DNA of 63,476 nucleotides, filler included, from Octopus bimaculoides (GCF_001194135.2; 4 parts of 3 records of this genome joined end to end with filler, not necessarily neighbours in it); one strand, 5' to 3'; positions 1 through 63,476 are shown, counted from the first letter of the whole stretch. The notes: generated from the letters alone by a model not told the origin. Numbers and translations are program-made.

Positions 1-30
1 AAAGTTGGATACTTTTTGAATGCACTCTGT

Positions 31-32
<2 letters not shown>

Positions 33-78
<46 letters not shown>
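33..78. repeat. (GT)n microsatellite
   Basis: Perfect GT dinucleotide run seen directly. Confidence 0.95.
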
Positions 79-79
<1 letters not shown>

Positions 80-638
80 AAAGAGTACGGTGTTCAGTAA
101 AAATATTTGTAAAATATGCAAAAACAAAGAAGTTGGTTACTGGTAATGAAATTTTTGTGTCGAAGAATAACTGATTACTGTGGTCTATATGTAGCCTTAT
201 ATCAGAGTGTAGTAAATCTCTTATGTATGAAAGAAACTATTTTACCTGGTTGGTTGTTGGAAATTACTTTGTGTATATCGATGGAAATCACTGTTAGAGT
301 AATGGTCTTTTTGTTTAAATTGTAAAAGACTCTGTCAAGATGTTATGCTTCTCTCAAGGACAAATATGACACCCTCTGGAGCTATTAATGTAGTTAAAGG
401 TATGTTTAGTAACTGATCAAGTGATTTTTATATTTGTTAATATTTTCATCCTTTAAACTTCTGATATATTTGGATAATGATGGGATGAAGCGTCTTTGTG
501 AGCGACTGAATGTCAACATATTTTGCGAAAATCACTTTTAAAGGGATTTGTAGTAAATCCTATGTAACTTTTGCTTTCACATTTGTTTGCAAGAATACTG
601 TTTACTTGATAAATTTATGTCTTTGTAAGAGACATTTT

Positions 639-641
<3 letters not shown>

Positions 642-699
<58 letters not shown>
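642..699. repeat. (GA)n microsatellite
   Basis: Perfect GA run; explains the ERERER and SLSLSL ORFs. Confidence 0.95.
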
Positions 700-703
<4 letters not shown>

Positions 704-1179
704 ACAGATTTTGCATTTGCTGCATTTGCATAGAAGAAAAGTGATTTGCATTTTCGTACTAGAAAGTTTTCTTCTGTTTATACCGACTGTACAAACATAT
801 GTCGATACGTTTATTACTTTTTTGTTTATATGCATTCATGGTGTTTCCTTACTTCAATTGTTTGATAGTCAATAACCAAAAACCCAAAATTTCGATTCAA
901 GAAGTTTCAGCTTGTAATAAAATTGCAGTTCATAAATAATAGACTTTACGTAATGAGTAATTTTCCATTTGTTTGTCGAAAGAGATGGTCACCAACCCAC
1001 ACGCGCGCGCGCACACACACACATTTATATATATGCATATACATATACATATACACATATGGAAAGAAAGAAATGATAAATAGATGTATGTAATTTTTCT
1101 CCTTTTAATTTAGAGTTAGTTTTGACCACCTACTTGGTAGCAAGATTGTGAAGGAAAGCATATTATTATGATCATCCTT

Positions 1180-1826
1180 TTAAATATGAAGAAAATCTTG
1201 CAGATTTTTATTGTTATAGATATTTTTGATCATTTGTAGCGTATGAATTAGGAATCAAGGAGTTGCATTTTCTTCCCCCAAGAACCTAAGTCCAGCCATA
1301 CTTTGCTCCAGACGAGTTGGTACCTATCTTGTTGCTCCAATAATAATAGGTATGAGGCTGAAAGTATATCTTGGTCTATCGATGTTACCTTTCTCCTGTA
1401 TTTTTCTGACCACACTGGTGTCCAGAGAGCAACTGACGCAAAACAATTTTCACTAATATACTTTTGATTCACCGGTTTCAATATAATCAACTTCGTCTGT
1501 TGGTGCTTTCTTCTTTTTTTATCCTGTTCCACATTGTTCTAGCCACTGCATCATGCCTCATGGGAAGATAATATCTAAGGGTCATTTTCTCATTGTTGGA
1601 TTTAATGTGGTCCATGTCTTCAGTTTTGGCATTGCGCAACTTATATTTGTTGTCTGTCAAAGCCGCTCTGCGTTTTCTTGTGTTTCAATCTACATTTTTC
1701 ACTTATTCTTTTCCTCGCCTTTCATTCTCTTTCATTATTTTTGTTGACTCCATTATTTCATGTTTTGCTCCATCTCATATTGTGCTTGAAACCGAAACTT
1801 TCATTTCTATAAGTCTACCGTGGTAA
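1180..1826 (-). mobile_element. Decayed R4/Dong-clade non-LTR retrotransposon, C-terminal zinc knuckle and RLE region (family F)
   Basis: Minus-strand translation across frameshifts gives KYKLRNAKTEDMDHIK..RYYLPMRHDAVARTMWNRI, SCSLDTSVVRKIQEK, YTFSLIPIIIGAT and TIKICKIF. These match the copies at 7.3 kb and 50.8 kb and the H..RHD / PIIIGA pattern of R4/Dong ORFs. Confidence 0.7.
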
Positions 1827-2427
1827 AACTCAGTGAAAGCTGAATAATTGATCTCGTGATTTAGATCAAGAACTATGTCAGTTGGTTTGTAGTAGTGATC
1901 CTCACTAAGCAGCTGCTCTAAAAGCTATGAATGGATGACATTGCAGTATTGGTCTTTAAATTTAATGTACTTCCATACAAACATCTGCAACTGTGCTAGT
2001 TTCCCGTGACGTTTGAGAAGACCCTTCCGTTCGAAGTATTATCTTCTCATTCCATGAAAAGATGTTACTTTGTTCTCTCCATAACTGTCATGTACTTTGT
2101 ATGTAATTTTATATTCATTGCAAGCAATCAATCTGTATTTTGTTAGAACATCTGTATGTAGTATTCTGACTTAAATTTTAAAAGATTTTGAATGCATGTA
2201 CTATTTTGCTCCCAAGTAGACAAGTGGCCCGAATCCTTGAAGAAAAAAAACAACTGTAGGTGTAATTGTCTGGTTTAACAAACTTTTGTGGCAAATAGAT
2301 TAGAGAGAAATATTTTTTAATGCTTCTGGGTGCATGAAGGAAAAATAACCCCCGATTCTGAAACTGAACATAATTGATTATTGTTATGTATGCTGTTCTT
2401 TGATTAGGGGCTGTAATGTTAAGTCGT

Positions 2428-2600
2428 GATGGCAGAGTTGGTAGAGCACCAGACTATATTTACTTCTGTCCCATTAAGTTCTGGGTTCATATCTGACCAA
2501 GCTCAACTTTTATTTCGTAAATACGTGAGATAAATAGTAATAAAATAGTGTAGATTAAAGTGCTTGTAGCATTATTCCCTACAATATTTTGCCCTACAAC
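2428..2600 (+). mobile_element. Degenerate tRNA-derived SINE (family A)
   Basis: gatggcagagttggtagagc...ttctgggttcatatctgaccaagctcaacttt resembles the family A head. Confidence 0.45.
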
Positions 2601-2712
2601 TGATAATGCTTACTGATATTTGGTGATATTTAATATTGAACATCATAATATCTAGTTTCTTGGCCGTTATGGAAATCGTGTCGTGCATCTCGTGTCTACT
2701 TATGTCGAAACT

Positions 2713-2925
2713 GGTAGAAACATAATCAGCCTGTCAGTTTCTCAGATATGAGAGATTGAAGAAAGCTTTTAGCAAGATTTATTATTCTCAATCCTATTTG
2801 CTGTTTATATTAGGGAATCTATGCATATTTATAAGGTTTCAGAATGTTCTATAAATATACTTATGTTTAATAATTTATCAAGACTAATATCTGCTAAATC
2901 GTTTAACATCTGTTATGCACGTAAT
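2713..2925 (+). repeat. About 210-bp dispersed duplication, copy 1 (copy 2 at 5098-5303)
   Basis: Aligns by eye at roughly 88-90% identity from ggtagaa..cataatcagcctgtc to ttatgcacgtaat. Confidence 0.9.
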
Positions 2926-3283
2926 TGTTGCAGTAAGATTCACAATGCTTTCAGTATACACATATAATCATTAGCAAATACGAACGTGGGACGTAAGTGT
3001 GGAGCGATTACTCAATTAATATAGCGCTAGATGTTAGGGTATTATTCTCTCGTTCACAATTCTAATCTAAATTTATTCCAATATTTGCTTAACTCTGGTT
3101 ATCTACAGAAATGAAAAGGATCTAAATAAGACAGCGTGGTCCTTGCCTCATTGAATGTGAATCAGAAATTATTAGATCTAACTTCAACATTCTTGGTGGA
3201 TATGTTCACAACTTTTAACCACAAAATTATTTTAAGATAACATTAAATATACATTTTAATATAGAATTAGTAACACTATGTAC

Positions 3284-3603
3284 GGAGGCGCAATGGCCCA
3301 GTGGTTAGGGCAGCGGACTCGCGGTCGAAGGATGGCGGTTTCGATACCCAGACCGGGCGTTGTGTGTGTGTTTATTGAGCGAAACACCTAAAGCTCCACA
3401 AGGCTCCGGCAGGGGGGGGGTGACGACCCCTGTTGCACTCTTTCGCCTCAACTTTCTCTCACTCTTTCTTCCTGTTTCTTGAGTAACGCTGTGATGGACT
3501 GGCGTCCCGTCCAGCTGGGGGGGGGACATACGCCATAGAAACCGGGAAACCGGGCCCATGAGCCTGGCTAAGCTTTGAAAGGACGAATAATAAAAAAAAA
3601 AAA
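3284..3603 (+). mobile_element. Full-length, young-looking tRNA-derived SINE
   Basis: A-box TGGCCCAGTGG, B-box GTTTCGATACC, CpG-rich body, gatggactggcgtcccgtccag tail segment and A-rich 3' end. Confidence 0.85.
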
Positions 3604-3624
3604 GAACACTATCTACACTCAATA

Positions 3625-3785
3625 TGACCGAATGATTAAGAAGTTCGCTTTACAACCATGAGGTTTCAGGTTTGATCCCACAGGATCGCATCTTGTGCAA
3701 ATGTCACAGTTTATAACCTCAAGTCGGTCCGTACTTTGTGAGTGGAACTGGATTGACAGAAACTGTACAGAAATTCATCGGGTGG
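3625..3785 (+). mobile_element. Degenerate SINE family B, 5' half
   Basis: Similar to the head at 44856 (...tttgtgagtgga...gacagaaactg). Confidence 0.6.
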
Positions 3786-4158
3786 ATTGAACGTATAAGT
3801 ACAATTCAAAAGATACAACTGTATCGTATCTATGTCACATTAACTCTGCCTAAGAATCACTTTAAGGATACACGTATCTGTGTAAAGCTTGGTTGTTTAT
3901 ACGTTAATTCAAGGGTGAGTTATTCAGTTGACCAAGAAACTGGTTTACTCATTGTCGAATGACGGAGAACCACCATCAGAGTTACGGAATTTAATATCGT
4001 TATTTTGTGTTTCGTTTGCAACTGTACTGTAAGTCTGATTAGCTTTCTATGACTCCAGTATTGTTAAAATATATACCATTGTTGTTACTGTTGTTGTTGT
4101 TGTTGTTCTAGTAAAGCAGCCTTATGACAATCCTATTTTTCATATCCTATATTCCATT

Positions 4159-4600
4159 ACTTGTTTCAGTCATTGGGTTACAGTCATGCTGGGGCACAGC
4201 ATTAAAGGGTGTAATCGAACAAATCGATGTCAGTATTTATTCTTTTTAAATATGATACTTATTCTACCGGTCTCCTTTGCCGAAGCGCTACATTAAGAAG
4301 ATGTAAATAAACTAACACCGGTTGTTAAACGGTGTGGGCTTAAACACAATGTTGAACACAAACACACACACATTCATATATATANNNNNNNNNNNNNNNN
4401 NNNNNNNNNNNNNNNNNNNNTATATATATATATATATATATATACATACACATTCACACACACATATATATACATACACATTCACACACACATATATATA
4501 CATACACATTCACACACACACACACACTCATACATACATACATACATACATACATACATGTCCGCCAAATTCATTCGTCAGCCTGAAACTATAGTAGAAG
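4159..4600 (-). mobile_element. SINE family B with internal TA/CA microsatellite and gap
   Basis: tacttgtttcagtcatt...catgctggggcac...cttattcta is the reverse complement of the family B 3' half at 57449-57669. Confidence 0.65.
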
Positions 4601-5097
4601 ACACTTATACTTCCTTGTCCTTACCTTTGTTTGAGATTTGGTGGATATACTTAGCAACTATCTGCATCAGTGTGGGTCGTATCTGTGTTGTTACAGATGT
4701 TTAATCAGATGACATCTCTGATTGAGCAGGCATGTGATCAAATGCATTCCAGTCGTAATCAGGCCACCTTTTCTTAAGTGCAGTGAACCCAGGTCCACAT
4801 TACATATTGTGTACCTTTTGAAGGCGAGTGGTTGAGATATGAAAGAGGTTTGGTTGCTATTTCTAATAGACTGAGCACCACCATAAAGACTTCCCATAGT
4901 CTTGCTTCCCTAAATAGATGGTACATTGAGGGAATTGTTAAAGCAATGGACTAAAAATTTTGCAGTTTGGAGGGGAATCTTTCCTGGTTCTTTGCATTTC
5001 GCCCGAATATTTTTTAGGTACTGCAAAAGTTACGGGTGCTGCCTTTCCTATCTCAGATCTATAATAAAAGAAGTCCAGTATATGTTGTGCCATTTGG

Positions 5098-5303
5098 GTA
5101 GAATCATAATCAGCCTGTCAGTTTCTCAGATATGAGAGAGTGAAGAGAGCTTTTAGCAAGATTAATTATTCTCAATCCTATCTGTTGTTTGTATTAGGGA
5201 ACTTATGCATATTTATAAGGTTTCGGAATGTTCTGTAAATATGCTTAATAATTCATCAAGACTAATATCTGCTAAATTGTTTAATATCTATTATGCACGT
5301 AAT
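5098..5303 (+). repeat. About 210-bp dispersed duplication, copy 2
   Basis: Aligns with 2713-2925. Confidence 0.9.
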
Positions 5304-5520
5304 GCGATATCATGGTTTGTGTATTTAAAAATTAACGATATTTTGAAATAAACGCAAAAAAAATGATTGACTTTTAGACAAGCATACAAACCTTTTTCGT
5401 TTGATGTTGAAATTCCATTTTTCAGCAAAATTTCTCTCAACACAAGAAGCTAATGAAATACTCCAGTTTACAGTAAATATTTCAATTATTTCGTTAGACT
5501 TTAGCGTTGAGTTATAAAAT

Positions 5521-5591
5521 ATGACAGTCTATATTTATAGTTATATCAGATACTGCCTTGTCACCGGAGTCCGGGGTTTGGAAATTTACAG
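5521..5591 (+). CDS. Candidate first coding exon of the ankyrin gene (MTVYIYSYIRYCLVTGVRGLEIY-S)
   Basis: ATG at 5521 after taaaat, 23 open codons, then donor AG|GTATCT at 5591/5592. Its phase 2 matches the acceptor at 5765, giving a 174-bp GT-AG intron and a 320-aa product. No transcript evidence. Confidence 0.4.
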
Positions 5592-5765
5592 GTATCTTTC
5601 AACGTTTAGACCTTCATTTAGCTACAATTAATCACCTTAGGGTGAAAACTAACTTTGTTGCCTGAATGTTAACAATGATATTATAATTGAAATATGTTAA
5701 CTGTCTGAAACTACCAACATGGCTGTAAACTATTATTTATTCTTACTTTTCTTTTTTATTTTCAG

Positions 5766-6657
5766 CTTGAAAAGAAGACTCACAATCAACACAAATCGAA
5801 CAGCGAATCGAATTTCTTCAGTTCTTCGCCGACCATCTTCCAAGCGTGTTCTTACTGGTCCTCGACTCAGACAAACTATACGACCCTGTGCAGACGCCTG
5901 CGAAGAGCAAGGATTGTTGTCTGCCATCGAAAAGTGTCATCATGCATGTGTGATGAAGCATTTAATCGGAGGAGATTCCCCTGATGTAGGAACAACAAAG
6001 GATGACATGCCTGTAATTTTAGCTTGTAAAAATCCAGAGATTCTCGAACTTCTTTTAGAATTCGGATGCGACATCAATCGAACACCCAGAAGCGATAGTT
6101 CTATTCCATCAAAAAGAACAGCTTTGCATTTTGCTGCAGAGTATGGGTACTTAACAAGTGTGAAACTCTTAATTCATTACGGAGCTAATGTCGATGCTCA
6201 TGATGCAAATAACATCACTCCGTTAATGCTGGCCTGGGACAAATCGCAGGACCATGTAGCAGAGTATCTCCTGAGTGTCTACCTTCGTGACAAAAAAGCT
6301 GGCTCTTGGGGACACCATGCTCTGATGCAGTCGTGTCAGAATGGTCAATTAGATTTTGTTCAAATGTTAATTCTCAAGGGACATGTGAATCCTAATGCAC
6401 ATGACCAATATGATGGTTCAACGCCTCTGATTGCTGCAGCTAAAATTGGACATATAGAAATTGTAAGGTTTCTTCTAACTCGAAACGTTGATGCTACATA
6501 TCGTGATAAACTACGAAATTTTACGGCTGGGGATTATGCAAGTGTCAATGGACATCGAGAATGCTGGCTTGTATTGCAAGAAGCCTCAGAAGATCTTAAA
6601 GAAGATGAAATAGTGGTTGTTCAAACTGCAAATACTCCCCAAGAAAGTGTCAAATAA
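5766..6657 (+). CDS. Ankyrin-repeat protein, terminal coding exon (about 5-6 ANK repeats)
   Basis: Open frame with TALHFAAEYG..VKLLIHYGANVD, TPLMLA, ALMQSCQNG and TPLIAAAKIGHIEIVRFLL. It is preceded by a polypyrimidine tract and TTTCAG acceptor (5740-5765), so the ORF-track N-terminus MAVNYYLFLLFFFIF is probably intron. AATAAA overlaps the stop (6653-6658). Confidence 0.9.
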
Positions 6658-7106
6658 ATCTAATATACCTAAGTATATGATACAAAACCTCTAAGAATTA
6701 TTCAAAAAACACTTTGAAACATATTTACATGTGCTTGTGTCCATACATGTGATATATACATCGATAATTATTCATGTACAATCCTATAAATGTATTTAAT
6801 TATTTGATAATGGGATGGATTTGCGAAATGACAAATGAGTGAGCTATAGTTAGCTATTCAAATCTGTACATTTAGAGAAAAGACTTTTGCATTAACGAAG
6901 AACGATGAGTGATTAGTTGGTTGGTTGGCTGGTTGGTTTCTTGGTCGAATGCTGTAGTCCAAGAGACAAAGTATAGCATCCAGCCAAGTAGGGTTCGACA
7001 AAAGTCAGTTATGTGGCTTATCTACTCGTGTACATGTGTTATATAATGCATTTTTTTTTCTTTTTGATTGGAGTATGTTTTATGCTTATTTTGACCTGCA
7101 AATTGT

Positions 7107-7163
<57 letters not shown>

Positions 7164-7239
7164 AAAACGATATCGAAAATAAGTTGGGTTTTTTTTTTCA
7201 TCTTTTATACATCAATTCACACTCAAAATTATACGGTCA

Positions 7240-7870
7240 AGCGGTGTTTTATTGTTCCACTTATTGTGAATGTCTGTAGCACATGAATTATAGAGCAATA
7301 TTATTTTTATTTTTCTCCAAGAATCCAAGTTCAGTCATACTTTGATCCCGGTGGCTTAGTACGTACCTTGTCGCTCCACTAGTAATGGGTATCGTGCTGA
7401 AAGTATATTTTGAATACTGGATTAGTCTATAGACTATAGCTGTATCTCCTTCCTCTAGTATATTTCTTACCACACTAATGTTGAGTGGGCAGTTGACTTC
7501 CAACATAGAATTTTTTTTTCATTATTATGTCGTCCCAAACAGCAATATAAGGCCAGTTGCGTCTTAATTCGGACGCTGTTTTTATTCTTAGGTTCCACCA
7601 ATATTCTTTTAACCCGCTATTCTCAATACGTTCATCTTTATTTGTAGCTATTTCTTTCTTTCGTATTCCATTTCAGATTGCTCTATCTACAACATAATGC
7701 CATTCAGTAAGGTAGTATCTAAGGAAATTCTCTCAGTTGGCAATGACACGACAAATGTCTTCCGTTTGGATTTTACATAGTCTACATTTGTTGTCAATTG
7801 AAGCCTTCTAAGTGTATTTAGTGGGAATTTCTTGCCGTGTTCTTGGTGTAGTTTATTCCTTCTATGGTCT
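7240..7870 (-). mobile_element. Decayed R4/Dong-clade retrotransposon C-terminus (family F)
   Basis: DNKCRLCKIQTEDI...RYYL, LEVNCPLNISVV...YTFSTIPITSGATRYV...ELGFLEK and LQTFTISGTIK. Confidence 0.8.
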
Positions 7871-7934
7871 GTGTTTTTCATTCACTCTAAGTGAACTGGT
7901 ATATTTTTTCATCTTGATAGGATTAAATAGGATT

Positions 7935-7944
7935 CTCTCTCTCC

Positions 7945-7976
<32 letters not shown>

Positions 7977-8048
7977 TCCTCTCTCTCTCTTTCTCTACTT
8001 CCCTCTCTCTCTCCCCTCCCCCTCTCTCTCTACCTCCCTCTCTCTCTT
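7935..8048. repeat. Imperfect (CT)n polypyrimidine tract
   Basis: Seen directly. Confidence 0.9.
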
Positions 8049-9494
8049 TGTGTGTTCTGTTCAATTTTGCGATTACAATTTGTTTAAAGAATATACAGAT
8101 CCGATAATTTAAGGTTCACACTTTCGGTGATATATTCGGGACCACACATACTCTCTTACTGAAACTTATCACATATCAGTTAATATTCGGGTTGCTATTA
8201 CAATGTTCCCTGTTCCTCCGAACTTGCATAGTATATATTACATCCGCTAAGACTCTCCAAATTCACGTGCCTATCAGATTACTGTGACTTATGTATTATA
8301 GCTCTTCACCCTGCAAGATTGAACATAAACCTTTTTAAAGAATTCCTCATCCTTGGAGTTTCAACTCTGACCTCCTCTTCCTTGTCCACACGTTTTTCTA
8401 TAAATGTCAACACGCACTCATGAACCGTATATCTGAGCAGAGCAAAGTAAAGATCTTTTAAAGTCTTGAGAACTGCCACTTTTTCCAGACTCCTGACCTT
8501 TTCCTTTAAAAACATTCTTTCACTTTTGACCTACTTTGATTTTATTTATTCGCGATATTTCAGTTGCCAGACCCGTAGGTTGCATCTAAGGCACTGCTTT
8601 TTAACTATTTTTATACCATAGTTCACTTCTCAAAAAACAACACGTGTATCCCACCATAAACTTACGTATTCAGAAGTTTTAAAGTTTTATTGCAAGTCTT
8701 TTTTCGTTTCTTACTTATTTACGTCCCATTCTGAAGTAATCCATTTTGAGAAACTCTGGTCTAGGGTTTATAAACCCTAAAATATTCTGAGTAAGGCTAA
8801 ACGCACAACCTTATCTTGAATTAAACAGTTCATAACCTTTATGTTGTTTTATATAATACTTTCAGGCAAGCGTGTAAATGTGTGTTTGCGCGTGCGCGTA
8901 TGCCTAAGTGTGTGTGTGTGTGAATGAGAGGTATTTCAGAGAAAGAAATACGTGCATGCAAGTCAATCGTTAAGTTTCATCAGCACAATTTAATAACTGG
9001 TCAGAAACCAGAAAACTACAAATAACGTAATTACGCGATGTCATGGTTTGTGTTTTTACAAATAAACGATATTTTGAAATAAACGCAGCGAAAAAATTTG
9101 CTTTACGAATAAAGTTTCATCGAAAAACAGCTTCATAATGTGTAATTTTCTTTATTTAAAAAAAAAATCGGATGAACAAAGTTTTGACACCACAGAAGCA
9201 CAATTAAAGGCATTTAATGTGTTTTACTGCCTAATGAGTCACAATTTCAACCATAATATAATTATTTCGGCTATATTCATATTTAGAGAATATATATTAA
9301 ATGCAATACTTTCAGAAATTTTTATCATTACCATCATAATGTTGTCCTATTTGGAAAGGCTTCATCTCAAGGTTTCTTATTTCTATATGGCTATGTAGCA
9401 CCAGACTAGATACGATATCAGATCTCTTTAACTAAGGGTATCTTCATATACATGTGTGAGTGTGTATGTGTGCGTGTATGTATATATCCACACA

Positions 9495-10749
9495 CGAGGA
9501 TCGGCTAAAAAGTTCATAGGCTGACCAAGATACTCTCATGGAATGAAACCAAATGAGGTTTATTTTTCAACATAGCCCTCTTGCAGTCCCCACACTTCTT
9601 CCATCAGTGTTGCAGTGCATTGGTGAAGAAGCTTTCATCTTGTTGGTCTAAAATATCATTAACAGCAGATATGATGTCATCATCACTGCGATACTCGTTC
9701 CCAGCCAAGTGTTTTTTCATGTTGGAGAACAGATAACAGTCAAATTAGGAGAACAAGGAGGCTGATCAACCAGTTCAAAGCCACAGTCACGCACGGCAGC
9801 TATTCAAATCAAGGACTTGTATGCTGGAGCATTGTCCTGATGAAACAAGACCCCTTTTATCAGCTTTCCTGAGCGTTTGGTCTTGGCAGCCTTTCGTAAC
9901 TGCTACAGTAAGTTGGCATAGCACTCACCATTGGTGATGTGACCCTTTTGAAGATTGTCAATAAACACCATGCCTTTTGCATCCCCAAAAACTGAGGCCA
10001 TCATCTTCCCTACAAATGAAAAGACCTTGGACATCTCTTGAAAAATTGACGAGGGGTGTTTCCACTGCATGAATTGTCCGTTTGTCTCTGGTTAAAAATG
10101 ATGAAACCAACACTCATCCTGGGTTGAGAAATTAAAAAATGTTCAAGGAAACTAGCTGGATATGTCTCAAACAATGTCAGATTTTTCTGTGATGTGATCA
10201 ACCAGTTGCACTTTTGATCAGATGTCAGAAGGCGAGGCACCCAGCGAGCAGAAACCTTCGTTATGCCAAGGTCATTGTGCAGAATATACCCCAATCTCTC
10301 ACGGAATATGCTAATAGCGTTGGCTATTTGATTTATAAGTCAATTACCTGTCATCCATCACCATGCGGTGAATATGATCAATGTTTTTGTCTGTGGTGAC
10401 AGTTGCAGGATGTCCAGACGTTGGGTCATTTTCAAGACTCTCCTTTCCCCTCTTAAATTCAGCTACCCACTTTTGCACCATCGATAAAACTGGAGCGTCA
10501 TCCCCTAATGTAGCAACCATGTCAGTATGAACGTCCTTCTGCAGATACATGATAATACAACGATGGCAATTTTTTTCATTTTCAACAAAAGTCGCTACCG
10601 GTTACTTTTGAAGTATTCTTTCAACAATCAGATGTCAGTTTACCTGGAAAGAAACCATGCAGTTATTAAAAAAGATTAGTTGAAATTAATGCATGCAAGA
10701 TTTAGCCCTAGCATCACTCCTTCATAGTCACTCTTTCAGCCCACCCTCG
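9495..10749 (-). mobile_element. Full-length defective mariner (DD34D) transposon, copy 1
   Basis: TIRs cgaggatcggctaaaaag and ctttcagcccaccctcg followed by TA. Broken transposase with KWVAEFKRG, KVSARWVPRLLT and FHQDNAP. Confidence 0.95.
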
Positions 10750-10783
10750 TATGTATGTATGTATGTATGTATGTATGTATGTA

Positions 10784-10814
<31 letters not shown>

Positions 10815-10851
10815 ATATATATATATTTATATATATATATATATACATACA

Positions 10852-10893
<42 letters not shown>
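10750..10893. repeat. Compound (TATG)/(TG)/(TA) microsatellite starting at the mariner TA target site
   Basis: Seen directly. Confidence 0.9.
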
Positions 10894-10902
<9 letters not shown>

Positions 10903-11224
10903 TTTCAACTCGAATCAAAGATAATAAACTACTTCGAACCATTGTTTACATTGAGTCTGGAACGGTTTGTTTTCACTCACCGAATCGTATTAGTTGTAAC
11001 AATGTAGTCAAACCAAATAAAGGTATTTTGAAATCATTTAATATATAAGTTTCATGTCTGCATAAAATATGATAGGAAATGCATTCATTACTTAACACTT
11101 TCCACAGTTAAAACATTTCAAAATATATATGTATATATATATATATGTATGTGCATGCTCATATATATGTATAAGCGTATGTATGTATATAATGCCCACC
11201 AAACACACACACACATACACATAA

Positions 11225-11460
11225 AGGCGTAGGCATGGCTGTGAGGATAAGGAGGTCACTCCACAACCACGTGGTTTGAGGTTCAGCCCCACTGTGCAGT
11301 ACCTTGGGCAAGCGTCTTCTACTATAGCCTTGGAACTATCAATGCTTGTGAGTGAATTTGGTCGGCAGAAACTATACGGAAATTTGTCTTACATATATTC
11401 TTGTGTGTGTGAGTGTGTGTATGTCTTTGTGTTTGTGTTGTCCCCAGTATCGCTTGACAA
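11225..11460 (+). mobile_element. SINE family B
   Basis: aggcgtaggcatggctgtg...gggcaagcgtcttctactatagcc...atcgcttgacaa. Confidence 0.75.
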
Positions 11461-12284
11461 ACCCTCCCATCCATCTCATCCTCTTACTTCCTCTCTACCG
11501 TCCTTGAACCTCTTGTGCCAGCAGTAAAGAGATGCTCAGCTCATACAAGTTAATCCATAAGCAGACTGGAGCATTTCATATGTTTCTGAAGCATTTTTGA
11601 CCATCTAAACACAAAAATTTGTTGCATAGCTAGTTTCCAAATTTGTCTTCACGTCCTAACTGCATTCTGCAAACTAGTCAGCTATGACAAGCGGTGTTCA
11701 GAAGAGTGTGTTTAAAGTGCTGTTACAGCCGTCTCCTTTTAAATATATTGGTAGGAATTTTAAAAATATTAGTAGATCTGCTTATTAAACATATAGTAAC
11801 GATATACTAAAATTACAATAATCTAGAAGTTATAACTGCCTCCCCTAAAAAGTCTGAAAACATCAGGAATGCACCTCGTAACTTGTGATAGAAAAACAAA
11901 CAGGACATCCCGCCCCACGAACATCATTACCGATTAGTCCGCATAACGCCTGCATCATCCCGCTGGAAAATTACGTTTTATAAGTGTTTCGCGGTTCGTT
12001 CATCGTGGATTCTTTATAACGTTAATGAAGAATAAAATTAAATACTATAAAATATTTGTAAAGTATACACTTCTCGTGCATTATATAATCTCTTATAATA
12101 TTCAGCTCAGTAAAAACTAACAGGAATATGAATAATTCATCTTCTTTTAGTTCACTATCTTCATCTAAAATACAATCTTTAAAATCTACCGTCAATTCAT
12201 CGAGGTGTGACACATTTAAGATATTGCAATACTTGATTTATAATATAAAATAAACAATGAAAACTAAAAAGAATGAAATTATAT

Positions 12285-12445
12285 TTAACAGACAAAATTA
12301 GTACCCTTCTAAGACAAGTCTGTTTGATCTTTAAAGAATATAAAGCAAAGTTGTATCCTGCCGGGACTTGAACTCTGAACGTAGAGTAAGAAGAAATACT
12401 GCGAAGCATTTTGTCCAATAGTAACGATTCTGGCAGCTGGCCTCC
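12285..12445 (-). mobile_element. Degenerate SINE family A
   Basis: cttgaactctgaacgtaga...aagcattttgtcc...aacgattctggcagct is the reverse complement of the family A head. Confidence 0.55.
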
Positions 12446-12754
12446 TTTCTCGTCTATTAACCAATTTAGTTAAGATAATAAGTTAATTTAATGCAGCTGT
12501 GGATGTTATTGTTGATGTTGAGGGTGTATTTAGTTAATGAAATCATAAATAAACTTAGTCAATAGAGTGGGTTAGACTGGACAAAAGTGTGTTGAGTCAG
12601 CATGATTGTTAATTTTTGTAAGGTAACGTAATTCCTAATGCTACAGGTGAAGCTCCTTTTCAGTTAATAGCTCTGCCTGACATTAGATATTTCCTTTTCT
12701 TAAAGCAAACTAACATGCTCCACTTTCTTCTTCCCCCGCTGTATAATAAACGCC

Positions 12755-12905
12755 GGCATAGCTATGTGGTTAGAAAATCGCATCGTAACTACATGTTTTC
12801 AGGTTCGATCACCCTGCGCAGCAATTTGGGCCAGTGTCTTCTACCAGAGCTTCAGGGCAACCGAAATTTTATGACTGAAATTTGATTGGCGGAAACTTCA
12901 GTAGA
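12755..12905 (+). mobile_element. Degenerate SINE family B, 5' half
   Basis: ggcatagctatgtggttag...caggttcgatc...cagtgtcttcta. Confidence 0.6.
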
Positions 12906-13082
12906 GGTCTCTTCCTGTTATGGAGTGAAGAACTGTTATTTGTTGCCTGGCTTAAAACCACCATTTGGCCCTTAGGTTCTTTTAGCGAATTAGTCTCTAC
13001 TGCAAAGAGTTTCCAGTCTGGGAATTACCGCTACTCTCCACCAGGTTATAGAGATCATGGGCGCTGCTCTTCCACCTCTGAC

Positions 13083-13153
<71 letters not shown>

Positions 13154-13176
13154 NNNNNNNNNNNNNNNNNNNNNNN

Positions 13177-13225
<49 letters not shown>

Positions 13226-13387
13226 ATCTGTGTGTGTGTGTGTGTAATTGAAAAAATTTGGAATTAACAAGGAGTACGTTTGGACATTTAATATTAATCA
13301 CTACAATTGTTTCTATGCAACGTAGTTTTCTGGGTGTGCAGGTACTTGATTATGCAACCGTTTCCCTGCATTATGAGATCTAGTTAA

Positions 13388-13818
13388 GGCGGCGAGCTGG
13401 CAGAAACGTTAGCACGCCGGCCGAAATGCTTAGCAGTTTTCGTCTGCCGCTACGTTCTGAGTTCAAATTCCGCCGAGGTCGACCTTGCCTTTCATCCTTT
13501 CGAGGTCGATTAAATAAGTACCAGCTACGCACTGGGGTCGATATAATCGACTTAATCCGTTTGTCTGTCCTTGTTTGTCCCCTCTGTGTGAGCCCCTTGT
13601 GGGCAGTAAAGAAATAAGAAACGTTAGCACGCCGGGCGAAATGCTTAGCGATATTTCGTCTGTCTTTACGTTCTGAGTTCAAATTCCGCCGAGGTCAACT
13701 TTGCCTTTCATCCTTTCGGGGTCGATAAATTGAATACCAGTTGCGTACTGGAGTCGATCTAATCGACTGGCCCCTCCCCCAAAATTTCGGGCCTTATGCC
13801 CAGAGTAGAAAAGAAATT
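13388..13818 (+). mobile_element. Two head-to-tail SINE family A copies (13388-13616 and 13617-13818)
   Basis: ggcggcgagctggcagaaacgttagc (A-box-like), gagttcaaattcc (B-box), gcctttcatcctttcggggtcgataaat core. Confidence 0.9.
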
Positions 13819-13994
13819 ATGAGATCTACTTGTGTTTCCTCAGACAATATGTAGATATTATCTCCGTAAGTTCAAATTCTCGGCTTCAAGAGCATCTTCT
13901 CTGTCTGTTGTGGCCTGAAGTTAGTAGTTATCACTGAGTTTATCAAAGTGTGCTGCTGCTGAAAGACCATTGGAAAACTGCTTTGAGTGTAGAT

Positions 13995-15038
13995 GTAGTT
14001 TCTACGGCTGGTTTCTCTTCCTAACGTCAACCACTTTACAGAGTGCACTGGGTATTTTATGCAGCACCGGCACGGGTGCTTTTACGTGGCGCCAGCACGA
14101 GTGCTTTTTATGTGACACCAGCACCTACGAGCCCGCAAGATTAGGAACGCTCGGGTGGAGAAGGATGCAGGGGACATGCCTGTATGCAAGAGCGACCATG
14201 CATTTACTTAGCTTGACATATCTTCTCAAGCATAACAAACTGCCAGAAGTCTCGAACACCCGTTATCCCCTCTGTGAGGCCCAACATCTGCAGATCTTTT
14301 CTCACCACTTCGTCCGACGTCTTTCTGGGTCGACTCCTTCCACACGTTCCCTCCAGAATCAGAGCTCGGCACTTACTGATGCAACTGTCTTCATTCATAC
14401 GTATTACCTGACCGCACCAGTGCAGTCTTTTCGCTTGCACAATTCATCTGATGTACCGTATTCCCAGTTTTTCTGTCAAATCGCTTACACTCTGTTGTAT
14501 ATGAATACTGGCATTATCCATCCAGCAGAGCATACTGGTTCCATTTTTTTTCAAGCCTTCGCATGTCTTCATTAGTCACAACCAATGTTTCACTGCCATG
14601 TAGCATAGCTGTTCGCACACAAGCATCATACAATCTGCCTTTCACTCTGACGGAGAGGCCCTTTGTTGCTAACAGAGGTAGTAGCTCTCTGAACTTTGCC
14701 CAGCTTACTCTTATTCTAGCGGCTATGCTTTCGAAACAGCCTTCACCATTGCTAACTTTGTAAACCTAAATAAGGGAAACTGCCTATTACTTCTAAGGAT
14801 CACCTCCTGACATTTGAGGGAGTATATTTTTTGTACATTCCTGATGCTTAATGTACCTGCACGTCTTCCAAATGTAAGGACTACTTTTTCTGTGATACTG
14901 CTGCACCATTTATGTGTCCATAGCTTGCACTGGGTACACCATATGGAGTTTCTCCCGACACCTTTCCTACATATCGAGCAGAGCCATCTCCCTAAAGGGA
15001 GCTGAGACTTGTCTGTTTCCTACTTATTAGGGTTTGTG
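13995..15038 (-). mobile_element. 5'-truncated RTE-clade LINE (post-RT region and 3' UTR)
   Basis: WLCSICRKGVGRNSIWCTQCKLWTHKWC, WAKFRELLPLL, KGRLYDACVRTAMLHGSET and RLHWCGQVIRM...GRSRPRKT are typical RTE ORF motifs. Confidence 0.9.
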
Positions 15039-16143
15039 TGTGGAGAAAAGGAGAGGGAGAGAAAGAGAGAGATTCGATGTATGCCTAACATAAGCGTAAG
15101 ATTATACGAATCTTATAATCAGTCGATTAAAAGAATGCCTGCACTGAAATTTGGACAATTTCGTAACACATAGTATGAAAAGTATTGCTCTGTCAATTCC
15201 GTCAATGGACGAGGCATGGTCACATTGTTAAAAAAGAAAAAAAAACATTTTTCGTCCTTTTAATGTTACAGAAACTGGGAAATAAACATTGTTTCTCCAT
15301 AATACCTAATGTTCATGACAGGATTACATTAATATAGTTCTATTTACAGTCTGGGGTACCGATAGAAATAGTGTTATTCAATATCAATAATGTCATTGCA
15401 AAAACTATATCAGTCAGCAAGACAATTTTCCATATGGTGGATTAGCGTGTTCAAACTACCATCGGCAAATGTCACACTGTTTTTAAAATGACAAAGATAA
15501 TCTACTTAAGCCCAGAATCTTACAACAGCATGTCTACAGAAGCAGCAACAGTAACAAAACAACACTATCAATTCTGATTAGAAATCTCCACAAAATAGCT
15601 ATTTTTACTATTCTGCTTACCTTGATATAAATACGAGTTTTGACTTCACCAAAAGACACAGACCTCCTTTACGTGTGTAAAACGCACAAAACTAACACAG
15701 AATTTTTCTCGTTTTATTTATTGCCTTGGAAGCTGTTTAAATGCTGTCCACTTCACTTTCATTCTAATTAAATTAATTTCTATTCTCTCTATCAATTAAT
15801 TTAAGGTTTGGTATAAATTTTAATTTAGGTGTCACGAACGAAGAAAAATAGTTTTGACAAAATTCATACACAAAAAAATATATGCGTTGTAGAAGATGCA
15901 AGGAATATTTATTGTTTTTATTTCATTTTATATTGTATACTTTCGTCTGAGTCACCACAACTTGTGTAATGTGTTTAATTTCAGTGTAGTTACTAAGATC
16001 TATCATTAGAAGACAAACAGGAGAGTAGAAGACAAGTTATAATTATGATGTATAGCAGGAAAATTGTACCTTCCTAATTTTGATCAAAGTTCAAATGTTA
16101 TAATAGAGCAACGAAACGTCTGCTCAGAAGTTAACAATATAAC

Positions 16144-16432
16144 AACCTACATACTTATCTGTCTATCTGTATATCTATCTGTTTATCTAAAATTGCTACT
16201 TTCCTACCTATTTATTTGTCTCTTTGTGTATCTATCTACCTACCTATCTATCTACCTACCTATCTATCTAACATCTCTCTAACTGTCAACTCTCTGTTTT
16301 ACTACCGACTTACATCTCTTTCTCTAATCGTATATGCGTGCATCTAAGTCTCTTTCATTCTTTCCATTTATTTATCTATTTATCTATCTATCTATCTATC
16401 TATCTATCCCTCTGTCTATCTGTCTATCTATT
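16144..16432. repeat. Degenerate (CTAT/CTGT/CTAC)n tetranucleotide region
   Basis: Seen directly. Confidence 0.8.
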
Positions 16433-18246
16433 TAACTAGTTAGCAATAACTATGTCTTTGTGTAATTGTAAATAGCTGTGTATAAGTATGCATGTGCGGC
16501 AAATGACGCTTTTGCCTGTAGAAGTGGTCAAGAGAGTGTAGAGAAAGAGAATGATTTGGAAAAGTATGGAAGTGGGTAAAATCGCTACAGAAACAAACCA
16601 AGTGAACAGAAATGGAAATGATGTAAAGTATGCTAGGGTAATTAAATACTGACAAAAGAACATTACAGCCGAATTAAGGAGAACTGAAGTCAAGAGTGAA
16701 TACAAGTTCACTCAATACATTATATACCTAGAGAACTGTATATTCAGTATAAATATATTTGGAATGCCTTTCATTCTATCTATTAATTTCGCAGCCAAAT
16801 AAATTCTTATATACATCGAGATAGCAACATTTGGATTACCACAACTCAAAAGAAAATATATAATAATTAAGGGAAAAAATTATAAAACCAAAGAACGTTC
16901 ATAGTCTTCAGAAGGGGTAGTTTAAATGACGCAGGCTGCTTGGTTACGTTATAAAAAGAATAAGAAACGAAAACCCGATAAAAAGATGGTAAGTTGCATT
17001 AAAATCAATCTTCTCTCAAGATAAACAGTATTTTTTTTAATCTTTTTTTTTTTATTTCTGCTTGTTCTGGGGAGATGTGCAGTGTCAAGGAGAACAACAC
17101 CAGGAAGGGAAGCGCAAGAGAGGGTAATGCAATGGAGGACAGTAGCAATAACACTTTTCAGGGTTTCTGAGATTAATGAGATGAAGGAGTAAATTATTCT
17201 CACACCTAAGACCTGGCCTAAAAGCTTGTATCGGAGCGGACTCTATTAAACCTAGCCAGGAACCAGGTGATGGTGTCAAACCGGGCAACAGATAGTATTA
17301 TCAAATATTTTGATGTATTTCATTGCATGACTTATTTTTACACACATACACGCTATACTAAAAAATTGCACCTAACCGAGAAGTTTGAGTAGCACACTAC
17401 CCACTGAAAAATAATCGGTTCGTATCCTAATACCGGTTGTGTAAATGGCCGATATACTTCACTTTTAAACTGCCCCTCACCAGCTGCTGCAAATGTATAT
17501 CACACGGTGATAAAAGTCATCGCTGCTAAGAAGGAGAGCACAGTAAGATTGAGAAGTGTTTTATTACAGTGCAGTACCGAGTTAAACCATGAAGTTTGGT
17601 AGAGCGAAGGGCCCTACAAGCAGCGGCATAGCTTGAGTGTGTACCAACGGAGGCAATACTTGAGCTTGCCGCGCCCCTCCCAGCTTATACAGTCTTATAC
17701 AGCAGACTCTGAAATGTCTCCGCCCTAAAAGCGTCAACTGGGGCAGACCGTCTCCCTTCCCACGTATGCTACTGTCTTCTAGGCTAACAGATGAACTGTA
17801 TAAAATCGAAAATTTCTTTGAAGCTAAGCAGTACTATTGATATTCGATTTCTATTTGTTTTTATAAATGAAATGGCTGAGTTACTGTGTAGGGTCATATT
17901 TTATGGGTCAAGAATTAAAATCTCTGCAAGTATTTCTTGGTGAAAAACATTTTATGTGCCATGTCAGATCTTGTAGAAAAAGTCAATCATAACAAACCAC
18001 TCGTTTAGGATCAAACCTGATCGCGAATCCTTATGCAATTAACTCATGAGTGCATGGAAGAAACAGATAAGAGATATCTAAATAAGCATCTGAACTCGAT
18101 ATTAATACATTTGCTTGGGGGTGGGGAGTGTGTTTTTGTTTTGTTTTTTGTTTTTTTTACTAAGTATATATCTTTTGTGTTTTTATGAAGCGAAAATATT
18201 TTCCTTGGTTCGTGTAGTATTATAATATAATGATGGTTTTACTTAA

Positions 18247-19158
18247 GGCGGCGAGCTGGCAGAATCATTAGCACTCCGGGCAACATTCTTAACGGTATTT
18301 CGTCTATCTTTATGTTCTGAGTTCGAATTCCTCCGAGGTCGACTTTGCCTTTCATCCTTTCGGGGTCGATAAATTAAGTACCAGTTGCGTACTGGGGANN
18401 NNNNNNNNNNNNNNNNNNNNNNNNNNNNNNNNNNNNNNNNNNNNNNNNNNNNNNNNNNNNNNNNNNNNNNNNNNNNNNNNNNNNNNNNNNNNNNNNNNNN
18501 NNNNNNNNNNNNNNNNNNNNNNNNNNNNNNNNNNNNNNNNNNNNNNNNNNNNNNNNNNNATCTGAACTCGATATTAATACATTTGCTTGGGGGTGGGGAG
18601 TGTGTTTTTGTTTTGTTTTTCTTTTTTCGTTTCTTTTTTTTTTTTTGCTAAGTATATATATCTGAAGCAAAATTATTTTCCTCGGTTCGTGTAGTATTAT
18701 AATATAATGATAATATTATTTAAGGCACTGGGCAAAATGTTTAGCGATGTTTCGCCTGTCTTTACGTTGAGTTCAAATTCTTGCGAGGTCGACTTTACCT
18801 TCCATCCTTTCTGGGTCCATTAAATTAGTACCAGTTACGGACGTGGGTCGATGTAATCAACTTAATCCCTTCGTCTGTTCTTGTTTGTCTCCTCTATGTT
18901 TACCCACCTGCGTGAGCAATAAAGAATAAATATAATGATATTATTTAAGCGGTGAGCTGGCAGAATCGCTAGCGCGCCGGGCAAAATGCTTAGCGATATT
19001 TCATCCGCCTTTACGTTGAGTTCAAATTCCGCCGAGGTCGACTTTGTCTTTCGTCCTTCCGGGGTCGATAAAATAAGTACCAGTTTAGTACTGAGGTCGA
19101 TGTAATCACCTTACCCACTTCAAAATTGCTGACCTTGTGCCAAAATTTGAAACCATTA
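18247..19158 (+). mobile_element. Three tandem SINE family A copies (starting about 18247, 18723 and 18948)
   Basis: Repeated family A head and core; the first copy runs into an N gap. Confidence 0.85.
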
Positions 19159-19684
19159 TGATAATATTATTTCTTTTATCGTTTGGTCAGTGGGGAAGAC
19201 AGTGTGGATGAATTTTTCGCGGACCTCTGAAACTGGTGAGAGGAAGTGAGGAAGGCATCCTCACAGTGGAAGCCAACCCCGAATGCTTGCGGCAGAGAGA
19301 ACCCTGCTAGAAGTAGAGGTGCTAGAAGCTAGTGTTAAACCGCATAAAGTCTACCGAGTGAAAATAAAATATTATCAATCCATGAGTGTATTACACCTTC
19401 AAACACTCACTGCACTATGTTACTAGACTCAGGATCTCTGAGAGAGATTTGGCAAGGCGGGAGAAGATCGTTTTTTGGGTGGCCCGGGAGGGACAGTAGA
19501 TTTTTTTTTCTTTTAAGTGGAGACCCAACAGTAGTCACGGACTCATCCTTGCCTCTTCGGGTCCAGGGCTATTTTCCATCTTAAATCTCATTCATAAAGG
19601 CTCTGACTATACTGTACTGTGCCACGCTACGCTACAGTCAATCAATTTTCAGAAGAAACAAACAAATAAACAAAAAAGCTAAAG

Positions 19685-20010
19685 TAGGCTGTATGGTTAA
19701 GAAGTTCGCTTCGTAAGCACGTGGCTTAAAGTTCAGTCCAATTATGTAGCATCTTAGGTTAGTATCTTCTACTATAACCTCAACCCGACCAATGCTTTGT
19801 GAGTAAATTTGTTAATCGGAAACTGTGTAGAAGCCCGTCATATGTGTGTGTTTATCTCTCACACTGCTTGATAGCCAGTATTGGTTTGTTCACTTCCTCA
19901 TAACGGTTTGGCAAAAGGAGAACACAGAATAAGTACTGGAGTAGATTTATTCTAATAAATCTTTCAAGGCGATGCCCCAGCATGGGCACAATCCAATTAC
20001 TGAAACAAAG
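19685..20010 (+). mobile_element. SINE family B
   Basis: ggctgtatggttaagaag...aatgctttgtgagtaaatt...aataagtactgg...ccccagcatgg...tgaaacaa. Confidence 0.75.
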
Positions 20011-20160
20011 AAAAACATAAGAAAGTAGCATACAGCTAATGAAGGTCAACTAAAATTTAATAAGCGCAGTAATATATGACCGGTTTCACTATTCAATATT
20101 CCGTCTATAATGTGTTTAAAACAACTAAAAATAACTTTATCAATATTAAGTAGACGTGAA

Positions 20161-20600
20161 AGGTGGTGAGCTAGAAGAATCGTGAGCACGAGCACGCCGG
20201 ACAAAAGGCTTAGTAGCATTTCGTCCGTCTTTACGCTCTGAGTTCAAATTCTGCCGAGCTCAACTTCTCCTTTCATCCCTTCGGACTCGATAAAATAAGT
20301 ACCAGTCGATCAATGGGGTCGATGTAATCGACTTAACCCCTCCCCAACCTTGCTGGTTTTGTGCCAATATTAATTAGGCGTAAAGGGCGGCGAGCTGGCA
20401 GAATCGTCAGCACCCCGGGCAAAATGCTGAGCGGTATTTCGTCCATCTTTGCGTTCTGAGTTCAACTGCCGCCGAGGTCAACTTTGCCTGTCATCCTTTT
20501 GAAGTCGATAAAATAAGTACCAGTTGAACACTGGGTCGACGTAATCGACTTAACCCTCCCTCAAAATTGATGGCAGTGCGCCAGAATTTGAAATCACTTT
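20161..20600 (+). mobile_element. Two tandem SINE family A copies
   Basis: Family A head and core at about 20161 and 20386. Confidence 0.85.
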
Positions 20601-20750
20601 TAATTAAACGTCTCATTACCATCCTCTTCACGTGGTTTATGAACTACACAAACATGCAGGAAGTAAACAGACACATTTAATTTTCAAAATCTTTTATCTA
20701 ATACGCAAAGCGAACAATTGAAATGTAATCAATAGGTAGGACTGCATACT

Positions 20751-21641
20751 TTAGTATTTAGTCGACATTCCCTTTGCAGTTTTTAATTCAGAAACTCTTT
20801 TTGGCATTGAACTGATGAACTTTGTGATTGTCTCTTGTGGAATTTCTGCCCACTTTTCACGCAACAATCGAAACAATTCATCTTTAGATATATATTTCTG
20901 TCGAGTCTTTCGTATAGCTCTATTTAGTATGCTCCAAAGATTTTCAATTGGGTTCATGTCAGGAGATTGGCTCGGCCATGGAAGCTTTTTGATCCCATTT
21001 TCAGTCAGCCATTGTTGATTCCTTTTCGCTGTGTGGCATGGAGCCCCATCTTCCATGAATAAAAACTCATTTTTCGTTATGTCATCGTGTGAATACATCG
21101 GAAGTAGTCCTTGCTTAAGTGTTTCGATGTATTTTTCAGAGTTTATGGTTCCAACACATTCGATCAGCTCGGAACGACCATTGCTGGTGACAGCTCCCCA
21201 TACAATTACAGAGACACCGCCATGTTTCACAGTCGGTTGGAGTCGTTTCAAATTAAATTCTTGATTGGGAAGCCTCCAGACCCAAACACGTCCACTGTCT
21301 GAAAATAATGCAAATCTGGATTCATCTGAGAAAATCACTATCCCAAAATGAACTGGATTTTTCTGACACTTCTTTCTTTTCATGATATTAATTGGTTGAA
21401 GGAGAGGTTTTCTTCTAGCTGCTCGTCCATAATACCCAAGCTTATGCAGATATGTAACACACGTCCTTGGACTAACTTCTAGCTGTATTGCAATGTCAGA
21501 AGCCTTCGAACGGGGTTCGTTTTCCACAATTCTCTTCAAACAGCGAAGCTTCCTTTCCGAGGGCCCAGGTCGACCGGGACGAGAATCTATTGATTCTTTT
21601 CCTTGACTTTTGAGCGCATATACATAGTGAGTCGATCTTCT
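20751..21641 (-). mobile_element. Tc1-family DD34E transposase, near-intact ORF with N-terminus disrupted
   Basis: [18 protein letters not shown] and [15 protein letters not shown] with exactly 34 residues between D and E. The frame stays open upstream of the ORF-track start through SRPGRP to a TGA near 21642. No TIRs recognised. Confidence 0.9.
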
Positions 21642-21751
21642 TCAAATCAAGCCCTACCTATTTTTTTTTTAAGCACTTTGGGTAATGTAATCTGAGGTGA
21701 ACTATGACTGGATAGACGGGATTGTCGTTGGTTTGCTAGATCAATGTTAAC

Positions 21752-22018
21752 CTAGAGTCTGTTTTGCTGAACCACTAAGTTACGGGAATGTAAACGCACC
21801 AACATCGGTTATCAAGCGATGGTGGAGGACAAACACACACACACATATATATATACGACGGGCTTCTTTCAGTTTCCATCTACCAAATCAACTCACAAGG
21901 CTTTGGACGGCCCGAGGCTATAACAGAAGACATTTGCCCAATTGCCACTCAGTGGGATTGAACCCAGAACTATGTGGTTGGAAAGGAGGCTTCTTACCAC
22001 ACAGCCACGCCTGCGTCT
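21752..22018 (-). mobile_element. SINE family B, well preserved
   Basis: Reverse complement of the 44856 head plus the 57449 tail, with a CA/TA core. Confidence 0.9.
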
Positions 22019-23306
22019 ATTATATGTATATAATTTGCAGAATTATAATGCATGAAATTATATACAAATATATCTGCAAATGTGTATATAATTTTCAGAT
22101 TCCGTATCAATAGACTAGAACAATTTTAGGCCACGTTTTGTATTTTCTCTATCGTAGGCAGAAACCATCTTCATTTCTGGATGATATTTACTACAATTAA
22201 ACTATGTATGCACAAAAATCAGTTATATTCATAATTTTACAATACTCTACGCCAGGGAAGAATGATAATGAAGCATTTTTAACACTTTGACCCACTGCTC
22301 CAAAGCTAGACTAGGACACAGAATGTAAGAAAACTACATTTTTCGTGAAAAATCACTGTAGCATGTATACAAAGATCCTGACGTGATTAGTGAAAACGAA
22401 TAGCATATCTGGGTTAAGCTCGAAAAATTGCTTCAGAAACGCTTATCTATTCAACAGAAATATTTCCGCTCCCAAATTCTGTAGAGCTGTGTCATAAGAG
22501 CAGTTTTGGTCTTAATATGAAAAACAAAACACACTATGAATAATTATAAATGATGAGGTAATTGCTCAGTCAGAGATCAGACTATGATGCACTTAGTAAG
22601 CGCATAAACATTTAAAAAGAAATTCTTACACTACATATCCCCACGCAAAATCTGTCATCGTAGTTATTTTAATGGTGTTTGTTGACTGAGATATGTTTGC
22701 ACATAAGCGGTTTCTTTAAAGCCTTAAGTGATGACATTCCTTAGAAATATTCGTTTCTTCTGAGGGTGATAGAGAGATAGAAATGCTAGATGGCCAATCA
22801 AGATTAATTAAATCATGAGCTGATAATATCGGTTGAGCATAAGAAAAAATGCCTTGTGGGATTTCTTCCAGCTTTTAATTTTCTTAGTTCAAATTTCGCT
22901 GAAGTCGACTATGCTTTTCATCTCATCGAGTTCCAAAAGATACTGTCCAAGCATTGAGGCTGATGGTGTCGACTGACTCTCTCCTCTCAAAATTATTGTA
23001 CTTGTGCTTAAATCAGAAACAATTCTGATTTAATCTAATCGATCTCAATACTTAGACGACCACAATCAGGGTCGACATATTTAGCTAAGTTCGTTTTAGA
23101 TTTTGAGTTCGAATGATACCGAAAGAGATATTGCTTCACGCACCTCTGGAATCAATGTATTAGCAATATACTAAGTCGATTCAATCGGCTATAAATAAGA
23201 TATTGACAATATAAGGATTGGTGTTATTGTAGGAATATATTTTGCTTCTGTGTATCAGTTGTATGTGCATTGTCTTTCCATGTCCAAATGTACGCGGGCA
23301 TGCTAA

Positions 23307-23354
<48 letters not shown>

Positions 23355-23454
23355 NNNNNNNNNNNNNNNNNNNNNNNNNNNNNNNNNNNNNNNNNNNNTT
23401 AATTAATTAANNNNNNNNNNNNNNNNNNNNNNNNNNNNNNNNNNNNNNNNNNNN
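23355..23454. other. Assembly spacer N44-TTAATTAATTAA-N44 (also 45025-45124 and 51204-51303)
   Basis: Three identical 100-nt constructs; the 12-mer is a palindrome with stop codons in all six frames. Confidence 0.95.
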
Positions 23455-23654
23455 ATACATAACAAAAACACCAGGACTTACAAATATATATAACATACAG
23501 AAAATTGCACTACTGGGTACTGCACACATTCTACGCAAAACACTTTCAATACAGTAAACATAAGAGCACCACAGCAAACCACAGCACATACCCAAGGCGC
23601 ACAGAGCTGCGCTCGGTAGTGAAGTGAAAGCACGTTATAAAAATAAAACTACTG
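23455..23654 (+). mobile_element. R4/Dong 3' end (family DA), followed by (AAT)/(GAT)n
   Basis: IQKIALLGTAHILRKTLSIQ* plus 3' UTR ending aaaactactg-aat; same sequence as at 24590-24891 and 44038-44260. Confidence 0.85.
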
Positions 23655-23682
23655 AATAACAATAATAATAATATTAATAATA

Positions 23683-23780
<98 letters not shown>

Positions 23781-23790
23781 CATAATAATA

Positions 23791-24891
23791 AGAAAACCTG
23801 TTTTCAGAAGAGCAGATGCTGCAAGGGCGCACACGGCTGTAAAGAACAACTAATGATCAATAAAGCCATAACTGAAGACAGTCGCAGAAAGAAGAAAGGC
23901 CTAAGTATGGCCTGGATCAACTACCGAAAAGCTTTTGATATCATTCCACACGCATGGATCCTCGAAACACAAGCCATGAACAAGGTAGCACCAACAATCA
24001 TAAAATACATAAGACACTCTATGAATAAATGGCATACAGTGCTACAGCTCCAGACAAAAGAGGAACTCATAAAAACCAAAGCTATCCCCATTAGAAGAGG
24101 AATATTCCAGGGAGACACTCTCTCTCCACTCCTTTTCGGTTTGGCACTGACACCTTTGTCTGACATGCTAACTAGAACTGGATGCGGATACAACTGCTAT
24201 GGTAAACAATCAACCACCTCTTATATATGGATGACCTAAAACTGTACGATACAAATGATAAACAGCTGGAAACATTACTATAGACAGTACATGGATTTAC
24301 CAAAGAAATAAACATGAAATTTGGCTTAGAAAAATGTGCCAAAGCAACCTTGAAAAGAGGAAAACTAGTTAAGAGTAGTAACATCACACTAGATAAAGCA
24401 AATGAAATGAGGGAATTAGACCAAAGCCAGACATATAAATATTTAGGAATCAATGAACTAGATATGATACAATACACACAAATGAAAGAGAAAATAAAAA
24501 AAGAGAATACTATAGACGAGTTAGATTAATACTGAAAACAAAGCTCTATGTGAAAAACAAGATAATAGGTATCACCACTCTAGCCATCAAAATACAAAGA
24601 CATGGAAATAGAGGTAACTCGAATGGGGTGTCTAAAAACAGAAACAATTCCTATCATAGTGAGTGCATTAGGTCTGATAAAAAAATATTCAGACAAATAC
24701 AAAAACACCAGGACTAACAAATATATATAACATACAGAAAATTGCACTACTGGGCACTGCACACATCTTACGTAAAATACTTTCAAAACAGTAACCATAA
24801 GAGCATCACAGCAAACCACAGTATATACCCAAGGCACACAGAGCTGCGCTCGGTAGTACAGTGAAAGCACGTTATAAAAATAAGACTACTG
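23791..24891 (+). mobile_element. R4/Dong-clade LINE (family DA): RT domain plus 3' end, 5'-truncated and internally deleted
   Basis: GCKEQLMINK, AWINYRKAFDIIPH, GIFQGDTLSPLLF, LLYMDDLKLY, MKFGLEKCA and YKYLGI, then an abrupt jump near 24587 to KYKDMEIEVTRM..PIIVSALG. Flanked by (AAT)n. Confidence 0.92.
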
Positions 24892-24914
24892 AATAATAAA
24901 CATATTAATAATAT

Positions 24915-25346
24915 AGGCATTGGCTCTTATGACTTCTGATCTTTACTGACTGGAAGTGTTACCACGTACATTGTTTTGTCTTGGTATAAAAGATGGGCTA
25001 CAGCAAACATTCTGTTCAATACCACAGATTTCCTTGTCAGTCGTTTGACCATAACCAGTTGAGCATGTTCCTTGGTGGCTGACGATATGTGCATCTCTGA
25101 TCACGAGCAGAAGTAGTGGGGGAGCATCATTATTATGTGTTCAGAGGAATTCTTTGGGGTTTGAATAATTCACCTTTGGAAACATGGGTGTTTCGTCCAA
25201 CCTTTAAAAAAACCCTTATTCAGGGGCCTTTTGAGCGGGATGGGCTACTCGACTTGAAGAAAATTCTAACTGGGCTCCACCTGCATGATTATACGCTGTT
25301 TATCTTGATTTGAAATCACCATGTCGCGCACATATGGCTGTGATGC
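24915..25346 (+). mobile_element. Family C non-coding interspersed element (runs into gap)
   Basis: Reverse complement of 62615-63150; starts right after the AAT tail of the preceding Dong copy. Confidence 0.8.
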
Positions 25347-26272
25347 NNNNNNNNNNNNNNNNNNNNNNNNNNNNNNNNNNNNNNNNNNNNNNNNNNNNNN
25401 NNNNNNNNNNNNNNNNNNNNNNNNNNNNNNNNNNNNNNNNNNNNNNNNNNNNNNNNNNNNNNNNNNNNNNNNNNNNNNNNNNNNNNNNNNNNNNNNNNNN
25501 NNNNNNNNNNNNNNNNNNNNNNNNNNNNNNNNNNNNNNNNNNNNNNNNNNNNNNNNNNNNNNNNNNNNNNNNNNNNNNNNNNNNNNNNNNNNNNNNNNNN
25601 NNNNNNNNNNNNNNNNNNNNNNNNNNNNNNNNNNNNNNNNNNNNNNNNNNNNNNNNNNNNNNNNNNNNNNNNNNNNNNNNNNNNNNNNNNNNNNNNNNNN
25701 NNNNNNNNNNNNNNNNNNNNNNNNNNNNNNNNNNNNNNNNNNNNNNNNNNNNNNNNNNNNNNNNNNNNNNNNNNNNNNNNNNNNNNNNNNNNNNNNNNNN
25801 NNNNNNNNNNNNNNNNNNNNNNNNNNNNNNNNNNNNNNNNNNNNNNNNNNNNNNNNNNNNNNNNNNNNNNNNNNNNNNNNNNNNNNNNNNNNNNNNNNNN
25901 NNNNNNNNNNNNNNNNNNNNNNNNNNNNNNNNNNNNNNNNNNNNNNNNNNNNNNNNNNNNNNNNNNNNNNNNNNNNNNNNNNNNNNNNNNNNNNNNNNNN
26001 NNNNNNNNNNNNNNNNNNNNNNNNNNNNNNNNNNNNNNNNNNNNNNNNNNNNNNNNNNNNNNNNNNNNNNNNNNNNNNNNNNNNNNNNNNNNNNNNNNNN
26101 NNNNNNNNNNNNNNNNNNNNNNNNNNNNNNNNNNNNNNNNNNNNNNNNNNNNNNNNNNNNNNNNNNNNNNNNNNNNNNNNNNNNTCAAGCTTTCATCTCT
26201 TATCTTTCATTCGCCCTAGGACGCTGGGTCTGTCTCGACAAGTGATTGTAACAAACATGCAGATTAAATTTA

Positions 26273-26339
<67 letters not shown>

Positions 26340-26469
26340 GTAAAAACAACAACAACAACAACAAAATGATTTTGCGTAAATGACTTCTATTAGTAATTTT
26401 TTAGGGTAATAGATTGAGAAAAACCCATCGAACATCGAACAAAATGCTTTGCAATATTTGTTCTGGACA

Positions 26470-27060
26470 AGGCGGTGAGCTGGCAGAATCGTTAGCACAT
26501 CGGGAAAAATGCTTAGCGGCATTTCGTCCGTCTTTACGTTCTGAGTTCAAATGTCGCCAAGGTCGACTTTGCATTTCATCCTTTCGAAATCGATAAAGTA
26601 AGTACCAGTTGAAGCCTGGGGTCGATGTAACTGACTTACCCCATCCACTGAACTTGCTGGCGTCGTGCCAAAATTTGAAACCAGTATTTGTGCTGGCCCT
26701 TTACATTATGAATACAAATTCCACCGAAACCAATTTTGCCTTTCATCCTGGGGGTTGATAAATTAAAATAACAATTAATTATTGGAGTCGATGGTATCGA
26801 TTAATACCCCCAACCTGCTTTAATTAAAATTGCTGATTTTCATGTAAATCAGAAACCATTGTCAATTTTTTAGACGGATTAATAGAATCGTTAGAGCGTC
26901 GGACTAATGCGTTGGAGTATTTGTTCCGGATCTTTACGTTCTGAGTTCAAATCATATCAAGGTGAACCTTTCCTTTTATCTTACTGCTGTGGCCGATAGT
27001 ATCGACCAGTCTCGTCTTTTAAAATTACTGACCATGTACCTAAATCAAAACCCATTATTT
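26470..27060 (+). mobile_element. Cluster of three SINE family A copies, progressively more degenerate
   Basis: Family A head or core at about 26470, 26715 and 26875. Confidence 0.8.
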
Positions 27061-27586
27061 AGTCATTTTAGTGTTTTTAGTATACGGCCCACCATACAAA
27101 TGCTCATATAACCCTCATTGAGGCAAGTTTTTTCATCTCTGGTTTACACTATCTTTAAGAGCAATAAGTCTCAAGTATTGCAGATAGTGAAAAAACCCCC
27201 CCAAAAAACAGAACAAACTGCTGGCCTTGTGCCAAAATTTGAAACCAATATTTGACCAAGTAGATGACAGTGGTGACACTTCATGTGCTGGGTCAGGTAA
27301 TATTTGGAATGATGGGTGACAGAATTTGTACAGAAATTCTATATGTCTTGCAGTATTTAGTCACATGAACTTTATGCTCCAAATTCAAATCATGCTGGGA
27401 CTGGTTTTACTTTTTGTCAAACCAGAGTCAATAAAGTAAGTACTGGTCAAGAAGTGGGGTTGATACAGTGGAATATACTCCTATATTTTCATTAATATTC
27501 TCCATGCCTGTTATTAATTTAGCCCTTGTCTGTCAAAGAAACAGCAGTCAAGAAGTGGAGTTGATATAATGGAATATACCATTAGC

Positions 27587-28249
27587 TTTCCATTAATCAT
27601 ACCTTCCATTAATCTACCCCTACGTTTCATCAATCAACCCATTTACCTTTCATAAATCTACACTTTACAATCTAACCGCATCACATTTCCTCAATCATCC
27701 CTTACAGTCTGTCAATCAACACCCTTTTTCTTTCATAAATCTAGCCCTCTATCTTACATCAATCGAACCCTCATCTGTCATCAATTTAACCTTTTATGTC
27801 TTATCACCTTACCTTTTTATTTTCGTCAATCTACCTCTTTACCTTTTACCAATGTACTCCTCAGCTTACATCAGTTGACCCCTTTACCTTCCATTTAGTT
27901 ATCTCTTATCTTTCATCGATCAACCACCTCACTTTTTATTAATCTACGCCTTACTTTCCATCAATCTACCCCTTATTTTTAATCAATCTGCTCCTCATCT
28001 TTCATTATTCTACCCTTTGCCTGGCATCAATCTACTCCTTGCCTTCCATTAATCCACCCCTCTCTTTTCATCAGTCAACTCTCACCTTTTATTAATCTAC
28101 TCCTTACTTTCCATTAGTCAATCCCTTTACCTTCCACCTTCTTCACATTTCAATCTACCCACTCACCTATCATCAGCTTACTCCTTATTTTTCATCACTC
28201 TATGTCTTCATCTTTCATCAATCTACCCCTTGCCTTATAGTAATCTAAC
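27587..28249. repeat. Degenerate 22-23-bp minisatellite, consensus about TTTCATCAATCTACCCCTTACC (about 30 units)
   Basis: Recurring (c/t)aatcta(c)ccc units at a roughly 22-23-nt period with no unique spacers. Confidence 0.75.
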
Positions 28250-28939
28250 ATTTTTCGTTTTCCTAATACAGGGCCAATAAAATCAGTAATTTGTTGGGGT
28301 TGATGTAATACACCACCTCACCAATGTGTGGTATTTGAAATCAAATAATTTAATGAAATCTGTTTTTATTATTTTCAGTTTCTATAAATACTAAGAACTG
28401 AAATTAAATTTATTGATTGAACAGAGTTCAATGTTAGGTCAGCTAACAATAAATTGCATTTCATTTGATGTATGCTGATATATTGCTGTCATTATTGTTG
28501 TTTAACCCTAGCTCAATCTTGTTCTAGCACATGCATAACCCAAAACATTCAAATCATGACCAACCTGTCTTCTCCTCAGACATAGCGTAAGTAAATCTAA
28601 GTATATGCATTGCTATCAATTACTACAATGTTCTTGTCCTTTTATTTTAGATCAGCAAATTCAGAAATTGAGGTATAATTGGTTGCTATTTCTAGCAGAT
28701 GGGCTAAACAAGTCATGACTACCTTGCTGTCTTTAATACAAAGGTGTTCACGTAGGAAGTTTGTTTACTTCAGAGTATATACAAAAGTTGGACGTTACAA
28801 CGATACGTTAACCAGGAAGTCACTAAACAAGTTCTTTTATAGATATACTCCTTACATATTTCATCGAAGTACTCTTTATTTTTGTATGTATTCTCTTTAT
28901 TATGTTAACAACACGGTGATCTCATATCAAGATAAGCAG

Positions 28940-29380
28940 ATTTTTACATTAGGAATCTACCTGATTTTTGTGTATCTTGGCTTTTAATCAGTTAGTCCCC
29001 AATGCATGACCTCGTGCTGCTACTAACAAACTTTCTGTCTCTCTTTTTGCCTTTCTTTCTGTAGCCACAATCATGTCTCACTATAACTATTTCCTGCTAC
29101 TATGTTTGGAAATCTATAACGCAAAGGCTTCTCTTGTTAGTCAGATAATCTTGTTTCTGTTTCCTGGATTTTAACTACATTTGACTTTTTGGTTTCCCTA
29201 TTCCTTATCTCTTACACTAGCAGTTCTAAATAAAATTTTCTCACTATTACTTACATAGTCAGCTATATCTACTCTAGCTGAATCCGTACAATCTTCTACT
29301 GATATCAAATCTCTACCACCACCCTTGTTAGGTAAATACGATCTTGTTTCTCCTGCTCTAGAATAAACTCCTCCATTCAT
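28940..29380 (-). mobile_element. Inverted R4/Dong ORF fragment (post-RT region to start of zinc knuckle)
   Basis: RSYLPNKGGGRDLISVEDC...LWLQK..KRETESLLVAARGHALGTN*LKAKIHKNQVDS*C. Confidence 0.85.
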
Positions 29381-29385
29381 ATGTT

Positions 29386-29550
29386 CAAGGTTATGTGCTG
29401 TTTATCTTGATATGAGGTCATCGTGTCGCACACATATGGTGATGATGTGCCTGATGAACCGTTATCACACCAGTAATCATGATTGGTATATTGGGCTTCG
29501 TATGTTTGTATCCCAGTCTCACTTTGATGGCAAGCGCTGCTCTCTCACTC
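29386..29550 (+). mobile_element. Family C 3' end
   Basis: ctgtttatcttgatatgag...gctgctctctcactc followed immediately by (AAT)n. Confidence 0.85.
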
Positions 29551-29607
29551 AATAATAATAATAATAATAATAATAACAACAACAACAACACCAACAACAA
29601 CAACAAC

Positions 29608-29671
<64 letters not shown>

Positions 29672-29673
29672 GC

Positions 29674-29740
<67 letters not shown>
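29551..29740. repeat. (AAT)/(AAC)n compound microsatellite
   Basis: Seen directly. Confidence 0.95.
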
Positions 29741-29745
<5 letters not shown>

Positions 29746-30030
29746 GAGAGTAGACATGATACCAATAGTAATTGGTGCACTTGGAAGTATCAGCACTCAA
29801 TTACCAACATGGCTGAAAAAGATTGGTGCAAGTATGAAGGTAGAACACCTACAAAAATCAGCATTGCTTGGAACTANNNNNNNNNNNNNNNNNNNNNNNN
29901 NNNNNNNNNNNNNNNNNNNNNNNNNNNNNNNNNNNNNNNNNNNNNNNNNNNNNNNNNNNNNNNNNNNNNNNNNNNNNNNNNNNNNNNNNNNNNNNNNNNN
30001 NNNNNNNNNNNNNNNNNNNNNNNNNNNNNN

Positions 30031-30096
<66 letters not shown>

Positions 30097-30352
30097 GAGA
30101 GTAGACATGATACCAATAGTAATTGGTGCACTTGGAAGTATCAGCACTCAATTACCAACATGGCTGAAAAAGATTGGTGCAAGTATGAAGGTAGAACACC
30201 TACAAAAATCAGCATTGCTTGGAACTACAAGAGTTCTTCGCAGGGTTCTTGAAACATGGTCAGTAAACAAGTGTTACCTTAGTCAGCTAGATGTGGACAG
30301 CTGACACTTTCCATCATACCCAGCAAAATAAGCCGTGAGATTTAATCAAATG
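29741..30352 (+). mobile_element. R4/Dong 3' end (family DD); first 136 bp duplicated across the gap
   Basis: VDMIPIVIGALGSIST..LQKSALLGTTRVLRRVL plus 3' UTR, with AAT repeats on both sides. Confidence 0.85.
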
Positions 30353-30401
30353 ATAATATTAATAATAATATTAATAATAATAATAGTGATAATAATAACT
30401 C

Positions 30402-30488
30402 TTCTTCTTCTTCTTCTTCTTCTTCTTCTTCTTCTTCTTCTTCTTCTTCTTCTTCTTCTTCTTCTTCTTCTTCTTCTTCTTCTTCTTC
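30402..30488. repeat. (TTC)n microsatellite
   Basis: Seen directly. Confidence 0.95.
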
Positions 30489-30849
30489 GTAATATAACCT
30501 ACTGGCGCAGTTAGGGATACCTTAATCTTCGAAATCCATATTTGTAGATAATGATTAAATGCCTACGTTTCTTATGGATCTCTTATCAGTCCCAAATAAG
30601 ATGGCGTCGTCAACTTGAAGTTATGTCAATTAAAGGGAGAGAATTGATTAGAGAGCATGACTTCTGTTATATTTAAGTGAAAATTTCTTACTAAAATATT
30701 AACCAGCTACGTAAAATTAATTCTACGTACACTCATACACACATAAGAAAGATAATAATACAGAGTATGCAAGAATGATAATAGTACAGAGTATGTACGC
30801 TAACTGCACAAGCACATACACACACTCTGCATAAACAAACAGGCATTGG

Positions 30850-31320
30850 ATAAATAGCCAATCCACGAATCACATATCTACAAGCCACCGATATCTTAAT
30901 AAGAACTTTCTTCCTAAATATAACAGACGTTATATTCCCTGATCGATTCTGTCCAATTGAATAACATTCTTTTGTGTAGTGCACTGCAAAATACCATAAA
31001 ATAGTTCTTATTTCAATCAATACATATTGTGACCAAAATATAACACACCAATTAAAAATATATTCCTCTATCAAACGAGAATAACTGCCTCCGTCATCCG
31101 TTTAACCCAACAAACACGCACTTTCTTCTTATTAGTCTCCAATCGTCACTTCGTATACGACCACTTCTCCTGTGTACCTAAACTTCACCTGTTCGCATTC
31201 ACAATACTCCACCAATCAAGGAAATTCCTACTATAGGTCTATATAGAGTCAGCCAGACCTAAATAAACTACGGACTGATGACGATTTGTAAGCCGAAACT
31301 ACGAAATCCCTGTGTCAACG
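30850..31320 (+). mobile_element. Possible decayed Penelope-like element 3' end
   Basis: Stop-ridden NILLCSALQNTIK*FLFQSIHI resembles the end of a GIY-YIG domain and is followed by a hammerhead-like motif. Confidence 0.35.
31268..31312 (+). ncRNA. Decayed type-I hammerhead ribozyme motif
   Basis: ctacgga-CTGATGA-c-GATTTgtAAGCC-GAAAC-tacgaaa-tccctg; core boxes intact, stems I and II partly paired, NUH triplet lost. Confidence 0.4.
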
Positions 31321-31589
31321 TTTTCCTGTAAAAATTAATACACGCGCGCGCGCACACACACATACACACACACACACATACACACACACATATACATACA
31401 TGTATATATATATATGTATACATATACATACATATACATGTATATACATATACATACATAAATTATATATATGTACACACACAGATATACGTATATACGA
31501 TGTATACTTGTTTGTATGTGCATTTATGTTTGCGTTTACATACTTACTGGCATTCACACAAATATACATACGTGTACACACATGCATGC

Positions 31590-31646
<57 letters not shown>

Positions 31647-32349
31647 NNNNNNNNNNNNNNNNNNNNNNNNNNNNNNNNNNNNNNNNNNNNNNNNNNNNNN
31701 NNNNNNNNNNNNNNNNNNNNNNNNNNNNNNNNNNNNNNNNNNNNNNNNNNNNNNNNNNNNNNNNNNNNNNNNNNNNNNNNNNNNNNNNNNNNNNNNNNNN
31801 NNNNNNNNNNNNNNNNNNNNNNNNNNNNNNNNNNNNNNNNNNNNNNNNNNNNNNNNNNNNNNNNNNNNNNNNNNNNNNNNNNNNNNNNNNNNNNNNNNNN
31901 NNNNNNNNNNNNNNNNNNNNNNNNNNNNNNNNNNNNNNNNNNNNNNNNNNNNNNNNNNNNNNNNNNNNNNNNNNNNNNNNNNNNNNNNNNNNNNNNNNNN
32001 NNNNNNNNNNNNNNNNNNNNNNNNNNNNNNNNNNNNNNNNNNNNNNNNNNNNNNNNNNNNNNNNNNNNNNNNNNNNNNNNNNNNNNNNNNNNNNNNNNNN
32101 NNNNNNNNNNNNNNNNNNNNNNNNNNNNNNNNNNNNNNNNNNNNNNNNNNNNNNNNNNNNNNNNNNNNNNNNNNNNNNNNNNNNNNNNNNNNNNNNNNNN
32201 NNNNNNNNNNNNNNNNNNNNNNNNNNNNNNNNNNNNNNNNNNNNNNNNNNNNNNNNNNNNNNNNNNNNNNNNNNNNNNNNNNTATATATATATATATACC
32301 CACACGCACATACACACGTAAATATACGCATATATATGTCTGTGTGTGT

Positions 32350-32380
<31 letters not shown>

Positions 32381-32479
32381 GGTGACAGACATGCACAAGC
32401 ATACATATGCATATATATAATATGTATATATATGTAAACGTAATTATATATATATACTTACATACACACATGCACACAC

Positions 32480-33376
32480 AAACGCATAAACAATTCTATG
32501 CTCCAGTGGACATTCACACATGCGTATACACAATACCCTAACACACATACATATATATGAAATACTCTAACACACACATACTGACATACGTAAACAGAAT
32601 GTATTATTACTGTATCAAAACATGCATTCACAAAACTCTCTAAAAGACCCGCTGGTTGATGTTTGAAAAGTTCCTATACTGTTGTACACATATACTCAAA
32701 TAAACTACACACTACATCTTCATACGCGCGCAACATCTCACCACGCACACACAAAATGCTCTAACACATATGTACAGAAATTAATACACGCAATCACATC
32801 ATATAAATCACATTTTAACGTCTTAGCACACACATGTACGCACATACAAATACCACGTACTAAAGTCTTAACGTACGCATACATACACCTAACTGAACTG
32901 AGTACATACACGTTTATACACATATATCATACTCTAACTCTTTAACAGATACTGATACGTACACATATATTAAACACTAACACTTTAGCACATTATACAC
33001 TCTCTCAACACAACTAATACATGCACGTATGTACACATACACCACAAATTAGCGTCTTAACACACACATACATACACACACTCAACTCATCCCAATACAT
33101 GTACCACACACTAGATACACTCATACACACACTTAACACAAACTACTAACACACATACACACGCAACTACACTAACACATATACGTATATATACTAAAAC
33201 ACAAGCATATATAGGTATCTACACTAATGCATACATAAGACTGTGATTTATGTGATGTGACTGCGTGTATTAGTTTCTGTACATATGTGTTAATGTATTT
33301 TATGTGTGTGTGTGCGTGAAGGTATAGTGTGTAGTTTATTTGTGTATGTGTCCAGTAGTGTAGCAACTTTTCAAAC

Positions 33377-33448
<72 letters not shown>

Positions 33449-33918
33449 CCCATAGGCACATAAACTAAAACACATTTTATTTTGATAAATAAACAACCAT
33501 GAATTTTACAAGCTATTATATTACACATCAATAATATTAAATAACTTATTTATACTCAAAATGATATAAATATAAATACTATCATGTTCCTATTATTATT
33601 TGTGATATTTAAATAAATCTTTATATATTATATATGCACCAAAAAATAAATTTATATATCCTGAGTTACATCTAAGTATAAAAAAAAACAACCACAGACC
33701 CCAATATTCAATTTATTTATTACAATTACATTAATTTATATGAATTATAATTATCACTTTAAAAACCACATAAGATAATTCACATATATTGTTCCAGAAT
33801 ATTTTAATGATGCTTAATTAAGATTAATTAACATTAATTTTCATAACATTAACAGAAACTAATACACGCAACCTCATTACATAAATCGCATTCTAACGTC
33901 TTAGCACATGCGCGCGCG

Positions 33919-33966
<48 letters not shown>

Positions 33967-34423
33967 ACACAACGTAGTACAAACAGATAATATACAAATA
34001 CCACATTAACAAACACATAAATAAACATGTACTAATACACACGTATAAGCATCTTCACTAACACACTGTATACACATATACGAACACACTCACACACACA
34101 CACACACCTATGGGCAGCAAACTAACAGTCATATATGCACTTATACTAGCACACAGCTACATACACACGCATATATACACAAACTAATCTATACACACTA
34201 CACACCACACATACTAAGTGACATACACAATGACGTTTTTAGTATGTTCTACACTAGTTGCTCCCCCCACACATAAACACGCACACTCACATACATACAT
34301 ACGCACATACAAATATGCACGTACACTAACACACACTTCAAAACGCACTTACCCAACACGTCAACATACTCATACACACTTACGTGTGAATGATTTAAAT
34401 GTATTATGTTCCGGTTGACACAA

Positions 34424-34493
<70 letters not shown>

Positions 34494-34950
34494 TAGACAC
34501 ATGCACGTACACATAGACACACACTCACATACAGACATATACTCATGCGCATACATACGCACATTCACACACACACCAATACCTTAACATAAACATACAT
34601 ACACACGCTGATACATTAAGATACACATTAACATATCATATTGACATATTGACATACACACGTATTAACATATTGATACACGCACATCTACACATATATA
34701 CATGTTAAAATACGTACATACACACGCATATACACACACATTAAGACAGTCATATATACACATACACAGATGCATGCATATGTACACACGTACACACACA
34801 TAAACTGACACATACACACACGTGCTTTACACACGCTAACACACATGCACACTCACTAGCAGAACCATACATATACACAAACATATATACACACATACAC
34901 TGACATTAACACACACACACANNNNNNNNNNTACACACATACACTGACAT

Positions 34951-35008
<58 letters not shown>

Positions 35009-35345
35009 AAACGGGTATACGTATACACTATTACATCCATACCATACAATATATACATACACATGCACTGATACACACACATCCGCACACACTAATACAC
35101 ACATACATACATTCATACATTCACATACATACACACATACATACGCACACACACATACATACGCATTCACACATACCTACCAACCTACCTACCTACCTAC
35201 TTACCTACCTACCTACATACATACATACATACATGCACAGAGACACACATACACACATACATACGTACACAGACATACATATATGCATACATATACACAT
35301 ATATACACAAATATGCACTCACACATACATGCATATACATACTTA
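32480..35345. repeat. About 2.9-kb AC/ACAT-rich low-complexity region with internal direct and inverted duplications
   Basis: Strong C-over-G skew with a local polarity flip at 33242-33376. Confidence 0.8.
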
Positions 35346-35744
35346 TACACACACCTGTTCTACTCCAGTAGACCCTAATTGATTTTATCAGTATTTACAG
35401 TCATTTCACTTTAATATCTTCATATTTACAATGGTGGTGGTGACGGTGGTTTTGGTAGGAGTTGTCGTGGTTGTTGTAGTGGTGGGTGGTAGTGGTGGTG
35501 GTGAAGGTGGGGCAGTGGTTGTGTTGGTGGTTGTGGGCGTGGTCTTGGTGATGGCGGTGGCATATTTTGAAATCATTTAATACGTACATTTCAGGTTTGT
35601 GTAATATATAACAGCAAGACCATCCATTATGTAAATCTACCTCAGTGAAAGCGTTTCAAAATATAAAGAAATTCATGGAAAAACTTCAATATATATATGT
35701 GTGGTTAGAGTTACTAAATTAGGAAAATAGATATATCATATACA

Positions 35745-35758
35745 GAGAGTGAGTGAGT

Positions 35759-35855
<97 letters not shown>

Positions 35856-35875
35856 CGAGAGAGCGAGAGCGAGAG
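35745..35875. repeat. (GA)n microsatellite
   Basis: Seen directly. Confidence 0.95.
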
Positions 35876-36769
35876 AAAGAAGGAGATAAAGAGATGGGAG
35901 AGAGAAAAAGTGGGAAAACGAAGAAAAGGCTGCTTAAAGTAAGGTAGTGAGGAGGGGAAGAAAGGATGTGCAAGTGAATAGTGTTGAAAGAAAATGGGAT
36001 GGTTTTGTTTGCATAGAAATATAAGTAAAATTGATGAAGAGTGGCAGATTGAGGTCAAGAATATGAAATTCGTCGGCCAAATTGTTTGTGACATACCTTG
36101 CCTGCTCATTTCCCCCTTGAGCTGGCTCGAGTTACTTTTTTTGTTCTACAACACTAGCATATATGTGAAACGAGATTGTTTGGCATATCAGCGCGGCTTT
36201 CTTTCAATTGTTTGTTTGTTGTTACATAAAAGCCCCAACATTTTTGGCAAGACGTGGTATGCTAAATTTCGTCTTCACCCGTTTCTGGATGTGTCTCTCA
36301 GGTATGAATTCAGTGTCCCTCGTAGTACATCTCTCCTACATTTTTCGTCCTTTCTTAAATCAGCCGATGATTAGCGATTCTTCCTGACTTACCACACTAG
36401 CAAAGCTATTCCTAAAATTCTGGTTATCACGAATGTCTGCTTTTGCAAATATGCAATTTTATTTCTCTGTTTACCTTAAATCAAATGTTGTAAGTACTCT
36501 AATGGGGGAGCCTTATCCTATCGCTACCTCAGTGGATACAATGTTTATTCTTTTACTTGTTTCAGTCATTTGACATTTGTTTTAAAATGTAAAATTTTTT
36601 CTCACCTACACCGAGGAAAACACAGGCTCCCAGCTTTCTCCGTGTAACAGTAGAACGTACGAATACGACAAAAAGAAAAATATTTGGAAAGCAATTCCAT
36701 TGGTTTTTAGAAATTCACGACATGTAGAAGACACATATATAAATCGCAGGAGACAAAGTAATGTAGATA

Positions 36770-37075
36770 ATGACGATGATGATGATAATAATAATAATGA
36801 TGATGATAATGATGATGATGACGACAACGACGACGGTGACGACGATGATGATGACAACAATGATGACAATGACTATGATAATGATTATGATAATGATAAT
36901 ACTTATGCCACTCTTCCTCATCACCATAATTACCATTGTCATTATAACGACGACGACTACACCACCACTACCCTCCTCCTCCTCCTCCTCCTCCTCCTTC
37001 TTCTTCTTCTTCTTCTTCTTCTTCTTCTTCTTCTTCTTCTTCTTCTTCTAATCCTCCTCCTCCTCCCCTCCTCCT
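36770..37075. repeat. Compound trinucleotide array (GAT/AAT/GAC/ACC/CTC/CTT)
   Basis: Seen directly. Confidence 0.9.
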
Positions 37076-37118
37076 GCTTAACATCTTCGCCTGAATATGT
37101 GAAATCTAGAAAATAATA

Positions 37119-37468
37119 CTAGACAAGAGCACCCAGAGAACGCAAATCTCCGCCAAGGCAACACCAACGTCCTCCCAACGATTAGTCGGAGATAATTTTT
37201 AAAATGAGAAAATCTGAAATAAACTCGACTGCTCTCACAAACGAGAATACTAAAAATGAACCTGCACGCTCTCCAAAATTAAGTAAAAAAATCCGGAAAA
37301 ATTGTCCAGAATTCTTGTCCGGTACCAGATCGTGCCAGTCATGAGGCCAAACATCCCTGAAAGTTTCATCCGAATCCATCCAGTAGTTCTTGAGATATTT
37401 TGTCTTCGGACAAACAAACAAACGCGACTGAAAACAATACCACCGCCTTCGCTAAGGAGGAGGTAACA
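37119..37468 (+). mobile_element. Non-autonomous Helitron/Helentron-associated element (HINE-like)
   Basis: 5' acaagagcac...ctccgccaagg sub-terminal repeat; 3' hairpin accaccgcctt-cgct-aaggaggaggtaa; internal gaaagtttcatccgaatcc...acaaacaaac typical of such elements. Confidence 0.65.
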
Positions 37469-38644
37469 ATACGGTTCACATTCTANNNNNNNNNNNNNNN
37501 NNNNNNNNNNNNNNNNNNNNNNNNNNNNNNNNNNNNNNNNNNNNNNNNNNNNNNNNNNNNNNNNNNNNNNNNNNNNNNNNNNNNNNNNNNNNNNNNNNNN
37601 NNNNNNNNNNNNNNNNNNNNNNNNNNNNNNNNNNNNNNNNNNNNNNNNNNNNNNNNNNNNNNNNNNNNNNNNNNNNNNNNNNNNNNNNNNNNNNNNNNNN
37701 NNNNNNNNNNNNNNNNNNNNNNNNNNNNNNNNNNNNNNNNNNNNNNNNNNNNNNNNNNNAAAAAAAAAAAACAAACAACAAAAACAAAACAAAAACAACG
37801 AGATAAATAACGAGAAGAAAATGATGTTAAAAATAAAGAAATAACAGCAACCGCAACAAGAGAAATAAACAAACAAGAAAAGCAACTCAGATTTTCATTT
37901 AGAGTTGAAAGGTAAAAATAAATATCACGTAAATACCGAACCACACATTGTGACAGATGACTTCCTCTCCCGAACTGAGCTCCAAAAGCCAAGGGTCCGT
38001 GCCAATTCAATATCTCTAGTCGTATTTCTTTCCCTCATGTATTGCAACACCAGTATATTGTCAGGGATGTGACCCACTAGCTTAGTATTCTTGAATTATT
38101 CTCGGTCTTAAAGATCAGGCACATGCCTTTATATGTTCTGCTCCGGTCGATGGAGCAAAATTACTATCACACATCGTCCAGAGCTTCCTGAAACTTCTCT
38201 TTCGAGGGCATATACAAGTAGTTTCTGTTTTTCAAAAGCAGAACAAAAACATGTCATATTTCGCTCTCCCTTTTTGAGATAACTTAGTCGAGAAAATAAA
38301 CAGTGTTTTTGGTGATATCTCTCACTTAATCTCCTCTCCTTTTTCTCGGTCCACGACGAAGAGCTGGCTGTGACCTACAATATTTGCAAAAGATGTAATC
38401 TCGTTGTTGCTATTGATGTTGATGGTCATTTCAATTGAAATAAAGATTTCCAGCACAATATTAATATCTTCTGTTTTCCATTATACAAATTTTATCATTA
38501 AAGCGTGAAGCTCTGGCTAATGTTTGATATTTTCAGTATTATCGTTCTAAATTCTGAATTTTCGTTTGAAAATAATTTTAGGGCCGTTTAATGACGCCAT
38601 CGAAGCTATTCTACCCCCAAAATAAAGAGGGTGTTATACTTTAA

Positions 38645-38860
38645 CCCGTCAACTGCGAAATTAAATTTCATGGTAATTCCACTAATTATGTTAAATATCT
38701 ATCAACATTCGTACGTTGCCTCTATATACTCAAAATTTATTAACAAAATATAGTTTCGGACATGACATTTCTCAACGAAAGATAGAATGGTACATAAGAC
38801 TAATGCAGTTAAGGCTAATGAAATTTTGAGGCGATATGCTTGATTTCTGTAGTAAAAGCG
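38645..38860. mobile_element. piggyBac-like MITE
   Basis: TTAA on both sides (38641-38644 and 38861-38864) with imperfect TIRs cccgtcaactgcgaaat / atttctgtagtaaaagcg. Confidence 0.45.
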
Positions 38861-39718
38861 TTAAGGTTTATGCTCCGAGTTGTCCTTCTTCCCTGAGTGC
38901 CTTCCAAGTATACTGAATCCGGTTCACCTACCCAGTTATACTACCGGTGTAGCTGTAGTCACAGAAGTTCCTGTTACTGTACACATTCTTTAACAAAAGC
39001 TAGAGTTTCTCATATTCAGTAGTCATAGAGGACGGCGGACGGTTACTAACAGCTATCTCAGATGTCACCAATCAGAAAACTCCAATTTGCTGTCCCACAA
39101 CAGACTATACAGGGCTTATATCTATCAGAGTCTCCTCCGCTAGAAGATTGTATCGAGCATGAAACCGTGAGTAATGAGAAGTAGCATGCCTAGAACATAC
39201 ATGCATACACACTTACATATGTATATATATATATATATATATATNNNNNNNNNNNNNNNNNNNNNNNNNNNNNNNNNNNNNNNNNNNNNNNNNNNNNNNN
39301 NNNNNNNNNNNNNNNNNNNNNNNNNNNNNNNNNNNNNNNNNNNNNNNNNNNNNNNNNNNNNNNNNNNNNNNNNNNNNNNNNNNNNNNNNNNNNNNNNNNN
39401 NNNNNNNNNNNNNNNNNNNNNNNNNNNNNNNNNNNNNNNNNNNNNNNNNNNNNNNNNNNNNNNNNNNNNNNNNNNNNNNNNNNNNNNNNNNNNNNNNNNN
39501 NNNNNNNNNNNNNNNNNNNNNNNNNNNNNNNNNNNNNNNNNNNNNNNNNNNNNNNNNNNNNNNNNNNNNNNNNNNNNNNNNNNNNNNNNNNNNNNNNNNN
39601 NNNNNNNNNNNNNNNNNNNNNNNNNNNNNNNNNNNNNNNNNNNNNNNNNNNNNNNNNNNNNNNNNNNNNNNNNNNNNNNNNNNNNNNNNNNNNNNNNNNN
39701 NNNNNNNNNNNNNNNNNN

Positions 39719-39751
<33 letters not shown>

Positions 39752-40073
39752 TACATAAACATACATTTAGCTGAAACTTTTAGGTGGATAATCTGCTTGT
39801 TTGGATAGTAGGGGTAGGGGTGAGGCTTAATCCGATTTCGGAAATGCTTTCACGTCAATCTTGTCTTAACAGATAGAATATTTGTCGGAAAAATATCCAC
39901 AGCTACAGAATATACGTATATATAATACATGTATACATACATAAAACATACATACATACATACATTCATACAAACATATGCACACACATATATATGTACA
40001 TACATACGCATAAATACATATACTTATATATACATGCATACATTCACACATATACATATATTTATAAATATAG

Positions 40074-40119
<46 letters not shown>

Positions 40120-41483
40120 TAGATATACATACACACACATATATATATATACAATATATATATGTATATATGTATATATATGTGTGTATATATACATATA
40201 TATACGCATATATGTATATCTATATATATATATATATATATATATANNNNNNNNNNNNNNNNNNNNNNNNNNNNNNNNNNNNNNNNNNNNNNNNNNNNNN
40301 NNNNNNNNNNNNNNNNNNNNNNNNNNNNNNNNNNNNNNNNNNNNNNNNNNNNNNNNNNNNNNNNNNNNNNNNNNNNNNNNNNNNNNNNNNNNNNNNNNNN
40401 NNNNNNNNNNNNNNNNNNNNNNNNNNNNNNNNNNNNNNNNNNNNNNNNNNNNNNNNNNNNNNNNNTGTATATATATATATATATACACGCACATACATGT
40501 GTATATGTATGCATATATTCATGTATATTTGGTCACACATTTTTATCAGATTGTTTTTGTATTTCTACTTACGTAAATTTGCATACATGACTAAATGCGT
40601 ATGTACACGTGTATTATGCATGTACATACATTTAGGTACAGTATATACGTATATAAATGCACAAGTAGCTGGACTCATCGTGACACCCACAGCCACGCAC
40701 ACACACGCACATATACACACGGACACACGTACATACACTTGTACACACATGCACAAGAGCAACACGACATACACCTACGCAACACATACCACACGCACAG
40801 ACACATTAACGTGTGGACGTGTTTATATTTATGTATGTACGCATGTATGTATGTATTTATGTGGATATGTATGTATGCGTGTGAATTTATAGACATGTGC
40901 ATTCAGCCTATTTCGAGATTATCTTTGGTATTACTGTTGAAATGCTAAAAGAGTTAACACATGTCAGCTTGAGAACCAAACATAACCAAGCAAAAAGTTG
41001 AAAAAAAAAAACGCATACCAAATAAACATCTAACATAAAGAAATACACAGATATGTAATAGTAAAACATAAATCTATAGTCAGAGCAAGAAAAAGGGGAA
41101 GAGACAGCAATGAGAACGAAAACATCAAAGAGTAAAGACACCCAGAAGCTTTTTGTTGATAAAAGAAGTTGAGAGAACATTTGAACAGTTTGTCCGAGTA
41201 AGAAAACAAAAGAGAAACAAAGATTAAAAACCCAACAATAGAAAAGAAAACGAAACGAACCAAAATGAAACAAAATAACAAAATTTGACATTTTGTTTTT
41301 CACTAAATCCAAAACCATTTGTCAGGAGAAAGTAGGTGCTATTTAGCAATACCATACCATTTCTATATAGATTTTTGGCTTTGTCTTCGGAATGAAGAAA
41401 ATCCTTTCCCAACATGTAGGAGGCACTTGTGAGCTTTCTCATTAAAGTACAGTTCATATATCATGTACGAATAAAGCAGCTGC

Positions 41484-41571
<88 letters not shown>

Positions 41572-41861
41572 AGGCATACACACACTTACAAGGGGAATAT
41601 GTTGAAGAAAATTATAATTACCTGATCCTCCTGTATTTTCTTTTCCACAAAGCCGGGAAGTTTTCAGCATCCCTTCGTACATACACATTTATGCACAGAA
41701 ATAAGTAAGAAAGTACATTAAGACATGCAATAACGTAAGCAAGATATAAAGAAAAGTAAATATATGAAAGGATACAGATTAGGTTGAGTTAGGGCTCTCT
41801 ATCCTATTCGTTTAATCGATTCTCAAACTACGTATAATGCAACCGAATGCTCCGGTAAACA

Positions 41862-42660
41862 TCATTTGAGCCATTTGGTGTCAAAAAATCCAACGTTTCG
41901 AAGGTATTCTCTTTTAATTTCAGTATAAATCATTAATCTTAGTTTCATTAGTTTATTTTTTGCATGTTTATATTTTGAATTTATTTTTGTGTCATAAAAA
42001 TCTTGGTAAGTTTGTAACACCAGAGATGCGTAATTTTTTCTATTAACCGTTTCTTTCAATTTTGAAGAGCAGCAAAGCTTCGTTCATTTATATCCTCTTC
42101 CTTTTATTCTATTTTCCTTGGACAGGAGTGTCAACATCGCTTTGAATAAAAGTTTCCGTCTCACCCATTTTCGTTGGTTTATGTTGAGTATCCTTTGCTG
42201 TAGTTTCTCCCTTTTTTCTTTAGTATTTTCGCTGACAATTACTAGATTTTCATTTGCAAGTATTATTTCTCTTCATCACATAACGATAGTGTAGTACTAC
42301 ATGTTGCCATTGTTAGGAGATAAAGGGTTTATCTATTTCCTGAAGAGGGCAGAAAGGCATTCACTTACTATCCCCAGAGTTTTAGTGGGTGGTACTCTGG
42401 AAAATGGAGGTTTTAGTGTTAGTGAATCATCCGTATTTTCGTCTTTCTCTTTTTTTGCTTAATATTTCCGGTTCTTCCGAGCATTCAGCTTTAATGTTAG
42501 CTTTACTCTGACAAAAATAGCGACTCGACGTTTTGGTTTTTATCGTTCATCTCGTGCTCTTTGTCCTGGCACCTTCCACTGGGAACAGTTCAAGCATGAC
42601 TTTATGACTGCTGAGTGTCTCTTGAACTTGAAAATCCATTCCGGCGTCCCCTGACCACAT
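41862..42660 (-). mobile_element. Possible L1/Tx1-like LINE debris
   Basis: C-terminal-like IYTEIKREY...FFDTKW and an upstream CLNC..RARD knuckle-like remnant; weak. Confidence 0.3.
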
Positions 42661-42694
42661 ATCACATTCTGTTATCGCTATTTTGATTACACTC

Positions 42695-42885
42695 TCATAC
42701 TGCTCTGATGGAGCTCCCTGGCTTTTCAGCGATCTTAAAGTTGAGTTTAGTCTCCTTTAGAGCTTTCCTAAACCTACAGGCTAGTTCTCCATAGGTTGTG
42801 GCCTCTACAAACATCATTCCTGCAATTGTTCTCGTTCCAGCACACAATCTCAGATCAGGTCGCTTGCTATGCAAGTACATCTCCG
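42695..42885 (-). mobile_element. Penelope-like (Neptune-type) fragment
   Basis: MFVEATTYGELACRFRKAL..FKIAEKPGSSI resembles the segment between RT and GIY-YIG in PLEs. Confidence 0.55.
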
Positions 42886-43292
42886 TAATATATATATATA
42901 TATATATATACACAAAACACACACACACACAGTGATATTAAATGAATATCCACACATACATATTCATATTAATATTTGTATGCAGGTGACTCTTTCTATA
43001 TCTGTGCAATGTTGAGGACAGAAGTATTTTTTATTTGCCAAATGAACAACAAATACTGCCGCCCACACCACTCAAAGTGTTTCTGAAACTATTTTTACAT
43101 ATAAACAACACGATTAGTAGCTAACGACATGTTGTTCTGTTTTCACAAACCATGAAGCTAATCCTTTGTCAATGTTAATTTCTGTCAATTTTGTGCATTT
43201 TATAAAATACGACCCAAAGTATTTACTTAGAGAATATAGTGAATGCTCTACAGAGGACATCAGCGGAATAATGCGCTCGGAGAAGGAATGTG

Positions 43293-43349
<57 letters not shown>

Positions 43350-43391
43350 GTGATGACGACGACGACGACGAGGACGACGATGATGATGATG

Positions 43392-43456
<65 letters not shown>

Positions 43457-43714
43457 CGATATAAACGTACCTGTCAAGACCTACCAAAAACTGAGCAAAT
43501 ATAAAGATCTTGAAATAGAAATTAGCAAAATGTGGAATCTGAAGACGAAAACAATACCTATTGTCATAGGTGCCCTGGGAATGACAGCGAAACGGGCTGA
43601 TTACTACCTAGATCAGATTCCAGGAAACCCCAAAATGGCTGAAGTTCAAAAGATAGTGCTCATGGGAACTGCCCATATCCTACGTAAAATACTGTCTATG
43701 TAAAGCAAACACAT
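43457..43714 (+). mobile_element. R4/Dong 3' end (family DE) after (AAT)/(GAT)n
   Basis: KLSKYKDLEIEISKMWNLKTKTIPIVIGALG...VQKIVLMGTAHILRKILSM*. Confidence 0.88.
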
Positions 43715-44037
43715 NNNNNNNNNNNNNNNNNNNNNNNNNNNNNNNNNNNNNNNNNNNNNNNNNNNNNNNNNNNNNNNNNNNNNNNNNNNNNNNNNNNNNN
43801 NNNNNNNNNNNNNNNNNNNNNNNNNNNNNNNNNNNNNNNNNNNNNNNNNNNNNNNNNNNNNNNNNNNNNNNNNNNNNNNNNNNNNNNNNNNNNNNNNNNN
43901 NNNNNNNNNNNNNNNNNNNNNNNNNNNNNNNNNNNNNNNNNNNNNNNNNNNNNNNNNNNNNNNNNNNNNNNNNNNNNNNNNNNNNNNNNNNNNNNNNNNN
44001 NNNNNNNNNNNNNAATAATAATAATAATAATAATAAT

Positions 44038-44260
44038 AGGTATAATAAAAAATATTCAGACAAATACATAACAAAAACACCAGGACTTACAAATATATAT
44101 TACAGAAAATTGCACTACTGGGCACTGCACACATCCTACGCAAAACACTTTCAATACAGTAACCATAAGAACACCACAGCAAACCACAGCACATACCCAA
44201 GGCGCACAGAGCTGCGCTCGGTAGTGAAGTGAAAGCACGTTATAAAAAATAAAACTACTG
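44038..44260 (+). mobile_element. R4/Dong 3' end (family DA) between (AAT)n tracts
   Basis: Near-identical to 23455-23654. Confidence 0.88.
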
Positions 44261-44322
44261 AACAATAATAATAATAATAATAAACAACAATAATAACAAT
44301 AATGGTGACGATAATGATGATG

Positions 44323-44383
<61 letters not shown>

Positions 44384-44539
44384 TAGCAGCAACAACAACA
44401 AAGAACACATAATGCTGCACACACCCCAACAACACGGAGGTGTAGCAAGTTATGCAGCAGAAATTTGCTTGAATCTATCAACTGTTGAATACTACTACTA
44501 CTACTACTATTACTGCTACTACTACTGCTACTACTACTG

Positions 44540-44600
<61 letters not shown>

Positions 44601-44855
44601 AAATGATTTCTTTTATTTGCCACCAGGATGAAAGATGAGGGGGACAATACAAAGAAAAACATCAAGTGTGGGGTTTTATATGTAATGAAATGAGAGGAAC
44701 ACAAATATATAAATGTATAGAAAGTATACACAGTATACAATAAGACAGAGAAGGGAAGTATACATAGTATACCATTGTAAAAGTAAAATAAAAAATAAAA
44801 TAAAATGATATAAAATGAAATGAAATAAAATAAAATGAAATAAAATAAAATAAAT

Positions 44856-45024
44856 AGGCGCAGGAGTGGCTGTGTGGTAAATAGCTTGCTTACCAACCAC
44901 ATGGTTCCGGGTTCATTCCCACTGCGTGGCACCTTCGGTAAGTGTTTTCTACTATAGCCTCGGGCCGACCAAAGCCTTGTGAGTGGATTTGGTAGACGGA
45001 AACTGAAAGAAGCCTATCGTATAT
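44856..45024 (+). mobile_element. SINE family B, young copy (5' half, runs into gap)
   Basis: ggcgcaggagtggctgtgtggtaa (A-box) and ccgggttcattccc (B-box). Confidence 0.9.
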
Positions 45025-45124
45025 NNNNNNNNNNNNNNNNNNNNNNNNNNNNNNNNNNNNNNNNNNNNTTAATTAATTAANNNNNNNNNNNNNNNNNNNN
45101 NNNNNNNNNNNNNNNNNNNNNNNN

Positions 45125-45163
<39 letters not shown>

Positions 45164-46138
45164 CATTATTTAAAAAAATCATAATGTGTGTGGCGTGCGT
45201 GTGTGTGCATTTCTGAGAGTTGCAGAGAATGAAATAGGTTCTATCAAAGTTTACTAAGACTGAGGAATATTCTCCACATCAAACCTCACAGCATGCCATT
45301 AGTGAGGAGTGATAAAAACGTTGTCATGAGGAGAAAAAAATTATCGTCCGTTTGTCCAAGTTGTAATACAGACATTTTGATGTTGGTGGGTGGCAGTTGT
45401 GAGGGTGTCGGTGTTGTTGCTTATTGTTGTTTTTGTTGCTGTTGCTATTGTTGTTGTTGCTGCTGCTGTTGTCATCGATGTCTTTGTAGTTATTGTTGTT
45501 GCTGTTGTTAACGATAGATTTCTGAATTTGATGGAAACGTTGCTATGAATAAGTATATAAATAACAAGACTAACAACAACAACAACTGTAAAAACGACTT
45601 ATCGGTAGAAAAATAAATCAAGCACACTGTATAGAGATTTTTTAAAATATAATTCTTGCATAATGTATTTGTGTTATCTGATTCCTTTTCTTGCTTTGTA
45701 ACAGATGCCAAAAATCATAGAATCTTACTTGTATCTACTTCACATACATGACTACATTGGTGTGTATATATGTATGTATGTATGTATGTATTATGGGTGT
45801 TTGTGGGTATGTATGCATCTATGCATGTATGTTTGTGTATGTATGTATGCATGTACGTATGCATGTATGTGTGTATGCATGGATGTTTGCATATATGTAA
45901 ATGTATACATTTACATACATACACAAATGCGCGCCTACACACACCTACAGATGCATACATCCATGCCCATCTAGGCGGTACATTTAATTTCGTCCATTTA
46001 TTTAGATAACAAAACCATAGTTTCGTGGTGCTTTTAAAGAGAGGAAAAAAATACTCCAGATAAAATAAACAAACAGAAGTGTGTGGACACAGTTAAAATG
46101 GAGATGTGACTATGTTGAGGAATGAGGTACGAGAGATT

Positions 46139-46245
<107 letters not shown>

Positions 46246-47440
46246 GGGGAGAGTGGGGAGGAAGGGTGAACGAGAGACAGAATGTGAGAGAGAAAGAGAA
46301 AAGTTAAAGAGAGAGAAAGAAAGTTAAAGAGAGAGATGATGAAAGAGTGAATGAGAGAGAGATGATGAAAGAGTGAATGAGAGAGAGGATAAGAGAGAAA
46401 GAGAAAGTGAGTGGGAGAGAGACAGGGAGAGGACGAAAGAGTAATGAAAAAAGAAAAGGACGTATATGGAAATAATGAATAAATAGGAAAGTGAAGAAGT
46501 GTAAAGTTTTGTATTGCCACAGATCGTGCCTAATTCGTTGAATACACACGCGCGCGCGCACGCATATGATTAAATTAACTTGTATTTATTTGTATACATG
46601 TTTGCAAGAATAAATAAAAATATACATTTATTTATCTTTGGATATTTGTAAATGTCAATGTCTAAAGAAGCTGGCTTATTAAAAAAATAAGATAAAGATA
46701 TCTAGTTTTCTGTTTCTCTTGATACTGGTCTCCATAGAAAGATGGCGTCTACTACATACTATCTGAATTTCAAAGAAAAAAAAAAAAGATTCCTCAAAAA
46801 CTTTTTTACTCATCACTCACTGATAACATTTCTGTCATTTTTTTTCTCTTAAAAAATAAATATTTTCTATTTCCTTTTCTTATCTGATCAAGAGCAAAGA
46901 TAACTAGAAATTATGCACTCGTTATTCCGCCATCTTTTTCCTATCTTGATTTATATCTCTGCCGTTTCTCCACCTTTCTTCTCTCACACATACATACATA
47001 CATACATACACACATACATACATACACAAACACACACACACACACACGTTCTCTCAACCTCTTCTCCTTACTCTCTGTCATTCACTCATACTCATATTGC
47101 ACTTACACTCACTTTTTGCTTCTCACTATTTCATCGTCTTCCTCACTGTTCCACACATTGACGTGTTTCTTCATAAACGTGCCATACGTAATCTGGTTTC
47201 TTACATTCCTCTAACTTTAAGTAATAGACCTTCAAACCATCGTCTCGGAATAACGAACAAACGAAGCAGATTCTAATACTTGACTTTCTAGTATTAGCAG
47301 TTAAATCTCCCTCACTTGACATCTAACCAACTTTAAATTTAGTTATATATATATATATATATATATATTCTCTGAGATAAATAACAAATGGAGTGGTCAT
47401 GACTGGAATGCCTTTAATCATAGGTTTATTCAACCACAAA

Positions 47441-47471
<31 letters not shown>

Positions 47472-47704
47472 AAGAAGAAGAAGAAAAAGAAGAAGAAGAA
47501 GAAGAACAACAACAACAACAATAACAACAACAACAACAACAACAACTCTCTGAATAATAAAAGAAACTTAAAACAAAGCACCTATCATTTTAAAAATACA
47601 TGAAAAGAAAAAGGAAACCAACAATGGAAAAAAGTGAGCTAGACTCGAGATTGTGTGTGTGTGTGTACATATATATGTGTGTGTGTAGGTATGATTATGT
47701 GATG

Positions 47705-47830
47705 AAGGTACGTGTCTTAGTTGTTAAGGTGTTCGACTAACAACCATAAGGTTGTAGGTTCAATAGCTGGATCGAGCAGGACGCTGTCCTTGAGCAACGT
47801 ATTTCATTTCACATTCCTCCAGTCTACTCA
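47705..47830 (+). mobile_element. Degenerate tRNA-derived SINE with CORE-like tgtccttgagcaa segment
   Basis: tcttagttgttaagg...gtaggttcaatagc...gctgtccttgagcaacg. Confidence 0.5.
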
Positions 47831-48013
47831 GCAGCACTTAATGTTCTGATGTTGCCCTATCTTCCTCCAATTGCAACATCTAGAATTTTCCATTGGATCT
47901 AAGGTGGATGAGCCGAAAGGGTACCTATGTTTGCTTGCGACAACATAAATACCTGAAACAATAAACAATGCTACGACACCATACTCTCTCGCGAGTGCTT
48001 CTTGGCTGTAGAT

Positions 48014-48046
<33 letters not shown>

Positions 48047-48115
48047 GGTATATATATTTTGTATTGACAGATATTATCATCATTACGTAAGTGGGGCGCT
48101 AAGTAAAATTGCAAT

Positions 48116-48253
48116 ATCAGTCCAAATATGCTTGAGGCACGTTCGAGCTGGGGAAAAAACATTTGTCAACAAGCGAGATATATTCTCAGTGACAAAATTC
48201 AGTGAGTAGCTTGTTCCCCAGTTCGAATGTGCCACAAGCATATCTGGACTGAT
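48116..48253. mobile_element. 138-bp foldback (MITE-like) with 40-bp arms
   Basis: 48116-48155 versus 48214-48253 match at 36/40; TA at both outer edges. Confidence 0.6.
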
Positions 48254-49222
48254 AATAACATTGCAATTATCATCATCATCATCGTCGTCGTCATCCATTT
48301 TTCCAGATGTCCTTCCAGTCACCAACACTCACTTATTTCCTAGTAAGATATATTTTCACAGAAGAATGGCACTGCTTGTGTGTGACAGTGTCTCTCATTT
48401 ACAGCTATCAAGACAATGCGACACAAGCATGCACACACGCACACACGCACACATACTGCTGTGCAGAGGAACTATACCCGAAACCATTTGGCTGGGAAGC
48501 AAACTTGTTAACTACTCAGCCACGCAGGTTAGTAGTAATGTCCAAAGAGTGCTATGACATTCGAAGTTTGCCAAGTTATCAGACAAAAGGAAAACATTGC
48601 CTACGCTATCACAGCGGTCTCCATCGCCGCCGCCCCTACCACCACTATCACCACACAAGCGCTTCTGCAGCAGCTGTTGTTATGTAAAAAATGTTTCTGG
48701 ATTTAAGCCAATAGATTGAAGCAATGGGTATCAGAATTCGCTGGAACATGTGTAGCTGACATGAGGAGAAGAAAGTAGAATGGACGAGACGATATCTGAA
48801 GAATGTTGAACTCTGATATGCTAGTCTGTTATGTTATTCTAGGATGTCACCACTATTTTTAATCTGTCGGTGTTCTAATTTTAATATTTTTCATCCTTCT
48901 CTTTCATTAACAGGTTGCTATTTCTAACAGAAATGTTATTTGCTTTTTATTTCTCTGCATAAACTAGAGATCACTTTTGTAAAACAACCACAAGAACACA
49001 ACATTAGGAAAGTAACTGCATCAAAGAGATAGAACTCCCCTTTCATATCTAATCCTTTTCAACACGTAGCCAAAATACATACCCGATTTCGATAGTGAGC
49101 TGTTCTATATAGTATCATCAACAAAATACTTGATAGTATTCTAGAAGAAAAAACTGGTTATTGTTAAAGTAAGACTATGAAACCCTGTTATTGTCCTCTA
49201 TCTATTAGGAGTTACCTAGATA

Positions 49223-50477
49223 CGAGGGTCGGTTGAAAAGTTCATAGATTGACCAAGATACTCGCATGGAATGTCACTAAATAAGGTTTAGTTTTCAACA
49301 TAGTTCCCCTTGCGGTCCACACACTTTTCATCGGTGTTGCAGTGCTTGGATCCCATCGGTGAAGCTTTCATCTTGTTGGTCAAAAGGGCCATTAACAGCA
49401 GATATAACGTCATCACTGCGATATTGGTACCCAATGAAGTACTTTTTTTCATGTTGGGGAATAGATGATAGTCAAATGAAGACAAATCAGGAGAATAGGG
49501 AGGTTGATCAACCAATTCAAGGCCACAGTCATACACAGCGGCAATTTAGATCAAAGACTGTTCCACTGAATTCTGATAGTCATTGCAACAATCGAAACCA
49601 GGGACTTGTGTGCTGGAGTATTGTCCCATGAAACAAAACCCCTTTTGGTCTTGATAGCCTTTCATAACTTCCTCAGCAAGCTGGCATAGTATTCTCCGTT
49701 TTGAAGAGATTCAATAAACACAACGCCCTCTGCATCCCCCAAACACCTTCCCTGCAGATGAAACGACTTTGGCCTTCTTTGGAGCAGGTGAGGTGGGGCG
49801 TTTCCACTGTATGGGTTGTCTCTTTGTCTCTGGCTCAAAGTCATGAAGTCAACACTCATCCTGACTAAGGAAACGTTCAAGGAAACCAGCTGAATCTGCC
49901 TCAAACAATGGCAGATTTCCCCTTGATGTGATCATCCTGGTGTGCTTTTGATCAGGTGTCAGAAGACATGGCATCCACCAAGCATAAATCTTTGTCATGC
50001 CAAGTTCATTGTGCAGAATATTCTCAGCTCTCTCATAAGATATGCTAATAGCATTGACTATTTGATTTATAGTCAAGCGTCTGTTATCCATCACCATGTG
50101 GTGAACATGATCAATGTTATCCTCTGTTGTAGCAATTTCAGGATGTCCAAACTTTGGGTCATTTTCAAACTCCTAAACTCAGCTTCCCATATTTGCACTG
50201 TTGATAAACTTGGAGCATCGTCCCCTAATATAGCAACCATGTCAGCATTCTCTTTTTCTGCAGATGCTTGATAACATCACGATGCCAAATTTTGCCTATT
50301 TTTAAGAGAAGTCGGTACTAGTTAATTTTGAAGTTTTCTTTGAACAGTGAGATGTCAGTTTACCCGGAAAGAAACAATGCAGTTATTAAAAAGAGGTGTT
50401 GAAATTAATACATACAAGATTTCACAGCTCTAGCATCACTCCATCATAGTTAGCCTATGACTTTTCCAGCCCACTCG
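49223..50477 (-). mobile_element. Full-length defective mariner (DD34D), copy 2 of the 9.5-kb family
   Basis: TA-cgagggtcggttgaaaag TIR and cttttccagcccactcg; LHNELGMTKIYAWWMPCLLT and QPPYSPDL..DYHLF. Confidence 0.95.
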
Positions 50478-50510
50478 CATGTATGCATCCATGTGTATAT
50501 GTACGTATGT

Positions 50511-51203
50511 CATTATTCAGTTTATTTCAAGATTTCTTTCCAATAGAAAAAGAACCGGTTTCTAACCTAGATCCAAGGTCACTTCATTGGAATTTCAACA
50601 TCAACAACAGGGTATTTTTGTATGTATGTATGTATGCATGTATGTATGTATGTATGTATGTATATATGTATGTATGTATGTACGTACGTATGTGTGTGCA
50701 AATTTGTATGTTTTATTTATGTATTCTTATCCATATAGTTGCATATCTAGACATGCTCATATATATATATATTTAAATGATAAACTTCTGGAAAGTTTTA
50801 CAAATTTTTATAGTTCCAGTGATGGATTGGGTCTGTAGTCTTCGGATTAGCTTTCTACTTTCTGGTTTTGTGAAGTCTTCTTTCTCAAGATTGGTATTTA
50901 TGCAGTGTGTTACATATCCCAGGGCCCCCAATAATTACAGGTATAAACCTGAACTTGTTATCTGGATAGAGTAACTGCAGATTTCTCAATAGTTCACCAT
51001 AACTATTCTCTTTTTCACAGATCTTCAGCTTTACGTTAACATCCGCTGGGCAGCTAATTTCCACAACTGTGCACAACTTCTCTTCTCTATCCCAAATCAT
51101 TATATGAGGTCTGGTGTACTTACATTTTATTGAGGTCTTCACTGGTATATTCCACCAGTATTCCTTTTTATTATGAGTGGCTATGGCTTCTACCATATTA
51201 TGG
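50511..51203 (-). mobile_element. R4/Dong RLE endonuclease region and 3' UTR (family F, best-preserved copy)
   Basis: WWNIPVKT..KYTRPHIMIWD..VVEISCPADVNV..EKENSYGELL..FIPVIIG; ORF stop at 50773-50775. Confidence 0.85.
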
Positions 51204-51890
51204 NNNNNNNNNNNNNNNNNNNNNNNNNNNNNNNNNNNNNNNNNNNNTTAATTAATTAANNNNNNNNNNNNNNNNNNNNNNNNNNNNNNNNNNNNNNNNN
51301 NNNCTACCTACCTACACGCATACATACATACATACAAACTGTACGCGCTTGCGTACAACTTTCGGAAAAAAATATTTTGCTGTTTTCATTATTCAGTTAA
51401 AGATGACTAGTAAAAAAAGTCATCATAATGTTCGGCATCGGAATGCGTTCCTCGAATAAAAATGAGAACAAAGATGCAGAATGGCCTACACTTAATGACG
51501 ACACCACGGCGAATAATGTTTCGCCTCAAAGGAACGTCAAAACTTTCGGTGTCGACAACGACAGCAGCAGCAACAACAACAACAATACGAAAGAAATGAA
51601 ACAAAAACGCGAATTTCACCTCCGCTGTCACTGCCGCCTCCGCTACATTGCTTTCTTTTGCGATTTTGGCGAGAAATTTGGAAAATTTCCGATTAGGTGA
51701 AGAAGATTAAAAAATGGCAAGGAAAATTGTAAAAAAGAATGGGAGAAGGGTAGCTCTAAACCTTCCATCCGATGTGATAGAAAATATCTTAAGATGCACG
51801 GCCACATACCGCTGCATCGGTGTTAACTCACGCCAGGTAGAAAATGCTCCTGAGACCGAAATACAAAAATGCTTTGTGTCCGTATGGGAA

Positions 51891-52056
51891 CAAAAGACAC
51901 GCATCACCTCAGAAAAGAAGTTTGGAACTACTGAAGTGAGATTTGGAACGGAAGAAGAAGTCAGGTATCATTCCAAAAGACACGCGTAACCTCAGAAAAG
52001 AAGTTTGGAACCACTGAGGTGAGATTTGGGACGGAAGAAGAGATCAGGTATCATTC
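51891..52056 (+). repeat. Two tandem 83-bp units (51891-51973 and 51974-52056)
   Basis: Direct alignment with few substitutions. Confidence 0.95.
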
Positions 52057-52199
52057 CGCGACCACTTTCAGGAATGAAAACTTCTTAATCCCAGCTATCG
52101 TGGCCAACGCCTTGCCATACTTGGGATGTTGAACATGCTGCCAGAAATATCCATCACCTGGTTAGTGGAGCTCAAGAAAATACCTAAACAAAACTGGGC

Positions 52200-52960
52200 G
52201 GGTTTATGTGGGAAGCTGACCTTACAATGTAAGCATGACCATATCGACCAGCTAAAAATTGGGATGAAGTAAAGAGTACGATCAAACATTTGGCATGTCA
52301 AAAATTATCTGTCACTCACAGCCCTCTATGAAGTATCGGGTAAAGTGGTCGATGTTTCGACACATCAGCATTCTAATAGAGGATTCGTGGTACATATAAG
52401 CAGCGACCCTCCTAAGGAATTCTAGCTGTCGACGAAGACCAACTGAACAGATAGTTTATTCCGGATAACTGTGACAATTTTCAGAAATCCTTGGCCTGGC
52501 AATGCTCCTAGGGTGGGTTGTTATGACTTGTTCAGTATAAACACTTCCCCACGATAGAACCGTCAGTCTTGCCTGCCCGAATTGTGCATAGAACAATGAA
52601 TCGGCTCACCACACTCGCTTCAAGTGTTCGAGTACTGCTGTAATGTCGAATAGCCATTATCGCACGCATCGGATCTGGCTGTTGGCCAAGTCCCATGTAA
52701 AAATCATGTCATCCCCCTACTTTGCTAAGGAGGAGCAGATAGTTTTCCTTCGTCTGATGACTATGGTGAAAGTGATTGTATGATGGACGCACTAAGGTCA
52801 AGACGTTAGCATTCCAACAAAGCCCTCAATATCTTAAAGATCTATTTGAAACGAGGGATTGGGTGCAAATGGTTAAACTGGTACATGTGAGAGAGCCAAC
52901 AGTAGGGAGAAGGAAACTATTAAGAGTACAAGATGGTCAGGATCGCGAGAGGCTCTGATT
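52200..52960 (+). mobile_element. Decayed L1/Tx1-clade LINE ORF2 3' end
   Basis: DNFQKSLAWQC followed by the CX2CX8HX4C knuckle CPNCA*NNESAHHTRFKC (52574-52627), then FLRL..VKVIV*W. Confidence 0.65.
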
Positions 52961-53075
52961 CATAAGTTACAAGTTCCATCCCTTTTTGGGTGCCTTTGTT
53001 TATTTTATTTATTGTATTCAAATTTAGAAATTTTGCATGTGATATCATACTTTCCTCTTCCCTTTTATGACACAC

Positions 53076-53167
<92 letters not shown>

Positions 53168-53454
53168 CCTTTCTATGTAACCGTTCTTTGCAACCATTCT
53201 ATGTAACCTTTCTATATCGTGATTTTGCATCATATATTTTATAGTAGATTTTTGTTGCTATATAGAGAAATCACTATCACCATAAACGTCGTCTTGTTAT
53301 TATTGTTATTATGAAGCGGCAGAATCAGTAAAGTACGGCATGGATACTTTCTGGCATTTGGCCACGCCTCTTTTTGCCTCGAGTTCAAATACAGCCGAGT
53401 ACCAACTATGTACAGATGTCGATCAAAACGATTTAGTTAAAATAACAATCACAT

Positions 53455-54175
53455 TAATTACTACTACTACTACTACTACTGCTGCTGTTGCTACTGCTGT
53501 TGCTGCTGTTACTGTTGCTGCTGTTACTGTTGCTGCTGTTACTGTTACTACTACTGCTGCTGCTGCTGCTGCTGTTAGTACTACATGCACTGTTATAATT
53601 TTCTGGCATTGTATTTTGCCTCTTCATATATTTTTCTTTCTACATAATTATAATCATTGTCATCGTCGTCGTCGTCGTCTCGTCGTCGTCGTCGTCTCGT
53701 CGTCGTCGTCTCGTCGTCGTCGTCTCGTCGTCATCATCATCATCAGCAGCAGCATTTTAGTTGTTTGATCTACTCTTCTTTCATGTAGAAATCCTTCATT
53801 TCTCCTTCGCTTCTTCTTCTTCTTCTTCTTCTTTTTTTGTCACCTTCGTCCCTTTCACCGTCATTCATTACCGCCTTTTGCTATTCTTGATCTTTACTTA
53901 ATTTTTTTTTCTATTTTCATTTGTTTTCTAATAATTCTTTTTCCTTCATCTTTCTCTTTATCATTTTCATCATCTTCAGTGTCACTATCGTTATCCATCA
54001 TCATCATAACCCTCATTTTCATCTAAAACAACAGCATCAGAACCACCACTATCACCATACCAACACCACCTCCACCACCACCATCTTCTTCATCTTCATC
54101 ATCATTTTCATCATCATCATTATCATCATCATCATCATCATCGTCGTCGTCGTCGTCGTCGTCGTCATCATCATT
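53455..54175. repeat. Compound trinucleotide region (ACT/GCT/GTT, GTC, TTC, ATC)
   Basis: Seen directly. Confidence 0.9.
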
Positions 54176-54326
54176 TAATACTACAATTAAACTTCAAGTT
54201 GGGTATGCTCAATTTTTTTTCTTTTTTTAGCTGAGAAGCGGGTGTTTAATATTAATATATATTCCTTTTTCTTTATATTTTTATATCATTCGACAGGAAT
54301 TGCCTGAATCACTATAAAGCCCCAAA

Positions 54327-54357
54327 TCACGTGAGTAATAAACAGGAAGTCGGAAGT
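54327..54357. promoter_or_regulatory. Candidate promoter module: E-box TCACGTGA plus tandem ETS sites CAGGAAGT-CGGAAGT
   Basis: Motifs seen directly within 31 bp of non-repeat sequence; function inferred. Confidence 0.35.
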
Positions 54358-54580
54358 AAGATGTGATAAAATATAGACTCACAATCCCATTACCATCCAG
54401 TGGTCCGTTAGCGGCAAACTGTCAAATGCTGCAGTTATTTTTGGTCTTGCTTAAGTTTTTAGTGTTTTAGCGTTTGTTAAGGAGCCCAGGAGTAAATCTT
54501 AAATCACTCTATTTGACGTCAACGCTCCCGCATTTCGACTTGTTTCAGTGTAAAAATCAACAACATAAAACAACAACGAC

Positions 54581-54649
<69 letters not shown>

Positions 54650-55204
54650 GTAAATATAAAAAGAAGAAAAAGAAAAAAACTATATTTAATTTACATACTA
54701 ACGTTTTTCGCTTAAACAATGGTAAACATAATAAACAGGCGTATAATAGTTTGCATGTATATAAACTGTCACAGATGCTCACATGCGCACATATACGAAT
54801 TTATGTACTCATATATACAATAATTATGTATCATATATTACGTATGCATATGCATACGTCATGTATGTATGTATGTATGTATGCATGTATGTGTATATGT
54901 ATATATTCCTTCGAAACGGTCAGTAAAAGATAGACAAAATAACACAGAAATTCGAAACTATATCCGAAATGTAAACACAAGTAGCTCAGTAGATAAACAA
55001 AGAAGGTATCTAATTCTGGTCCCACTAACTTAGGCAGGGTTAGTAACGATAAAAATCTTTGTAGTTGTGGAAAATATAAAACCTTCCTCCAAAACGCTCA
55101 ATGTCTGAGATAAAGTATAGTATACAGGTGTAGAGTTCCGTCAGGTAGAATTTCGCACTTTTATATTAGCACATTCTCGTCGACTTTCAAAATGAGAGTG
55201 GTAA

Positions 55205-55375
55205 ATCATTTAGCTTCAAATTCCGCTGAGGTTAGCTTTGCCTTTCATCCTTTCGGGGTCGATAAAATAAGTACCAGTTACGCACTGGGGTCGATGTAAT
55301 CGACTTAATCCCTTTGTCTGTCTTTGTTTGTCTGCTCTGTGTTTAGCTCCTATTGGGCAATAAAGAAATAAGAAA
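55205..55375 (+). mobile_element. SINE family A, 5'-truncated
   Basis: ttcaaattccgctgagg...gcctttcatcctttcggggtcgataaaataagtacc...gggcaataaagaaataag. Confidence 0.85.
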
Positions 55376-56046
55376 TAAGAACAGGCTCTAAGATATTTGC
55401 ACCTTTACAGAAGGGCATTGAAATACTTCTAGGGAACGCATGTGTAATTAAGTAAGCAGTACGTAAATAGGAGATGTTTGAGTTAACATGGTACACATCA
55501 GTGTAATATCTAGTTTGCCTATATCAAGTAGTAATCGGTGTCCTCCATACGTAAAACTACTTATAAGACGACAAAATTACATGTAACTTAAAACTTAATT
55601 TATACAAATATACCAGACGATTCTCGTCCGCTACGACATATGTGCTTCTATGCAACAGGTGTCTATATGAATGGATCTCTCAAGTGGAATAATGCAGCAT
55701 TCGACGTGCTAACAAAACATCCACTTTAAACTGGTTATAAAGATTACTTTTTGATAATACTAATATATATATATAGTAGGATGTGTGAGCACAAAACTCA
55801 TACACATCTATTTATCTATATATATATATTAACATCTAACTTAACGTCGTTGTCTTGTTAGAACGCCAATTACTGCAGCATTCGACTTGAGTGATCCACG
55901 AATATAGACGCATGGTGCATAAAAGCACAGGACATGTATCGTAGCGGACGTGAGTTACCTGGTATGGGCGACGGAGCTATCAGCACCTGCCACAGAAGGA
56001 ATACGGTACACTGAATTCACGTCCCCAATAATTATACTTATGAGTG

Positions 56047-56087
<41 letters not shown>

Positions 56088-56124
56088 GTATGCATATGTN
56101 NNNNNNNNNTATACACATGTATGC

Positions 56125-56174
<50 letters not shown>

Positions 56175-56175
56175 G

Positions 56176-56291
56176 ATTCTTAACAAGAATATTATTGACA
56201 GTGACATCGAAGTTTTACCAGCTATGCCTTCGTCAGCGGTTCGCTATCCGTAACTTCGAAGTAACTATCAATGATATTCTTGTTTAAGAAT
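56176..56291. repeat. 116-bp imperfect foldback with about 42-bp arms
   Basis: attcttaacaagaatattattga...tcgaagttttac versus gtaacttcga...tcaatgatattcttgtttaagaat. Confidence 0.75.
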
Positions 56292-56389
56292 AATAAATTT
56301 GTACACTACAAAACTATAGAAGAATTCATCACATTATGATAAAATTGTTTCTATTATACCTAAACATAAAATAACAAACATTAGTATAT

Positions 56390-57669
56390 AGGCGCAGCAG
56401 TGGCTGAGTGATAAGAAGCTTGCTTCCTAACCACATGGTTTCGAGTTCAATCCCACAGCATGCTATCTTGAGCAAGTGTCTTCTATCATAGCTTCGCGCC
56501 GACCAAAGCTTTGTGAGTGGATTTGATAGACAGAAACTGCAAGAAGCCCGTTGTATATATATATATATATACATATATATAATACAAAATGGGACAAGAA
56601 CGCAAAACATCCAGACAGTTAGGTGATACAAAAAAGGGACGTGTGTGTGTGTGTGTGTGTGTGTGNNNNNNNNNNNNNNNNNNNNNNNNNNNNNNNNNNN
56701 NNNNNNNNNNNNNNNNNNNNNNNNNNNNNNNNNNNNNNNNNNNNNNNNNNNNNNNNNNNNNNNNNNNNNNNNNNNNNNNNNNNNNNNNNNNNNNNNNNNN
56801 NNNNNNNNNNNNNNNNNNNNNNNNNNNNNNNNNNNNNNNNNNNNNNNNNNNNNNNNNNNNNNNNNNNNNNNNNNNNNNNNNNNNNNNNNNNNNNNNNNNN
56901 NNNNNNNNNNNNNNNNNNNNNNNNNNNNNNNNNNNNNNNNNNNNNNNNNNNNNNNNNNNNNNNNNNNNNNNNNNNNNNNNNNNNNNNNNNNNNNNNNNNN
57001 NNNNNNNNNNNNNNNNNNNNNNNNNNNNNNNNNNNNNNNNNNNNNNNNNNNNNNNNNNNNNNNNNNNNNNNNNNNNNNNNNNNNNNNNNNNNNNNNNNNN
57101 NNNNNNNNNNNNNNNNNNNNNNNNNNNNNNNNNNNNNNNNNNNNNNNNNNNNNNNNNNNNNNNNNNNNNNNNNNNNNNNNNNNNNNNNNNNNNNNNNNNN
57201 NNNNNNNNNNNNNNNNNNNNNNNNNNNNNNNNNNNNNNNNNNNNNNNNNNNNNNNNNNNNNNNNNNNNNNNNNNNNNNNNNNNNNNNNNNNNNNNNNNNN
57301 NNNNNNNNNNNNNNNNNNNNNNNNNNNNNNNNNNNNNNNNNNNNNNNNNNNNNNNNNNNNNNNNNNNNNNNNNNNNNNNNNNNNNNNNNNNNTACATATA
57401 TGTATGTACGCATGCATGCATGTATGTATGTATGTATGTATGTATGCATTTGTGTCTGTTTGGTTCCCACCACCATCGCTTCACAACCAAATTTGGTGTG
57501 TTTACGTCCCCGTAACCTAGCAGTTCGGCAAAAGAGACCGATAGAATAGGTACTAGGCTTAAAAAGAATAAGTCCTGGGGTCGATTTGCTCGACTAAAGG
57601 CGGTGCCCCAGCATGGCCGTAGTCAAATGATTGAAACAAGTAAAAGAATAAAAGAATAAAAGAATAAAT
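56390..57669 (+). mobile_element. SINE family B: 5' half (56390-56555) and 3' half (57449-57669) on either side of a gap
   Basis: Head and tail motifs both recognisable; that they are one copy is an assumption. Confidence 0.75.
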
Positions 57670-57947
57670 ATAGATATTTATATTCCTAGTTATATGCATT
57701 CATATATACATGTATAAACATATATAATACTAGATGGGTTCTACCATGCTTCAAGAGATTATCATATTACTTTGGGGTTTATTTTCAGTGTCTAATTACT
57801 TAGTTCTTTATTTCCGATTTTATGCTTATACATATCAATTGATTAACGTGAATTACAAGGTTCTTTTCTTTTTTGCCTTCTTGTTGGGAAGATACATATC
57901 TTTCCCCCTATGACTTAAGTGATGAAATTGATTATATACATATACAC

Positions 57948-58048
<101 letters not shown>

Positions 58049-60329
58049 TTTATATATATATATATACATACAGATATACACACATGCATATAAATATATA
58101 TATTTATATATATTATATACATACATATATATATATATATATATTATATGCATGTGTATGTATATATATATATAAATTTATGTATATATAAATATAATAT
58201 ATTCGTATAAGTACATATATATTTATAGACATACGCATGGATACACATACACACACACACGCATATGTAGTGAGACAGACCGATAGACAGATAGATAGAT
58301 GTATGAATACAGAGAGAGGCGGGGAGAGAACGAAAACCATTACTTGTTTGAAAGATTTTGTTGTTTCTTTTATAATTCATCACCGTATAGTGTGAGCGGT
58401 CTTTTCCTAGAAATGACGAAATTCTATTTTATTTTGCTTTCCCCGCTTTCGTCGTTTTATTTTAATGTTGTAAAAGTTTATTATATTTTAAATTTGATTT
58501 CCATTCAACCGTAAAAACACATAATCCAAAATTGCAAAGGTAAAATTTTTCATTATTTTGAAAAATATTTTTATTGTTATTTATTATTATTTTTTTCTGT
58601 GTATCTGTGTGAGTATATGTGTGTATGTGATTCGGTTTTCTCATTTCGTTTTTCTCTGATTGTTTTAATTGTGTTTCTTGTTGTTTTATTTTTTTTAGTT
58701 CGAAACGTTATAATACTGGGAGTTGCTAATTCTAAAATGCCTTACTGAGAAGGAAAAAGAGTCAAAAACTGAAAACAAATACAAAGATACACGCAAAAAA
58801 AAACAATTACCGACAGTAGCGATAACAACAAAAGAACTAATAATAATTGCAATAATAACAATAATAATAATAAGAAGAAGAAGAAGAAGAATAACAATAA
58901 TAATAATAATAATAATAACTGTAATGAAAACAACAATACAATAATATGACAAAAATGGAACAAAAATACATAATATAACAACAATTGAAGAACATCAACA
59001 CAAAGTTCAAAAAATAAATGTAACAAAACAACAAAAATACAAATATACACATAAAAATCACCCATCCCCACCCCAAAAAAAAACAACAATATAAAGACTA
59101 CGACGAAGTATAATCTTTGATATAGACAGGTCAGGCGTAAAACAAACCAATATCGCAAAGAAAAGAGAGGGAAAGTGTAATGCAATCATGTGTCTTAAAT
59201 CCATTAAAGAGAATAAAGATGTGAAATTAAAAATAATAAATAAACAAAGCAAAGAATAGCTACATAAAAGGAAAAAAAGAAAAAGCAAATAATAATAGGA
59301 AGAAACCTTTTGATTACGAAATCTAACCCAGGCTCTGTCCCTCTCTTTAAGTGTCTCCCTCTCTTTCTCTCCCATTCTCTTTCTCTGTTTCTCCCCCTCT
59401 TTTTGATTCCTCTTACTCTCTCTTTCTATCTATCTAGCTCTTTCTCGCTCTCTCTCTTTCTCCTTCTCTCTCTCACCTTACTGCGCGGTAAGTCATGGTT
59501 GAGTGACACAGAAGGATGAATGTCGCCTGTTAGGTAAATACGGGAATAATGTAGTTTGATTCCCTGATTGGAGAAGAAAGAAGAAAGTAAGAAAGAAAGA
59601 AAGAAAGAAAGAAACTATTACGGTGATTGCAGTAATAGTAGTAACAACAACATTAACAATAAGAGCAGACTGCAGCAACTGCAACGACAAAATGCATCAA
59701 AGGTAGCACTTTCATACACACATACATACACACAGTACACCATCGCACAGACATGCACATTATATATATCTTCTTTTTTTATAGCTGCACATTGACTAGA
59801 AATAAGGATTTAATTTGTAAAACGTCTCCTTATTAAAAGAAGAGCAAGAAGGAAAAATAGCAAGAAATAGCAAACGCGAAGAATACAAATAAGAATGATC
59901 TGTACGCAACATTTATTTATTCATTTATTTATTTAAAGAATTATGAAGACTAGACAGTTGTTTCGTCAGACATGATCAATCAGGCCCACTCCTTCTCTAC
60001 ATAATTTTTTTTTTCAAAAATTTCGGTTGGTTGGGTCCATTGGAGTTATCTTCCTTGCCTATAGTGTTTTTTAGATTTTTAAATACTCCAAGAGTGATGT
60101 TTTTCTCTACTAATTGCATGAATAATTTCAACTAATTGAAGCTTTTCCGTTCACTTTATTACATATGTGTGACCCTACCATATGTATATTTAATAAGCAC
60201 ACCGTTCTTTTGTAGTATTATCTCTCACCTATATTGTTAATTAACTTATAACTTCAATCAGTACTTTCTAGACATCAAATCTTAGTGTTTGCGTAGTCTC
60301 TGTTGATACCCCTTTTTTTTTGTTTTTGT

Positions 60330-60520
60330 CATTGGACTAAGGCTATGCTGAGGCGTTACATTGAAGGGTTTAGTCAAACAAGTCGACTCCAATACTTAAG
60401 TACTTATTTTTTTGAGCTTGGTGGTTATTTTGTGTTCTTTTGCGAAAGCTAAGTTGCAGTGACTTAATTAAACCTGATCTCAAGTCATGTAGGAACAAAC
60501 TCACACACACACACACACAC
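60330..60520 (-). mobile_element. Degenerate SINE family B, 3' half
   Basis: gtcattggactaaggctatgctg...tttagtcaaacaagtcgactcca...aagtacttatt. Confidence 0.6.
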
Positions 60521-60521
60521 A

Positions 60522-60604
60522 TTGGGTTGGTCAAAAAGTCCGGTTTTTTAAGCGAAAATAAGACAAACTTTGAACACAAAGCGATTTATTCAATCAACAA
60601 TATA
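60522..60604 (-). mobile_element. Mariner 3' end (TIR plus last codons YIVD*), split from 61901-62109 by a Tc1 insertion
   Basis: ttgggttggtcaaaaagtccgg TIR-like end; minus strand reads TAT ATT GTT GAT TGA. Confidence 0.65.
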
Positions 60605-61900
60605 CACTGAACCGCAAAAGAAACGCGACACGTGTGTGACTGTGAAATATGTTTTAATTTCATTATGTCAAAGATAAATTTTGATAAATCTGATAAAGTC
60701 AATTTCTTGGATGCACTTTGACCACAGTCTATGGGTCGTTGTCATGTGTTCTGGTGGTGGGCGGATCCAACGCATCGAGATTGTAGGGCGTGACATATTC
60801 AATACCGTATATGTCCTCCTTGGGTGTTCAAAACGGCCATACACCGTCGGTGCATGAAGTGCATGAGACGGTTCACAAAAGCCATTGGCACCTGTGCCCA
60901 CACCCTGAGAAAAACTGCCTCCAGTTCCATATGAATTGTCGGCCTAGTTCAGCCGTCTCTGGATTTCATCCCACAGGTGTTCAATTGAATTCAAATCCAG
61001 ACTGAGAGCTGGCTACGGCATGGTTCTGATGTTGTGCAAATGCAGGAAGTCTATGGTGACCCTGGCCGTGTGGATATCGTGACGCGCGAAGAAGGGTACG
61101 GTGTGAGGTCTTAGGATCTAGTCAACGCAGCGCTGTGATGCCATTCCCTCTGCCTGCACCAAGATTTTGGAACACATGGGACCCAATTCTCTGATTCAGG
61201 CCTATAGCACCCCAAACCATGGTGCTTTGGTCACCCCATGCATCTATCTCCTTGACACATGTGTCTCTGTAGTGTTCACCCCTCCTACGCCACACTCGTA
61301 CTCTGCCATTCGAGGAGGAAACGCAGTACCGACTCTCGTCAGAGAAGACTATCGACCTCCATTGTTGATGCCGCCAATGTCGGTGCTGTGTAGCCTACTG
61401 TAGTCGTACCTGACAGTGGCGGGCGGTGGGGACAGGCCTTTGAGCAAGACAACGGCAACGCATGTTGTTGGCGGCCAGTCGACGTCGTACCGTGTCGTCG
61501 CTGATGGGTCACTGTCCAGTGCCAATGTTCTCGCTGGCCGGTCTGAAGCGACCACAGAGGTGTTGCAGGTGGATGAAGCGGTCCTGCCTGGGCATGGTCA
61601 CNNNNNNNNNNCTCGCTGGCCGGTCTGAAGCGACCACAGAGGTGTTGCAGGTGGATGAAGCGGTCCTGCCTGGGCATGGTCACCCGGGGGCGCCCTCTGC
61701 GGGCATGGTCTGCAGTGCTGTTGGTGTTGTTGCAGGTGATAGATGGTGCTGACATGAAAATTGTAAGCTTTCGCAACAACTAGGGCACGTTGCCCTGCTT
61801 GCAATCGGCCAATAGCTTGTTCTCTCTGCGCCGCTGCTGACAATCAGGTCATATCTGATTCGTCCAAATTACGAATGATTTCTTTGTTACCCACAAAGGG
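60605..61900 (-). mobile_element. Defective Tc1-family element with one TIR
   Basis: TA-CACTGAACCGCAAAAGAAACGC TIR. Transposase runs from ATG 61852 (MT*LSAAAQREQAIGRL..RRGRPRVT) to MHRRCMAVLNTQGGHIRY* (60799), with LDLNSIEHLWD. Confidence 0.85.
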
Positions 61901-62109
61901 GAAAAACTCTTCCAGATAAATTCTTACATTCTCTTCCGAGTTGAAGGTCTGTCCATTCAATGAATTTTTAAGAGACTGAAACAGGTCTGAAGGAGTAATG
62001 TGGGGCGGATATGCAGAGTGTTGCAAAACTTCCCAGCCAAGCCCTAATAACTTCTGCCACGTCTGGCGTTGTCGTGATGAAAGACAATGCCCTTACAATT
62101 AACAAGTGC
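61901..62109 (-). mobile_element. Mariner catalytic-domain fragment
   Basis: ALVNCKGIVFHHDNAR..LGWEVLQHSAYPPHITPSD..LFQSLKNSLNGQTFNSEE..LEEFF. Confidence 0.8.
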
Positions 62110-62487
62110 GTCCAGCACTTGTTAATTTTAACGGCATTGCCTACCTATGTTTTCTACTGACCTGCACTAGATTGGCATAATAACTTCATAAATGCAGTCA
62201 GATTAGACAGCTTACCTCCCCATGCCTCTTATGCTAAGTTGAGGCAGAGACCGTCTACATACCGGATTGTAAGTCTAGCCTCAATCGCAAATCCGAATGG
62301 GGTAACGTTTATTCCCCTAAGCCAAGAGGTGCTCAATTCTCTACCACTCTGTAATATTTATTATTTTTTATTTTTCATATTTTAAACGTCTTATTTTATT
62401 TTATTATCCTTTTACTCAACCATTCGACTTATTCTCCTCCTTTTTCCTTCATCGTCATCATCATCATCATCTCTTTGTTATTATTAC

Positions 62488-62518
<31 letters not shown>

Positions 62519-62552
62519 ATCGTCGTCGTCGTCATCACTATCAACATCATCA

Positions 62553-62614
<62 letters not shown>

Positions 62615-63150
62615 GAGTGAGAGAATAGTGCATGCCATCAAAGTGACACAAGAGTAAAATATACGAAGCCCAATATACCCATCATGACTACCTGCTCGAT
62701 AAGGGTACGCCAGGCGCATGCATCACAACTATAAGTGCGCGACATGGCGATCTCATATCAAGATAAACAGCGCATGACTTTTTAGGTGGGGCCCAGTTAG
62801 AATTTTCTTTAGGTCGAGTAGCCCATCCCGCTCAAAATGTCCCTGAATAAGGGGTTTTGAGGATGTTGAATGAAACACCCATGTTTCCAGAGGTAAATTA
62901 TACAAACCCCACAGAATTCATCTCAACACATAGCTATGATGCTCACCCACTATCTCTGCTTGTAATCAGAGATGCACATATCGTCAGCCATCAACAGTCA
63001 TGCTCAATTGGGCTAGGTCAAACAATTGACAAGTAAATCTGTGGTATTCAGCATCTTTTATACCAAGACAAAACAATATGCATGATAACACTTCCACTCA
63101 GTTAAGAGCAGAAGCCATGACAGCCACTGCCTGGTACTGCATCAGTGCAG
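62615..63150 (-). mobile_element. Family C, apparently full length (about 530 bp), bounded by (ATT)n on both sides
   Basis: Homologous to 24915-25346, 29386-29550 and 63188 onward; no recognisable ORF. Confidence 0.85.
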
Positions 63151-63187
63151 TATTATTATTATTATCATTATTATTATCATCATTATT

Positions 63188-63476
63188 GACTGAGAGAGCA
63201 GTGCATGCCATCAAAGTGACACTGACGTAAAATATACGAAACCCATTATACCCATCATGACTACCCGTCTGATAAGGGTACACCAGACACATGCATCACA
63301 ACCATATGTGCGCGACATGGTGATCTCATATCAAGATAAACAGCGCATGACCTCGCAGGTGGGGCCCAGTTAGGATTTTCTTCAGGTCGAGTAGCCCATC
63401 CTGCTCAAAAGGTCCCTGAATAAGGTTTGTTTAAGGAAGTTGAGCAAAACACCATGTTTCCAAAGGTGAATTATTC
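63188..63476 (-). mobile_element. Family C, second tandem copy (continues beyond the window)
   Basis: Homologous to 62615-62900 and separated from it by a short ATT/ATC tract. Confidence 0.85.

What the first reader, a model, noticed from the sequence alone, without database searches (positions are those of the whole stretch)
28909..29550. Inverted chimera fusing family C to Dong ORF2: possible record of one retrotransposition event
Seen: [31-bp family C piece, inverted, 28909-28939] + [Dong ORF2 fragment, inverted, 28940-29380] + [family C 3' end, direct, 29386-29550] + (AAT)n. The two C arms match at 27/31 (all transitions) and share a G (atcaccG / gtcatcG) where the three other C copies have A, so they appear to come from one molecule. 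Established: twin priming gives 5' inversions with short duplications (described mainly for L1), and R2-type RTs template-jump. Inference: priming on a C RNA, second-strand priming, then a switch to Dong mRNA. This would be direct evidence that C uses Dong machinery, and possibly that 5' inversion occurs in an RLE-clade element.
Basis: partly seen in the sequence, partly recalled or inferred. Interest (0 to 1): 0.75.

Follow-up and report, generated by a model that had tools for sequence, protein, structure and literature searches.

The report
Inverted SINE-LINE chimera beside (AAT)n tail
A short non-coding retroelement copy carries, at its 5' end, an upside-down block made of 31-39 bases of itself plus a decayed piece of a Dong-like LINE gene. 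The layout fits one aberrant retrotransposition event, but this single old locus cannot prove that.

Summary
The anatomy is real. An inverted 31-nt family-C piece (28909-28939; 39 nt in register from 28901) is followed by an inverted 441-444 nt fragment of an R2-like (RLE-type, Dong-like) LINE ORF (28940-29383). Then come a direct 5'-truncated C 3' end (29384-29550) and a compound (AAT/AAC)n tract (29551-29742).

The arms match 27/31, all mismatches transitions, and a chance origin is excluded. Polarity, order and sharp boundaries fit cDNA primed from the upstream top strand on C, then continued on a Dong-derived template.

Its supporting arguments are weak:
- The arms are no closer to each other (4 mismatches) than to the only other C copy available (5 and 5).
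- The shared G sits in a CpG, so it may be ancestral.
- The Dong piece has 9 in-frame stops, so it looks older than the arm duplication or was copied from a dead transcript.

Rivals remain: a DNA-level inversion or templated repair, a minus-oriented composite element sharing a module with C, and misassembly. R2 "snap-back" and "extra template" 5' junctions, and L1 twin priming on two RNAs, are already published.

Verdict: plausible (about 0.4) but unproven; modest interest.

The parts
28901..28908 (.). Left junction. TATGT is complementary, in register, to the ACATA that follows the arm in both C copies. Then comes TAA, mismatched against C's gtg, which could be one remaining unit of a (TAA)n target.
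   Evidence: the IR extends to 39 nt, 82% complementary. The 5/5 in-register match comes after a 3-nt mismatch patch.
28909..28939 (-). Inverted 31-nt piece of family C, corresponding to 29398-29428. Its right boundary is sharp at 28939/28940.
   Evidence: 27/31 to the direct arm with all mismatches transitions, and 26/31 to copy 25296-25326. Zero chance matches in shuffles.
28940..29383 (-). Fragment of a Dong-like (R2-group, RLE-type) LINE ORF: the linker region between the RT/thumb and the CCHC zinc knuckle. It reads MNGG...KAKIHKNQVDS*CK, has 9 in-frame stops, and has no 3' part and no tail.
   Evidence: profile positions 112-264 of 450, E = 1.9e-21 (low confidence before MNGG); closest proteins 51-54% identical; 9 stops in 146 codons.
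29384..29550 (+). Direct, 5'-truncated 3' part of family C, containing the second arm at 29398-29428.
   Evidence: 29391-29447 matches 25289-25345 at 81%, E = 1e-9. Read by eye, 9/14 identities plus 3 transitions upstream reach back to 29384. 29448-29550 cannot be verified in this piece.
29551..29742 (+). Compound (AAT)n(AAC)n microsatellite: C's tail and/or the target tract.
   Evidence: TRF: period 3, 64 copies; sequence.
29743..30398 (+). Next element in the array: a 5'-truncated Dong-like 3' end. It has an intact C-terminal 70 codons (...IPIVIGALG...LLGTTRVLRRVLE...), a 45-nt UTR and an (AAT)n tail at 30349-30398. It is interrupted by gap 29877-30030, whose flanks 29680-29876 and 30031-30227 are identical.
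   Evidence: family D17, 100%; profile 398-449, E = 1.8e-14.
24917..25346 (+). The only other family-C copy in the piece. It starts right after a Dong-like element's short tail and is cut by the gap at 25347. It was used as the outgroup for the arms.
28478..28505 (-). Short degenerate (AAY)n-like run on the minus strand, about 400 bp left of the inverted C piece. It could be an inverted tail remnant if the inverted block is larger than thought. It is not statistically distinctive.
   Evidence: At 19 or more matches out of 24, four such minus-strand runs exist in the piece, so proximity has p of about 0.09.

Best explanation
I think this is most likely one aberrant target-primed reverse transcription event of the non-autonomous element C at a (TAA)n tract, carried out by a Dong-like, R2-group (RLE) LINE protein.

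Inferred sequence of steps:
1. The bottom-strand nick primed on C's (AAU)n tail. This gave the direct, 5'-truncated C copy at 29384-29550.
2. The upstream top-strand 3' end (...TATGT-TAA, 28901-28908) annealed internally to a C template and was extended for 31 nt, giving 28909-28939.
3. The polymerase then continued on a second, sense-strand Dong-derived template for about 440 nt, giving 28940-29383.
4. The two cDNA ends were joined head to head at about 29381-29385.

Shown: the anatomy, the polarity, the sharp boundaries, the left-junction microhomology and the RLE-LINE identity of the fragment.

Inferred: that RNA, not DNA, was the template; that it was one event; and that the Dong-like protein did it.

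The Dong-derived template was probably a transcript of an already dead copy or a non-autonomous derivative, not the mRNA of an active element.
For: - The inverted repeat is far beyond chance.
- Both inverted segments are antisense on the + strand, with C nearest the flank. This is the order expected for cDNA grown from the top-strand 3' end.
- The left junction has a 5-nt in-register microhomology followed by TAA.
- The C-to-Dong switch is sharp at 28939/28940, with only chance-level similarity beyond it.
- The direct C copy extends about 14 nt past the arm, so the arm is a duplication of the kind seen at twin-priming junctions.
- All other Dong-like fragments lie on the + strand, as do nearly all (AAT)n-type tracts (15 clusters against 4 weak minus-strand runs). 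The inverted piece also lacks its 3' end and tail, so ordinary TPRT cannot have made it.
- The arms differ at four sites, which argues against a recent assembly or library artefact.
- Precedents exist. R2 proteins give antisense 'snap-back' and 'extra template' 5' junctions in human cells (PMC11371274). L1 twin priming can use different RNAs at the two ends (bioRxiv 10.1101/2024.12.14.628481).
Against: - The arms are no more alike (4/31 differences) than either is to another C copy (5/31). Nothing ties them to one molecule or one event.
- Nine in-frame stops in 146 codons need d of about 0.2-0.3. With an intact template, P(9 or more stops) is at most 0.01 at the arms' implied 0.065 per lineage, and at most about 0.25 at the upper bound of 0.15.
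- Both the donor and acceptor sites of the switch are internal, unlike the end-to-end jumps characterised for R2 RT.
- A 3-nt mismatch separates the microhomology from the first copied base.
- No target-site duplication can be defined, and no (AAT)n remains upstream except possibly one TAA.
- No second example, empty site or long-read support could be obtained.
- The scaffold is a gapped short-read draft with an unmerged overlap 300 bp away.
Confidence: 0.4

Rival explanations
1. DNA-level rearrangement. The Dong piece was resident genomic DNA in the array, originally + oriented like its neighbours. It was inverted and truncated by double-strand-break repair, either during the C insertion (DSB-end remodelling) or later. 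The 31-39-nt inverted C patch is a microhomology-primed templated insertion copied from the nearby C copy or its RNA.
For: - The Dong piece looks older than the arm duplication.
- Dong fragments are the commonest neighbours of (AAT)n tracts here, so 'Dong' needs no special template.
- The left-junction microhomology with a mismatch suits polymerase-theta-type synthesis as well as RT.
- Short inversions of flanking genomic DNA next to L1 insertions are documented.
Against: - It needs several breaks, or hairpin processing plus a separate templated patch.
- The published end-remodelling model predicts a sense, not antisense, patch next to the flank if the patch were added before the flip (my inference).
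- No + oriented copy or remainder of that Dong element (profile 1-111 or 265-449) is left on either side.
- A 31-nt inverted templated insertion from 460 bp away is long and distant for such events.
Confidence: 0.25
2. The inverted block, possibly 28478-29383 including a short minus-strand (AAY)n run, is one minus-oriented composite or non-autonomous Dong derivative. It merely shares a 31-39-nt module with family C. C later inserted, or was co-inserted from the other DNA end, next to its 5' end.
For: - A degenerate (AAY)8-like run lies on the minus strand at 28478-28505, where a tail would be.
- Internally deleted Dong derivatives exist in the piece: 23792-24915 jumps from profile position 96 to 382.
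- A non-autonomous master would explain the many stops.
- Two independent TPRT insertions at one junction are known for L1.
Against: - The minus-strand run is not distinctive: four such runs occur in 18.7 kb, p of about 0.09.
- 28503-28900 has no repeat in the piece and no significant similarity to C's 3' region.
- The module is short and sharply bounded, and is as close to C copies as they are to each other.
- A (TAA)n-specific element should not insert in the opposite orientation in the same tract (inference from the one-way array).
- The head-to-head join has 5 bp or less between the two elements.
Confidence: 0.2
3. Assembly or library artefact: a chimeric contig join in a gapped short-read scaffold.
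For: The scaffold has nine N-gaps in 21.5 kb. It also has an unmerged 197-bp overlap (29680-29876 = 30031-30227) right beside the structure.
Against: The structure lies inside one gap-free contig (26185-29876). The arms differ at 4 sites and share at most 15 identical bases in a row, too few for a k-mer mis-join. An artefactual copy would be identical.
Confidence: 0.05

Closest known systems
L1 5' inversion by twin priming (Ostertag and Kazazian 2001), including the variant in which the two DNA ends are extended on different RNAs (bioRxiv 10.1101/2024.12.14.628481)
   Same: An inverted 5' block plus a direct, tailed 3' block. There is a short duplication at the inversion point, priming from the upstream top strand with microhomology, and a second template.
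   Different: Here the enzyme would be an RLE-type (R2-group) LINE protein acting on a non-autonomous element at a (TAA)n target. Most of the inverted block is a different element, picked up after only 31 nt. No TSD is definable. In cell assays 5' inversions were almost confined to L1 in human cells (PMC4245944).
R2 'snap-back' and 'extra template' 5' junctions in engineered R2 insertion (PRINT, PMC11371274)
   Same: An RLE-clade protein, with antisense element sequence joined to the upstream target and foreign RNA (U6) sequence added at the 5' end by template jumping.
   Different: Snap-back copies the cDNA itself, which would put sense, not antisense, foreign sequence on that strand. The extra templates were copied from their 3' ends. 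That work used human cells and an rDNA target, not a natural germline copy.
Chimeric retrocopies made by LINE RT template switching (U6-L1 type)
   Same: Two unrelated RNAs are joined in one insertion, with a sharp junction and possibly a 3-4-nt microhomology (ctgc).
   Different: Those chimeras are colinear, with both parts in the same orientation. Here the chimera is on the inverted arm and both switch points are internal.
Short inversions and templated insertions at DSB ends (L1-induced end remodelling; polymerase-theta end joining)
   Same: A few-hundred-bp inverted genomic segment next to an insertion, and a short inverted patch copied from nearby with microhomology.
   Different: It would need both processes together. 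The patch orientation does not follow simply from the hairpin model.
Dong / R4-clade (TAA)n-specific LINEs (Bombyx Dong, DongAg, DongBg; PMC3812793)
   Same: The elements here have RT followed by CCHC and an RLE, are 5'-truncated copies flanked by (AAT)n, and form one-way head-to-tail arrays.
   Different: Clade placement by RT phylogeny was not done. Only fragments are present in the piece.

Membership tests
R2-group (RLE-type) LINE, Dong/R4-like | Reverse transcriptase domain | tested here: met
   Homologues of the fragment carry Pfam RVT_1 (P0073, E = 5e-14). A neighbouring fragment at 23853-24236 hits RVT_1 at 9e-8. The inverted fragment itself lies downstream of the RT.
R2-group (RLE-type) LINE, Dong/R4-like | CCHC zinc knuckle and PD-(D/E)xK restriction-like endonuclease C-terminal to the RT, with no N-terminal APE | tested here: met
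   The family consensus has CRLC..ETVSHIVSEC and RRPDL..D..K. The only informative PDB hits are R2 proteins (one further weak hit, clathrin heavy chain, E = 0.49). They align colinearly over thumb, CCHC and RLE, E = 1e-8. Pfam zf-RVT also hits. The window fragment stops at the first Cys. Absence of an APE domain is not testable on fragments.
R2-group (RLE-type) LINE, Dong/R4-like | Target specificity for (TAA)n with fixed orientation | tested here: met
   Every + oriented Dong-like fragment in the piece is bounded by (AAT)n-type tracts, nearly all in the same orientation. An unrelated metagenome contig, L001, shows the same layout. The literature gives Dong = TAA microsatellites.
R2-group (RLE-type) LINE, Dong/R4-like | RT phylogeny placing it in the R4/Dong clade rather than R2, NeSL, HERO or CRE | not tested
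   No reference Dong/R4 sequences were available in the tools, so 'Dong-like' rests on target and architecture only.
Twin-priming 5' inversion | Inverted 5' segment joined to a direct 3' segment carrying the tail, with cDNA polarity consistent with top-strand priming | tested here: met
Twin-priming 5' inversion | Inverted and direct segments are contiguous parts of one element RNA, apart from a small gap or overlap | tested here: not met
   Only 31-39 nt of the inverted block is C. The other roughly 440 nt is a Dong-like ORF fragment unrelated to C upstream sequence: 24917-25288 has no similarity and no profile hit.
Twin-priming 5' inversion | Target-site duplication flanking the whole structure | tested here: inconclusive
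   By eye the left flank (tattatgttaa) and the sequence after the tract (gaggagag...) share nothing. With a microsatellite target a TSD cannot be defined.
Twin-priming 5' inversion | Single event: empty orthologous or allelic site lacking the whole block | not testable with these tools
   The source genome is not in the searchable collections.
Non-autonomous partner (SINE-like) of the Dong-like LINE: family C | Same tail and target as the LINE | tested here: met
   The C copy at 29384-29550 ends in (AAT)n. The copy at 24917 starts directly after a Dong-like element's tail.
Non-autonomous partner (SINE-like) of the Dong-like LINE: family C | 3' end sequence shared with the partner LINE | tested here: not met
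   No similarity between C's last 110 nt and the 3' ends of the Dong-like copies in the piece (by eye; BLAST). The true partner subfamily may simply be absent from the piece.
Non-autonomous partner (SINE-like) of the Dong-like LINE: family C | Small-RNA-derived (pol III) head | tested here: not met
   No Rfam or tRNA match in 24917-25346. The head may be of an undescribed kind.

The most novel reading that the evidence does not exclude
A natural germline record, in what is probably a cephalopod genome, of a Dong-like RLE-LINE protein doing two things. It primed reverse transcription from both DNA ends of its (TAA)n target, and it switched between a trans-mobilised SINE-like RNA (C) and a Dong-derived RNA inside one insertion. 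That would show twin priming and inter-template switching in vivo outside the L1/APE world, and would physically link C to Dong RNPs.
Probability: 0.3. Interest if true: 0.55.

Novelty: new member of a known kind. Interest (0 to 1): 0.35.

Why it matters
If the single-event reading is right, this locus is a fossil of how an R2-group, microsatellite-targeting LINE finishes integration. It would imply use of the upstream DNA end as a second primer and a template switch between RNAs.

Those steps are poorly understood for RLE elements, and they now matter for R2-based gene-insertion tools, where snap-back and extra-template junctions are unwanted by-products. It would also give circumstantial support for trans-mobilisation of an abundant unclassified SINE-like family by Dong-like elements.

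As it stands the locus is one old, decayed example in a draft assembly. Its value is as a search image for a genome-wide survey, not as evidence in itself.

Tried and rejected
1. The 31 nt might simply continue the Dong ORF into the CCHC knuckle, which would make C Dong-derived. By eye 'CK(I)C LS*Y EITV' looked like CxxC-x4-ET. The 26-sequence profile gives no hit for that stretch or for either C copy (scores 0.1 or below). Rejected as unsupported.

2. The profile alignment runs on to 29407, inside the C arm. That part has low posterior probability and rests on an R-x-T match. C homology to the other copy is the better explanation for 29384-29397.

3. The inverted piece (profile 112-264) and the direct Dong 3' end (398-449) might be two halves of one older Dong copy split by C. 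This needs a 400-bp deletion. Stop densities are 9/146 against 0/70 codons, P(0) about 0.06-0.13 at d = 0.2-0.3. The direct piece also looks like an ordinary 5'-truncated insertion into (AAT)n. Not favoured, not excluded.

4. A larger inverted block ending in a minus-strand tail at 28478-28505. The run is not distinctive, and 28503-28900 shows no similarity to C or to anything else in the piece.

5. Finding more C copies or the source genome. Window ORFs are absent from the protein collection. Two metagenome pattern scans gave nothing or chance hits. The word-indexed protein search with the stop-ridden fragment found nothing. The protein searches returned only fragments from other organisms.

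6. C head as tRNA or another known RNA: none found.

7. Shared 3' end between C and the local Dong copies: none found.

Full report
**Context.** The piece (23455-45024) is a gapped draft scaffold of an AT-rich eukaryote (GC about 0.35, nine N-gaps). The finding lies inside one gap-free contig, 26185-29876.

The piece is an array of retroelement fragments that end in, and are preceded by, (AAT)n-type microsatellites. At 19 or more matches out of 24, there are 15 (AAY)n-like clusters on the + strand. Only 4 weak ones lie on the minus strand, and there is no (ATT)n run of four or more units.

**What the LINE is.** I built a profile from 26 homologues returned (450 positions, covering late RT to the C-terminus). 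It finds Dong-like coding fragments on the + strand at 23483-23548, 24314-24785, 29747-30253, 43431-43697 and 44058-44153. It finds exactly one on the minus strand, from 29407/29380 down to 28943.
- Family members carry Pfam RVT_1 and zf-RVT.
- Their only informative matches among solved structures are R2 retrotransposon proteins (the one other hit, clathrin heavy chain at E = 0.49, is noise). These align colinearly over the thumb, the CCHC knuckle and the RLE motif (RKPDL...).
- The consensus reads ...CRLC-x4-ETVSHIVSEC...RHD..A..HW...RRPDL..D..K...VVPVVIGALG...LLGTARILRKVLE.
- With the (AAT)n context this fits the (TAA)n-specific Dong lineage (PMC3812793). Dong-R4 LINEs are abundant and recently active in octopus genomes (PMC13282606).
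- Clade placement by RT phylogeny was not done. 'ORF2' is a loose label for a group that, to my knowledge, has one ORF.

**Checking the observation.**
- Arms 28909-28939 and 29398-29428 match 27/31, and all four mismatches are transitions. BLAST gives E = 2.6e-5. A consensus 31-mer with up to 3 mismatches hits only these two sites and 25296-25326, with none in 100 shuffles.
- The repeat extends in register to 39 nt (28901-28939 / 29398-29436). After a 3-nt mismatch patch (taa against gtg) five more bases, TATGT, match both C copies.
- Toward the Dong piece the homology stops sharply at 28939/28940.
- The minus strand 29380 to 28943 reads MNGGVYSRAGETRSYLPNKGGGRDLISVEDC...RETESLLVAARGHALGTN*LKAKIHKNQVDS*CK. 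This is profile 121-264, E = 1.9e-21, with nine in-frame stops, and it ends at the first Cys of the CCHC.
- The direct C part matches the only other C copy in the piece (24917-25346, cut by a gap) over 29391-29447 at 81%. By eye the match runs back to 29384. 29448-29550 cannot be checked.
- A compound (AAT)n(AAC)n tract follows at 29551-29742. After it comes an ordinary 5'-truncated Dong-like 3' end with 70 intact codons, a short UTR and its own (AAT)n tail.
- The N-gap at 29877-30030 is flanked by two identical 197-bp stretches. This is an unmerged contig overlap.

**What favours a single aberrant retrotransposition.**
- Both inverted segments are antisense on the + strand, with C next to the flank. 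This is the order expected if the upstream top-strand 3' end primed on a C template and synthesis then passed to a sense Dong-derived template.
- The left flank ends ...TATGT-TAA. The TATGT pairs in register with C, and TAA could be the last unit of the (TAA)n target.
- The direct copy overlaps the inverted piece by 31-53 nt, the kind of duplication seen at L1 twin-priming junctions.
- The Dong piece is the only minus-oriented one in the array. It lacks its 3' part and tail, so ordinary TPRT cannot have produced it.
- A (TAA)n-specific element should not enter the same tract backwards. Two 5'-truncated ends abutting within 5 bp is also hard to get from independent insertions.
- Precedents exist. 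R2 proteins in human cells give antisense 'snap-back' 5' junctions and 'extra template' (U6) junctions (PMC11371274). L1 twin priming can use different mRNAs at the two ends (bioRxiv 10.1101/2024.12.14.628481).

- 'One molecule' is not shown. Over the 31 nt, inverted against direct gives 4 differences, inverted against the 25296 copy gives 5, and direct against the 25296 copy gives 5. The three form a star, with each 2-3 changes from the three-way consensus.
- The shared G lies in a CpG (caccGtg / catcGtg against caccAtg). CpG observed/expected is 0.72 in the piece. The G may therefore be the ancestral or a subfamily state. Only one of the 'other copies' is available to me.
- Nine stops in 146 codons is a lot. 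In simulations, even with the most stop-prone back-translation, nine or more stops has P of 0.01 or less at d = 0.065 per site, which is the arms' implied per-lineage divergence. It has P of about 0.07-0.25 at 0.15, the upper bound, and becomes likely only at d = 0.2-0.3. The Dong segment is therefore older than the arm duplication, or was copied from a dead copy or a non-autonomous derivative. It was probably not mRNA of the active element supplying the protein.
- The switch is internal to internal, unlike the end-to-end jumps characterised for R2 RT.
- No TSD can be defined.

**Rivals.**
- *(a) DNA-level origin.* A resident Dong fragment was inverted or truncated by break repair, and the C patch is a microhomology-primed templated insertion. 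Short inversions of flanking DNA next to L1 insertions are documented. This explains the age difference and why the segment is 'Dong'. However, it needs several breaks, leaves no remainder of that Dong copy, and does not simply give an antisense patch at the flank.
- *(b) Composite element.* The inverted block is one minus-oriented composite element sharing a short module with C, perhaps ending in the (AAY)-like run at 28478-28505. That run is not distinctive (four such runs in 18.7 kb). 28503-28900 matches nothing in the piece, and matches C no better than shuffles do.
- *(c) Misassembly.* This is unlikely because the arms differ and share at most 15 identical bases in a row.

**Ideas rejected.**
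- The 31 nt is not detectably the continuation of the Dong CCHC coding sequence, and C is not detectably Dong-coding.
- The inverted and direct Dong pieces are probably not halves of one copy (400-bp gap).
- C's 3' end is unlike the local Dong 3' ends.
- C's head matches no known small RNA.

**What could not be done.** Window ORFs are not in the protein collection. Metagenome scans for C gave nothing real. Protein searches returned only fragments from other organisms. Other C-Dong chimeras, the C consensus, the empty site and long reads therefore remain untested.

**Verdict.** The single-event, twin-priming-plus-template-switch reading is the most economical account of the inverted repeat and the anomalous orientation, at about 0.4. 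Even if true, it would be a natural example of junction types already described for L1 and, experimentally, for R2. I therefore rate it a new member of a known kind, of modest interest. It is best used as a search image for a genome-wide survey.

Noticed in passing
29680-29876 and 30031-30227 (flanking N-gap 29877-30030): The two gap flanks are 100% identical over 197 bp. This is an unmerged contig overlap through the (AAT)n tract, so the gap is artificial and the sequence is really continuous.
   Followed up: partly
23455-25346: Head-to-tail array in one orientation: a Dong-like 3' end (23462-23654), then (AAT)n, then a 5'-truncated Dong-like copy at 23792-24915 with an internal deletion (profile 96 to 382) and several stops, then a short tail, then a full-length start of family C at 24917.
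   Followed up: partly
26185-26272 and 43166-43292: Two further, mutually unrelated 3' ends that stop at long (AAT)n/(ATA)n tracts. They are probably additional non-autonomous families using the same tail and target.
   Followed up: no
26470-26990: Fragments of a tRNA-like SINE (...GTTCTGAGTTCAAAT...GGTCGACTTTGCATTTCATCC...), three partial copies. From memory this resembles the very abundant octopus SINE, which suggests a cephalopod source. ARAGORN and Rfam do not call it.
   Followed up: partly
27588-28250: A degenerate 22-bp (44/88-bp higher-order) minisatellite, TCAATCTAACCCTCTATCTTTCA, about 17-30 units, strongly C/T-rich on the + strand.
   Followed up: no
28478-28505: A short (AAY)n-like run on the minus strand (ATTATTGTTGTT plus a degenerate extension), 400 bp left of the inverted block. 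It is one of only four such minus-strand runs in the piece and could be an inverted tail remnant, but it is not significant.
   Followed up: yes
L001 (ENA metagenome contig ERZ4903303 NODE_72020), 70-520: An unrelated metagenome contig carries a 5'-truncated Dong-like C-terminus, 63% identical to the window's, again preceded by (ATA)n and followed by an AAT-rich tail. The (TAA)n association therefore holds across taxa.
   Followed up: partly
32283-35400: About 3 kb of extreme strand asymmetry (GC skew down to -0.6), with many (AC)n and ACAT-type microsatellites and repeated ~43-nt units. I did not examine what it is.
   Followed up: no
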